The notes under the pieces: generated by a model
The model's database searches: none
What the model was told of the DNA's origin: nothing
The model's input: only the letters and a program-made list of their open reading frames with translations
Made by a program: the position numbers and the translations under genes
Origin: Eledone cirrhosa
Lineage: Eukaryota
Assembly (NCBI GenBank): GCA_964016885.1
Contig: OZ024741.1
Coordinates: 164,238,001 to 164,302,000, forward strand
Length of the DNA stretch: 64,000 nt
Reading direction: 5' to 3'
Shown: one piece after another, positions 1 through 64,000 of the stretch
Numbering within the stretch: position 1 is the first letter of the stretch
Layout of the letters: each line of letters starts with the position of its first letter

Positions 1-3000
1 AACTCTTACAGTTACTGTTTGCGTTACTGTCTGCATAAGCGTCTATGTAAACTTTTGTGTTAGTATCTATGTAGACTGGTGTTAGCATCTGCGTTAGTGT
101 TTGGATTAGCCTTAGTGTTTGCGTATGGTGTCAGCATCTATGTCAGCATTTGCGTCAGCGTCTGCATTGGTGATAGTTATTGTGTCAGCATTTCCCTTAG
201 CGTCTTAGTCAACATTAGTGTTAGCATTAGTGTTTGTTTCAGTGCCTACGTCTACATCAGCTTCTGAATCAGCATTATCATTAGCGTCCGCGTCAGCACT
301 TGTGTCAGTGTCAGCGTTTGCATCAGCGTGCACGTCAGCATTTGCATTAGTGTTTGAGTCAGAGTTTGCATTTGTGTAGGGGTTAGCATTTGCGTCAGCA
401 TCTGCATCAGCATTCACATTAGCATTAGCGTTTGCGACAGCGTTTCCTTTAACGTCTTTGTCAGCATTTCCATTAGCATCTGTGTCAGTGTTTCTGTTAG
501 CTTCTACGTCAGCATTTCCGTTAGCTTCTACGTCAGTGTTTCCGTTAGCTTCTACATCAGCATCTATGTTAGCTTCTACGTCAGCGTCTACGTTAACATC
601 TACGTCATCGTTTACGTTACCTTCTACATCAGCATCTACATTAGCTTCTACGTCAACGCTTACATTAGTGTCTGTGTCAGCGTTTACGTTAGCTTCTACG
701 TCATCGCTTACATTAGCGTCTGCATCATCGTTTATGTTAGCGTCTGTGTCAACGTGTTAGCATCTGTGTCAGCGTTTATGTTAGCGTCTGCGTCAGTGTT
801 TATATTAGCATCTGCATAAGTGTTTACGTTAGCATCTGTGTTAACATGTGTCAGCGTCTGCGTCAGCATTTTCATTAGTGTTTGCATCAGTGTTTGCTTT
901 AGCTTCTACGTCAATGTTTACGTCTGCGTTAAGGTTCACATTAGCATCGCTGTCATCATTTGCATCAGCATTTGCGTTTGCTTTAACATCTGCATCAACA
1001 TTTGCGTCTGTGTTTGTATTAGTGTCTGCATTTGCTTTAGTGTTTGCATCAGTTTCAGCATTTGTGTCAGTGTCCACGTCAGCGTCAGAGTCTGTGTAGC
1101 ATTTACATCAGCGTGTGCATCAGAGTCTTTGTCAGCATTCGCCTTTGCACTTGCATCAGTATTCACCTTAGTGTTTGTGTCAGCGTAAGTGATTGTGTCA
1201 ACATTTGTGCTAGCGTTTGTGCCAGCAGAGCCATCTTCGTCAGTGTCAGCTTTGCCGTTAGTGTTTCCATTAGTGTTCATGTTAGTGTTTGATTTTGTAT
1301 TAGTGTTAGCAATTTTGTTAGTGTTAGTGCTAGCATTTTTGTTAGTGTTAGTGTTCAGGTTAATGTTGACTTAGTTTTCTGGTTATTGTTAGTTTTCAGG
1401 TTCGGGCTCATGTTACTTTTAGTGTTAGTGCTCAGGTTAGTGGTTTATGGTAGTGTTAGTTTTAGTGGTAGTGTTAGTGTTCAGGTTAATGTTCGTGTTA
1501 ATGACAGTTTTAGTGTTAGTATTTACGGTAGTGTTAGTGTTTCCATTAGTATTAGTGCTAGTCTTTGTTTTTCTGTTAATGTTAGTGTTTGTTTTAGTGT
1601 TGAGGTTAATGTTAGCTTAGTTTTCTGGTTAGTATCAGTTTTAGTGTTAGTGTTAGTTTTTATGGTAGTGTTAGTGTTATTGTTAGTGCTTAGATCAGTG
1701 TTACTGTTTATGGTAGTGTTAGTTTTAGTGCTAGTGTTTAGGTTAATGTTAGTTTTAGTGTAAGTGTTCAGATTAGTGTTAGTGTTCAAGTTATGTTAGT
1801 GTTAATGTTAGTTTTAGTGTTAAGGTTAGTGTTAGAGATTGTGTTAGTGTTTGTTTTTGTGTTAATATTTGTGTTAGTATCTCTGTTAGCATTAGTGTTA
1901 GTGATTGTGTTAGTGTTAGTATCTCTGTTAGTGTTAGTTTTAGTGTTAGTGTTCAGGTTAATGTTAGTGTTAGTTTTAGTGTTAAGGTTAGTGTTAGTAT
2001 TTGTTTTTGTGTTAATATTTGTGTTAGTATCTCTGTTAGCATTAGTGTTTGATGTTTCCATTAGTGTTAATCTTTGTTTTTGTGTTAATGTTAACATTAG
2101 TATTTCTGTTAGTGTTAGCATGTGTTTGTGTTAGTATTCAGGTTAATGTTAGCTTAGTTTTCAGGTTAGTGTTAGTGTTCAAGTTAATGTTAGTTTTAGT
2201 GTTAGAGATTGTGTTAGTGTTTGTTTTTGTTTTAATATTTGTGTTAGTATCTCTGTTAGTGTTAGTTTTAGTGTTAGTGTTCAGGTTAATGTTAGTTTTG
2301 TGTAAGTGTTCAGGTTAGTGTTAGTGATTGTGTTAATGTTAGTGTTAGTTTTAGTGTTAAGGTTAGTGTTAGAGTTTGTGTTAGTGTTAGTATTTGTTTT
2401 TGTGTTAATATTTGTGTTAGTATCTCTGTTAGCATTAGTGTTTGATGTTTCCATTAGTGTTAGTGATTGTGTCAGCGTTAGTCTTTGTTTTTGTGTTAAT
2501 GTTAGCATTAGTATTTCTGTTAGTGTTAGCATGAGTGTTTATGTTAGTGTTCAGGTTAATGTTAGCTTAGTTTTCAGGTTAGAGTTAGTGTTCAAGTTAA
2601 TGTTAGTTTTAGTGTTGAGGTTAGTGTTAGAGATTGTGTTAGTGTTTGTTTTTGTGTTAATATTTGTGTTAGTATCTCTGTTAGCGTTAGTGTTTGTTTT
2701 AGTGTTGAAGTTAATGTTAGCTTAGTTTTCTGGTTAGTATCAATTTTCAGATTAGTGTTTGTGTTAGTTTTACTTTTAGTGTTAGTGCTCAGGTCAGTGT
2801 TAGTGTTTATGGTAGTGTTACTTTTAGTGCTAGTGTTCAGGCTAATGTTTGTGCTAATGTTAGTTTTAGTGTAAGTGTTCAGGTTAGTGTTAGTGTTTGT
2901 ATTAGTGTTTACGGTAGTGTTAGTTTTAGTACTGGTGTTCAGGTTAGTGTTAGTGTCAGTTTTAGTGTTAGTGTTTGTGTTAGTTTTCTATTTATGTTAG

Positions 3001-3060
3001 TTTTCAGATTTTGTGTTTGTGTTAGTTTTCATGTTAGCGCTAAGTTCACTGTTAGAGCAT
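1..3060. repeat. Degenerate hexamer-based low-complexity satellite (GCGTCA/GCATCT grading into GTGTTA/TTAGTG)
   Basis: 6-bp periodicity throughout, ~18-bp higher-order units near 480-860, duplicated blocks at 1790-2700. The ORFs here are low-complexity (VLVLV/TNTNT) by-products. Confidence 0.9.
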
Positions 3061-3427
3061 GTGTGAGTGCAAGTGTTATTTTTAAAGTTTAGCTTAAAGT
3101 TAGGTTTTCTACTTTCCAGGAAAAAGGTTGATCCTCTCTAACTTGAGTGGTGTGATATATTGTGGTAAAGTATAGTGTTTCATAGTCTTGTGTGGTATTG
3201 TCTATTGTTGTATAGTGTAGTATGGTATATTGTTTCATAGCATGGTCTGATGTGAGGTCGTACAGTGTTTTGTAGTGTGGTGTTGGATAATCTGGTAGGG
3301 TATAATGTTTCTGAATGTGGTGTGGCATGGTATAGGTTGATGTAGTGTGGCTTAGTTTGATTATAATAATACAAATAATAATAACAATAATAATAGTAAT
3401 AATAATTGTTCTTCTTGTTCATTTTCT

Positions 3428-3560
3428 TTGTCTTCTTCTGTGCCTTTGACTCCTTCTGTGGCTTTGACTTCTTCTGTGCCTTTGACTTCTTCTGTGCCTT
3501 TGACTTCTTCTGTGCCTTTGACTTCTTCTGTGCCTTTGACTTCTCCTGTGCCTTTATCTT
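3428..3560. repeat. 18-bp tandem repeat (TTCTTCTGTGCCTTTGAC)n, ~7 copies
   Basis: Directly visible near-perfect 18-mer array. Confidence 0.9.
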
Positions 3561-4439
3561 CTCCTCTGCCATCTAAATACCAAAAACAAAGAATGTAAAA
3601 CATATATGTTGCCTATCTCTCAGACTTTACAAAGTGCTGAGGAGATAAAGTTAATTTAAAGAGCAGTGTGCTCATGCACTGTGATCCTATAATGTAGCTT
3701 ATAAGCTATTTCATAACTAAAAAACAATGTCAAACATCAACAAAAGTATATACAAATATCTTTGAATGTTTAAGTTAAACCTAAATAGATCGTATCTACA
3801 GGTCATTAGGTTAAGACTGAACTAAGATCATATCTATAAATCATTAGGTTTAGACTGAACTGAGATCATACTTTCTTCTTCTTTTCGTCATCTTCGTTTC
3901 CCGTGTCTTCTTTGACTTTGTTGTCATTTTCATTTTAGTCGTCTGCTTCGTCGTCTTTTTCTTCTTTTCCATCTAAATATAAAAAAAAATTGTAAACATA
4001 TATATAGCTGATCTCTCAGACTTTCACGAAACACCGAGGAGATACAGTTAATATAACGAGTGGGGAGCTCATATATATATATATATGGTATAGCATGGCG
4101 GTATGTGGTCTGGTGTGGTACAACATGGTGTGATGTGGTGTGGTATGATATGGTGAGGCGGGGGCGGGGACACAACGTTAGATTAATGTTAACAATACAC
4201 ATGTAGCATCCACATGTGATGAGAAGGGGAAACAGTGTTTAACTAATTTTAACATTACATGTAGCATCCATCTATAGGTGATTAAGTTAAGACTGAGGTG
4301 TAATCATATGAAAAGGTCAATTTAAAACTACACTGAGATTCTGCTTAAAATGATGGTCAATGAAGTGTTTACTTACTCAGATCCTTTGAAATAACTTTCT
4401 TTCTCTTACTGTAACTGGACATACCTACGAAATAGAAAA

Positions 4440-4800
4440 CAGTCGAATAGACAGTGGTGTGGTGTGGTGTGGTGTGGTGTAGTGTGGTATGATTTAGTGT
4501 AGTGGACAGGACAGTGGTGTGGTGTAATGTAGTGGAGTATGGTTTAGTGTAGTGGACAGTGGTGTGGTGTAGTGGAGTGTGGTTCAATGTAGGGTGGGGG
4601 ATATGGTGTAGTGGAGTGTGGTGGGATGTAGTGTGGTAGCATGTGTTGTGATGGCATGTGATGTGATGTGGCGTGGCATGGAGAAATGTTATGTGATGTG
4701 ATGAAATGTGATGTGGCGTCACATGGTGAAATGAGGCGAGACGTGGTGTGATGTGATGGTATGCAGAGTGATTTGATGTGGTGTGATGTGATGTGAAATT
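4440..4800. repeat. Degenerate pentamer repeat (GTGTG/GTGAT/GTAGT)n
   Basis: 5-bp periodic GT-rich tract; similar tracts at 3145-3355, 4085-4160 and 5445-5610. Confidence 0.85.
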
Positions 4801-5860
4801 TTTTCATCCTAATTTTTCATGTGCTATCAACTAATCCAATCTCCAAGATGCTTGAAACTGACTTTTTCCCCCCAGGAAAACGGCGGGGTGAGGTGCTTCA
4901 CCCTTCACCCGGATAACTCCTGCTTACTCGGAATTTTCTCTTTGATTCTATTTTCATGCGTTATCAGTGAATATGACTTCCAAACCAGTCAAAAACAACT
5001 AGCTTTGGAGAAAGAGGAGAGGGAGAGGGGAAGAGTTATGCAGATCTACACCCCACTCACATGTTGTGGGACTTAATCATTTTCGGTATAATTCCTGTGC
5101 TATTAATTTCCTATGCTATTTCCTATGCTATTTCCTATGCTATTTCCTGTGCTATAGCACTCAAAAGGAGACCGAAGAAAAAATCATTAGGGTATATATC
5201 TACAAAACGACAATGGTTTTTCCACCTGCTTTACCCATCCTTTTTTCTAGAACAACTAATCATTTCCAACTGGTTTGGCGGTCATATTCGTTGATAACAT
5301 ACGAAAAATCTTAGAGAAAACTCTGGGGTTAAATGAGAGAAGTGCATCCACCTAAGTTTTCCATGAAGAGAGAACCAATAACAAACATCTTGGAGATCAG
5401 ATTAGTTGATAACACATGAAAAAAAGATGAGGAAAATATTTTGGGTGTTATGTGGTATGGAGTAGTGTGGTGTGTTTTTATGTGGAGTGGAGTAGTGTGG
5501 TGTGTTTTTATGTGGTGTGATGTAGTGTGGTGTGTTGTGTTGTGGTGTTATGTAGTGTGGTGTAGTGTTGTATGTTTTTATGCCGTGTGGTGCGATGTGG
5601 TGTGGTGCAGTGAGGGTCTTCATCTTTATCTTTCTCTTCTTCATCTTTGTATTCAGTGCGGTGCAGTGAGCTTCTTCATCTTTATCTTTCTCTTCTTCAT
5701 CTTTGTATTCATCTTCTTTGTTTTGTCTTCCATCTAAACAAAAAAAAAAATATATAAAACATATATGTAGCCAATCTCTCAGACTTTTACAAAGTTCCAG
5801 GGAGATAAATTTAATAAGTGGTGTGTTACTGAACAGAGATACTACAAAATAGCTTAAAAG

Positions 5861-5903
<43 letters not shown>

Positions 5904-7063
5904 TACACGGGTGTGTATGATTGTGTATAGAAGATTATATTAATAAAAGGAATTCCAACTTTGTCTGATTTACTAGAATATTAAGTGTTAAGTGTTAATT
6001 GAACAAGTAATTTCATGCTTTCGCAATTTTCAGGTTCATATTCTGTGGTGACAGTCAAGTTTACAATTTTCAACTGTAATGAGATGGGTAAATCTTGTGC
6101 CTTATATACAGCGAAAAGCGGCTACAGAATGCTAGATTTTGCAAACTGTATTTCCACCAATCGGCGTGTAGTTTCACTGGATTACTGAAGCTGATTGGTT
6201 TAGGCATCACGGTTGGTTGGGCATGTCTAACGACTTCTATTTAGCCCTATTCAAAGCATCAATTGTTTTGCTATTTTTAGAAATGATGAAAATAGCATTT
6301 TCTAGGGTTTTTATACCCCTAAGAATTATTATTGTTCATTTACAAATGAGCGCAGAAAGCAAAGAAAATAGTGTTTAAGGAAGAGAAGACTCTAACATCA
6401 AAATATATATGTTTATGAAGTATTTTCTAATGGTAATAATATAATGTAATAAAGGAGATTAGTTAGGGTTTAAATGTTTTTATGTATTGTGATGTGTGAT
6501 ATGTAAAAGTCAGAAGAGCATGAAAGGGAGAAAAATATAATGAACTGAGGAGGAATAATCTAACGTCAAAAAAATATTTATGTTTACGAAGGATTTTTAA
6601 AGGTAATGCTATAAAGTATTTAAAAGGTAATAATAATTTTTATGGCCAATGATATGAAGAAAGATGAAAGAGTGGATATGTTGTGAGTAATAATAACAAT
6701 TGAGAAGTAGTTAGGAAGAAAAAAGTACAGATTAGAGGTTAGAAATTAAAAGAAAAGAGGAAGAAAGGAAAGTGATAAATAGGAATGATATAGAATGAGT
6801 AACTAGTATTATATAATGTATAATAAATAATATTGAAATAAGGTAGAAAGATGGGTATATTTTTGGTTCTGTATTGTTCTGTATTGTTGGAAAGTTTAGA
6901 TGGTAGTGTCTGAGTTTTTTGTCGATTATTAGAATTACTGGCACTGGTTTGTTTGGTCGACTGTTTAGAGTTGACAAGTTGTTTTATCACAGGTGTCTTC
7001 CACTCTTTAAGTAAATGATTTAAAAATATCTGTACTTGGGAGTCAGAAGAATCAAGCAGTTCT

Positions 7064-7163
7064 TTCATATATTCTTCAACATCTAAGTTTCATATATTCT
7101 TCAACATCTAAGTTTCATATATTCTTCAACATCTAAGTTTCATATATTCTTCAACAACTAAGT
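7064..7163. repeat. 25-bp tandem repeat x4 at the breakpoint of the PLE remnant
   Basis: TTCATATATTCTTCAACATCTAAGT repeated four times. Confidence 0.9.
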
Positions 7164-7164
7164 T

Positions 7165-7930
7165 TTTTTCAAGACAATGGTTGTTGAGAGGACATTTATT
7201 TTTAACAGGGCAATTACAATTACGATTAGAGAAATTAACAGAGTTATTAACAAGTGACCTAGTGTTATCTATAGGGGGAATTGGATTGGAAAAGTTATTT
7301 ACGATAGGAATAATAGTTTCCTGATTTAGATTGGTATTATGAACAATCGACGAAGTTACGTTTGACGTCGTATTTGAGTTTGCAGAAACTAGCCTAGAGT
7401 TAACAATGACGTCGGAAGTACTACTGCTATTATTATGACATTCAGTGTTGGAAGGAAGTGATTTAGTATTTAATATTTTATTGTTGTGTTTAGAGATAAT
7501 GTTGGAGGAGGTGGAATAGGAAAATGTTATTATATGTTTGTTAAATATTTTACTATAGATATGTGAGGGAGCGAAGCATTTATTTAAGGCACTAAAGAAT
7601 AATTTAGGAATATTATTATTAATAGAAATAGAGAAAGGAGCATTATACCAGATTATAATTTTGTATCTAGGTCTTTTATTTATGTTATTGGAATGATCAT
7701 AATTAATTATTTTACTGTAAGATCTTCTAGGATTGCTTTCTTTACTGTATTTGATTTTATCAGGATAACCGGCTTTAGAAAGCGCATTATTATAGTAATT
7801 GGCGTTAGCAACAAAGATAGTTTTATTAGATGATAGGTTTGATATTCTTTTTCCAATATTACTAACTATAGCATATTTAATGTTAGTGGGGTGGTTAGAT
7901 TAAAAATTAACATAATTTAGATTCTCATTA
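7165..7930 (-). pseudogene. Penelope-like element remnant (RT thumb, linker and start of Cys-rich/GIY-YIG region)
   Basis: Manual minus-strand translation gives NENLNYVNF*SNHP...IGKRISNLSSN...YYNNALSKAGY...IIWYNAPFS...IYSKIFNKH...NCNCPVKNKCPLNNHCL, colinear with the PLE ORF at 18408-20162. It contains stops. Confidence 0.85.
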
Positions 7931-8705
7931 AATATATATATATACATACATATTAGTTTTGACCGTCGGTCAGTCAATGGCAACATTGAGGACCGAGTAA
8001 GTTAGACCGCAGATATAAAAGACAGCGAGAAGCGAAAACCAACCAAACAGTGAGTGTGTTCTGTTATTAATTCTGGCAATATTACGCAAATATGACCCTC
8101 CCCAAATATAACAATATACATACATATATATATATATATATACAATATATTAATAAATGGAAACTGATATTATTTACCTTTTTCTTATCTTTTGCTTCTT
8201 CTTTTCTCTTGCGTTTGTTGACGCGCTATTCCCTGGATAAAAATGGCGCTAAACTTTTCCTTTTGAAAGAATAATGTGATTTGTCACATGATTGTGTTCA
8301 CGTGATATTACCTCTAAATATGTGTATGCGTATATACACCACGCATATATATATACACGCAGAAACACACACATACAATAACGACCAGAACTACGATTCT
8401 CGGAACGTGAAGCGCTCTGCCGCAGAATAAATGGTATTTAATTTTAATAATAATACTAATAATATATATATAAATATATATATTTATTAAAATAACAGAT
8501 TAAAGTTTAAGCAAAGAATCGGTGCTTTCACCCGTTTACAGATTGACTTTGTTAGATTCAGAAGATCCCGTTAAGGAGCGATTCTTTGCTTAAACTTTAA
8601 TCTGTTATTTTAATAAATATTTGCTCTACGGTTCTTATATATTTGATATATATTTTCCTTATCGAGCCCTCTTTGGATTTTAGTCTTCAATTTTATTATT
8701 ATTAC

Positions 8706-8780
<75 letters not shown>

Positions 8781-8844
8781 CTTAATTGAATTGATTATCA
8801 ATATCGTTTTTATGGCAAAAAATAGACAGAGAGTGAAAGATTTT

Positions 8845-8894
<50 letters not shown>

Positions 8895-9244
8895 AAAAAG
8901 AAGAGAAAAAACGAGACCCTTAGAAACGAATAAGAGTCATCAAAGCGATCATATGTATTGCTTTAAACTGTATTGCGAAGGGATACACTCGTATTTGAGG
9001 TACCATCATTTGGGATTTTAACACTCGGACTTTCCCCTCTCGGTTTTGAAATTTAGGGGAAATTTAGGGGTGACTGGGAATATTACATAATGTAGAGATT
9101 TTCTTTTCCTTTTCTATCATTTCTTATTTATGTATTTATATATTTATTTATCTACTCTCGTGATTGATATTCCGACAAATGTTAGGGGGTGTATTTTGGT
9201 TTTTTATTATGTCAGGCATAGCATCCAAAAATTTCTCCCTTCCC

Positions 9245-9309
<65 letters not shown>

Positions 9310-9406
9310 CGATGAAGTAATTCCGTCGGAAAAGACCAGGAAAGAAGAGCGCTCTATGTAGGTAACAGAGCTTAATAGTTATGTAATAAACAACATAAGG
9401 CAATTA

Positions 9407-9466
9407 TTCCATTTACCAGTGGTTTCTTAAAAGCAAAAGATTTTGCTTTCAATCCTCAGAATGAAA
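9407..9466 (-). ncRNA. Type I hammerhead ribozyme (family B)
   Basis: Minus strand: ttcatt-CTGAGGA-ttgaaagcaaaa.tc.ttttgcttttaa-GAAA-cc.act.g-GTA-aatgga. All three stems pair. Confidence 0.85.
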
Positions 9467-9664
9467 AAATCCTGGTCTGTTTATTGAATTTGGATTTTAA
9501 AAACAAAAATGCAATCTATATGAAAGTGAGGCTGGAGAAGGAAGAAGGAAAGGAAAAATAAAATAAAAGTACACAACAAACACACACACAAAAGCATACA
9601 TACACACACACATATATATATATATATATAAGAGGGTGTTAAAGTTTGCTTGAAGCATTGTGAA

Positions 9665-10600
9665 ATGTGAAAAATATGTAGTTTAGAAAGCCACAACAAT
9701 GCAGATGGGAAATCTCGAGGTAAGAAGTGAGTGAGAAATAGGAGAAAAGTGAAAATGAAAATGAAAACAAAACAAAGGTAGAAGGGTTACCGTAGTGAAG
9801 ATTTAATCCCAATATTTCGGGCTCACGCCCATCAACGGGGGAAAGTTCCAAAAGGGGGGGGGGGGGGGGGACAGGCTAAGCCGGAGAAAGTTGTATTGTC
9901 GTTAAAACTTAGGAATGCCGTTATGGGGAAAATTCAAACGAGGGTAAGAATGCGCGTGCGCGTGATAGGCTGTGGCAAAAGCTACTGACCAATTGGGTTA
10001 AATCAATAGGGTGCGCTAGCGTGTGAAAGCCGTAAAATATGTGTGTGTAAATATATGTGTGTAAGTGTGTGTGTATATGTGTATGTGTGTATGTAAATGA
10101 GTGTGTGTGTGTGAAAGATAGTGGGCCGTAGAAGCTGGAAAACAAAGAGTGTGAAAGGTGATAGGTTGTATAAACATGTGTGCGTGTATAAATATAGATG
10201 TGTGTGTGTATGTGTATGGGTATACATATAAGTGCGTGTGTGTGAAAGATAGTAGGCCGTAGGGGCTGTTACTGGTCACTATGGTTAAATTAGCCATGTC
10301 AGCTCATTTCTCTCAGCCCGGTTGTTAAGTAGGGGTCTGAGGTTCTTAATAACAAGTGCTTCCTTTATCCTTAAGGATCCGATGCTGCGTTCAGTCGCTA
10401 GGACTGTGACCAAGGAAATTGGCCGAGGAAATTGAAGAATGCATTATCCACAACGAAGGAGAGGAGTTGGTGGATGTCCGTGTGTGTGAGTCCCAAGCAG
10501 TGTAAGTTAGATGCTCGGACTCGTTCGGTCAACAGGTCGACGGCTGGGGATGCTGGTACGGAGGTATAAAGGGCGACCACATCAAGACTGAAGGCATATC
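9665..10600 (-). repeat. Inverted duplications of the adjacent PLE (3' end and 5' start)
   Basis: 9665-10418 is the reverse complement of ~11710-12445. 10418-10600 is the reverse complement of ~10603-10785. Confidence 0.9.
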
Positions 10601-10602
10601 AA

Positions 10603-12440
10603 CGGATATGCCTTCAGTCTTGATGTGGTCGCCCTTTATACCTCCGTACCAGCATCCCCAGCCGTCGACCTGTTGACCGAACGAGTCCGAGCATCTAACT
10701 TACACTGCTTGGGACTCACACACACGGACATCCACCAACTCCTCTCCTTCGTTGTGGATAATGCATTCTTCAATTTCCTCGGCCACACGTACAAACAGAT
10801 CTCTGGGCTACCTATGGGCTCTAGTCTGTCCGGCATACTTGCGATCTCGTACATGGACCACCTGGAACGCAAGGCACTCAACACCTGCCAACCCAACGCC
10901 GTCGCCTTCTACTCCAGATACGTCGATGACATACTGATACTCACTTCTTCCCGGGAGATGGCGAATGAAATTCACCAAATCTTCAACGACACTGACCATC
11001 ACGTCGATTTCACCATCGAACACCCTGGAGAAGACGGGTCACTCGCCCTCCTCGACTTCCGTATCAACATCTCGGAAGAAGGAGACATAAACACCACTTT
11101 CTACCGCAAGGCAGCGTGCAAGGACTTATTTGTGCATTACAACTCAGCCCTCCCCAACAACGCTAAGAGAGGCTATGTCCTAAATGAACTTACACGGATC
11201 ACTAATAGATGCAACGACCCGATGGGTGGTCTCACCCATACCACGCAATTCCGTAATCTACTCAAGTCTAATGGATATCCAAAGCGACTGATTAACGGAA
11301 TTAGAGACCCCAGACCCAATAGACAGACACCTACTAGAAACTTAGGTAAAAGCAGGTGCTTCTTTAAAATCGCCCACCTGAGTGAATATACCACGAACGC
11401 CATCCGCAGGGCCATACGGAGGGAGGGACTTGACATACATTTGGCCCACACAGGACCTTCGCTCCGAAGATGCCTCTCCAACAAACCCGACGAGTCAGAT
11501 GGAACGTGTTCCCTCAGCAACTGCCCGATACGGGGGGCAGATTGCCTACGCACCTATGTCGTATATAAGATTCAATGAGATAAATGTAACAAGTTCTACA
11601 TAGGTAGCACCATCCGACCCCTACATGTTCGTATCAAGGAACATGTCAACACCAACGCATCTTCCTTCCGTAAATACATCCTTAAATGCGGAAACCCACA
11701 GGGCAGACCCTTGGTAACAGCCCTAGCGACTGAACGCAGCATCGGATCCTTAAGGATAAAGGAAGCACTTGTTATTAAGAACCTCAGACCCCCACTTAAC
11801 AACCGGGCTGAGAGAAATGAGCTGACATGGCTAATTTAACCATAGTGACCAGTAACAGCCCCTACGGCCTACTATCTTTCACACACACGCACTTATATGT
11901 ATACCCATACACATACACACACACATTTATATTTATACACGCACACATGTTTATACAACCTACCACCTTTCACACTCTTTGTTTTCCAGCTTCTACGGCC
12001 CACTATGTTTCACACACACACACTCACATACATACACACATACACATATACACACACACTTACACACACATATATATTTACACACACATATTTTACGGCT
12101 TTCACACGCTAGCGCACCCTATTGATTTAACCCAATTGGTCAGTAGCTTTTGCCACAGCCTATCACGCGCACGCGCATTCTTTCCCTCGTTTGAATTTTC
12201 CCCATAACGGCATTCCTAAGTTTTAACGACAATACAACTTTCTCCGGCTTAGCCTGTTCCCCCCCCCCCTTTTGGAACTTTTCCCCGTTGATGGGCGTGA
12301 GCCCGAAATATTGGGATTAAATCTCCACTACGGTAACCCTTCTACGTTTGTTTCGTTTTCATTTTCATTTTCACTTTTCTCCTATTTCTTACTCACTTCT
12401 TACCTCGAGATTTCCAATCTGCATTGTTGTGGCTTTCTAA

Positions 12441-12445
<5 letters not shown>
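10603..12445 (+). mobile_element. 5'-truncated Penelope-like retroelement (Neptune/Nematis-like; RT + linker Cys motif + GIY-YIG)
   Basis: RT motifs SLDVVALYT, GLPMGSSLS, RYVDD, LDFRI, FYRK. The EN reads VVYKIQ*DKCNKFYIGST...RIKEH...IKEALVIK...LN in one frame to TAA at 11837-11839, with a single in-frame TGA at 11576-11578. Confidence 0.9.
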
Positions 12446-12480
<35 letters not shown>

Positions 12481-13521
12481 TATATACATATACATACACA
12501 CACACACATATATATGTGTATATAAATACACACAAACACATACATATACACATATATACATACGCACATAAATATCAACACATCCATACATACACATACA
12601 TATATACAACCACACACACATATATACACACATACATACACATAGAAACATAAATATAAATACATATACATACACACATATACATACATATACATATATA
12701 TATATGTGTGTGTACAAGCATACACATACACAAACATAGCCATACACACATACATATACATACATACATACATGCACACAATCATACATATATACACACG
12801 TACATACATACACATACATAAATGCACTCCTCTACATATTCACACACGCAAATAAATATAAGAAAAAAAATATAGATATATATATATATAAAAAAAAAAA
12901 AAATTTTGACAGCGATACAGACTGCAGCTAACTGGACAGACACGCGTGGTAGGTAATACACACAAATGCACGTATACATACGTACGAAATAATAAATACA
13001 TACACACACTCTCGCACATAAATATACATATACAAATACATAAACACATACATACACATACACAAATACATGCACAAACACGCACACGTATACAATTATA
13101 CATACACATATGTATATGTAATTATATACACATACATATATATATATATGTACATAAATATAAAAATACACACACACACATATATGTATACATACACACA
13201 CACATATACATAGCTATACAATTATACACATACAAATACGTACATATCATAAGTACGCACAACCAAATACAAACACACACACACACACATACATATATAT
13301 AAATATATATACATACACATATACATGTGTGTGTGTGTGTAAAACTCAGTCTTAGATAATTCATATGAACCTTACATATATATAGTAGTATGGTAATAAA
13401 GTAATAAGCAACATAAAGCAATTATTCCATTCACCAGTGTTTTCTTAAAAGCAAAAAATGTTTCCTTCAATCTTCAGAATGAAAAAACCTGGTCTATCTA
13501 CATATACATATATATACACAC

Positions 13522-13614
<93 letters not shown>

Positions 13615-13616
<2 letters not shown>

Positions 13617-13971
13617 AATATACATACACATACACATAGGTATGTGAAGGGCAAGGCAAAAAGAATATATGGGGGGGGGGGCATAGGAAAAGGTGAATTA
13701 TAAGGGGAGGTAAGGGAGAAAAAATATATATACAAGAGTACAGAACGTAGATTCAGCAAAATAAAAACCGTAGCAGAAGTAAAGAGCAGAGAGTTCAAGG
13801 CGGTTGATTTATCATAGGAGTGTCAATCCAGTTACAGATCAGATGCGATTTCAGATGAGGACAGCATCTGAAGATCTCAGTCTTTGAGTTAAGGCAAGCG
13901 GAAGTGGCTCTAAAGTTTAGCAAAATCCGATACTTTTCTGTGGTACACAAAGAACAATTCTTTGTGCCCCT
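13615..13971 (-). repeat. Inverted copy of the 3' end of the PLE at 13972-15680
   Basis: Encodes the same C-terminus (RGTKNCSLC...[24 protein letters not shown]) on the minus strand as 15320-15496 on plus. Confidence 0.9.
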
Positions 13972-15833
<1,862 letters not shown>

Positions 15834-16006
15834 ATTTATTGAAATAACAGATTAAAGTTTAAGCAAAGAATCGCTGCTTTCACCCTTAACGGGATCTTCT
15901 GAAACTAACAAAGTCAATCTGTAAACGCAGAACTGGATATTAAAAAAAACGTTGCAACCGGAGGAAGACAGGAAGACGATACTTTGGTTCATGGTGATGT
16001 TTACTA

Positions 16007-16039
<33 letters not shown>

Positions 16040-16041
16040 GC

Positions 16042-16223
<182 letters not shown>

Positions 16224-16432
16224 ATATATATATATATATAAATATATGTATATATATAAATATATATATATATAACGAAGGAAATGTGGTAAGGAACCAG
16301 GTGGACCATAACGCACCAAAGTACTCAATACTTGGGGTAGTAGAGTGGGTAATAGGAACCAGTAAGACCCCGACGGCTGAGCTCAAGAGCCGTCGAAACG
16401 GCTTGAGCTCGGCCGTCGGGGTCTTACTGGTT

Positions 16433-16495
<63 letters not shown>

Positions 16496-16527
16496 AGATC
16501 AAAAGATGGTTAAAGGAGTTCCATGTA

Positions 16528-16594
16528 TTTTATTATGCGCATTTCAAAAACAAACATCATCATGCAATAATATTTGTGTTTTCATCAGATAAAA
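16528..16594 (-). ncRNA. Minimal type I hammerhead ribozyme (family C)
   Basis: ttttat-CTGATGA-long stem II-GAAA-t.gcgc.ATA-ataaaa, with palindromic loop III GCGC. Confidence 0.85.
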
Positions 16595-16792
16595 CAGGAG
16601 AACATGATATGAAGGCTAAAAAACACTTGTGGATAGTGCAGTTTTAAATCAACATATACTGCACTATCCACAAGTGCACTATCCACAAGTGTTTTTTAGC
16701 CTTCATATCATGTTCTCCAGTCCTACAAACTGTAGTGTGCTTCTTATCCAATATCTGCATTGCTTTATTGTACTACAATAAAACTCACCTCC

Positions 16793-16827
<35 letters not shown>

Positions 16828-16829
16828 AA

Positions 16830-17279
16830 AGTTATATTTAAAATTGTTGGGTTACAACTAGTAAATATTTATAACTGATATAAAAGCACTCGACAAATAT
16901 TTGGAGTATATTTACAATATTAAATAAATGGAAACTATATTTATAAAACCATATTTATTTCATTATATATATTTCGGGGATATCATATTAACAATATGCT
17001 ATGCCTTCCTCAGACAAAATACAATATAAACTGTTTTATAGATAAATAGATTCGACATACCGTAACAACACCGACTTGCATTTGGGGAGGTTGAGCTGGC
17101 AGCTCAACCTCCCCAAATGCAAGTCGGTGTTGTTACGGTATGTCGAATCTATTTATCTATAAAACAGTTTATATTGTATTTTGTCTGAGGAAGGCATAGC
17201 ATATTGTTAATATGATATCCCCGAAATATATATAATGAAATAAATATGGTTTTATAAATATAGTTTCCATTTATTTAAT

Positions 17280-17285
<6 letters not shown>
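16830..17285. repeat. Fold-back palindrome of PLE 3' end containing two family A hammerhead motifs (16956-17021 -, 17177-17242 +)
   Basis: Arms are reverse-complementary about GTTGAGCTGGCAGCTCAAC (~17098). Each arm has tattttgt-CTGAGGA...GAAA-t.atat.ATA-atgaaata. Confidence 0.85.
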
Positions 17286-17354
<69 letters not shown>

Positions 17355-17355
<1 letters not shown>

Positions 17356-17909
17356 AAGTTATATTTAAAATTGTTGGGTTACAACTAGTAAATATTTATA
17401 ACTGATATAAAAGCACTCGACAAATATTTGGAGTATATTTACAATATTAAATAAATGGAAAACTATATTTATAAAACCATATTTATTTCATTATATATAT
17501 TTCGGGGATATCATATTAACAATATGCTATGCCTTCATCAGACAAAATACAATATAAACAGTTTTATAGATAAATATATTCGACATACCTTAATAAACAT
17601 CAACTTCATTTGAAGAGGTTTACGCTAGCAGTGAAAATACAGAGAGAAAGAAAGAGAGAAAGAAAAGAGGGAAAAACGAAAGAAAGAAAGACAAAACGAA
17701 GAAAAGGAAGAAAAAGAAGAAAAAGAAAAAGAAGAAATGCATGGAACAAAATAGAGAGATGGAAAAATAGATAAAGTGAAGAGCTTCATGTAAAGAGACA
17801 GAAAGATATATATATATAGAGAGAGAGAGGAAATAGAGATAGATACATATATATATATAGAAAATTAGGTAGTGGGAGGTCATTTTGAGTAAGTGTATCA
17901 ATGATACAT

Positions 17910-17948
<39 letters not shown>

Positions 17949-18390
17949 GCTCAAGTATTAATGTAAGGGAGATATATAGAGAGATATAGAGAGAGAAAAA
18001 AATTTAAAAATATCCAGACATATTCGAGGCGTAGAAAACCCTATGTTTTAATGTATTAGTATTTATAAAACTTACACTACACTGTAAATATCAGTATTCC
18101 TGAATGAAACAAGTATTCACAATGTGTGAAAATTCATTATCTTATGTTTAGTTTTAAAAATTCATATGTCTATGTGACAGCTACAAATCTCAATGTGAAT
18201 CCAACTGATTCACTCCGCAAACTCTAAGTTATCGGAAAACATTCTCAATGTGGTATAAAAATTTGAGCGTATTATTATTCTTGCGATTACTCTACAAGAT
18301 TATCTATCAAGCAGAAATAGAGAGCAGATTTCAATATACTAATCGAAAATATATATTATATTATAAACAAAGATAACAATAATAATAATA
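17355..18390 (-). repeat. Inverted copy of the 3' region of the PLE at 18390-21800 (includes HHR 17484-17549)
   Basis: Reverse complement of ~20855-21800. The ORF track shows near-identical 93-aa translations at 17620-17901 (-) and 21342-21623 (+). Confidence 0.9.
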
Positions 18391-18407
18391 AGGCCGAACT
18401 TGAGAAA

Positions 18408-20162
18408 ATGAATGTTGAAGCATCTTGTATAATGCATGAGTTGGAAATTGAGAACAGAACACAACCTTTCGTGCCCAGGAAACCGAAGATCAATATGAAG
18501 GACCACAAGAACAATTTTGAAAATGACCTGCCAGTGAGATTGATCGCACCTTCAAAATCGGACCTGGGAAAATTAAGTAAAAGCATTCTTGACAGGGTGA
18601 TACTGCAAATTAAGAACTTGGATTGTGTATCTAACCTGAGCTTGTGGAAGGGAACTGGAGAGGTTGTTGAGTGGTTTAGGCAAATTAAATATGACAATAA
18701 TAATAGGTTTATTCAACTTGATATAGCTAACTATTATTCTTCTATTACCCCTAGTCTACTAAATAGGGCACTAAATTACGCATTCAAGCATACGGACCTA
18801 ACTAGCAAAGAAATGCATATTATATTATCGGCTAGGAAAACTCTGATAGAATTTAATGACAAATTATGGACTAGAGCAGATAGAGATAGCAATTTTGACA
18901 TAACTATGGGATCTTCCGACTCAGCTCAGGTAACTGACCTTGTGGGCTTATTTTTAATCAATTCGCTACATAGGAAAATACCTGGTACTACCGGAGGTTT
19001 ATATAGGGATGACATGCTTTTACTTATTAATAATAATAACCCTGAACTAAATAGAAAATGTAAACAAATTACAAAATTTTTTAATTACTTTAACCTTAAA
19101 ATAGAAATTGAGAACAACCATAGAATAGTCAATTTCCTAGATATAACATTAAATCTCAACACATGTCTCCACTATCCTTTTCACAAGTTGAATGAAAACT
19201 TAAACTATGTCAACTTTAACTCTAACCACCCCAGATCTGTCAAAAACACTATAGTAAACTCAGTCCAAAAACGTATCTCTAGGATCTCGTCGAATAGAAA
19301 GATTTTTGACGAAAAGGCCCAATACTATAATGATGCACTAGCTAGGGCAGGGTATGCTGATAAGATTGTATACATAGATAATGATAGACAAACTAAACAA
19401 AGTAACAACTTTTTTAATTACGGCAACAACATTAACAACTATAATAGAAAGCATTACAATAATTCCAAAGGACAAAAAAGAAATAGAACTAGGAACATAA
19501 TTTGGTTTGCCCCCCCTTTCTCACTAAACATTAAAACCCACATCGCTAAATTATTTTTCAAAGCTCTTGATAATCGCTTCCCTAGAACACATAGGTATCA
19601 CTCAATCTTCAATAGGCATACAATTAAATTAACCTACTCATCCACCAAAAATTTAGCACAAAATATTAATAGAATAAATAATAGGAACTTAAAACCTACT
19701 GATAATAGCATAAATAATATACAAGTTAACAAATGTAACTGTAGAGATAGATCTAAATGTCCGTTAAATAACAACTGCTTAGTTAAAAATATAGTATACA
19801 ATTGTAATGTTAATACTGACTCTAATTCTTTTAACTACGTCGGTTCCACATCGACGGAATTTAAACTTCGCTATAATAACCACAAGAATTCTTTCACAGA
19901 TCCAAATAAAAAATCTTCAACGGCACTATCAGGGGTACTCTGGCAACTTAAGCTAGATAACGTTAGATATTCGACGGCTTGGAATATAGTCTCAAGAGGG
20001 ATTCCTTTTAATTCATCCTCTGAGACATGTGACCTCTGCGCAGAGGAGATATTCTTTATACTAAAATCTAAAAACTCCCTTAACCTACGGACAAATTTAT
20101 TCAGTTGTTGCAAACATAGATTAAACTCAACGTTTAAATATAAATTTAAATTTAAAATGTAG
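18408..20162 (+). CDS. Penelope-like element RT + GIY-YIG endonuclease, uninterrupted 584 aa (probably N-terminally truncated; Hydra-clade-like)
   Basis: PVRLIAPSKSDLG, QLDIANYYSSIT, FDITMGSSD, GLYRDDM, NFLDITL, SNHP, IIWFAPPFS, CNCRDRSKCPLNNNC, IVYNC...YVGST...FKLRYNNH, CDLC...E, CCKH. Confidence 0.93.
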   Translation: MNVEASCIMHELEIENRTQPFVPRKPKINMKDHKNNFENDLPVRLIAPSKSDLGKLSKSILDRVILQIKNLDCVSNLSLWKGTGEVVEWFRQIKYDNNNRFIQLDIANYYSSITPSLLNRALNYAFKHTDLTSKEMHIILSARKTLIEFNDKLWTRADRDSNFDITMGSSDSAQVTDLVGLFLINSLHRKIPGTTGGLYRDDMLLLINNNNPELNRKCKQITKFFNYFNLKIEIENNHRIVNFLDITLNLNTCLHYPFHKLNENLNYVNFNSNHPRSVKNTIVNSVQKRISRISSNRKIFDEKAQYYNDALARAGYADKIVYIDNDRQTKQSNNFFNYGNNINNYNRKHYNNSKGQKRNRTRNIIWFAPPFSLNIKTHIAKLFFKALDNRFPRTHRYHSIFNRHTIKLTYSSTKNLAQNINRINNRNLKPTDNSINNIQVNKCNCRDRSKCPLNNNCLVKNIVYNCNVNTDSNSFNYVGSTSTEFKLRYNNHKNSFTDPNKKSSTALSGVLWQLKLDNVRYSTAWNIVSRGIPFNSSSETCDLCAEEIFFILKSKNSLNLRTNLFSCCKHRLNSTFKYKFKFKM

Positions 20163-21298
20163 TATATTTAGTTTGATTTATATTTATATGAGAACTAGCC
20201 GATAAATCTTTTGATTCCTAAATCTTTGATTCCCTCGTTTTACTCTTTTTATTGTTTATTTTATTTTATTTATTTTTATTTTTATCTAAACATTCCTCAT
20301 GAAAAATTATGCTACCCTAAAAGCCGATGCTCCAAATTTTTTGAATTAACCTTACACTAGATAAACTTCTATATTAAACATAGGAACATATGTAGACATT
20401 ATTGGACATCATAATCTTTTTACGATATTCTTTGCTAGATGTGATTTGATAGATAATTTTTGGCTTTGTCTTGTAGTGAACTTGGCAATATATTGTCAAT
20501 TAACTTTGAAGGGTTGTTTTTTGTGGTTTATTTTTATTTTCATTTTTATTTTTATTTTTATTTTTATTTTTATTTTTATTTTTATTTTTACTTTTATTCT
20601 TTTAGTATTGTAGTATTCTATAATATTTTTATTTTTATTTTATTTTTTTTTAATATTTTTATATATTTTTATATGTAAATTTTTATATGTAAATTTTTAT
20701 ATGTATATTTTTATATGTAAATTTTTATATGTAAATTTTTATACGTAATATTTTTTAATACGTAGTATTTTTAATATGCAATATTTTTATTATGTAATAT
20801 TCTTTCGTAATATTTTTTTAGTTTTCTATTCTATATTTTTATATATTTTTACTTATTATTATTATTATTGTTATCTTTGTTTATAATATAATATATATTT
20901 TCGATTAGTATATTGAAATCTGCTCTCTATTTCTGCTTGATAGATAATCTTGTAGAGTAATCGCAAGAATAATAATACGCTCAAATTTTTATACCACATT
21001 GAGAATGTTTTCCGATAACTTAGAGTTTGCGGAGTGAATCAGTTGGATTCACATTGAGATTTGTAGCTGTCACATAGACATATGAATTTTTAAAACTAAA
21101 CATAAGATAATGAATTTTCACACATTGTGAATACTTGTTTCATTCAGGAATACTGATATTTACAGTGTAGTGTAAGTTTTATAAATACTAATACATTAAA
21201 ACATAGGGTTTTCTACGCCTCGAATATGTCTGGATATTTTTAAATTTTTTTCTCTCTCTATATCTCTCTATATATCTCCCTTACATTAATACTTGAGC

Positions 21299-21333
<35 letters not shown>

Positions 21334-21693
21334 ATGTATCATTGATACACTTACTCAAAATGACCTCCCACTACCTAATTTTCTATATATATATATGTAT
21401 CTATCTCTATTTCCTCTCTCTCTATATATATATATATCTTTCTGTCTCTTTACATGAAGCTCTTCACTTTATCTATTTTTCCATCTCTCTATTTTGTTCC
21501 ATGCATTTCTTCTTTTTCTTTTTCTTCTTTTTCTTCCTTTTCTTCGTTTTGTCTTTCTTTCTTTCGTTTTTCCCTCTTTTCTTTCTCTCTTTCTTTCTCT
21601 CTGTATTTTCACTGCTAGCGTAAACCTCTTCAAATGAAGTTGATGTTTATTACGGTATGTCGAATATATTTATCTATAAAACTGTTTATATTG

Positions 21694-21759
21694 TATTTTG
21701 TCTGATGAAGGCATAGCATATTGTTAATATGATATCCCCGAAATATATATAATGAAATA
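21694..21759 (+). ncRNA. Minimal type I hammerhead ribozyme in PLE 3' region (family A)
   Basis: tattttgt-CTGATGA-aggcatagcatatt.gtt.aatatgatatcccc-GAAA-t.atat.ATA-atgaaata. Stem II has mismatches, including the closing pair. Further copies at 21866-21931 (-) and 22201-22266 (+). Confidence 0.8.
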
Positions 21760-22439
21760 AATATGGTTTTATAAATATAGTTTTCCATTTATTTAATATT
21801 GTATATATATATATATACATATACAATATTAAATAAATGGAAAACTATATTTATAAAACCATATTTATTTCATTATATATATTTCGGGGATATCATATTA
21901 ACAATATGTTATGCCTTCATCAGACAAAATACAATATAAACAGTTTTATAGATAAATATATTCGACATACCGTAATAAACATCAACTTCATTTGAAGAGG
22001 TTTACTCTAGCATTTCTTCTTTTTCTTTTTCTTCTTTTTCTTCCTCTTCTTCGTTTTGTCTTTCTTTCTTTCTTTTTTCCCTCTTTTCTTTCTCTCTTTC
22101 TTTCTCTCTGTATTTTCACTGCTAGAGTAAACCTCTTCAAATGAAGTTGATGTTTATTACGGTATGTCGAATATATTTATCTATAAAACTGTTTATATTG
22201 TATTTTGTCTGATGAAGGCATAACATATTGTTAATATGATATCCCCGAAATATATATAATGAAATAAATATGGTTTTATAAATATAGTTTTCCATTTATT
22301 TAATATTGTAAATATACTCCAAATATTTGTCGAGTGCTTTTATATCAGTTATAAATATTTACTAGTTGTAACCCAACAATTTTAAATATAACTTTACATA
22401 TATATATATATATATATTTGTGTGTGTATATGTATGTAT

Positions 22440-23267
22440 ATGTAGATAGACCAGGTTTTTTCATTCTGAAGATTGAAGGAAACATTTTTTGCTTTTAAGA
22501 AACCACTGATGAATGGAATAATTGCTTTATGTTGCTTATTACTTTATTACCTTACTACTATATATATGTAAGGTTCATATGAATTATCTAAGACTGAGTT
22601 TTACACACACACACATGTATATGTGTATGTATGTGTATGTATATATATTTATATATATGTATGTGTGTGTGTGTGTGTGTTTGTATTTGGTTGTGCGTAC
22701 TTATGATATGTACGTATTTGTATGTGTATAATTGTATAGCTATGTATGTATATGTGTGTGTGTATGTATACATATATGTGTGTGTGTGTATTTTTATATT
22801 TATGTATATATATATATATATGTATGTGTATATAATTACATATACATATGTGTATGTATAATTGTACACGTGTGCGTGTGCGTGTTTGTGCATGTATTTA
22901 TGTATGTGTATGTATGTGTTTATGTATTTGTATATGTATATTTATGTGCGAGAGTGTGTGTATGTATTTACTATTTCGTACGTATGTATACGTGCATTTG
23001 TGTGTATTACCTATCCCGCGTGCCTGTCCAGTTAGCTGCAGTCTGTATCGCTGCCAAAAATTTTTTTAATTTTTTATATATATATCTATATTTTTTTTCT
23101 TATATTTATTTGCGTGTGTGAATATGTAGAGGAGTGCATTTATGTATGTGTATGTATGTACGTGTGTAAATATGTATGATTGTGTGCATGTATGTATGTA
23201 TGTATGTATGTATATGTATGTGTGTATGGCTATGTTTGTGTATGTGTATGCTTGTACACACACACAT

Positions 23268-23299
<32 letters not shown>

Positions 23300-23518
23300 G
23301 TATGTATATCTGTGTATGTATATGTATTTATATTTATGTTTCTATGTGTATGTATGTGTGTATATATGTGTGTGTGGTTGTATATATGTATGTGTATATA
23401 TGGATGTGTTGATATTTATGTGCGTATGTATATATGTGTATATGTATGTGTTTGTGTGTATTTATATACACATATATATGTGTGTATATATGTGTGTGTG
23501 TATGTGTGTATGTATATG

Positions 23519-23591
<73 letters not shown>

Positions 23592-23840
23592 ATGTATGCT
23601 TTTGTGTGTGAGTGTGCGTGTTTTTGTGTGTGTGTTTGCATGTGTAGTTTTATTTTATTTTTACTTTCCTTCTTCCTTGTCCAGCCTCACTTTCATATAG
23701 ATTGCATTTTTGTTTTTAAAATCCAAATTCAATAAACAGACCAAAATTTTTTCATTCTGAGGATTGAAAGCAAACTCTTTTGCTTTTAAGAAACCACTGG
23801 TAAATGGAATAATTGCCTTATGTTGTTTATTACATAACTA
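22440..23840 (+). mobile_element. Non-coding element bounded by ~100-bp direct repeats that each contain a hammerhead motif (retrozyme-like or non-autonomous PLE)
   Basis: Direct repeats at ~22447-22545 and ~23735-23835. An inverted second copy lies at 9310-9625 plus 12445-13500, split by the PLE insertion. Confidence 0.7.
23751..23809 (+). ncRNA. Type I hammerhead ribozyme (family B)
   Basis: ttcatt-CTGAGGA-ttgaaagcaaa...tttgcttttaa-GAAA-cc.act.g-GTA-aatgga; predicted cleavage after 23802. Confidence 0.85.
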
Positions 23841-23858
23841 TATATACATATATACAAA

Positions 23859-23937
23859 CACAGTGTCCCAAAATATGTATGCACACTTCAACAGCAAAGT
23901 AATCAAAGTGTGTATATATTTTGGAGGGGACACCGTG
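23859..23937. mobile_element. Tiny Tc1/mariner-type MITE
   Basis: Imperfect TIRs CAGTGTCCCAAAATATGTATGCACACTT / AAGTGTGTATATATTTTGG..GGGACACCG; a related copy is at 41356-41458. Confidence 0.6.
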
Positions 23938-23989
23938 TGTATATATATATATATATGTGTGTGTGTGTGCATGTGTAACTAGTAAAACT

Positions 23990-24217
23990 GTAAAAACGCA
24001 GCGGTATATTTTAATTTGGCCCTTTTAAGGGCCACAAATATTTTCATTTAAGTAACTCCACTTACATCTATATGCTTTAATAAAAAAAAAATTAAAAAAA
24101 TCGTGAAAAAAAAAATTTCATTTAAGTAACTCCACTTACGCGTGGTAGTAATACGGAAATAAACGATGTTTTGCTTCATCGGCTGCTTCGACTGACAGCT
24201 AATAGTGTTGTAGTGCC
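23990..24217. mobile_element. Merlin-related non-autonomous fragment
   Basis: Reverse-complement similarity to 61918-62210; ends in TGACAGCTAATAGTGTTGTAGTGCC like 62294-62317. Confidence 0.7.
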
Positions 24218-24547
24218 GAATGGTACTATAATGGCATAGTGGTCTCAGTGTCGTTTACAGTGCTCTGTGGTATTTGTCAGTTTTCTGCGCTCTGAGCTCA
24301 GGTGTTGCCTTTCAACTTTACGTGATACAGAAATAAACAAACCATTAACCACTGAATGGATATTATCGATGTCACTCTCGCGCGCACATCTCTATCTTGA
24401 AAGTGATTAGCTTCAACGAGTCATTTTCTTCTTTTGCCGGATACTTACACACATACGCATACACACACACATATATATATATATGTGTCCCAAGGCTCTG
24501 ATACCATCAACACTATAAACACAGCTGGCATATCTAAGAACTGACTA

Positions 24548-24603
24548 ACTGCCTGATGAGGTCATAGCCATTCAATGGCTATCATCGAAATATATATAGC
24601 AGT
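24548..24603 (+). ncRNA. Minimal type I hammerhead ribozyme (family D)
   Basis: actgc-CTGATGA-ggtcatagccatt.c.aatggctatcatc-GAAA-t.atat.ATA-gcagt; predicted cleavage after 24598; AATAAA follows. Confidence 0.88.
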
Positions 24604-24659
24604 AAATAAAGGATTATGAGTTCATGCAATTGACTTATGCTTCGTCACTACAGTTGACA

Positions 24660-25655
24660 GGTCGGGGATGTTTGAAATTCTACAACTCTATGGGATTCCT
24701 GATAAAATCATACGCGGCCATACCAAATCAACTGTCCTGACCCCAGATGGGGAAACACCACCTTTCTCAATCCTCGCTGGAATTTTACAGTGCGATACCC
24801 TTGCTCCATATCTATTTATCATTGTTGTGGATAGGATTCAGGATAGGGGATACCAACTACAGCCTAGGAGAAGCTCACGCTACCCAGCAAAATACTTGAC
24901 CGACACCGACTTTGCTGACGACATCGCACATGGAAAATGCTGAGAGTCTTTTGAAGTCATTAGAGCAAGCGTCCAACTGTGTTGGACTGTACCTCAACGA
25001 ATCCAAGACTGAGTATGTGAACAGATGCGCAAACAGCCAAAACTACCCCATCAGAACCCTTAATGGTACCACCCTTAAGCAGGTGGAATATTACAAGTAT
25101 CTTGGCTCATATATCTCCTCCTCCAAAAAAGATTTTCTAACCAGGAAGGGTATGGCATGGTCAGCGTGCAATGACATGCACGCCATATGGACATCTCAAC
25201 TTACCAACAAGCTAAAACTGGAAATATTCCAAGCAACCATTAAGCCCATATTACTTTATGGATCCGAAACTTGGACACTAACATCACAACTTGAGAGGAG
25301 ATTGGATGGCACATATACCCGCCTCTTAATGAGAGTGCAAAACCTATCCTGGAAACGACATCCCACCTTGTCTAAAATCTATGGCAAACTCCCTCGAGCC
25401 TCTGCCCTTCTAAAATCCCGGAGAGCTCAATTTGCTGGCCACTGTCACCGTGCCAGCAATGAAATCATATCCGCTCTCTTGCTCTGGAACCCTGACTCCA
25501 GCCTGACTAGGAGTAGGAAGCTGTCATTCCCTGACGTTATCTCTAGGGATACAGGAATCAGTAGACAGGACCTGGGGGCAGCGATGGGAGACAGGGAATT
25601 CTGGGGCATGAGGGTGAGATCCATCATCTCGACAGTAGTCGACGAATGATGATGA

Positions 25656-25659
<4 letters not shown>
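24660..25659 (+). mobile_element. 5'-truncated non-LTR retrotransposon (RTE-group) with (GAT)n tail
   Basis: GILQCDTLAPYLF, FADDI, YKYLGSYI, ILLYGSETWTLT, FAGHC; frameshift near 24930; ends GATGATGATGAT before (TA)n. Confidence 0.88.
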
Positions 25660-25721
<62 letters not shown>

Positions 25722-25789
25722 ATATATGAAGTAATTCCGTCGGAAAAGTCCAGGAAAAAAGAGTGCTCTATGTAGGTAACAGAGCTTAA

Positions 25790-26025
25790 TTATTATTATG
25801 TAATAAACAACATAAGGCAATTATTCCATTTACCAGTGGTTTCTTAAAAGCAAAAGGTTTTGCTTTCAAACCTCAGAATGAAAAAATCCTGGTTTGTTTA
25901 TTGAAATTCAATAAACAAACCAGGATTTTTTCATTCTGAGGATTGAAAGCAAAACCTTTTGCTTCTAAGAAACCACTGGTAAATGGAATAATTGCCTTAT
26001 GTTGTTTATTACATAATAATAATAA
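25790..26025. repeat. Fold-back palindrome with two family B hammerhead motifs (25824-25884 -, core mutated; 25930-25988 +, intact)
   Basis: Arms mirror about TTTATTGAAATTCAATAAA (~25905). Confidence 0.85.
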
Positions 26026-27061
26026 TATATATATATATATATATGCGTGACGATGCACGCAAATATTTATTTATACATATGTATGTGTTTATACATATGT
26101 ATGTGTATATATGTATGTGTATATATCTATGTGGTTGGGAGGTATGTTGCAGATATGCATAATATTAAACACATGAATGGTAATTGTATATATGAGGACA
26201 TGAATGTTAATCGTATATATTTGTCTGTATATACTGTGAAATTTTTATAACACAAAGAATGTATAGCAGTGATTAAGAGAAATCATTTACGTTTTGTATG
26301 GCTATATTGTTGGCTTGAGTAAACATAATTTCTATTTTCAGGATGTGCGTATCTATATGTATATATATATACATATATATTTGTATGTCCTTGCATGGAA
26401 TACTGATCTCTATAGCAAGGGTACATTTTGAACTCAGATTTTGATATATTGATCTCAAGTTTCCAAACTAAACATATAGTCATTATTGATCAATGTTTAA
26501 TTTCTCATATTATATATCTATGTCCCATTCATGAATATTGATACTTATATTTTTATTATTCATTTCATATAAATTGTTAACTCAACTTAATATGACATGA
26601 CGTAAAGTTTTCATTGCACCCCCTCTCTCTATATAGTATTTCTCTCTCTTGAGTTTTTCTCTCTGTGTGACGACTTGATATCTCTCTGTTGCTTTCCTTT
26701 GTTTTTCTTATTTCTTCCTTTTCTTTCTTTTTTTATTTTTTATTTTTATTTCCTCCTATCTTTATTTATCTCTTTCTTTTCTCCATACATTTCTCACTCT
26801 CTCCGTTATTTATCTCTTTCTTTTCTCCATACATTTCTCTCTTTCTCTCCGATTTTCTTTCTATCCAGGTTTTCTATCCAGGTTTTCTTTCTATCTTTCT
26901 CTCTCTCCGTCTTTTTTCTTTTTCTCCGTCTTTTTCCAATTGTGCTTAACACTATGACTTATTAAAACAATATAAACAAATCACTATCCAGACAGCCTCC
27001 GAAAGTAATGGTTGTATTTTAACGGGTACGTCAAAGCTATTTGTAAAACTGTTATATATTG

Positions 27062-27126
27062 TATTTTGTCTGATGAAGGCATACCATAATTTAATATGGT
27101 ATCCCTGAAATATGTATAATGAAATA
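27062..27126 (+). ncRNA. Type I hammerhead ribozyme (family A, diverged copy)
   Basis: tattttgt-CTGATGA-aggcataccata.atttaa.tatggtatccct-GAAA-t.atgt.ATA-atgaaata. Stem II differs from the 21694 copy but still pairs. Confidence 0.8.
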
Positions 27127-27165
27127 AATATGGTTTTATAAATATAGTTTCCATTTATTAATATC

Positions 27166-27219
<54 letters not shown>

Positions 27220-27692
27220 GTAAAAAAGAAGAAACAGTAGAAAACGCTAAACATTTATTTACAAAAAGGAATTTATCGTACCAGTTTCAGCTACGTGGGC
27301 TGCGGAAGTGTACAATAAAATTTATAATGGAGTCAAGTTGTATATTAATAAGAATATGGTATGAAGTAACATGGTTTACATACATATATAGAGAATATAT
27401 ATACAATGTTGTTTATTGCTTTCTCTCCTTGGTTGTGTTGACCATAACTTCAGCAGTGGTAGTATACATATATATCCGTATGTAGTTGACAGCTGAGAGA
27501 AAGGAGAACTCAATACCAGAGAAAGGTTTTAATATTCATTTTTATTAAGGCTAAAATGTGAGTCTTGTTACTCTGGAAGTTCGCCTGTTTATCATAAGAG
27601 TTCTTGTCTGATGACCCTGTGATAAACAGGCGAAACTCCATACATATATACTGTGGCGGACTGGGTCTAAAATCATTGGTTTCCAGGAGATA

Positions 27693-28114
27693 AAGCGTGT
27701 CCGAAAGTCTTGTCACCCCCTACCAAAAAGTAATGAGAAACAGTTTATGTTCCCATCGCAGAAGGAGCTGGTTTGCCGAATCTTGCAGTGAAGTCATGTC
27801 GCACATACCCCATGCTCTTGCCAGACTGCACACAATCATGTGTCCATACACTTGCAAGCAGCCTCTCTTCCAAACTGTAGGAGCTCTGAAATAGAAAATT
27901 ATATTATTATTATTATATATTATAATTAATGAAATTATATATATTATTAAAACAAAAAATAATTGTTTCTATTTGTGACACAAGGCCAGCAATTAACCCC
28001 AGTGCATTACTGGTGCTTTATTTTATCGACTCCGTAGGGATGAAAGGCAAAGTTAATCTCGGCGGGATTAAAACAATTTGTGACAAGGGGTGACAAGATT
28101 TTCAGACCGCCCTG
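27693..28114 (-). mobile_element. Tc1/mariner-derived deletion remnant with a SINE inserted
   Basis: Imperfect TIRs GCGTGTCCGAAAGTCTTGTCACCCC / GGGGTGACAAGATTTTCAGACCGCCCTG. Minus strand reads LEERLLASVW...VRHDFTARFGKPAPS, resembling an N-terminal transposase HTH. Confidence 0.55.
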
Positions 28115-28420
28115 GCCTTTATTTTTTATAACGAATAAACATTTTCAAAAAATACATAACTGGAAACAAAAAAAGGCAATCAAATTTCTGCGGAAAAAAA
28201 TGTATAATTTTTTTTTTACTAATTATAGTGTTTACTGCTAGTAATATGTATAGTATATTTATACTATACATATTACTGTCAGTATACAGTAATACCGAAT
28301 GTAAATACAAAATCCCGCCAAGGTTAACTTTGCCTTTCATCCTTACGGGGTCGATAAAATAAAGTACCAGTAATGTACTGGGTAATTGTTGGCCTTGTGC
28401 CTAAAGTAGAAACAATTATA
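27955..28420. mobile_element. Two inverted partial SINE copies (27955-28070 -, 28312-28420 +)
   Basis: Shared core TTTGCCTTTCATCCTTACGGGGTCGATAAAATAAAGTACC and AGAAACAATTAT tail. Confidence 0.8.
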
Positions 28421-28869
28421 ATTGAATTTTTAAATAATTGTGAATGTATATTATACTGTTATTTTGAAAAGTTTTAACCAAACTGAAAATAAATTCCTAT
28501 AAATCTATAAATCTATTTCAATATTTTTATTGAAGACTTTTCACTGTCAAAGAGTTAACTATGTTTTCTTATAAAAATCATGGCATTGCAGTCAATACCA
28601 CATCTTCTTATATATATATATCATTTGTTTGTTTGCTCTTTACAAAAGAGATTTTTTTCATGGCTTTGATTTCTTCTACTTTTAATATTTTACATCTTTC
28701 TATTATTCGTTTTTCCACTGCTCTTGCCATTATTGTTTTTATAATGCCCTTATAAATTTTTGAAAATAAAAGTATATTATACATGTACCAATTTAAACAT
28801 TTTAAAAATAATTAGGGCATATTTTAAAATAGTTTACTTGTACTGCACACTTTACACATTGACAAATAG

Positions 28870-30475
28870 TTCAAATGTGTATTACATGCAGTCCATTATA
28901 TAAAGAGCAATCGTTTGAGTTCACTGGATGATTGTGCAAATCTAGGAAGTAGATTAACTCAAATTCATCCTCGTTCAGCAGCATATTGTTCTTTTCCGCC
29001 CATTTGATAACAGCCAGTAGGTCTGACAGAAGGCATGTCCTCCACTTCATTGATGACCTTCTGGAGCTTGGAATCATCTGCAAAGATTCTTATGTTGCTG
29101 TGCTTGATGATGTCAGTAATGTCATTAATGTAGATGATGAAAAGAAGTGGGCCCAACATTGCCTTGCGGGACGCCACTGCTGACTTTGGCAGGGTTTGAT
29201 TTTACTCCTTCGACTACAACTTTGGGTTTTGTCTGTCAGGAAATACTTGATCTACTGTAGTAACTTTCCAGAGACACCAATGTTGGATAGTTTTTTTCTA
29301 TAGAATCTTATAATCAACCCTGTCAAAGGCATTGCTGAAATCACAGTAGATGATATCGGTGTTGGAGCCCTCTCCCAAAGCTCTCAAAATATCATCAAAG
29401 GGATACATGAGCTGTATTAGGTAGCTCCTTCCATTATGGAACCCATGCTGGTTGGAGTTCAACAGTCTGTTGCTTTCAGGAAAGTGGGTTATTCGTGATC
29501 TCACCACCCTCTCAAATACCTTAATGATATGACAGGTGAGTGAGATCAGATGGCAGTTCACTGCAAGGGACTTGTTTTCCCTTTTTGTAAACTGGGATAA
29601 CAGACTGGGACAGAAAGTTTTCAGGAATATAGCCAGCATCCAGTGAGTTACTCCATAGATTAAAAAGAGGGGATGCAAGTTGGTGTCAACACACCTTCAG
29701 GACTCAAGCAGGGAACCTATTGGGGCCTGCTGCTAAATTGTGTTTAATTTTGTTTATTGCTGCTAAGATATCAGGGGCGCCAAATGTTATGTCCGATATA
29801 GGGTGTTGGGGGATTAACATCACTGATACAGCCCAGATCAGCCATATCAGGATTGTAGAAAACAGAGCAGTATTGTTTCTGCAGTATCTCACCCATGGTT
29901 TTGGCATTATGTTGGAGTGTGCCATTTTCATCAACTAGGGGGCCAACAGTGGAGAGTGACATTGTGTTTTTGTCACAAATGAAAAGAACACTTTGGGGTT
30001 GAGTTTGATTTTCTCAATGGCCCACCTCTGTTCAGATGTTCTCTGGTTATTGATGATGGTCTTCATGCATTATTGGAGGTTATATTTTTTTGATTTAAGC
30101 AGTGCGATAGCCGTCGGATATATGTGTTGCTGTTGGCAGTATTTTAGTGTGTTAATTTTTTTGTTTGTTCTTTTTATTTTTCTGATCATTGTTTTTCTGT
30201 TTTGGGGGATACTGCGCTTAGTTTTGTTCACAGATCTTGGTGGGGTGTGTTTTGCACATATGTTTGTGACAGTGTCTACAAAGATCTGCCAAGATATTTT
30301 GATGTTGGTGGAGATGTGTGTGTATGCCAAAGACCAGTCAACATGTGATAGCTTGTTCATGATTACATCCCAGTTGGCATTGTAGAGATCCATGTTATCA
30401 AATGGGTGGGCTGGAGAGGTCACTAGGATTAGTTTTCGCCTGGTGGAATCTCAGGTTGCAAAGAAACATGTTATG
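28870..30475 (-). pseudogene. Decayed CR1/L2-type LINE ORF2 (RT)
   Basis: Fragments AAGPNRFPA, ISLTCHIIKVFERVV, NQHGF, DFSNAFDRVD, LGPLLFIIYIND, IFADDSKL; many frameshifts. Confidence 0.88.
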
Positions 30476-30537
30476 GTCTGAAAGAAGAGTTTTTTCTATA
30501 TATGTATATCATCATCATCATCATCATTTTACGTCCG

Positions 30538-30631
<94 letters not shown>

Positions 30632-30635
<4 letters not shown>

Positions 30636-30923
30636 AGTGTTTGGGCTAGTTTAGGATTAAGGTTAGGTTTAGCGTTAGGATTAGGGTTAATGTTAGGGTC
30701 AGGGTTAGGCTTAGGCTAGTGGTAGTATTGAGGTTAGGGTTAGCATTAGGGTTAGAGTTGGGGTTAGGGTTAGGGTAGGCTTAGTGTTAGTTTAGGGTTG
30801 GAGTTATGTTATGTTAGGGTTAGGCTTATAGTTTGGGTTTGGGTAAAGGTTAGGTTTAAGTTTAGGGTTAGGGTTTGGGTTATGTTTAGGGTTAGAATAG
30901 GGTTTGGGTTTGGGTTACGGTTA
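30632..30923 (+). repeat. Degenerate interstitial telomere-like (TTAGGG)n tract
   Basis: About 48 hexamer units, many exact TTAGGG, the others single-base variants. Confidence 0.85.
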
Positions 30924-31604
30924 ATCAGTACCTATTTTTACCATCATGAAATATGTTTTAAAATTTCTTAGTGGATGTGAGAACTGTAAAGTATTTTGAA
31001 ATGCTGCCAATTAAGTTGCAACCTGGACTAATTTAAGGTTTCATCATCATCAGAGAATTTTCTTCAGTCTATCAACATATTCAAATCTAAATAGATCAAC
31101 TGATAAATTTTTTTATTTACAAGGGCTATGATTATTCCAGAAATATTTCCACTTTACTACAGTGATCCAATTATTTGCCCATTGCATTTGTGTGTGACTT
31201 CACCAGCTTGGATAGCCAGTGATATCTGTTTATCTTCCACATAAATATTCTGTAGTTCAGCAGCTCAACATGTGAAGACCAGTACATATTTTCAAATAGA
31301 AATATGGTTGTTTCTCTCACTTCTGTTCCTAATTAACATGGCAGTCGTTAATGGACTTAATGCGTTATTTGTGGTAATAACATTACTCCGGATCCTATGG
31401 TAGTATTCACAGAAATTTTGATGATAATGGCAATGGATAAGGGAAGAGAAGATAATGGTAGACAGCAATGATGGTGAAAATGATAACAGGCATTTCAAGA
31501 AAAAGGAAGAAAAGCATAAGTCACAACAAAAATATTTTTTAATAATCTTTATTGTCAGAAAAAAGCTGACCAAATAACAGAACCCGGAAAAAAAATGACT
31601 ATTA

Positions 31605-31835
31605 GACATTGATGTTTAGAGAGTACCAACATTGATGTAGTGGGGGTTACCAACATTGATGTTTTTTTGAGGGGTTGGGGTACCAACATTGATGTTTAGT
31701 GGAGTACCAATATTGATGTATTGGGAGGTACCAATATTGATGTTTAGTGGGGTACCAACATTGATATTTAGAGAGTACCAGCATTGATGTATTAGGATGT
31801 ACCAACATTCATGTATTAGGGGATACCATCATTAA
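31605..31835. repeat. ~21-bp minisatellite (TACCAACATTGATGT + GT/purine-rich spacer), ~10 copies
   Basis: Directly visible. Confidence 0.85.
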
Positions 31836-33579
31836 TATTGTTGAATGAGTTTACCTCTATCAAAGTTGATATTTTGGTTTATCATTGAAATAAGGAGTTT
31901 ATCTCTATCAAAGTTGATTTTTCACTCCCACAATCCAATTTCCTTCTAATTTGTATTGTTTTTGCAATAGTTTTATTGTATATTTTTACTGATATTTTTA
32001 CTAAAATGTAGTCTTAAATCTATCAACCTCCGTTCATTTTTAATCATCCTAACTAGAAATATCTTTGTATTTTCTTTCTGTTTTTTTAACATTTTATTCC
32101 AATTTGTCTTCCATTCTGCATCAAAACAGGGATAAGTATTAAAATTAAAAATAAGAATAAAAACAGAAACAATTATAATTGGGAGGTGAGGTGGGGGAAC
32201 TTTATGCCAAAACAAAAATTAACAAAGAAAAATGTATTTGTATAAAAACTATTTAAGAAATATTAGGGATTTCTTGTAACTGGTAACTGAGGAATTGGAA
32301 ATGTCTCTTTACAGTAAGAATATTTCTTTAGAATACCATAACCAATTCAGACAAACAGCTAACTCCATGTTGATAGGTTACACAACTGCTAATGTAATGT
32401 TTATTGGTATATATCCCCTTTTGTGTGTGTGTATATATATATATATATCCCCTGTTGTACTGTGTTTGAGATTGGATGTAGACATGGCTGAAAAGTGAAC
32501 AAGTTTGTAACTGTTATCTACTATAGTCTCAGGTCGACTCAAGATTTGTCAGTGAAATTGAGTTGGTGGAAACCCATCAGATAGATTGTACCTATAATGT
32601 AAACGTCTTTCTGCCTAGCAATTATGTTAAGTGTACACATTTTTTAGAATACACAACCACTTATATACTAATGTTACAAGTAGGCTGCTTCGTTAATTGA
32701 ACTACTGAATATTTATCATCACAACATCTGAAGATTCATTATGTTTGAGACAACCGAACATGTCAATATACAGTGATATGCTTATTCTAAAACTCAACCT
32801 GAGAATTATTTCAAATTAGAATGCCTACCTGGAGTGTTCTGAAGCCCTATAAGCACCAAAGCCTGATAATTGGTTTGAACACACATAATGTTCAATAGCT
32901 AACCCACCTCACTTGAACAGTCTGTAAATAAGGTGTGGATTGTATAACTATCATATAATTGATAACTGTTTTGTTTTATTATAGGTGTATCTCGCAAATG
33001 TGGGCTCTTCCAGACAGACTTACACAAGTTATACTACAGAAAAAGCTTGGGAAGGTCAATGGTAACTTCACAATTTTGTGACTCATCACTACCACCATCA
33101 GTAAAATTTGAAACAATGCCCTTTTACCACCAGATATCGATTCTGTAATAAACCTGTCCATTTTAAAATGTTCATTAAGAACTTCCATCATAATGTTCTA
33201 TAAGAACTTGATTATGTTCTAAATGTCAACTTAATGAAAAGTTATTTTACTAAAATCTTCCAAATTCTCGGTTATTGTCAACACTAACAGATTCAATGTA
33301 TTTCTTTGAGAAATTTGATAATGAAAGGGTTGAAGTAAATGTTAAAAATATCTTTCAGCATTTCATTGACTGCACAAGGAGATTTAAAGTGGGTAGAAAA
33401 CTGTTTGCCTTTTGCTTTATATTTAAACTTCATTGATCAATTATCAATGTGGTTAAAACAAAACTGGCAGTGTTGGGTTTTTAGGGCCACCACAATACTG
33501 GTGTGAAAGTTTAGGTATTCTCACATACATTTCTCATTTCAAAAATGGAAGAAATATTTCCAGAATATATAACTGTTTT

Positions 33580-33950
33580 GTTGAGCAGTCCAAGCAACTA
33601 TACAGATATCACCTGCTTACTACTCACTGAGCAGTCCAAGCAACTATACAGATATCACCTGCTTACTACTCACTGAGCAGTCCAAGCAACTATACAGATA
33701 TCACCTTCTTACTATTCACTGAGCAATTCAAGCAAATATATTGATGTCCTCTCCTTTCTACTCACTGAGCAGTCTAAGCAATTATATAGATATCCCCCCT
33801 CACTACTCACTGAGTAGTCCAAGCAACTATATACATACCCTCCCCACCTCACTACTCATTGAGTAGTCCAAGCAACTATATAAGCTAACCTATCCCTACC
33901 TTTACTACTCATTGAGCAAACAATTTAAGCAACTACATAGATATACCCCC
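33580..33950. repeat. 46-bp minisatellite, ~8 copies with polar divergence
   Basis: GAGCAGTCCAAGCAACTATACAGATATCACCTGCTTACTACTCACT at 33583, 33629, 33675, then degenerating rightwards. Confidence 0.9.
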
Positions 33951-35972
33951 TACCACCACCACCACCACCACCACCTAGCCTATTGGTTCATTCATTGTAT
34001 AGCCTCTGGCATCTCACAAGACCTATAGCAGTACAGTACAGTACAAGGATGAATAATCACATAAATCATTCAATCAACATTGTCACAGTAGGATTTAGGT
34101 TAACAGGATTAATACACCATCTAGTAATAGCAGCAAAGTTTAATATTAGCTGCAAGAATCTCACCATTCTGGGAAGGTCTGCAAAGATCACCAACACTGT
34201 GGCACTGCGCTTCTTTTTTTAAAACTAATTTATCTCCCCACCTCCTTTTTTCTGCACACCCCACTTTCTAAAAAAAAAGACATCTTATTTTTATTGAGGA
34301 TACATATTGACCAAGAATTCTAAACTTAGACCAATAGTTTCTAATACTTTCACTATGAATGATCTCATTTATTTAAATGAATTTTCACACAGACCACAAA
34401 CTTTGGAAAGATCTGTCTCCTTGAAAAGCTGACAGTCACCCCATAGTACTATCATTGCAGACCCCTCCCCCAGGGATCCTCCACTGACCACAGGGTTGGT
34501 AACCACTGGCTCAGACCATGCCATATCCATTAAAAAGATGGAGAGGGATTATTATTAATCCCGCTTGAGTTAGAAGAGAACTATTGACCTGCAGGAGAAG
34601 CAGCGACCCCTGATTGTATTCAGCAACCAAAACAAATATGAAGTACACCAAATCCAATGCTCCTAGGGGCAGTCCTGGTTCTTCTTATTTGCAAGTGTAA
34701 ACTCGGCCAGATTAGATTAGATTAGATAAATTTGAGCAGGTCCTTCTCTCCCTGCCCACCTTACTGTTTTGTGTTAGTGACCTGACCTGGAAATATGTCA
34801 AAGGTCTTACTGCAAAGAAACAGCCCCAGTTGACCAAATTATGAATTATGAATCTATGTATAACATCAACATCATAGAAATTCAAGAACCCATATTTTGG
34901 AGGAAGAAGGAGGTTAATATTATAATTTATTTTAAACTATTAAATTGAAATAATGTTATTTTCCTTGTTGTTGTTTTTAATGCATGTTTTTGTTGAATGT
35001 CTTTATCTTTTGGTATTTTGTAATTTGTAATCATAAGATGAAAACACCAGGGAAGTTATTTCTTTTTAAATATTTGTTGTATATTGTCTTTTTTTTCTCA
35101 TTCTCATTTTAAACAATTTTAAATTTTAATGGAAGTTTTGTTTGACAGTTGAAAACTTTCTTCAGAAACACACACATACACACACACATGCAACAAACTA
35201 ACGCAGTTTAGGAAGAGAAAATAACAAAAAAAAAAATGAAAAAAAAACAACAAAAAAAAACTCAATGTGGCAAGGAAGACTGGGAATGTTGAAAAAAAGG
35301 GACTGAAATTCTTTAAAATGTCTTGAAAATGGATTTTTTGGTATTCATAATATTTATCATTTTTTTTACATTGTTTTGTGTTTTGTTTATTCTTATTTTA
35401 TCTTGTTTTCTGTTTTAAAGACTGTAATCAATAAAATGCTTTATTAAAAATTAGCACCAAATTGTGAAAGAAACCAACTAGTGCCCCAGTATGGCCACAA
35501 CCCTCTGGCTGAAACCAGTAAAATGAAAAAAAAGAGAGTAATACATAGAATGAGAGGAAGGTGGAGAAGGAGGGAATCTCTTTTGTTTTCCAATTAAACA
35601 ATTTTCTTTTCTTTCCTTCTTATATATAATTATGTATGTATATATATATATGCAGTGATTTTATGTGTATATATATATGTGTATATATATAATATATATA
35701 ATATATATATTGTATTTATATTGTATATAATATTAGTAATAAGTATAGTACCAGGAATGACTAGGCCAGAAGTAAGAAGAAAATTTATTTATATATTATG
35801 AATCTATCAATGTTATATCTGTAGGAAGACATCACACATTGATTTATCTGGAATAGCTCAACAAACACTCAATGAATTCATAACTTCAGAGTAGCAATTA
35901 ATTATTTGATTTTGAAGGGGCTGTAAACAGGACAAAGACAACGTCAACTCCATACAAAAAATAACAAATACC

Positions 35973-36000
<28 letters not shown>

Positions 36001-36006
<6 letters not shown>

Positions 36007-36163
36007 TTACAACAGTGACATAAACAGGTACTTAAGTTTCGTTGGGTTCTGGGCCCCAACTCATTCAGCCCGTCATAAGAAAAATATGACAGGCTGAAAG
36101 AGTTGGGGTCCAGAACCCAAAGAAACTTAAGTACCTCTTTTATGTCACTGTTGTAATTATTTT
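36001..36163. ncRNA. Palindrome encoding a hammerhead-like motif on each strand (family E, CUGANNGA core)
   Basis: Minus 36023-36074: gacggg-CTGAATGA-gttggg...cccaac-GAAA-c.ttaa.GTA-cctgtt. Plus 36088-36139: gacagg-CTGAAAGA-gttggg...cccaaa-GAAA-c.ttaa.GTA-cctctt. Confidence 0.72.
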
Positions 36164-36486
36164 TACTAAACTTGTCCTATGGGCTGAGTGCTCTTTCTCT
36201 TGGATATTTCTACCAAACTTTTACTATGGTATATGTATATATATAATGTTTATATAAGCATATGTATATATAAATATATATATGTATCTATCTATATAAC
36301 GAAGGAGGTGTGGTAAGGAACCAGAAGGACCATAACGCAGCAGAGTACTCAATACTTAGGATAGTAGAGTGGGTAATAGGATAATGTTTAACCTCGATGG
36401 CAGAGTTCAAGCCGTTTCGACGACTATTTCTGGACAGAAATAGCCATCGAAACGGCTTGAGCTCTGCCGTTGGGGTTAAACATTTT

Positions 36487-36572
<86 letters not shown>

Positions 36573-37659
36573 CGTGTATATATATATGTGCTCATGTTAT
36601 TAATGTAGATTTTCACTGAACCTATATATATAAAGAATTATAGAACAAAAAAAAAAGGTAGGTGGAGTTAATATCAAATAATCATACCTAAGAAACGAGA
36701 AAGGAAAAAGACTAGTAAGATAAGAAAACTGATCATTTAGTCTATAGTTAGTGATAGAAAACATAATAGTTATATATGACATGATAATGATATATCACAA
36801 CACATGACCATATAATAAGTGATATAGCATGACAGAAACACTACATAATCTTGATATCTCATTCAGTATCATGTGATATTTCAGATTTCTAGCAACATAG
36901 CATCAGTATTGTATGTGGTAGAGAATAACATGTTGTCAACTGAATAGTCTCTATACAAATTTTGTATTTTTGTTAATCGCTTGTTAAATGCAAGGACCCC
37001 ATTCAATCATTACCTTCTAGCTAGCGTATTTTCAAACCTTAATTCCTAACGTATTTTCAAACCTCAATCCCTAATTCTAGCGTATCTTCAAAACAAAAAA
37101 CAAAATCCTTTCCTTCTTCCTTCTTCGAAGGCATGGGGCGGTCAAACGCCTAACACACACAACCATCATGCGGCCCCCCCCCCCTCTCTCTCTATATATA
37201 TATATGATAGGAATTCACTTCGCCAAATTTCATTGCTTGCTGTCTCTACCCCACGATATTCATGTAACGTAATGTACAGATTTCATTTCTCACCCTCCAC
37301 AAATCCTAATTCTAGCGTATTTTAATTCTAATTCTAGCGTATTTTCAAAACAATCCAAATTTCGTATCAAGTCCAAATAGCCAATCTATCGCTAAAACAA
37401 ACTACATTTTCTGTTTCTATTAATTGTTAAATACGAAAGTTTTTGGTCGTATTGAACAGAACAAATTTTGTATTTTTGTTAATCGCTTGTTAAAAGCAAG
37501 GACCCCATTCAATCATTACCTTCTAGCTAGCTACCCCCCACCATTGCTATTACGTGGACCAATCATAAAACAGAGCCCCCACGCATCACCAGTATTATTA
37601 CGCGGACCAATCAGAAGCCAGAGGCCTATACTGTCGCTTGCCTGGTTGCCTTTCGATAT

Positions 37660-40600
37660 ATGATGGATGGATGGACTGCGGAATCCTGGAGAGTGGAGGA
37701 GAGAGAGAGAAAAATCTGGACGCTCAGCGACAATGCCAAAGATAAAGACAAATTCACCTCTTGGACGAGAATGCGAGCACTCCTCATTGTTTCGACCGCG
37801 GACGGCTAACATAACCCCATCGCCCCCCGCCCCCACCGCCCCCAACCCCCAAACGAAATCCAAAACTTCAGAGTTGGTACCATAAATGTAGGCACCCTAA
37901 AGGGTCGCGCTAACGAGGTTGTAGAAATGCTTGAACGTAAGGAGGTCGATGTTTGTTGTATTCAAGAGACCAGGTGGAGGGGTGGGTCTGCTAGGTTCAT
38001 TGAGGGTAAAAAACGATGTTATAAGCTTTTCTGGGTGGGAAACGACGATGGGCTGGGTGGAGTAGGAATCATGGTAGCAGAAAAGTGGGCAGATAAGATA
38101 ATAGACGTAAATAGAGTGAACGACAGAATAATTAAAATACGACTTGTCCTCAATAGAACTACGGTGACAGTAATATCTGCGTACGCACCCCAATCCGGAC
38201 TGCCCGGCACTATAAAAGACAGATTCTATGAGACACTGATGCTAACTACCTCCCAAATATCCGACAGTGACTATATAATTATCGCAGGCGACCTAAATGG
38301 TCACGTTGGACAACATTGTGACGGCTACGACGAAATCCATGGAGGCTATGGGTTTGGTACTAGAAATGAGGAAGGCTCCAGAATCCTGGAATTCTGTGAT
38401 GCAAATAACCTAACTATCTGTAACACTAACTTCAAAAAAACGTGACAATCACCTGATCACCTATAGATCCGGGGAACACACAAGCCAGGTAGATTATATC
38501 CTTACCAGAAGACGTGACAGAGTGTCTGTTGTAAACACTAAATCCCTCCCCCATGAAGAATGCACCTCCCAACATAGACTGATAATTAGCGACCTCATAG
38601 TCAGGACGAGACGTACTCGACAGCAGAAGAGGACTATCCTCAGGAGAAAAATATGGAAGCTAAAGGACCCCACAGCCAGGAATAAATTTCAAAGCATATT
38701 ACTTGATGCTTTCGACAGTAAGGAAGAACATTTAGAGTCGGACAATATAGAGGGAGAGTGAGAATTTCTGAAAGCAAACCTGCTGTTGGCGACAGACGAA
38801 GTCTGTGGCTGGAGCAGGCCTGTAGGCAGGAGGAGAGTAACATGGTGGTGGAACAGTAAGGTGGAGGGGTCAATTAAGGCCAAAAAGCAGGCTTGGAAAG
38901 TATGGCGGGATGGGGGAAGTAGAGAGGACTATCAAGTGGCCAGGAGGGAAGCTAGGAGACAAGTGTACTTAGCAAGAAGGGAAGCTGAGGAAAGAAAGTT
39001 CAAGCATGTTCTACAACGCGATGACCAAAAACGTGAGGTGTTCAGGATTGCTAGGCAATGCGTCAAGGAAAACCGTGATATTGTCGGGGAGAAGTGTGTA
39101 CTAAACGACGATGGCACACTTGCCATCACCGACGCTGATAAGAAGGTAGCTTGGAAGTGTCACTATGAAAGGCTACTAAATGAGGAGAATAAATGGGAGA
39201 AAGACAGTCTCCCCCATATCGACCCAATAGAGGGACCAGCAGTGTTAGTCGAGGGGAGTATAATAAGTAAGGCAATCAAGGATATGAAGACGGGTAAGGC
39301 GGCTGGGCCTTCGGAAATAGTTGCTGAGATGCTGAAGGCATCTGGCACGGTGGGACACACCATGGTCACCCGCATAGTTAACCAAGTCGTACAGAATGGG
39401 GTTGTTCCGAAGGACTGGCATAGCAGCATCATCGTTAACTGTTATAAGGGTAAAGGAGACGCCCTAGATAGGAGTAACTATAGAGGCATTAAATTAATCG
39501 ACCAGGTCATGAAGGTCACGGAAAAAGTAATAGCGCAACTAATCAGAGAGAGAATTGACCTAGATGAAATGCAGTTCGGGTTTGTGTCAGGCAAAAGTAC
39601 CACAGACGCTCTTTTCATAGTACGACAACTACACGAGAAGTACCTAGCTAAAGGTAAACCCCTCTACTTAGCTTTTGTCGACTTGGAGAAAGCCTTCGAC
39701 AGAGTCCCCCGCTCCATTATCTGGTGGGCTCTTAGAAAACTAGGCGTTGACGAATGGCTTGTGAGGGCTATACAAGCCATGTATAAAGAAACAGTCAGCA
39801 AGGTTAGAATTAACAACGAATATAGTGAAGAGTTTAGCGTAAAAGTTGGCGTCCATCAGGGCTCTGTTCTCAGCCCACTAGTATTTATTATTGCCCTTCA
39901 GGCTATAACAGAGGAGTTCAAGACAGGCTGCCCATGGGAACTCCTATACGCAGACGACCTGACACTCATAGCGGAATCAATGGCCGAGCTAGAGAAGAAA
40001 TTCCAAACATGGAAGCACGGCCTAGAGTCAAAAGGACTTAAAATTAACCTGGCTAAGACCAAAGTACTAGTTTGTAGGAAAGAAAACAAGGCGGCGGTCC
40101 CTTCTGGGAAATGGTCGTGCTCGGTGTGTAGGAAAGGCGTAGGTAGAAACTCCATTTTATGTCCTAAATGCAAAGTATGGGTGCATAAAAGATGTAGTGG
40201 GATCACAGGTAAGCTAACTAAGAACATAGATTTTACATGTGGCCGGTGCTCTGGTGCAATAAGTAGCAGCAAGTGCCCACAAAATACTAGCTCTTTCAAT
40301 TGCGCAGAGGGTTCTATAGAAATAGTGGACAGCTTCCGTTACCTGGGCGATAAAATCAGCAGTGGGGGAGGGTGCTCTGAAAGTACTGTAGCTAGAGTCA
40401 GAACTGGTTGGAAAAAGTTCAGAGAGCTTATACCACTATTAGCTGCTAAAGGGTTCTCACTAAAAATGAAAGGCAGGTTGTACGATGCCTGCATACGAAC
40501 AGCAATGCTGCATGGCAGTGAGACCTGGGCATTGTGTGCAGAGGATATACGCAGACTAGAGAGGAACGAAGCTTGCATGCTCCGCTGGATGTGTAACAGT

Positions 40601-41307
40601 AATATACGTGAACGGCAAAGCATAAACGAACTAAGGAAAAAATTAGAGATAAGAGGGATCAGATGTTGTTTACTCGAGAGAAGGCTACGTTGGTATGGAC
40701 ACGTGATGCGCATGAAAGTCGATAGCTGTATAACAAAGTGCAGGGCAATAAAGATAGACGGTAGTCACGGAATAGGCAGACCTAGAAAAACCTGGGACGA
40801 GCTGATAAACTCCGACATCACACACTTACACCTCTCCAAGACAATGTCACTGGACCGAGACCTTTGGCGGTACTCAGTAACAGAGAAGACCCGCCTTACC
40901 TAAATATATAGTAAAACCTACTCCAGCCAGTAGGCATCTCTAACAAAATACACCCCGTCCCACCACCACCACCCCCACCCCATCCACACCACCCCGTTCT
41001 ATGTAAAGTTATGTTGGTGCCGCGCCATCGAGGCCGAAACAAATGAGATCGTGTAGGTGTCACGACAAAAAAACACACAGTCCACGCTGTAATGTGGCCG
41101 TGTAGGCAACACGGTAAAAACCTCCCAGACCCACACTGTAAATGTGGTTGGTGTTAGGAAGGGCATCCAACTGTAGAAAACCTGCCAGACAGTCCTATGC
41201 GAGCAAGACAATCACTCTTGCCTCAAGTGGGACTACCCCCGTCCAAACCCATGCAAGCGTGGAACACGGACGTTAAACGTTGATGATGATGATGATGATG
41301 ATGATGA
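37660..41307 (+). mobile_element. Near full-length RTE-clade LINE (APE endonuclease + RT + PHD-like finger), (GAT)n tail
   Basis: APE: INVGTL, CIQETRW, SAYAPQ, AGDLNGHVG, QVDYIL, SQHRL. RT ORF 38786-40903 with FVDLEKAFD, GVHQGSVLSP, LYADD, YLG, GRPRKTW. Frameshifts near 37865 and 38440, stop at 38759. Confidence 0.93.
38786..40903 (+). CDS. RTE-clade reverse transcriptase (3' open part of a disrupted ORF)
   Basis: 705-aa ORF with all non-LTR RT motifs. Confidence 0.9.
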   Translation: MATDEVCGWSRPVGRRRVTWWWNSKVEGSIKAKKQAWKVWRDGGSREDYQVARREARRQVYLARREAEERKFKHVLQRDDQKREVFRIARQCVKENRDIVGEKCVLNDDGTLAITDADKKVAWKCHYERLLNEENKWEKDSLPHIDPIEGPAVLVEGSIISKAIKDMKTGKAAGPSEIVAEMLKASGTVGHTMVTRIVNQVVQNGVVPKDWHSSIIVNCYKGKGDALDRSNYRGIKLIDQVMKVTEKVIAQLIRERIDLDEMQFGFVSGKSTTDALFIVRQLHEKYLAKGKPLYLAFVDLEKAFDRVPRSIIWWALRKLGVDEWLVRAIQAMYKETVSKVRINNEYSEEFSVKVGVHQGSVLSPLVFIIALQAITEEFKTGCPWELLYADDLTLIAESMAELEKKFQTWKHGLESKGLKINLAKTKVLVCRKENKAAVPSGKWSCSVCRKGVGRNSILCPKCKVWVHKRCSGITGKLTKNIDFTCGRCSGAISSSKCPQNTSSFNCAEGSIEIVDSFRYLGDKISSGGGCSESTVARVRTGWKKFRELIPLLAAKGFSLKMKGRLYDACIRTAMLHGSETWALCAEDIRRLERNEACMLRWMCNSNIRERQSINELRKKLEIRGIRCCLLERRLRWYGHVMRMKVDSCITKCRAIKIDGSHGIGRPRKTWDELINSDITHLHLSKTMSLDRDLWRYSVTEKTRLT

Positions 41308-41664
41308 TATATATATACATACTCACACCTGATGTTCTCAATATATATATATACATACAGGGTGTCTCAAAAAATGTATACACACTTCAATTACTTATAC
41401 AGGCAATATTTATTAGAATGCTGTTGAAGTGTTTATACATTTTTTGTGGACCTTCTGTGTATGTATATATATATATACATGTGTGTGTGTGTGTGTGTGA
41501 GAGCTTGTGTACCACAACATACTGGTTCAACAAAAATGAGTTCAATAAAATAAGAACCAGACTTGAAAAATATAAGTACTAGGGTTGATATTGACTAAAT
41601 TCAAGGCCATGTCTCACTATGGTTGCAGTCTAATGACTCAAACCAGTAAATGAATATAAGAACA

Positions 41665-42560
41665 TAATCAAAAGTTCTACGTAAGGCCCAAATATGTAGG
41701 GGAGGAGGGTGATACGTTTGTATGATGGGGATCGATTAAATCGAGCCCAGTGCATTACTGGTACTTTATATTATCGACCTCGTAAGGATGAAAGGCAAAG
41801 CTAACCTCGGCGGCATTTTAAATCAGAATGTAAAGGGACGTAACTCTACACCACAAAGCATGGTGTCCGTCGCTTTACCAATTCTGCCAATTCACCACCC
41901 TTCCTATATTAATAATAATAATAAATATTTCTAAATTACATGTAAGACCAGCAATTTGGTGGAAGGGGAATGTTTGTTTATGTCAACCCCACTACTAAAC
42001 TGGTACTTTATTTTATCGACCCTAGAAGGATGAAAGGCAAAGTTGGTCTCAGCAAGGTTTGAACTAAGAATGTAAAGAACCAGAATTAAAATCCAGAGAA
42101 CATTTTTTATAGCAATTCTTCCAATCGACTGCTTTTAATAATAATTGTTTCTACTTGTTGCACAAGGCCAGCAATTTGAAGGGAGAAGGGAATGTCAGTT
42201 ATATTGACTCCAGTACTTCAATGATGCTTTATTTTATTGACTTGTGGAAGGCTGAAAGGCAAAGTAGACCTAGCGGGATTTGAACTCGCAATGTTAAGAG
42301 CCAGAACAATTACCACAAGGCATTACTTTCAACAGTCTAATTATTCTATCAAATCATCACCCTAATGATAATAATCATTAATATTTCTTTTACTTTTAAT
42401 TTATAAAAAAATGTTTTATAATTGTTTCTATTTTTGGCACAAGGTGAGCAATTTGAAGGGAGGGCAAAGTGGATTTAATCAACCCCAGTACATTACCGGA
42501 ACATTATTTTATTGAGTCTGTAAGGATGACAGGCAAAGTTGACCGTGGTGAGATTTGAAA
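41665..42560 (-). mobile_element. Cluster of four tandem tRNA-derived SINE copies (Nin/Meta-type core)
   Basis: Repeated minus-strand B-box-like GAGTTCAAAT followed by CTTTGCCTTTCATCC...GTCGATAAAATAAAGTACC and AAT-rich tails. The family name is from memory and was not searched. Confidence 0.8.
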
Positions 42561-42634
42561 CAAGAGTCCACATCATCATATGGGCATTGAAGAAATATAA
42601 GAAGAAATTCAAAGATGGTTAAAAAAGTTCCATA

Positions 42635-42705
42635 TATTTTATTATGCGCATTTCAAAAACAAATATCATCCTGGGACGATAGTTGCGTTCTCATCAGATA
42701 AAATA
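42635..42705 (-). ncRNA. Minimal type I hammerhead ribozyme (family C, diverged copy)
   Basis: tattttat-CTGATGA-gaacgcaactatcgtcc.ca.ggatgatatttgttttt-GAAA-t.gcgc.ATA-ataaaata. Confidence 0.85.
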
Positions 42706-43569
42706 AGGTAACATGATATGATGCCTAAAAAACACTTGTGAACAAGAAAGTGTCCTGTCAACATATGATAAAAATATATAATAGGAGAGAGAAGATTGGA
42801 AAAAAGAAGGAAGAGCGAAAAGGAAAAAGAAGGAAAAAATAACGGAGGGAAAATTTAAGAAGGAAAGAGAAAGGAGAGAGGGGGAGACTTTTAATCGGGA
42901 AACGCTGTCAAAACTGAAAAACAGCTGTAAATAACGGCTAAAAATATATATACGGCTACGAAATATATAAATAAATAAATTGATGAGGTTTATGTGCTTA
43001 AACTAGGTATATTATTTAATTAGGGTTTATATACTAAAAAAATTGATTAAGAGGTGTGAAAATGTATTATTAAAATAAAATAAAGTAAAATAAAATTAAA
43101 TTAAATGATTTATAAGCGTAGAAGACATATGTCATAGTTTGTTTAAATAGAGTGTAATTGAAAAATGTGTGAAGAGTTATTTATGTGAAAAAATATATAT
43201 GTGTGTAGAAATAAGAGTAGTCAAACCATGTCAAAAATTAAAAATTTGCTAATAATAATTATAGATTATATACAAAAAAATTATATATGTGGGAAAACTA
43301 TTTAAATATTTAAATATTATTTTAATCCACAAGTAAATAAGCGTAGAAAAAAACGTAGAAATAAACATATGACGTCATAATTTGTTTACAAAATCTACGA
43401 AGGTTTATACTGATATGATAAAGGAGGGAAAATGAGCGGCTTAAAAATAGTGAGAAAAGAATATAAAGAAACATTAAATATGAACTATTTACATATTATT
43501 TTGTATCACCAAGTAGATAAAGGAATTTGCTAGAGTGATTTAAAGCGTAGAAGACCATATAACGTCATA

Positions 43570-43763
43570 GTAGAAGGAAGACGCAGCAGAGGAAGCCCAC
43601 AAAAATCTTGGGCGGAGGTGGTGAGTAGACCTCAGATTGCTGAAGCTCACGGAGGAGAGGACGAAGGACCGTGACAAGTGGAGAGATGTTGTGCTGAATA
43701 GGACCCGTCCCACCCTTGGAAGCAGGGAAAAGCGGACGTAAAGTGATGATGATGATGATGATG

Positions 43764-43765
<2 letters not shown>
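43570..43765 (+). mobile_element. 3' terminal fragment of RTE LINE with (GAT)n tail
   Basis: Similar to the reverse complement of 45080-45260. Confidence 0.8.
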
Positions 43766-43799
<34 letters not shown>

Positions 43800-43811
43800 A
43801 TACTATAAGAA

Positions 43812-44310
43812 TAAAGGAACAAGGATTCAGTGTTTCATCATAACATATTTAATATCATATTACATATGTTTCACTATCTATCAGCTCGAGGAACGACCTA
43901 TTATTGATCGAACCTGACTCTGTAATAGAAAGGTCATCAGATATGTTTCCTATGTGATCTCGTCTCCGATTCTATGCCTGGAATTCTCTAGCTATTAGAT
44001 ATATACAGCGCATTCTAACAACGTGGTATTCTGCATCAGCTCATTGATACATTGGTGAAAAGCGTGCCATCTCAGGGGCCTAATGAACGAATTGGTATGT
44101 TGAATGAGCAGGCACATGTATGTGCTGTTAGAAGGGATCGTGATGTCTTTCGACGAGGATGAGTTCTGAAACTTCTGAATACATATCTGATGATCTTTCA
44201 ATTACAGAGTCAGGTTCGATCTATAATAGGTCTTTCCCCAAACTGGTCGATAATGAAACATGTAATATGTTATTAAATATGTGATGCAACACTAAATCCT
44301 TGTTCCTTTA
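43812..44310. mobile_element. ~500-bp element with ~135-bp inverted arms, each holding an outward-facing hammerhead (family F; 43856-43945 -, 44181-44270 +)
   Basis: catat-CTGATGA-~60-nt stem II-GAAA-c.atat.GTA-atatg (minus) and acatat-CTGATGA...GAAA-c.at.GTA-atatgt (plus); (TA)n on both sides. Confidence 0.75.
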
Positions 44311-44564
44311 CATAGTATATATATATATATATATATATATATGTAAAAAGTAAACAGAAATAACAACACAATTGGTACAGTATATAGAAGGAATATATTA
44401 GGTTAACACTTGAAATAGCAGGAAAAGGGTCTTGCCGTTTCTGACGATAGACATTCATGACAAGAAAGAACGAGAAAAATTTGACAAAAAAACAAAAAAA
44501 TTCAATGGTGAAATTATGAAATGAATTATAGTAAAAAAAAATTCCTTGTTGCTCAAATATAAAC

Positions 44565-45045
44565 CAATCATCATCATCAAGGTTTAGCGTCCGTGTTCCA
44601 CGCTTGCATGGGTTTAGACGGGGGTTTTCCCACTTGAGGCAAGAGTGGTTGTCTTGCTCGCATAGGACTGTCTGGCGGGTTTTCTACAGCTGGACGCCCT
44701 TCCTAACACCAACCACATTTACAGTGTGGGGCTGGGAGGTTTTTACCATGTTGCCTACACGGCCACATTACGGCGTGGACTGTCTGGCGGGTTTTCTACA
44801 GCTGGATGTCCTTCCTAACACCAACCACATTTACAGTGTGGAGCTGGGAGGTTTTTACCGTGTTGCCTACACGGCCACATTTACAGCGTGGACTGTGTGT
44901 TTTTTTTGTCGTGACACCTACACAATCTCATTTGTTTCGGCCTGGATGGTGTGGCACCAACATAACTTTACATTGAAAGGGGCGGTGTGGATGGGGGGGG
45001 GGTGTTTTGATAGAGATGCCTACTGACTGTAGTAGGTTTTACTTT
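44565..45045 (-). mobile_element. 3' UTR-only copy of the RTE LINE at 37660-41307 with an internal ~110-bp duplication
   Basis: Reverse complement of ~40905-41290; a related piece lies at 50345-50525. Confidence 0.85.
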
Positions 45046-45079
45046 GTATTTAATGTATATAACATTTTAAATATATATA

Positions 45080-46475
45080 TCATCATCATCATTTTACATC
45101 CGCTTTTCCCTGCTTGCGAGGGTGGGACGGGTCCTATTCAGCACAGCATCTCTCCACTTGTCACGGTCCTTCGTCGTCTCCTCCGTGAGATTCAGCAATC
45201 TGAAATCAGCTCTCACCACCTCCGCCCATGTTTTCCGTGGTCTTCCTCTATTGTCTCTTCCTTCTACTGGGATTTCTTGGCTCTTCTTTACCCAGGGGTC
45301 ATCCTCCATGTGCATCACATGTCCATACCATCACAGTCTTCTCTCCCGCACACTATAACTTATACACAGTTTCTCTCTCAACTCATTTATGCTTGGTCGT
45401 TCACACACATTGACATTGCATATCCAATGGAGCATGTTTGTTTCATTTCTCTCCAGCCGTCACATATCCTCTGAAGTTGCTGCCATGTCTCACTACCATG
45501 CAGCATCGCGCATCTCACACATGTCATATAACCAGCCTTTCGTACGCAGGGAGAAACCCTTCTTTGTCAACAGAGGAAGCAGCTCCCTAAACTTCTTCCA
45601 ACCCGTCCTTATTCTAGATACTATGGCCTCAGAACACCCCCACCCCCCTCCCATGCTAATCTGATCACCTAGGAACCGGAAGCTATCAACCACTTCTATA
45701 GAACCCACCTGCATTTGAAAAATGTGTCTATCACTGACTTCTACTGTCAAATTTTCCTGTACATCTACTGCATACGTAGTTTTCCCTACCTGTGAGTTTG
45801 CCTGCTATCCCACTACATCTCTTGTGTACCCCAGATCTGCATTGTGTACATTTTATAGAATTTATGCCAGTTACTTTTCTACATATCGAACAAGGCCATT
45901 TCCCTGATGGAATCAGTTTTGTTCTCTTTTCTACTTATCAACACTTTTGTTTTAGCTATGTTCACTCTCAGTCCTCTTGATTCCAACTGCTGTTTCCATA
46001 GCCAGAATTTATTCTCTAGCTCCTCCACTGATTCTGTTATAAGAACCAGATTGTCAGAATTAGAGAAGTTCCCATGGGCAGCCAGTCTTAAACTCTTCTG
46101 TTATGGCTTGGAGGAGTATAATGAATAAGAGCGGGCTGAGGACCGAACCTTGATGTGCTCCTACTTGTATCTGGAATTCCTCACTAAAATCCATTCTTAC
46201 CCTCACTTTACTCACAGCACCTCTGTATATAGCTTGCACTGTCCTCACAAGCCATTCCTCTACACCTAGTTTCCTTAGGGATCACCAGATGACAGATCAG
46301 GGTACCCTATCAAAGGCCTTCTCTAGGTCAACAAAAGCTAAGTATAGTGGCTTATTCTTCATTAAGAACCTCTCTTGTAGTTGTCTCACTAAGAAGAGGG
46401 CATCTGTTGTACTTTTTCCAGGCACAAAACCAAACTGCATCTCATCTAATTTGACCCTTTCTCTAATTAGTTGCA
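45080..46475 (-). pseudogene. 5'-truncated, decayed RTE LINE of a related subfamily
   Basis: QVGAHQGSVLSPLLF, EFKTGCPWELL, SFRFLGD, RTGWKKFRELLPLL, RGRPRKTWAEVV; (GAT)n tail at 45080. Confidence 0.9.
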
Positions 46476-46669
46476 CTGATTTAATATATATATTAAATTA
46501 ATTTAAGAATAACTTCGCTTAAAAATATTATATTCAACAAAATATAATATTGATAAAATTTGATCAGTAGCGAGTATAATGTTTTATTTTAAATTGGTTA
46601 ATTGTTAATTAATTGTTGTTTTTGTTTTTTTCAGCTTTGGTTTTACTTTGGGTTTAATTTTGTTTTGTT

Positions 46670-49600
46670 TGTTTTTTATATCTAAAGAACTTCATCATAA
46701 ACAATGTTTTTAACTTTTTCATCTTTTGTGTAATGATAAAGATTATTAGGATTCCCAATCTTGAAAGTGATATGTGTAGTGGTCCATGAGAAAATACTTC
46801 ATTTTTAAGAATGATACCAACTTTTTTAAATGTTTGACCTTAACTGGAAATTATAATCTTGTAAACCTCACTGGCTCCTTTACAAGTAATTTAATTCTTG
46901 GTAACAGTACTAATTAATATTTGTACTTTCCATTTAGTATTTTTGCTTCAATTACATTATTTGTAAGGGATTCCACTATTAACCTCATTCCGTTGCATAA
47001 CTTTGGAGTTTTTTTAATTTTTAAAAAGAATAATTGGAGCTCCTTTCTTCAAATTGAATTCATGTGGTGGAAATCCCAATAATTCTAATAAATTTAAGAA
47101 CTCAACCGGAATATCTACTGTTTCATTTGTATCCACTACTTGATCTATAGAATTGTAGCTTCTTAATCTGTTCTACTTTGTTAAGTAACCACATATTAAT
47201 AGCATCAACATTATCGTTTTTAGCAGCTAAAATTATTCTGCCTGACATCCGTTCTGTATTAGTGTAATTAATTGCAATGTCCTCAAAAATAATGTAAATC
47301 AATTTCATTCTCAACACTTTCCCACTGGTAATAATTGTTTCTACTTTTGGCACAAGGCCAACAATTATCCCAGTGTATTACTGGTACTTTATTTTATCGA
47401 CCCTGTAAGGATGAAAGGCAAAGTTAACCTCGGTGGGATTTGAACTCAGACCATAAAGGGCCGTAACTCTTTGCTGCAAAGCATGGCTTCTGACCGTCTA
47501 CTCATACTGCCAATCCACTGGTAATAATTGTTTCTACTTTTGGCATAAGGCCAGCAATTAACCAGTGCATTACTGGTACTTTATTTCATCGACCTCGTGA
47601 GGATGAAAGGCAAAGTTAACCTCGGCGGGATTTGAACTCAGAATGGCAAGGGCCGTAACTCTATACGTCAAAGCATGGCGTCCGACCCTCTACCGATACT
47701 GCCAATCCATGGTAATAATATGTGATTGTCATCATTTGGGATCCTTTTTTCTCCTATTTCTAATAGTTTACTTGCAAAGTCCTGTAAGTCATTATTTTTT
47801 AGGATATGCACTCTCATATTAATTCTTAATGACAATTTGTGGAATAATAACCATAAATGGGATGCCTTGATAGATGCATCTATTTTATCAGCTTTTGTAC
47901 CTCCTGGTATTACTGGAAGTATTTGTCACCAGCTAATAAAACAGCAATACTACCAAAAGGTAAATTATTCTTTTTAATCTCTTTCAATGTTTTATCAACA
48001 GCCTCTAAAATCTTTTTGTGTGACATTTAACTTCATCCCATACTAATAAATTACAATTTTCTAAGGTTATCCAAATTCGACTGTTTTTTCTAATTGATGT
48101 TGTGAATTCATCAAGTATTGATGATAAAAATGGTAATTTAAACATTCAATGTACTGTTTTTCCATTATCTAATAAAGTTGCTGTTATTCCCAAAGAAGCA
48201 ACGGCTATACTAATAGAAACATTCATTTTATTATTTGCTCAAAAATTGATCAAAAATGTTTTTCCAGTTCCACCTGGAGCATCTAAAAGGTATGTTTGTT
48301 CATTTCTATTGGTTATTGAATCAATGATTGTATTGTAAATAAGTCTTTGTTCTTCATTTAACAATGGTTCATTCACATCTACAAAGTTTCTTATTTCTAA
48401 GTGTTCGTTTACTCTTTCAATATTCTTTACTTCTAGTTCTTTATAAGTTGGTTCAGGTTGTCCTATTTCAATCAAAGCCTTTTGTCCTATTTCATATAAA
48501 GGAACTTTAAGTTTGTGTAAAAGTTCACTGTATAATATTTCTTCATCATTTATTTTTTCTTGTTGATTGTTTGTCAATCGATTTAGAATATCAACTGACA
48601 TTGGTTGTTTAAATTCTTCATTTAATACTACAGGATCAGAAGGATTGCAATGAATTAGAATTATTGCAAATAAGCATCTCACTTGGTATGGCAGTTTGGT
48701 AGAAACAGTTTCTCTAAGTGCTAGTTTTAGATGATTGTCATCTTCTAACAACCCCCTGGCCAAACATGCTTCTCTAAATGTATTATAGACAATACCCTCA
48801 TGTGTTTTTACATGTTTGAAAGATTTTGGACCTCTAACTACGTTCAGCAATAATCTGAGACAATAGCATTCTGTTTGATTAGGTGGTACAGTGTAAATTC
48901 TAGAACATGTTTGCACAAATCTACCATTCAATCTTCTTTTCCATGTTTTATTGGCAGTAAGGGTATAATGAGATGGACTGTCCTTATATAAGAAACTTCT
49001 TGCATACTTCTCACTTTTGTTCAATTTGAAGAACGAAATTAAAGTTGTATTTTGGGGGTTTCTAATTCTACTTTCAACATTATTGATGGTGGAGTACACT
49101 CTTTGACCATTTTCTAAATGTATATCCAATTGTTGAACAGCTGGGTATCGCATGTGAATAGTAAATTGAAGGAGTCTCCAAGCAGCCTCATTACTATTGA
49201 GATAATGTCCTGTTACACACTTATTGACTTCATTATGTTGGTCATTATTCCGTATTCTTAGAACGGCAGCATCACTACCTTTATTAAAGTACTTAATTAT
49301 ATATACTATAGCTTGAACAGAGGAGCAAAGTTCTACATTGATATGGTTTTAAATACTTTCAAAAACAATACAATCCTTACAATCCACCTATTGTCAATTG
49401 TATATGTTTTTGAGTTTCTTGTTATTGTTGCTGTTCTTCCTATGTAAGGGATATCATGTGACATCTGTCCTGGTTTCATTAATTTAATATTTTGGGTAAT
49501 TTTTCCTACATTTTACATCATTCACACATGGACATGCTGGATTTAATAAACCACATGAATCATTTGTATAGTGACTATATCATAAGGATTAGGATCATTA

Positions 49601-50493
49601 ATTAGATCAGGAATTTCTGCAGAGTTTACTGAATCTGATTGATTTGGATGAATTGTTTGCTCTAACCAAATTAAGATATGAGCCTCTTTTCTGCCATTCT
49701 ACTGTATATATGTAGGCCTTTGTTTTGCCAAATATTCCACCTCCCTTATCAACCAATATTTTCATAATTTTGTTTAACTTTTGTTTGAAAACTCTTGCAA
49801 TTATGCTGTGCCTATCTTCGGGTTTTTGACCTTTGTATAGGTTCTCCATGATCTCATTCCATTTAGGATTGCAAGTGAATGTTATAAATAAATCAGGCCT
49901 ACCATATTCTCTCACATAACACATTGCATCTTGAGTGTTTCCTGCCAATATCTTGGACTTCCAACAAAAGTAGAAGGTAAAATTACAGCTCTACCTAATT
50001 CTTGTGCATTAGAGAATCTTTTAAAAGCGAATACTCTTCGACCCTTAGCTTGGATTGGTGCTGTTTAATGTACAATAACCATTCAAACTCAATTTTGGAA
50101 TACATATCAACTAAATACATTTGAAACAATTATTTACATCTTACAATTTGATTCCAAGTATTTCTTAGTTGTAAATGATATGCATAATATTGCCTGCATG
50201 TAACGTTCTTATTTGGGGCGTTTGATTTGTATTTGGGTTGTATAAATGTAAATCCAACGAATAGCTACCATGTCCTCCCCAATAAATCAAAGGATATTGT
50301 AATGGCTCATAGGATCTATGTAATTCATTGATTTTCTTTACAGAATGTGGTTGGTGTTAGGAAGGGCATCCAGCCGTAGAAAACCTGCCAGATAGTCTTG
50401 TATGAGCGAGACACGGTCACACGACCAACCTTGCCTCAAGTGGGACAACTCCCGTCTAACCCATGCTAGCGTGGAAGATGGACGTTAAATGAA

Positions 50494-50524
<31 letters not shown>

Positions 50525-51530
50525 TTATATTTATAAGTAAAAATGATGTTTCTTAGTGGAAATTCAGTTCCAACCATTACTAATCCCACATTGTTAGATA
50601 CTTGGTCATTGTACCTTTGTGCATGCTCACCAGCTGGTACTCTATCTGCACAAATCGACAATTAAAGATTTGGACTGTTAACAAAAGATGCCATAGTTTT
50701 AATTTGTCTGATAAACTCACTATTTTCCAAAAGCACCTCTTGGATGTTTCTTATAGTGTGTGTGTTTCAGGAAACCTACTATTTCTAATATTAATTTGTT
50801 CATTTAAATCAAGCATAAAATAAACTCGTGCATATTTAGGAATATTATCAACTGCATTATACAATGAACTTAATTCTATGATAAATTTGACCTTGTATTT
50901 TAAAAACTGCCATGAATCCCGGCAGAGACATTGATTCATCGACTCCAAAGGATGTCATTTGTTATATTTTTTTATATTCTTTAAGAAGTTTTTGGAATCC
51001 AGTGTTTTCCCCTAGCATTAGTGTATTTAAAGGTTCAGGTAGTCTTTCAATTAAATTCAATTTAACTTTACCATTTGAACAACATAATCCCTTAGGTTCA
51101 TCTTTAAATAGTTTTGCACAACAATGCTTACAAACTACTGACATTGTTCCTAACTTTGATAGATTATCATAATTTTTACTTGGATTATATTCAAATGCTG
51201 CATTTGTAAATGATTTAACAAAACTACGTAGTTCAGCATGCCTAGATCTTTTTACTTGAGTTACAATTTCTTGTACCTCACTAGTCTGAGAACATCCTGC
51301 TTCATTGTGAGAAATTCTATTTTATTTTCCTCTCTTATTTCATATCTTTGTTTTTCTGTCAAATTCCCTCTCAACTCTTGGAGAGCTGATCTGTTTTCGT
51401 CTCTAATTTCATTTCTCCTTTGAATTGAGAGCCTTTCCCGTCTTTGATACTCTCGATTTCTTGCTCTCTGAACTTCTTTCTCTTCTTCATTCATTTCCTT
51501 TCTCTTTCAGCGCTTTCTTTCTGAGCTATT
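46670..51530 (-). mobile_element. Decayed Helitron RepHel (Rep HUH + Pif1-type helicase)
   Basis: CKHCCAKLFKDE...CCSNGKV, YGRPDLFITFTCNPKW, VEWQKRG, RYPAVQQLDIHLENGQ, LRLLLNVVRGPKSF, DAPGGTGKTF, GFPPH...KKGAPIIL, GQTF...VFSHG. Many stops and frameshifts; SINE insertions. Confidence 0.92.
47328..47710 (-). mobile_element. Two tandem SINE copies inserted in the Helitron
   Basis: Two ~190-bp units with the same core and B-box as 41665-42560. Confidence 0.85.
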
Positions 51531-51590
51531 TGAAAATTTCCTTACATTATTAATATTATTGTTTTTTAAGTTTTCATTATTATGCGCTGT

Positions 51591-51805
51591 ATTATGATAT
51601 CAATATTAATACAGTGCATAATAATCGTTTCTACTTTTGGCACAAGGCCAGCAATTATCCTAGTACATTACTGGTACTTTATTTTATCGACCCCGTAAGG
51701 ATGAAAGGTAAAGTTAACCTCGGCGGGTTAACTTTGCCTTTCATCCTTACGGGGTCGATAAAATAAAGTACGAGTAATGCACTGTATTAATATTGATATC
51801 ATAAT
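51591..51805. repeat. Fold-back palindrome of a partial SINE plus flank
   Basis: Arms mirror about GTTAACCTCGGCGGGTTAAC (~51722). Confidence 0.85.
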
Positions 51806-52257
51806 TTTCTGAAGTCACCCTGTTGTTAAATGAATTTGTGTCGTTTGCTACAATGGCGAAAAAATATGGATGATAAAGAAGAGTAAGATGAAATAAGAAA
51901 GGTTTGGAAAAGAAAGAATATAGTGGTCCAATTGTTCTAACAACGAAACACCCTGATCTTGAAATGAACGATTTCTACAGATACATTCACTCTTAGCAAA
52001 CGACAATTACTTGTGTGCGTATGTGTAGGTTTGTTTGAGTATGTGCGCATGCGTGTCAGTGTCATAATATACAGCCAATCATGTAGTTATCAACCCCAAG
52101 CAAACATACAGCCCCCTCTCCCCCCCCTCACATATCTCACTTTGTCAGTGTTGGTGGGAGCGAGTCGTGGTAGCAATAAGAGTACATACAACAGTGACAG
52201 TAGGAGTAGGTATGTGACGTCATAAGATAGACAAGACAGAAAGTTTTGAGATAGATA

Positions 52258-55200
52258 TGTTTCTTTTATTTGCCACCAGGGCATCAAAAGTGGGACAAGT
52301 ACAATGGGGGGAGTTTACACAAAAAGGCGTCCTCAATAAGGAGGAGGCAATAACAAAATATAAAAATAAAATAAAATATAACAAAAAATAAAATTTATAA
52401 CAAAATCCTCAATAGAGAGGAGGCGCCTTGGGGGGGGGGGGGGGGGGGTCGCACACACCCCCGAAAAAAGTGTGCAACCCTTTTCCTCAGGAGCACAGAG
52501 AAGGTGTGCTCCCTCGTTCCTTCCTCCTTTCCACCTACAGGCTTATGTAAAGAGAAGGCCCATTCACACGGGCCATTTTCGCCACTTTCACCCATCTTTC
52601 ATAAAAACGACTGGGGTGGAGCACCTCTCTCTCCATCCTGATCCTTCTTCCGAAATGATATCGGAAGAAACGGACCAGTTGTTGACCAGAGAGAAAGGTG
52701 CCTGACCTCAGTCCTTTCAGACGCGTCCACCATACAACTTCTTTCACCGTGGCTATTACGCACAGAAACACCGCCTCTCCTTCATCTTTGAAGGGGGGAG
52801 GCGGCTTGATCATTACAATAGACTCGGTGGTCAACCTGATCGGTCCCACCCTTGACAGCAGTTGTTCGACATAGCCCCACAGATCGGCTACGCCCGAGCA
52901 GTGTACCAATGCGTGTGCAACGCTTTCCTCGTCGCACACGCATCTGGGACAGATCTTTTTGGCGGGGTCCCTACCCGGGCGCCCATGTCTGTAGAGATTT
53001 TCTCGAACGGGTAGAGCCCCTCGGTAGCACTGCCAGGCCAGGGACTTCTGGAAGTTGTCCATAGGTCCCGGGCTGAATGTCCTACCGAACAGGCTGGCCA
53101 GTTCGTCCTCCTCCATGTCTAGGGCTTCTCCGAGGGCGTCGTCGCACCTGCTGCGTACCAGCCCTCTATAGAATGTTGCGGTGGAGTCTCCACTGATAAC
53201 CGGATCCGCCTGCCAGAGGGCGGTGAGCGCCTGGGCACACTCAGTGTGCCAGGAGCCCAGTTTTCTCGTCTTTGCTTGACCCAGGATTGCAGCTCGGTGA
53301 GTGAGACGAGTCTGGGAAAGATTCGTCTCACAAACGAGGCCCACACTGGTTGACCGGTGAGGAATACGTAGAGGTGCCGTAGCCTTAATGCGTGTTTACG
53401 CATCATTAGCCACGGCATCCCCAGCCCTCCTTTCGAAGGGTGTTGACAGCAGATGGATCTCCTCACCAAGGGAGCCCGCCTCTTCCAAAGGAATTGGAAG
53501 AGCGCGCGTTCCATCTTGGCGAAGGTTTCCCTTGGGCAGGGCACTAACGGTCAGGCGGTAGTAGATGACGGACGCTATATAGGTGTTCGCCACCTCCGCT
53601 CGACCTTTCAGGGATAGTTTGCAACTGGCACACTTCTGGGTCAGTGCAAACACCCTGTTCGTAACCTCCGCCCAGTTCTTCTTCACCTGGAGGTCCGGTC
53701 CGAACCAGACCCCGAGCAACTTCACCGGGCCCTCCGTCCAGCGTCCGACGACGCCATCGGAGGGCATCGGTCTGCCCCTCCACGTGCCGAGTTGCAAACC
53801 GATCGACTTGTCCCAGTTCAGCTTAGCCCCTGTGAACCTTTCGTACTCCTCCAGTAAGGTGCCGGCCGCCCCGATTTCGGAGGCCGTCGACACCATTACT
53901 GTCACGTCATCGGCGTAGGCCGACACCACTTTCCGCAATCCCGGTTCCAAAGGGATGCCCTGCAACAACTCCAACTTCCGCAGTAGTGGCTCGAGAGTCA
54001 ACACATACAGAAGGGAGGAGAGAGGGCACCCTTGTCGGATGGACCGCGCGATTTTGAACGGCTCCGAGAGGTAGCCGTTCACCTTGACCATAGAGCAGAT
54101 GCGGCCGCTGTGCATAGCATTGATCCAGCCCCTGAAAACGGGTCCGAAGCCTGCCGCCGTTAGCACCGCATCCAGGTAACCATGGTCGACCCTATCGAAC
54201 GCCTTAGCCCCACCAAAGCCGGGTTCGTTCCCAACACTCTCTATGATGTATCGCATGAGGTGGAGGTTGTCATGGATGGACCTGGACGGGATAGCACATG
54301 TCTGCGCATCTCCCACCAGGTTGCCCACGACAAGCGCCAACCTCTTTGCTAGCACCTTCGCCAAAATCTGTAACTCTGTATTTAGCAGAGTTATGGGCCT
54401 GAAGTTACTTATTTCGTCCCCCTTGTTCTCGTCCTTCCTCACTAGCGTGACTACGCCCTTGGTCACAGTACAGGGAATTCTCCCGTTCTGTTGCCAGTTG
54501 CAGTAGACCGCCTCGAGGAGATCGGGGAACAAGTCCGGCATAGCTAGATATAGTTCGTATGGAAGACCATCGAGACCCGGGGATTTGCGTTTGCCGCATT
54601 GGCTCAGCACGTCCTCTATCTCAGCGGCCGAAATCGGCTCCTCGCAGGACTTCGCCTCCCTGTCCGAGAGACGTGGCAGGTCGTCGAGGTATGGACTGAA
54701 GTCCACATCCCCAACCGGCTCCCCGCCCCTTCCGAACAGTCGGGCAAAGTGCCTTTGAAAGGCCTCTCACATCTGCTTAGGCTCAAGAATCGCCCGTCCA
54801 TCCTGGTCTCGCAAAGACCGGATGGTGGATTTAGTTCCACTATTGGTCTCTGTCACGCGGGACCAGCTAACAGCTTTGGTCCCCTCATTTCCTAGAGCAC
54901 GTATTTTACTTCGGACAACGCAGCCTTCGTGCTTCGCGTCGAAAAAACTGACTCAAAGCCATTCTCGACGCTAGCACTCTGGCCACGTCGCCGCTTCTAA
55001 TTGCCTCTTCTACTCTATCTATTAGCTCCCTTTCCTTCCTATTCCTATCCGCAGCTAGAACCTTACTAAATTCTATCGAGACTACTCTAATCTCTCTTTT
55101 TAGAGATACCCACCACCTGCTGTTGACGATCGCTCCAGTCAACCGTTCCTTAACTAACGTACTAATCCGATCCCTGTAAGCTCTACTTGCCGGCAAGGAC

Positions 55201-56768
55201 AAGTTGAGCTTCCAGTAACCGGGGCCTTGTCTATGCGTTCTATCAAGGTTGACCATGCAGGTCACCAACTTGTGGTCTGAATAGCCAACCATGAGCATTT
55301 CTGGACAACTTAAAATGTCCCTGTCCTTATTTCTAACTAAAAACCTATCTAGGTACGACCTAGATGATCCGCTGCGATTTGACCAAGACCAGGTTGGCAC
55401 CGTCGGAAAATCTAGTCGAAATCTATCGGCCAGGTCAAATCGGCCGAGTAACCCCTTGAGGTTGTTGCACCCCTCTCTATCGGGACATGCCCCTGCATAG
55501 TCCCAACGTGCATCCAGGATACCATTCCAGTCCCCCAATAAAAGCAGGGAACGGAACGTCCCTAGAAAAAACTCCAGACGCTGGAAAAAGTTGGGCCGCT
55601 CTGTCCCAAAAGAGGCATATGCAGCTACCAGCCTAAAGGCTCTACCTTCACCACTGCCAAGGTCCAGCACCACCAGTCGACCCCCTGGGTCCAAGTGAAC
55701 TATCTGTGTTGCAAGGCCCAGATGTTTTTGCAGCAGAATGACAACCCCACCCCCACCTCCGGGCTGACAGAGAGATGCGTGCATCTCAAAGTCGTCAAAG
55801 GTGGGGGCTAGCTGCCGCATGCTGCTGATCCGGGCCTCGCAGATAACCAACACATTTATAGATCGTGACCTGAGGTCATTTAGAAGCATTGCTTGCTTCC
55901 AAGATGAGCCCAGGCCACGCGCATTTAGACACCCTACTCTTAGCACAGCCATGTTGGTGGTAAGGAGAAAAGGTACTTACCTCTCTGCGTCCCGGGAAAC
56001 GGGCCGCTCAATTTCCATGCTGGTTGGGGATGGGTTGTTGGGTGGGGTGGGGTGGTGGTTTGTGGAAGTGAAGGGGCATCAGTGTGTTGTGGGGTTGGGG
56101 TGTTTGTGGTTGAGTGGGTGTCTGGGTGGGGGGTGGGGGATGAATTTTTTTAGGAGGACGCGGTTGATTGGTTTGGCGCAGGGGACTGGGGGGGGGGGGG
56201 GGGGGCACGTCCTCCGTGAAATTTATTTTCAGTGTTTTGTAAAAGTTCATTGGGACTTTAATCATTTTTAAATGAGGTAGTCCCACAGCAGTTATAAAGT
56301 TAGGCCCTTCAGTTTGGACCGAAGGGTTTGCTGAAATTGTTTTCAGTAGTTATGTAATGTATATTGTAAAGTCTTTTTTTGTGTAGCAGTTAGTGTTGTG
56401 TGACAGAGAGGTGTAGTTTGTGTTCTCTTGGGGAGGGTTAAAGTTAACATGTGTGTCTGTGGTGCGTCTCCTCTTCTTTCTTTTTACTTGTTGGAAGGGA
56501 TCTTTTTCGTCTTGCGACGAAAGGGGTTCGTCTTCCTTGTTGGGTGGGAGGAGTATGTTTTCTGGTAGTGTTTGCGGTGTGTGTGTTTTTGTATTTGTTT
56601 TGGGTGGAGAGGGATTGGGTGGGACAGTATTCTGTGTTGTTTTTTCACGTGTTTGTTGTTGTTGTTGTTGTGGTGGTGGTGGTGGTGGTGTTGGTTTTTG
56701 TTGTTGTTGTTGTTTTTGGGGTGGTGTTGGTGTTGGTAACAGTGTTTTTTTCTGTGTGAGCTGGGGAC
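52258..56768 (-). mobile_element. Tx1/L1-group LINE: ORF1 remnant + frameshifted ORF2 (APE, RT, C-terminal CCHC)
   Basis: CLNARGL, LLGDWN, SRSYLDRFL, YSDHK, GPGYWKLN, KSPGLDGLP, FRPITLLN, AKAFDRVDH, RQGCPLS, AYADD, CPRC...ESVAHALVHC; AATAAA near the 3' end. Confidence 0.92.
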
Positions 56769-56785
56769 AGATAGATAGTTATATA

Positions 56786-57101
56786 CAGGGGCCCCGTTTG
56801 CCATAAAAATGTGAGGGGGACAAACCAACATTTGTTGATTCTTAAAGGAACATAATAATGAAAATATTGTGTACAGTGCTCAGGTGCACTACAACATGTT
56901 AGTATTGCTTATGGTCCCTTTCGCGGACCCTATCACAAAAGCAAAATTTTACGCTAATTAAATTTTATATATTCAAATGAAGTTCAGATATAAACAAAAT
57001 AAGCTTAAAACGAATTTATTATATTAAATAAACAAAAAAATAAAACAGACGTTTGAAAAAGAGACTTGTCCCCTAGTACCCCCCCTGAAACAAGGCCCTT
57101 G
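56786..57101 (-). mobile_element. Non-autonomous hAT derivative
   Basis: Ends CAGGGGCCCCGTTT / AAACAAGGCCCTTG; internal sequence is reverse-complementary to both ends of 57455-59150. Confidence 0.7.
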
Positions 57102-57454
57102 GATATATAGGTAGGTAGGTAGATAGATGTGTGTGATTGTAAAAATTATTTTTATCAAACAGATAGAATATGGATGGTAATTCAAGTTAATACACTTCTC
57201 AATGTTATCTAATGGTCACCCTATTTCAATGCATATGTAATAAATATTTTTTTAAGTATGTCTGTTTATATATATGTATGTGTAAATGCGCGTGTTTGTA
57301 ATTCTATTTTCTATATATCTTTCTAAATAAACACACAAACACATACATTCACTCAAATATATATAAATATATTTTACACAAACACCCATATACACACAAA
57401 CGTTCACATACCTGCATTTTACACGCATACACATACACTCACACAGAGTTGAAC

Positions 57455-59150
57455 CAAGGGCCTTGTTTCAGGGGGGTACCAGGGGACAAGCCCCCCTCCC
57501 CCACTTTTTCAGGAACGGGGGACAAACCATCATTTGTCCACCCTACTTTTTCCCCAATTCAAAAATAAAGAAAATCTCACTAACAAGTCATACATATGCA
57601 TAATACCTATTTTTACATGTTTATTTATATGAATATATATAGACCCTAAGTTATAATCAGTTGTAATAGACCCTAAGTTGTAATTTTGTTTGTTCGATAT
57701 TTACATCCATTTGCTCAAAATTAAAACAGATCAACGCATCAATAATTTGAATGAGAATTGTATAACATTTTTATATGTATTTGTCTCACTAAGTGAATAT
57801 AGACAAATTTTAGGACCTGTTTAATACAGCAGAAAAAATGATTTATCAACTCAATACTTCTCCTTTGGAGCTACACAGGCAACGAAAAGTTCCTAAAAGA
57901 TTCCAGGAAGGAAATGTATTAAAATATCAACACTGCAGTTTTCGATCATTACAGAGTGCAGTATTTGCAGCTACAGGATACTGCAATAACAAATTTGAAA
58001 GATTTTTTTTCACAGGATTTAGCAGATTATGAAAAACAGCGATATTTTACTCAATGGAAAATTCTATGCTGAAGTGATCATGCAGTATCCAGAGTTTGAT
58101 GAATTGGTCATCTAATAGTTACCTCGTGTTATAATTATGTAAGAAACTTATCAATTAAATTTTTAATTATTTGATTAAAAACTTTTTTTTTTTAAACATA
58201 AATTCAAAAGTGTCTATTATACATCAGAATAATGTCGTATCCAATATAGAATATTGCTGAAGATTTTTTTTTTAAAGCACGGCGCCAAAGGAGCTCTTGA
58301 AGGTGAGTGCTGAAAAGTGCTTCGCTTATTCCTCTCATGGCACAGAATTTGACTTTGCAAAGCCCCCAGCTGCCTTCCATACGGTTTGTGTGGATTGAAG
58401 GGTCCTTGGGTCCACAAAGTTGTAACGATGGTTACAAAAAAAATTATAATTTATGCTTCTTATTTACTTTTCTTTAAATTATTTTTTTGTTAAATTAACA
58501 AAAAAAAAAAATTGAATACTTTAAAATTTAATTAATAATAACTTTCTTACTTAATTACATAAAAAAACCCAAATAATAATAAAAAAAAACAAATAATTTA
58601 ACAACATAACCGATGAATTTCCTTTAAGGAAATCTCTCGAGGATCATCGTAAAATATTAAGTGAAATGCAACCAGAAGTCCGTCGTATGTTTCCAAACGT
58701 TGAGCGATTGCTCAGGCTACTTTTAGTGAAGCTGAAAGATCTTTTAGCGTTCTGCGGAGACTCAAAACTTGGCTGTGATCGACCATGACTCAGCAAAGGT
58801 TGAATCATATTGTAATATGCCACGTTCATAGAGATGTTTTGAAAAAAATTGGTTGTGAAGAAATTGCTAAATAATTTATTGACAGCAATGATGCGAGATA
58901 TAATAATTTGGATAGTTCTAAAAGACAATAAATTTACTTTATATTTTTTTTTATTCAAACGTCTATGTTTTATTTTTTGTTTATTTGATATAATAAATTT
59001 ATTTTAAGCTTATTATTTTATATCATTTGAATAAGTAAAATTGAATTAGCGTAAAATTTTACTTATGTGAAAGGTACCATAAGCAATACTAACATGCTCC
59101 TTTAAGAATCAACAAATGTTGGTTTGTGCCCCTCACATTTTTAAAGCAAA
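57455..59150 (+). mobile_element. Decayed hAT transposon
   Basis: hATC dimerisation motif MFPNVERLLRLLL...EAERSFSVLRRLKTWL*STMTQQRLNHIVICHVH at ~58680-58830. Confidence 0.8.
58220..58420 (-). pseudogene. C-terminal fragment of a second Merlin/ISXO2-like transposase nested in the hAT
   Basis: Manual translation DPSIHTNRMEGSWGLCKVKFCAMRGISEALFSTHLQELLWRR matches the TN.IE..W...K...G...HL.EF.WR pattern at 61670-61800. Confidence 0.7.
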
Positions 59151-59414
59151 TTAATTTTTTTCACCGTAGAATTTTCACCATCCCACTTCCATCGGTGGAT
59201 ATATAAATATATTTTCCACAACCATTCATATAATCACAAGAATCAATGTGTGTAGCCAATTCGCTATACATATACACACACAAATGCCGGTGGAAAAGGT
59301 TTGGAAGGTCTGTTGGCTGCTTTGCCGTAGTAATTTCACCATCCCCTTCCTCCCTTTTACACACACACATACTCACCACCCCACTTCTATCGCGGGACTG
59401 ACACACGGACACGA

Positions 59415-59510
59415 TTATAATTGTTTCTACTTTTGGCACAAGGCCAGCAGTTAATCTAGTGCATTACTGGTACTTTATTTTATCGACCCCGTAAGGATGA
59501 AAGGAAAGGC
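59415..59510 (-). mobile_element. Partial SINE
   Basis: Same core as the other SINE copies. Confidence 0.8.
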
Positions 59511-59734
59511 TTGTAAGCTGTCAGAAGTGATAGTAGGCGAAGGTGACGTCATTCGTCAACCTTCTCAATCGTAAACATCGTTTATTTCCGTATTACCACG
59601 CGTTATTTTAATAAAGCATATCGATGTAAGTGGAGTTACTTAAATGAAAATATAGGTGGTCCTTAAAAGGCCCAAATTAGAAATTAATTAGAAAACAAGT
59701 CATGATTATCAAATAAATTTGATTTAATCATTTA

Positions 59735-60710
59735 TATTTTCATAGTCATGGTTATCAATGTAGAAATCACCAACAGTGGAGTTACTTCTGACAGCTAATA
59801 CCATGAACTTAAATGAATTTTCACCAACAGTGGAGTTACTTCTGACAGCTAATACCATGAACTATATTTTCATAGTCATGGTTATCAATGTAGAAAACAA
59901 GTCATTTTCACCAACAGTGGAGTTACTTCTGACAGCTAATACCATGAACTATATTTTCATAGTCATGGTTATCAATGTAGAAAACGAGTCATTTTCACCA
60001 ACAGTGGAGTTACTTCTGACAGCTAATACCATGAACTATATTTTCATAGCCATGATTATCAATGTAGAAAACAAGTCATTTTCACCAACAGTGGAGTTAC
60101 TTCTGACAGCTAATACCATGAACTATATTTTCATAGCCATGGTTATCAATGTAGAAAACGAGTCATTTTCACCAACAGTGGAGTTACTTCTGACAGCTAA
60201 TACCATGAACTATATTTTCATAGCCATGGTTATCAATGTAGAAAACAAGTCATTTTCACCAACAGTGGAGCTACTTCTGACAGCTAATACCATGAACTAT
60301 ATTTTCATAGCCATGGTTATCAATGTAGAAAACAAGTCATTTTCACCAACAGTGGAGCTACTTCTGACAGCTAATACCATGAACTATATTTTCATAGCCA
60401 TGGTTATCAATGTAGAAAACAAGTCATTTTCACCAACAGTGGAGCTACTTCTGACAGCTAATACCATGAACTATATTTTCATAGCCATGGTTATCAATGT
60501 AGAAAACAAGTCATTTTCACCAACAGTGGAGTTACTTCTGACAGCTAATACCATGAACTATATTTTCATAGTCATGGTTATCAATGTAGAAAACAAGTCA
60601 TTTTCACCAACAGTTGAGTTACTTCTGACAGCTAATACCATGAACTATATTTTCATAGCCATGGTTATCAATGTAGAAAACAAGTCATTTTCACCAACAG
60701 TGGAGTTAAC
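59735..60710. repeat. 87-bp tandem array (~11 units) within the Merlin left subterminal region
   Basis: TCACCAACAG recurs at 59821, 59908, 59995...; the units are nearly identical. Confidence 0.95.
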
Positions 60711-60985
60711 TTAAATGAAAATATAGGTGGCCCTTAAAAGGGCCAAATTAGAAAACAAATATATGGTTATCAAATTTTTTTCACCAACCCTATACATTTA
60801 TGAAGAAATGTTTAGAAAACAAATTTGTTTCACCAACCTTATTCAAAAGCATGGATACAGTCCACATGGAGACAAGAGACAGTCCCCATGGAGACAATCA
60901 TCACCAACACCACCAACATCAAGTGTAAATAAATAAACTTTAATCTTCACTTTGTGATAATACACGCATTTGCAAGTTGAAAAAT

Positions 60986-61857
60986 ATGAATTCTACAATA
61001 TACCCAAGTGTTAATGGGATTAACCATCGCGATCTTTCCATCGCCACCGTTACTACAGCAGATACCATCAATTGGTTGAAAAATCATGGACTTCTGAATA
61101 CACAAAAGGTCTGCTCTTCATGTGGTGAACGCATGTTGGAAGTAGCGAAAAAAATGTGTCAGATGGGATTATCTGGTCATGTGGAAGACCATGGAGAAAA
61201 TAGGTGTCGATTAGAATAGGCACATTTCTATAAAATAGTAATTTGAAGTGTGAACAAACAGTTGATATATTGTATTATTGGGCAAAAGAAGATTTAGCCA
61301 AGAAGATTTCACAGGAATGTCGTATCGCGAATGTGGCCGTAACAGATTGGCGAAATGTTTGCCTTGATGTATGTGCAGAGTATTATATGGCACAAAACAT
61401 TAAGCTTGGCGGGCCTACCGAATTGTCGAGATTGACGAAAGCGCCTTCGTGAGAAGGAAATACCATGTTGGCCATCTGGTGAAAACACAGTGGGTCTTTG
61501 GTGCTTTGGAAAGAGGTACCAGAAGATGTTTTTTAGTAGCAGTAGAAGACCGGACAGCAGAGACACTTTTAGCCGTTATACAGGATCGTATATTGCCTGG
61601 CACAACTATAATACGATCGATCAGCTAGGCTATCAACATTTGACTGTGAACCATTCTGTTTTGTTGATCCTGTAACATTTGCCACAACGAATCACATAGA
61701 ATGCTTGTGGAAACATGTAAAGAATAGGAATAAAATGGAAAACGGAACAGCCAGAAATTTGCTTCAAACCCATCTAATTGAATTCATGTGGCGGTATGAA
61801 TTTAAAGGTGAAATTTCCCAAAAGTTATTAGAACATATTCGTCATCTGTATCCATAA
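60986..61857 (+). pseudogene. Merlin/IS1016 (ISXO2-like) DDE transposase, frameshifted
   Basis: CSSC, SIRIGTF, KLGGP..IVEIDESAF.RRKYHVG..QWVFG.LER, HLTVNHS, VDP...TTNHIECLWKHVK, HLIEFMWR. Flanked by ~65-bp inverted repeats (60772-60844 / 61858-61917). Confidence 0.92.
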
Positions 61858-61917
61858 GAATAAGGTTGGTGAAAAAAATGTTTCTAAACATTTCTTCATA
61901 AATGGTGGAAAAAATTT

Positions 61918-62317
61918 GACACTACAACGCTATTAGCTGTCAGTCCAGTGGAAAACAGGCGAAGGTGACGCCACTCGTCAACATCGTTTATTTCCGTATT
62001 ACTACCACGCGGAAGTGGAGTTTTCACGCGTTTTTTTTTTTTTGAGAGAGAGAGGGAAGAGGAGAGATAGGGAAGAGAGAGAGAGGGGGAAGACTTAAAA
62101 GGGCTAAATTAGAAAACAAATAGAAAACAAGTCTTGGTTATAAAGCATATCGATGTAAGTGGAGTTACTTAAATGAAAATATAGGTGGCCCTTAAAAGGG
62201 CCAAATTAGAAAACAAGTCATGGTTATCAATGTAGAAAACAAGTCATTCATAAATTTAAGTTTTATAATCAAATTTTTTTCACCAACAAATATGACAGCT
62301 AATAGCGTTGTAGTGCC
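61918..62317. mobile_element. Merlin-derived MITE with ~24-bp TIRs
   Basis: GACACTACAACGCTATTAGCTGTCA ... TGACAGCTAATAGCGTTGTAGTGCC. Confidence 0.75.
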
Positions 62318-62352
62318 CGCAATTCTGTATCTTTACGTATATTGCGCATAGA

Positions 62353-62600
62353 TACGAGGGTTGACAAAGATACTCTCATGGAATGTGACCAAATGAGGTT
62401 TATTTTTCAACATAGTCTCCCTTGCGTTCCATACACTTCTTCCATCGGTGTTGCAGTACTGAGATCAATGTTTTTCTCGGTAGTGGCAGTTGTAGGACGT
62501 CCAGACATTGGGTGATCTTCAAGAATCCCCTATCCTTTCCTAAATTCGGCTGCCCACTTTTGCACAAAGGAAAATTGTGGTACAATATTGTAAGGTCTGC
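62353..62600 (-). mobile_element. mariner transposon remnant
   Basis: TACGAGGG terminus; C-terminal motif LQHRWKKCMERKGDYVEK*. Confidence 0.75.
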
Positions 62601-63319
62601 TTATAGCATTATCCATCTTTCAAAAATGAAGGTCCACATTTCCTCGACTTCAATACATTTTATTACATTTTATTGTATTGTAAACATTAACTTTTATGGA
62701 AATTTTATTACAAAATTTAGTTCGATTTTTTGGAATTTATTTAACAAACATGGAAAAATAAGAAAAAGAATAAAATAAAAAATAATTTGATTGCCTTTAA
62801 TAAAGAAGATAAATAGAGTGGAACTGATTTCCAGGTCATACTAATGAAACAAGGTTTTTTCCATTACTGATATTATCTGTCTGCCGCAAGTCCTGGTAGA
62901 AGATGCTACACGAACTAAAGTATTTTACTGAAGGACGCAACATGCAGCAGGATCGAAGAAACGAGCCCATGACTTTATAATGGTTAGTCCAGTACCGTAA
63001 CCCCTAAGGCATGTATGTGCCTTCACAGAGGAAAGGTAAATCCTATTATAACAGATTAGATGGGTACTATGTTAGATATGACTATGTGTCATATTATACC
63101 AAAGAGGAAGTGTGCTGTATAATAAACATTGATATCAGGTTGATTCAATAACTACCCGATCCCAAATATGAACCCATGAGCTTATGGTCGTCAGTCAAAC
63201 ACTTTAACCATTGTATGTATGTATGTATACACGTATGGATGGATGTATGTGTGTATACATGTATGGATGGATGGATGTATGTATGTATACATGTATATAT
63301 GTAAGTATGTATGCCTGTA

Positions 63320-64000
63320 TGAGAACAACTGGAAGGACTTCAGGAGCTCGGTCTATGAGGCTTCAGCAGAGGTCCTTGGCTTTGTCACAAGAAAACAAGG
63401 ACTGGTTTGATGAGAATGACCAGGAGGTCAAGGCTCTGCTAGACAGAAAACAAAAGGCACTTGATGCAGTTCTTAAAGGCGGTATCTCTGTTGGTGACAA
63501 TTATGAGCGTTACAGACAGGTAAAGAAGGAAGTGCAGGTGAAACTCAGGGCTATGCAAAATACCTGGTGGAGCAACAAAGCAGATGAAGTTCAAGTGGCA
63601 TCTGACGGCAACAATTTGAAACTGCCGCACTTTCTACTCACAGAGGTGTATGGCCCTTTCAGCTCTCCAGTGGCCCCTTTGAGATCGAAAGATGGCAAGC
63701 AATTACTGCGTGACACAAACGACACTTGACAAATAGAGAGATCACTTTGATGAGCTCTTAAACCAGGTTGATGATGATTTCATTTGTTCCATTCCTATTG
63801 AACCAGTGAAGCATATGAGATGGCTAATGTATCTTCTCTTGCAGAGGGGACTTCTGTTGTGCATAAGCTGAACTGTGGTAAGTCTCCTGGTATGGATGGT
63901 CTGAGTGGAGCGGTTTTGAAGTGTGGTGGTGAAAACTTCACGCAGCGCCTGACTGACCTCATGAAAATGGTGTGGGAAGATGAGAATGTCCCACAAGAAG
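63320..64000 (+). pseudogene. RTE/BovB-like LINE ORF fragment (inter-domain region), runs off the window
   Basis: NKDWFDENDQEV, KLRAMQNTWWSNKADEVQ, EVYGP...PLRSKDG, HFDELLN, GKSPGMDG. Confidence 0.8.

What the first reader, a model, noticed from the sequence alone, without database searches (positions are those of the whole stretch)
36001..36163. 160-bp palindrome with an ambisense pair of hammerheads bearing an expanded CUGANNGA core
Seen: both arms show a full HHR layout (6-bp stem I, gttggg/cccaac stem II, GAAA-C-UUAA-GUA), but the core has an extra base: CUGAAUGA on minus, CUGAAAGA on plus. The arms differ at several positions, so this is not a fresh read artefact, yet both retain the 8-nt core. 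Inference: a natural one-nucleotide core-insertion HHR variant. A transcript from either strand would carry one ribozyme plus its antisense, so hairpin and ribozyme folds compete. This resembles the ambisense ribozyme layout of viroid-like RNAs.
Basis: partly seen in the sequence, partly recalled or inferred. Interest (0 to 1): 0.75.

Follow-up and report, generated by a model that had tools for sequence, protein, structure and literature searches.

The report
Penelope stub with shifted hammerhead core
This palindrome is a back-to-back pair of stubs left by an old Penelope-type jumping gene, and its hammerhead RNA motif has one extra core letter that most of the family shares and that one young branch later shifted back to the textbook form; the motif likely once cut RNA slowly, but cutting has not been tested and this copy is probably dead.

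Summary
The palindrome is real (z -22), and both arms carry an 8-nt core. Only the minus arm is an intact hammerhead; the plus arm has lost G10.1-C11.1 and a stem I pair. It is not viroid-like. It is a head-to-head pair of 5'-truncated ends of an old, high-copy Penelope-like element with Hydra-clade protein motifs, inserted in (TA)n. That layout is published, and a second such palindrome with ordinary 7-nt cores lies in this window. CUGAAUGA is not private: 295 genome matches against one simple 7-nt deletion. It is ancestral across three subfamilies whose 3' UTRs diverged. One nested young lineage reads CUGAAGA+AA, the canonical register. The same insertion (A6a) was reported in 2011 as a weakly active natural variant (PMC3088659), recurs in phage hammerheads, and this scan noted it earlier on phage DNA. 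I found no report of it fixed in an animal retroelement family. Cleavage is untested; fold-back should block it here. New variant of a known kind; modest interest.

The parts
36003..36229 (.). Whole insertion: two head-to-head 5'-truncated ends of a Penelope-like element (family A, subfamily A1a), in a (TA)n tract
   Evidence: TA runs at 35975-36005 and 36230-36298
36003..36085 (-). Short arm: ends ~25 nt past the predicted cut site (the family's short 3' end); 5' boundary ~17 nt before C3
36023..36074 (-). Intact minimal type I hammerhead fold: stem I 36074-36069/36028-36023, core CUGAAUGA 36068-36061, stem II 36060-36041, GAAAC 36040-36036, palindromic loop III 36035-36032, GUA 36031-36029
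36061..36068 (-). 8-nt core strand (A6a-type insertion), family-ancestral
36078..36084 (.). Unpaired centre of the palindrome; it is part of the family's T-rich tract read on the minus strand, joined to the plus arm
36085..36160 (+). Long arm, hammerhead part, decayed: core CUGAAAGA 36094-36101 (private change at 36099), C11.1 lost at 36121, stem I mismatch at 36137; predicted cut between 36133 and 36134
36161..36229 (+). One-sided ~70-nt 'tail' up to the family's long 3' end; part of it is also found ahead of the ORF start in the long copy L062

Best explanation
The palindrome is a head-to-head pair of short stubs of an old Penelope-like retroelement family with Hydra-clade protein motifs, and its 8-nt hammerhead core is the family's ancestral form, which likely worked as a slow, dimer-dependent ribozyme in the once-active elements and is probably silent in this copy. 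Shown: the arms belong to a family of nested 5'-truncated copies with two fixed 3' ends in (TA)n; long copies carry a broken RT plus C-terminal GIY-YIG-type ORF just upstream; the core is CUGAAUGA in the A1a, A1b, A2 and A3 lineages and CUGAAGA+AA in the nested A1c lineage. Inferred from published PLE work: the element's protein nicked the TA tract and started reverse transcription at two internal sites (short end and tail end), and the two short cDNAs were joined near the hammerhead's 5' side, giving an inverted pair with a one-sided tail. Inferred: the strand between stem I and stem II has the same length (8 nt) as in ordinary PLE hammerheads, which carry a spare base after A9; here the spare base sits after A6. 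Two same-sense copies in a tandem transcript would pair their ACUUAAGU palindromes to build stem III and cut after GUA at a low rate. At this locus a read-through RNA would fold into the long hairpin, no same-sense partner is near, and the plus arm is mutated, so no cutting is expected.
For: Family size: 2329 first-look candidates, 40 scored; 519 exact matches of a 24-nt piece 3' of the site. Nested 5' truncation up to >1.6 kb. ORF motifs in L061-L063, including RWRA and a CxCX5C linker, fit PMC8557442 section 11 and, by eye, its Hydra-1_Obim protein. A1 copies align to the sister-family protein at 43-72% per segment. L061 has an inverted copy of its own end at its 5' side. Head-to-head partner in 13 of 30 loci, none tail-to-tail. 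22 long and 15 short 3' ends among 37 arms. Core: 295 matches with a 1-3 nt spacer, 99 of the first 100 listed being 8-nt; 1 match for the simple 7-nt form; 18 of 30 hits chosen only by sequence 3' of the site are 8-nt, 4 are A1c, 2 unclear, 6 truncated (read by eye). Signs of selection on the fold: A1 vs A2 majority identity is 0.92 in the hammerhead against 0.51-0.57 in the 3' UTR and 0.82-0.94 in the ORF end. One stem I pair reads G-U (88 and 92 of 94), A-U (20 and 21 of 21) and G-C (6 and 6 of 6) in A1, A2 and A3, other differences falling in loop II and a bulge; the loop III variant UUGA (24 of 94) still pairs in a dimer. The variant is tolerated elsewhere: low but reported activity of A6a (PMC3088659 section 8); 10 of 120 sampled phage hits (8 distinct) form full hammerheads against 3 of 120 weak ones (2 distinct) for a control motif. 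Fold-back: -127 and -124 kcal/mol, stem II probability ~0.
Against: No cleavage or expression data. Pfam does not recognise the ORF pieces, so the clade rests on motifs and comparison by eye. Conservation of the region could reflect a protein-binding or priming signal rather than catalysis: hammerhead mutants did not block insertion in vitro in a Poseidon element (PMC11167929). The A1b and A1c lineages spread with an A10.1.C11.1 mismatch (312 matches), which points to weak selection on catalysis. Covariation rests on one pair and 6 A3 arms. A2 rows are heterogeneous in the UTR (pairwise 0.23-0.41), which lowers the UTR figure.
Confidence: 0.7

Rival explanations
1. Same Penelope origin, but the 8-nt core killed catalysis. 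The family kept the hammerhead-shaped RNA only as a binding, promoter or priming signal, or by hitch-hiking, and the A1c change is drift.
For: A6a is expected to disturb the core and showed low activity (PMC3088659). Insertion in vitro did not need cleavage (PMC11167929). Naiads spread without canonical hammerheads (PMC8557442). A1b and A1c lost G10.1-C11.1 yet left hundreds of copies. Nearly all copies read through the cut site.
Against: No core or stem-breaking change separates the A1a, A2 and A3 majorities, while loop II and the UTR changed. Loop III stays self-complementary. The identical core recurs in unrelated phage hammerheads with strong stems. Read-through is just as common in the canonical-core sister family B, so it does not discriminate.
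Confidence: 0.22
2. The palindrome is a functional ambisense unit (viroid-like or retrozyme-like), whose two ribozymes process RNAs of both strands or are switched by the hairpin.
For: Both strands carry a hammerhead-shaped motif. RNA starting at the centre would fold the minus-arm stems (stem II 0.9-0.98, stem I about 0.5). The locus is present three times on C2.
Against: The arms are an inverted duplicate of one sequence. The plus arm has three private damaging changes. Fold points vary among insertions (-33 to +8). There is no tandem array. The three copies are identical over kilobases of flank, that is a segmental duplication. A canonical-core family forms the same kind of palindrome at 25789-26023.
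Confidence: 0.04
3. The extra base is a private mutation or an assembly error.
For: CUGAAAGA in the plus arm is indeed private (only the 3 duplicated loci among the first 100 listed).
Against: The 8-nt length is family-wide. No core deletion reached the 5% listing threshold in 4 laid runs labelled with two organisms.
Confidence: 0.01

Closest known systems
Hydra clade of Penelope-like elements (Craig et al. 2021, PMC8557442; passages, section 11, supplement parts 1-2 and search hits)
   Same: Short element (L062 spans about 2.6 kb), RT with C-terminal nuclease, RW(R/K) motif, CxCX5C linker, (TA)n targets, hammerhead near the 3' end. Penelope-13_HM is listed with the motif on both strands because of an inverted 5'-truncated copy.
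   Different: All Hydra rows of File S2 show a 7-nt CUGANGA, and 'ctgaatgag' has 0 hits in that supplement. This family has the 8-nt core and a ~70-nt tail rather than 30-40 nt.
Minimal/dimeric type I hammerheads of PLEs (Cervera and de la Pena 2014, PMC4209133; parts 1-2 of 4)
   Same: Long stem II, tiny palindromic stem III, predicted dimer cleavage, mostly solo truncated copies, dual motifs close together on opposite strands, and an 8-nt strand between stems I and II.
   Different: There the spare base lies between A9 and 10.1; here it lies between A6 and G8 (except in lineage A1c).
A6a core-insertion hammerhead (Perreault et al. 2011, PMC3088659; section 8, passages, supplements 6-7 unreadable as structures)
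   Same: One base inserted after A6 in a natural hammerhead; low activity reported.
   Different: There a rare variant among mostly microbial finds; here the ancestral state of a high-copy animal retroelement family, in a dimer-type scaffold, with a later return to the 7-nt register.
Inverted pLTR plus one-sided tail of EN+ PLE insertions (PMC3846280 passages; PMC11167929 parts 1-2 of 4)
   Same: Head-to-head inverted ends, tail on one arm, two fixed 3' ends, AT-rich target.
   Different: Here both copies are so short that only the hammerhead-bearing ends remain.
Viroids and viroid-like RNAs with hammerheads in both polarities (PMC7461866, abstract in search listing; otherwise recalled)
   Same: A hammerhead motif on each strand.
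   Different: These are replicating circular RNAs; this is a genomic DNA inversion of one sequence.

Membership tests
Hammerhead ribozyme (type I, PLE minimal form) | Core strand CUGANGA (7 nt) | tested here: not met
   8 nt in both arms; lineage A1c has the 7-nt register
Hammerhead ribozyme (type I, PLE minimal form) | GAAA, A15.1-U16.1 and NUH site | tested here: met
   GAAAC-UUAA-GUA in both arms
Hammerhead ribozyme (type I, PLE minimal form) | Stems I and II with G10.1-C11.1 | tested here: inconclusive
   Met in the minus arm (6/6 and 6/6); not met in the plus arm
Hammerhead ribozyme (type I, PLE minimal form) | Palindromic stem/loop III able to pair in a dimer | tested here: met
   8-bp self-duplex, -6.6 kcal/mol; UUGA variant keeps pairing
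Hammerhead ribozyme (type I, PLE minimal form) | Match to an Rfam hammerhead model | tested here: not met
   None at E<=1; the canonical-core motifs in the window were missed too
Hammerhead ribozyme (type I, PLE minimal form) | Site-specific self-cleavage | not testable with these tools
   Needs an in vitro assay
Penelope-like element, Hydra clade | RT followed by C-terminal GIY-YIG-type nuclease in one ORF | tested here: met
   Broken ORF in L061-L063, collinear with the long ORF of sister family B; recognised by motif, no Pfam hit
Penelope-like element, Hydra clade | RWK motif and CxCX5C linker | tested here: met
   RWRA in L062; CxCX5C in L062 and L063; RWR also occurs in the published Hydra-1_Crog
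Penelope-like element, Hydra clade | DKT motif | tested here: inconclusive
   Seen in sister family B; not readable in the broken family A copies
Penelope-like element, Hydra clade | Insertion into (TA)n, 5' truncation, inverted end, one-sided tail | tested here: met
Penelope-like element, Hydra clade | Canonical hammerhead near the 3' end | tested here: not met
   Motif is in the expected place but has the 8-nt core
Penelope-like element, Hydra clade | Grouping with published Hydra RTs in a tree; absence of the CCHH motif | not tested
   Only compared by eye with the supplement
Non-LTR retrozyme | Head-to-tail tandem units each with a hammerhead | tested here: not met
   No tandem array at the locus; partners are head to head
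Viroid-like ambisense RNA | Replicating circular RNA with working ribozymes in both polarities | not testable with these tools
   No RNA run to lay; DNA anatomy is an inverted duplicate

The most novel reading that the evidence does not exclude
An animal retroelement lineage ran for a long series of master elements on a catalytically active hammerhead with an 8-nt CUGAAUGA core, kept by selection, and its youngest branch then slid the spare base from after A6 to after A9 and regained the textbook register. The A1a, A1b, A1c series is then a natural experiment on whether cutting matters to Penelope elements, and motif searches for CUGANGA miss whole families.
Probability: 0.35. Interest if true: 0.58.

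Novelty: new variant of a known kind. Interest (0 to 1): 0.36.

Why it matters
The role of hammerheads in Penelope-like elements is stated to be unclear (PMC8557442). This family gives three natural cores on one scaffold (8-nt with G10.1-C11.1; 8-nt without it; 7-nt regained) in a known order of descent, so cleavage rates can be set against transposition history. It also shows that CUGANGA-based screens miss a family with hundreds to thousands of copies. The palindrome itself and this particular copy are ordinary.

Tried and rejected
Rfam scan: no hammerhead hit, only hairpin-driven miRNA matches below threshold. Pfam on 7 ORF fragments and 2 long ORFs: nothing significant. Other 8-nt-core families in the genome: 50 matches to a family-agnostic pattern (15 for the reversed control; the pattern excluded U after G10.1); of the 30 fetched, those that were not family A were pieces of long stems of other motifs or lacked stem I pairing, by eye. 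Metagenome scan: 3 hits, none a hammerhead. Sequencing runs: no RNA holder listed, so expression was not examined. Pile-up of 5' ends at the cut site as a sign of cleavage: none in 30 family A hits and none exactly at the site in 30 family B loci, so uninformative. Lunse et al. 2017 on PLE hammerhead variants is not held; I saw only its citation and a summary in PMC6765202, and it may already list this core. Perreault supplements 6-7 gave no readable rate for A6a. The supplementary figures of PMC4209133 were not looked at and may bear on novelty. Paper searches: 'CUGANNGA' 0 papers; 'hammerhead'+'A6a' 2 papers; 'ctgaatgag' 0 in the Craig supplement; further searches showed no such family. A tree with published Hydra proteins was not built. 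My first core counts required G10.1 and so missed lineages A1b and A1c; searches corrected this.

Full report
1. Observation. Window 36001-36163 folds back on itself at -116.8 kcal/mol (shuffles -31.9, 0 of 200 as good). A pattern with an 8-nt core and GAAACTTAAGT finds exactly the two arms, against 0.00 expected. The minus arm is a complete minimal type I hammerhead: 6 of 6 pairs in stem I, 6 of 6 in stem II, GAAAC, a palindromic 4-nt loop and GUA. The plus arm has G10.1.A11.1 and a C.C mismatch in stem I, and alone it does not fold as a hammerhead. Rfam finds no hammerhead in the window.

2. The arm is a repeat. In the window's genome (G000, 3.0 Gb) the arm gave 2329 first-look candidates; 40 were scored and gave 61 matches, the 21 extra ones lying close by on the other strand. 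Three of these are this locus in a segmental triplicate. Among 30 loci taken in order of position, 13 have a head-to-head partner within 1.5 kb and none is tail-to-tail (two of the 13 rows are one insertion). Copies end 3' at two fixed places, about 25 and about 95 nt past the cut site, and run into (TA)n: 15 short and 22 long among 37 arms. The window has one of each, so the insertion spans about 36003-36229. Upstream, copies are nested 5' truncations, three reaching beyond 1.6 kb. The 33 arms with a close inverted partner begin between -33 and +8 of C3; of 21 without, 13 begin between -31 and 0 (only arms that keep loop II were counted). An RNA start or a strong stop there would explain this; I could not test it.

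3. The parent element. The long copies L061-L063 carry a broken ORF with RT motifs, a CxCX5C linker and a C-terminal nuclease region, ending about 350 nt before the hammerhead. L061 also has an inverted copy of its own end at its 5' side. Pfam does not recognise the pieces. A younger sister family B has open frames up to 722 aa with RWRA and DKT motifs, flanked in L094 by two pLTRs with a canonical CUGAAGA core. These features match the Hydra clade (PMC8557442 section 11), and by eye the protein resembles Hydra-1_Obim. That paper describes the inverted 5'-truncated copy and the one-sided tail as usual, and its File S2 lists Penelope-13_HM with the motif on both strands. PMC3846280 calls head-to-head the most frequent arrangement. 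PMC4209133 reports dual motifs on opposite strands 100-700 bp apart. PMC11167929 ties the tail to two reverse-transcription start sites and found cleavage unnecessary for insertion in vitro. The window holds a control: 25789-26023 is a palindrome of another family with 7-nt cores.

4. The core. With family flanks and a 1-3 nt spacer there are 295 genome matches; 99 of the first 100 listed are 8-nt, nearly all CUGAAUGA. The simple 7-nt form has 1 match. These patterns required G10.1. A sample chosen only by sequence 3' of the site (519 matches, first 30 fetched) gave 18 8-nt cores, 4 reading CUGAAGA+AA, 2 unclear and 6 truncated (by eye). A follow-up pattern gave 312 matches; of the first 100 listed, 40 were CUGAAUGA+A (A1b), 50 CUGAAGA+AA (A1c) and 10 one step from either (hand count). 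A tree of 41 upstream sequences, hammerhead left out, puts the 9 A1c rows in one clade (99/99) nested with A1b inside A1a, with A2 and A3 outside (L118 left out as A2-type; midpoint root, A1 as a whole 100/100). So the 8-nt core is ancestral and the 7-nt register derived. All Hydra rows of File S2 and family B have 7 nt. Ordinary PLE hammerheads carry a spare base after A9 (PMC4209133), so the strand length is the usual 8 and only the place of the spare base differs. Contigs of a run labelled with a second organism also carry the family, with no core deletion listed at the 5% threshold.

5. Was the fold selected? From 222 arm matches, 165 were distinct and 139 full-length: A1 94, A2 21, A3 6, unassigned 18 (mostly found by likeness to the arm, so biased towards its core). 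Between subfamily majorities the changes fall in loop II, a stem I bulge and one stem I pair that reads G-U, A-U and G-C. A1 and A2 majorities are 0.92 alike in the hammerhead, 0.51-0.57 in the 3' UTR and 0.82-0.94 in the ORF end (16 and 7 rows; A2 UTRs are heterogeneous). Against strict selection for catalysis: A1b and A1c lost G10.1-C11.1 and still spread. The family is old: copies are about 80% alike and the long copies examined are all broken.

6. Is the variant known? Perreault et al. 2011 report a natural insertion after A6 (A6a) with low activity (PMC3088659 section 8). Earlier notes of this scan saw CUGAAUGA in phage and bacterial hammerheads. I found no paper with this core fixed in a PLE family, but Lunse et al. 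2017 could not be read.

7. Mechanism and verdict. Shown: Penelope-family origin, inverted-stub anatomy, ancestral 8-nt core, derived 7-nt lineage, decay of the plus arm. Inferred: two internal priming sites and joining near the hammerhead; slow dimer cleavage in the active element; silence here, because a read-through RNA folds at about -125 kcal/mol with the ribozyme's stem II at probability about 0, and only an RNA starting at the centre would fold the minus-arm stems, still without a partner. No RNA data were available. It works like a PLE dimeric hammerhead; it fails the strict core test, so I file it as a variant with activity unproven. New variant of a known kind, interest 0.36.

Noticed in passing
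window 25789-26023: Second head-to-head palindrome with hammerhead motifs on both strands and 7-nt cores (CUGAGGA on plus, CUGAGGU on minus), long stem II; the same family motif stands at 23757 (+) and 9459 (-).
   Followed up: partly
window 36298-36491 and 16274-16437: Frequent (TA)n-inserted element made of a fold-back plus a ~75-nt tail. It has a GAAAC...GUC half of a hammerhead with a long stem III but no CUGANGA, and many copies fold at nearly the same place. It may be a non-autonomous unit or a very strong stop.
   Followed up: partly
window 13970-15463 and 18408-20162: Two other Hydra-type PLE ORFs (50% and 36% identical to family B; the second open for 584 aa) flanked by long inverted repeats.
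   Followed up: no
window 10420-10785, 16907-17291, 21613-22012, 51662-51783: Further near-perfect palindromes; 10420-10785 lies just before an RT-like ORF at 10814-11578.
   Followed up: no
L254-L283 (family A, lineage A1c): Young lineage with the 7-nt register regained but an A10.1.C11.1 mismatch and UUGA loop III.
   Followed up: yes
L167-L173: About 500 nt of foreign DNA inserted at the TA of the GTA cut triplet; one event, multiplied by segmental duplication on C4.
   Followed up: no
window 24013-24057 (+), 60704-60749 (-), 62163-62207 (-): Matches to the histone 3' stem-loop model at or just above its gathering score; histone genes not checked, and one match closes an 87-nt tandem array.
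   Followed up: no
L287, L295, L321, L325, L360, L368, L375, L400: Phage hammerheads of types I and III with the CUGAAUGA core and strong stems; L321 and L400 differ by compensated pairs.
   Followed up: partly
G000:C2 164.27, 164.34, 164.41 Mb: The locus and its flanks are repeated three times at about 70-kb spacing.
   Followed up: partly
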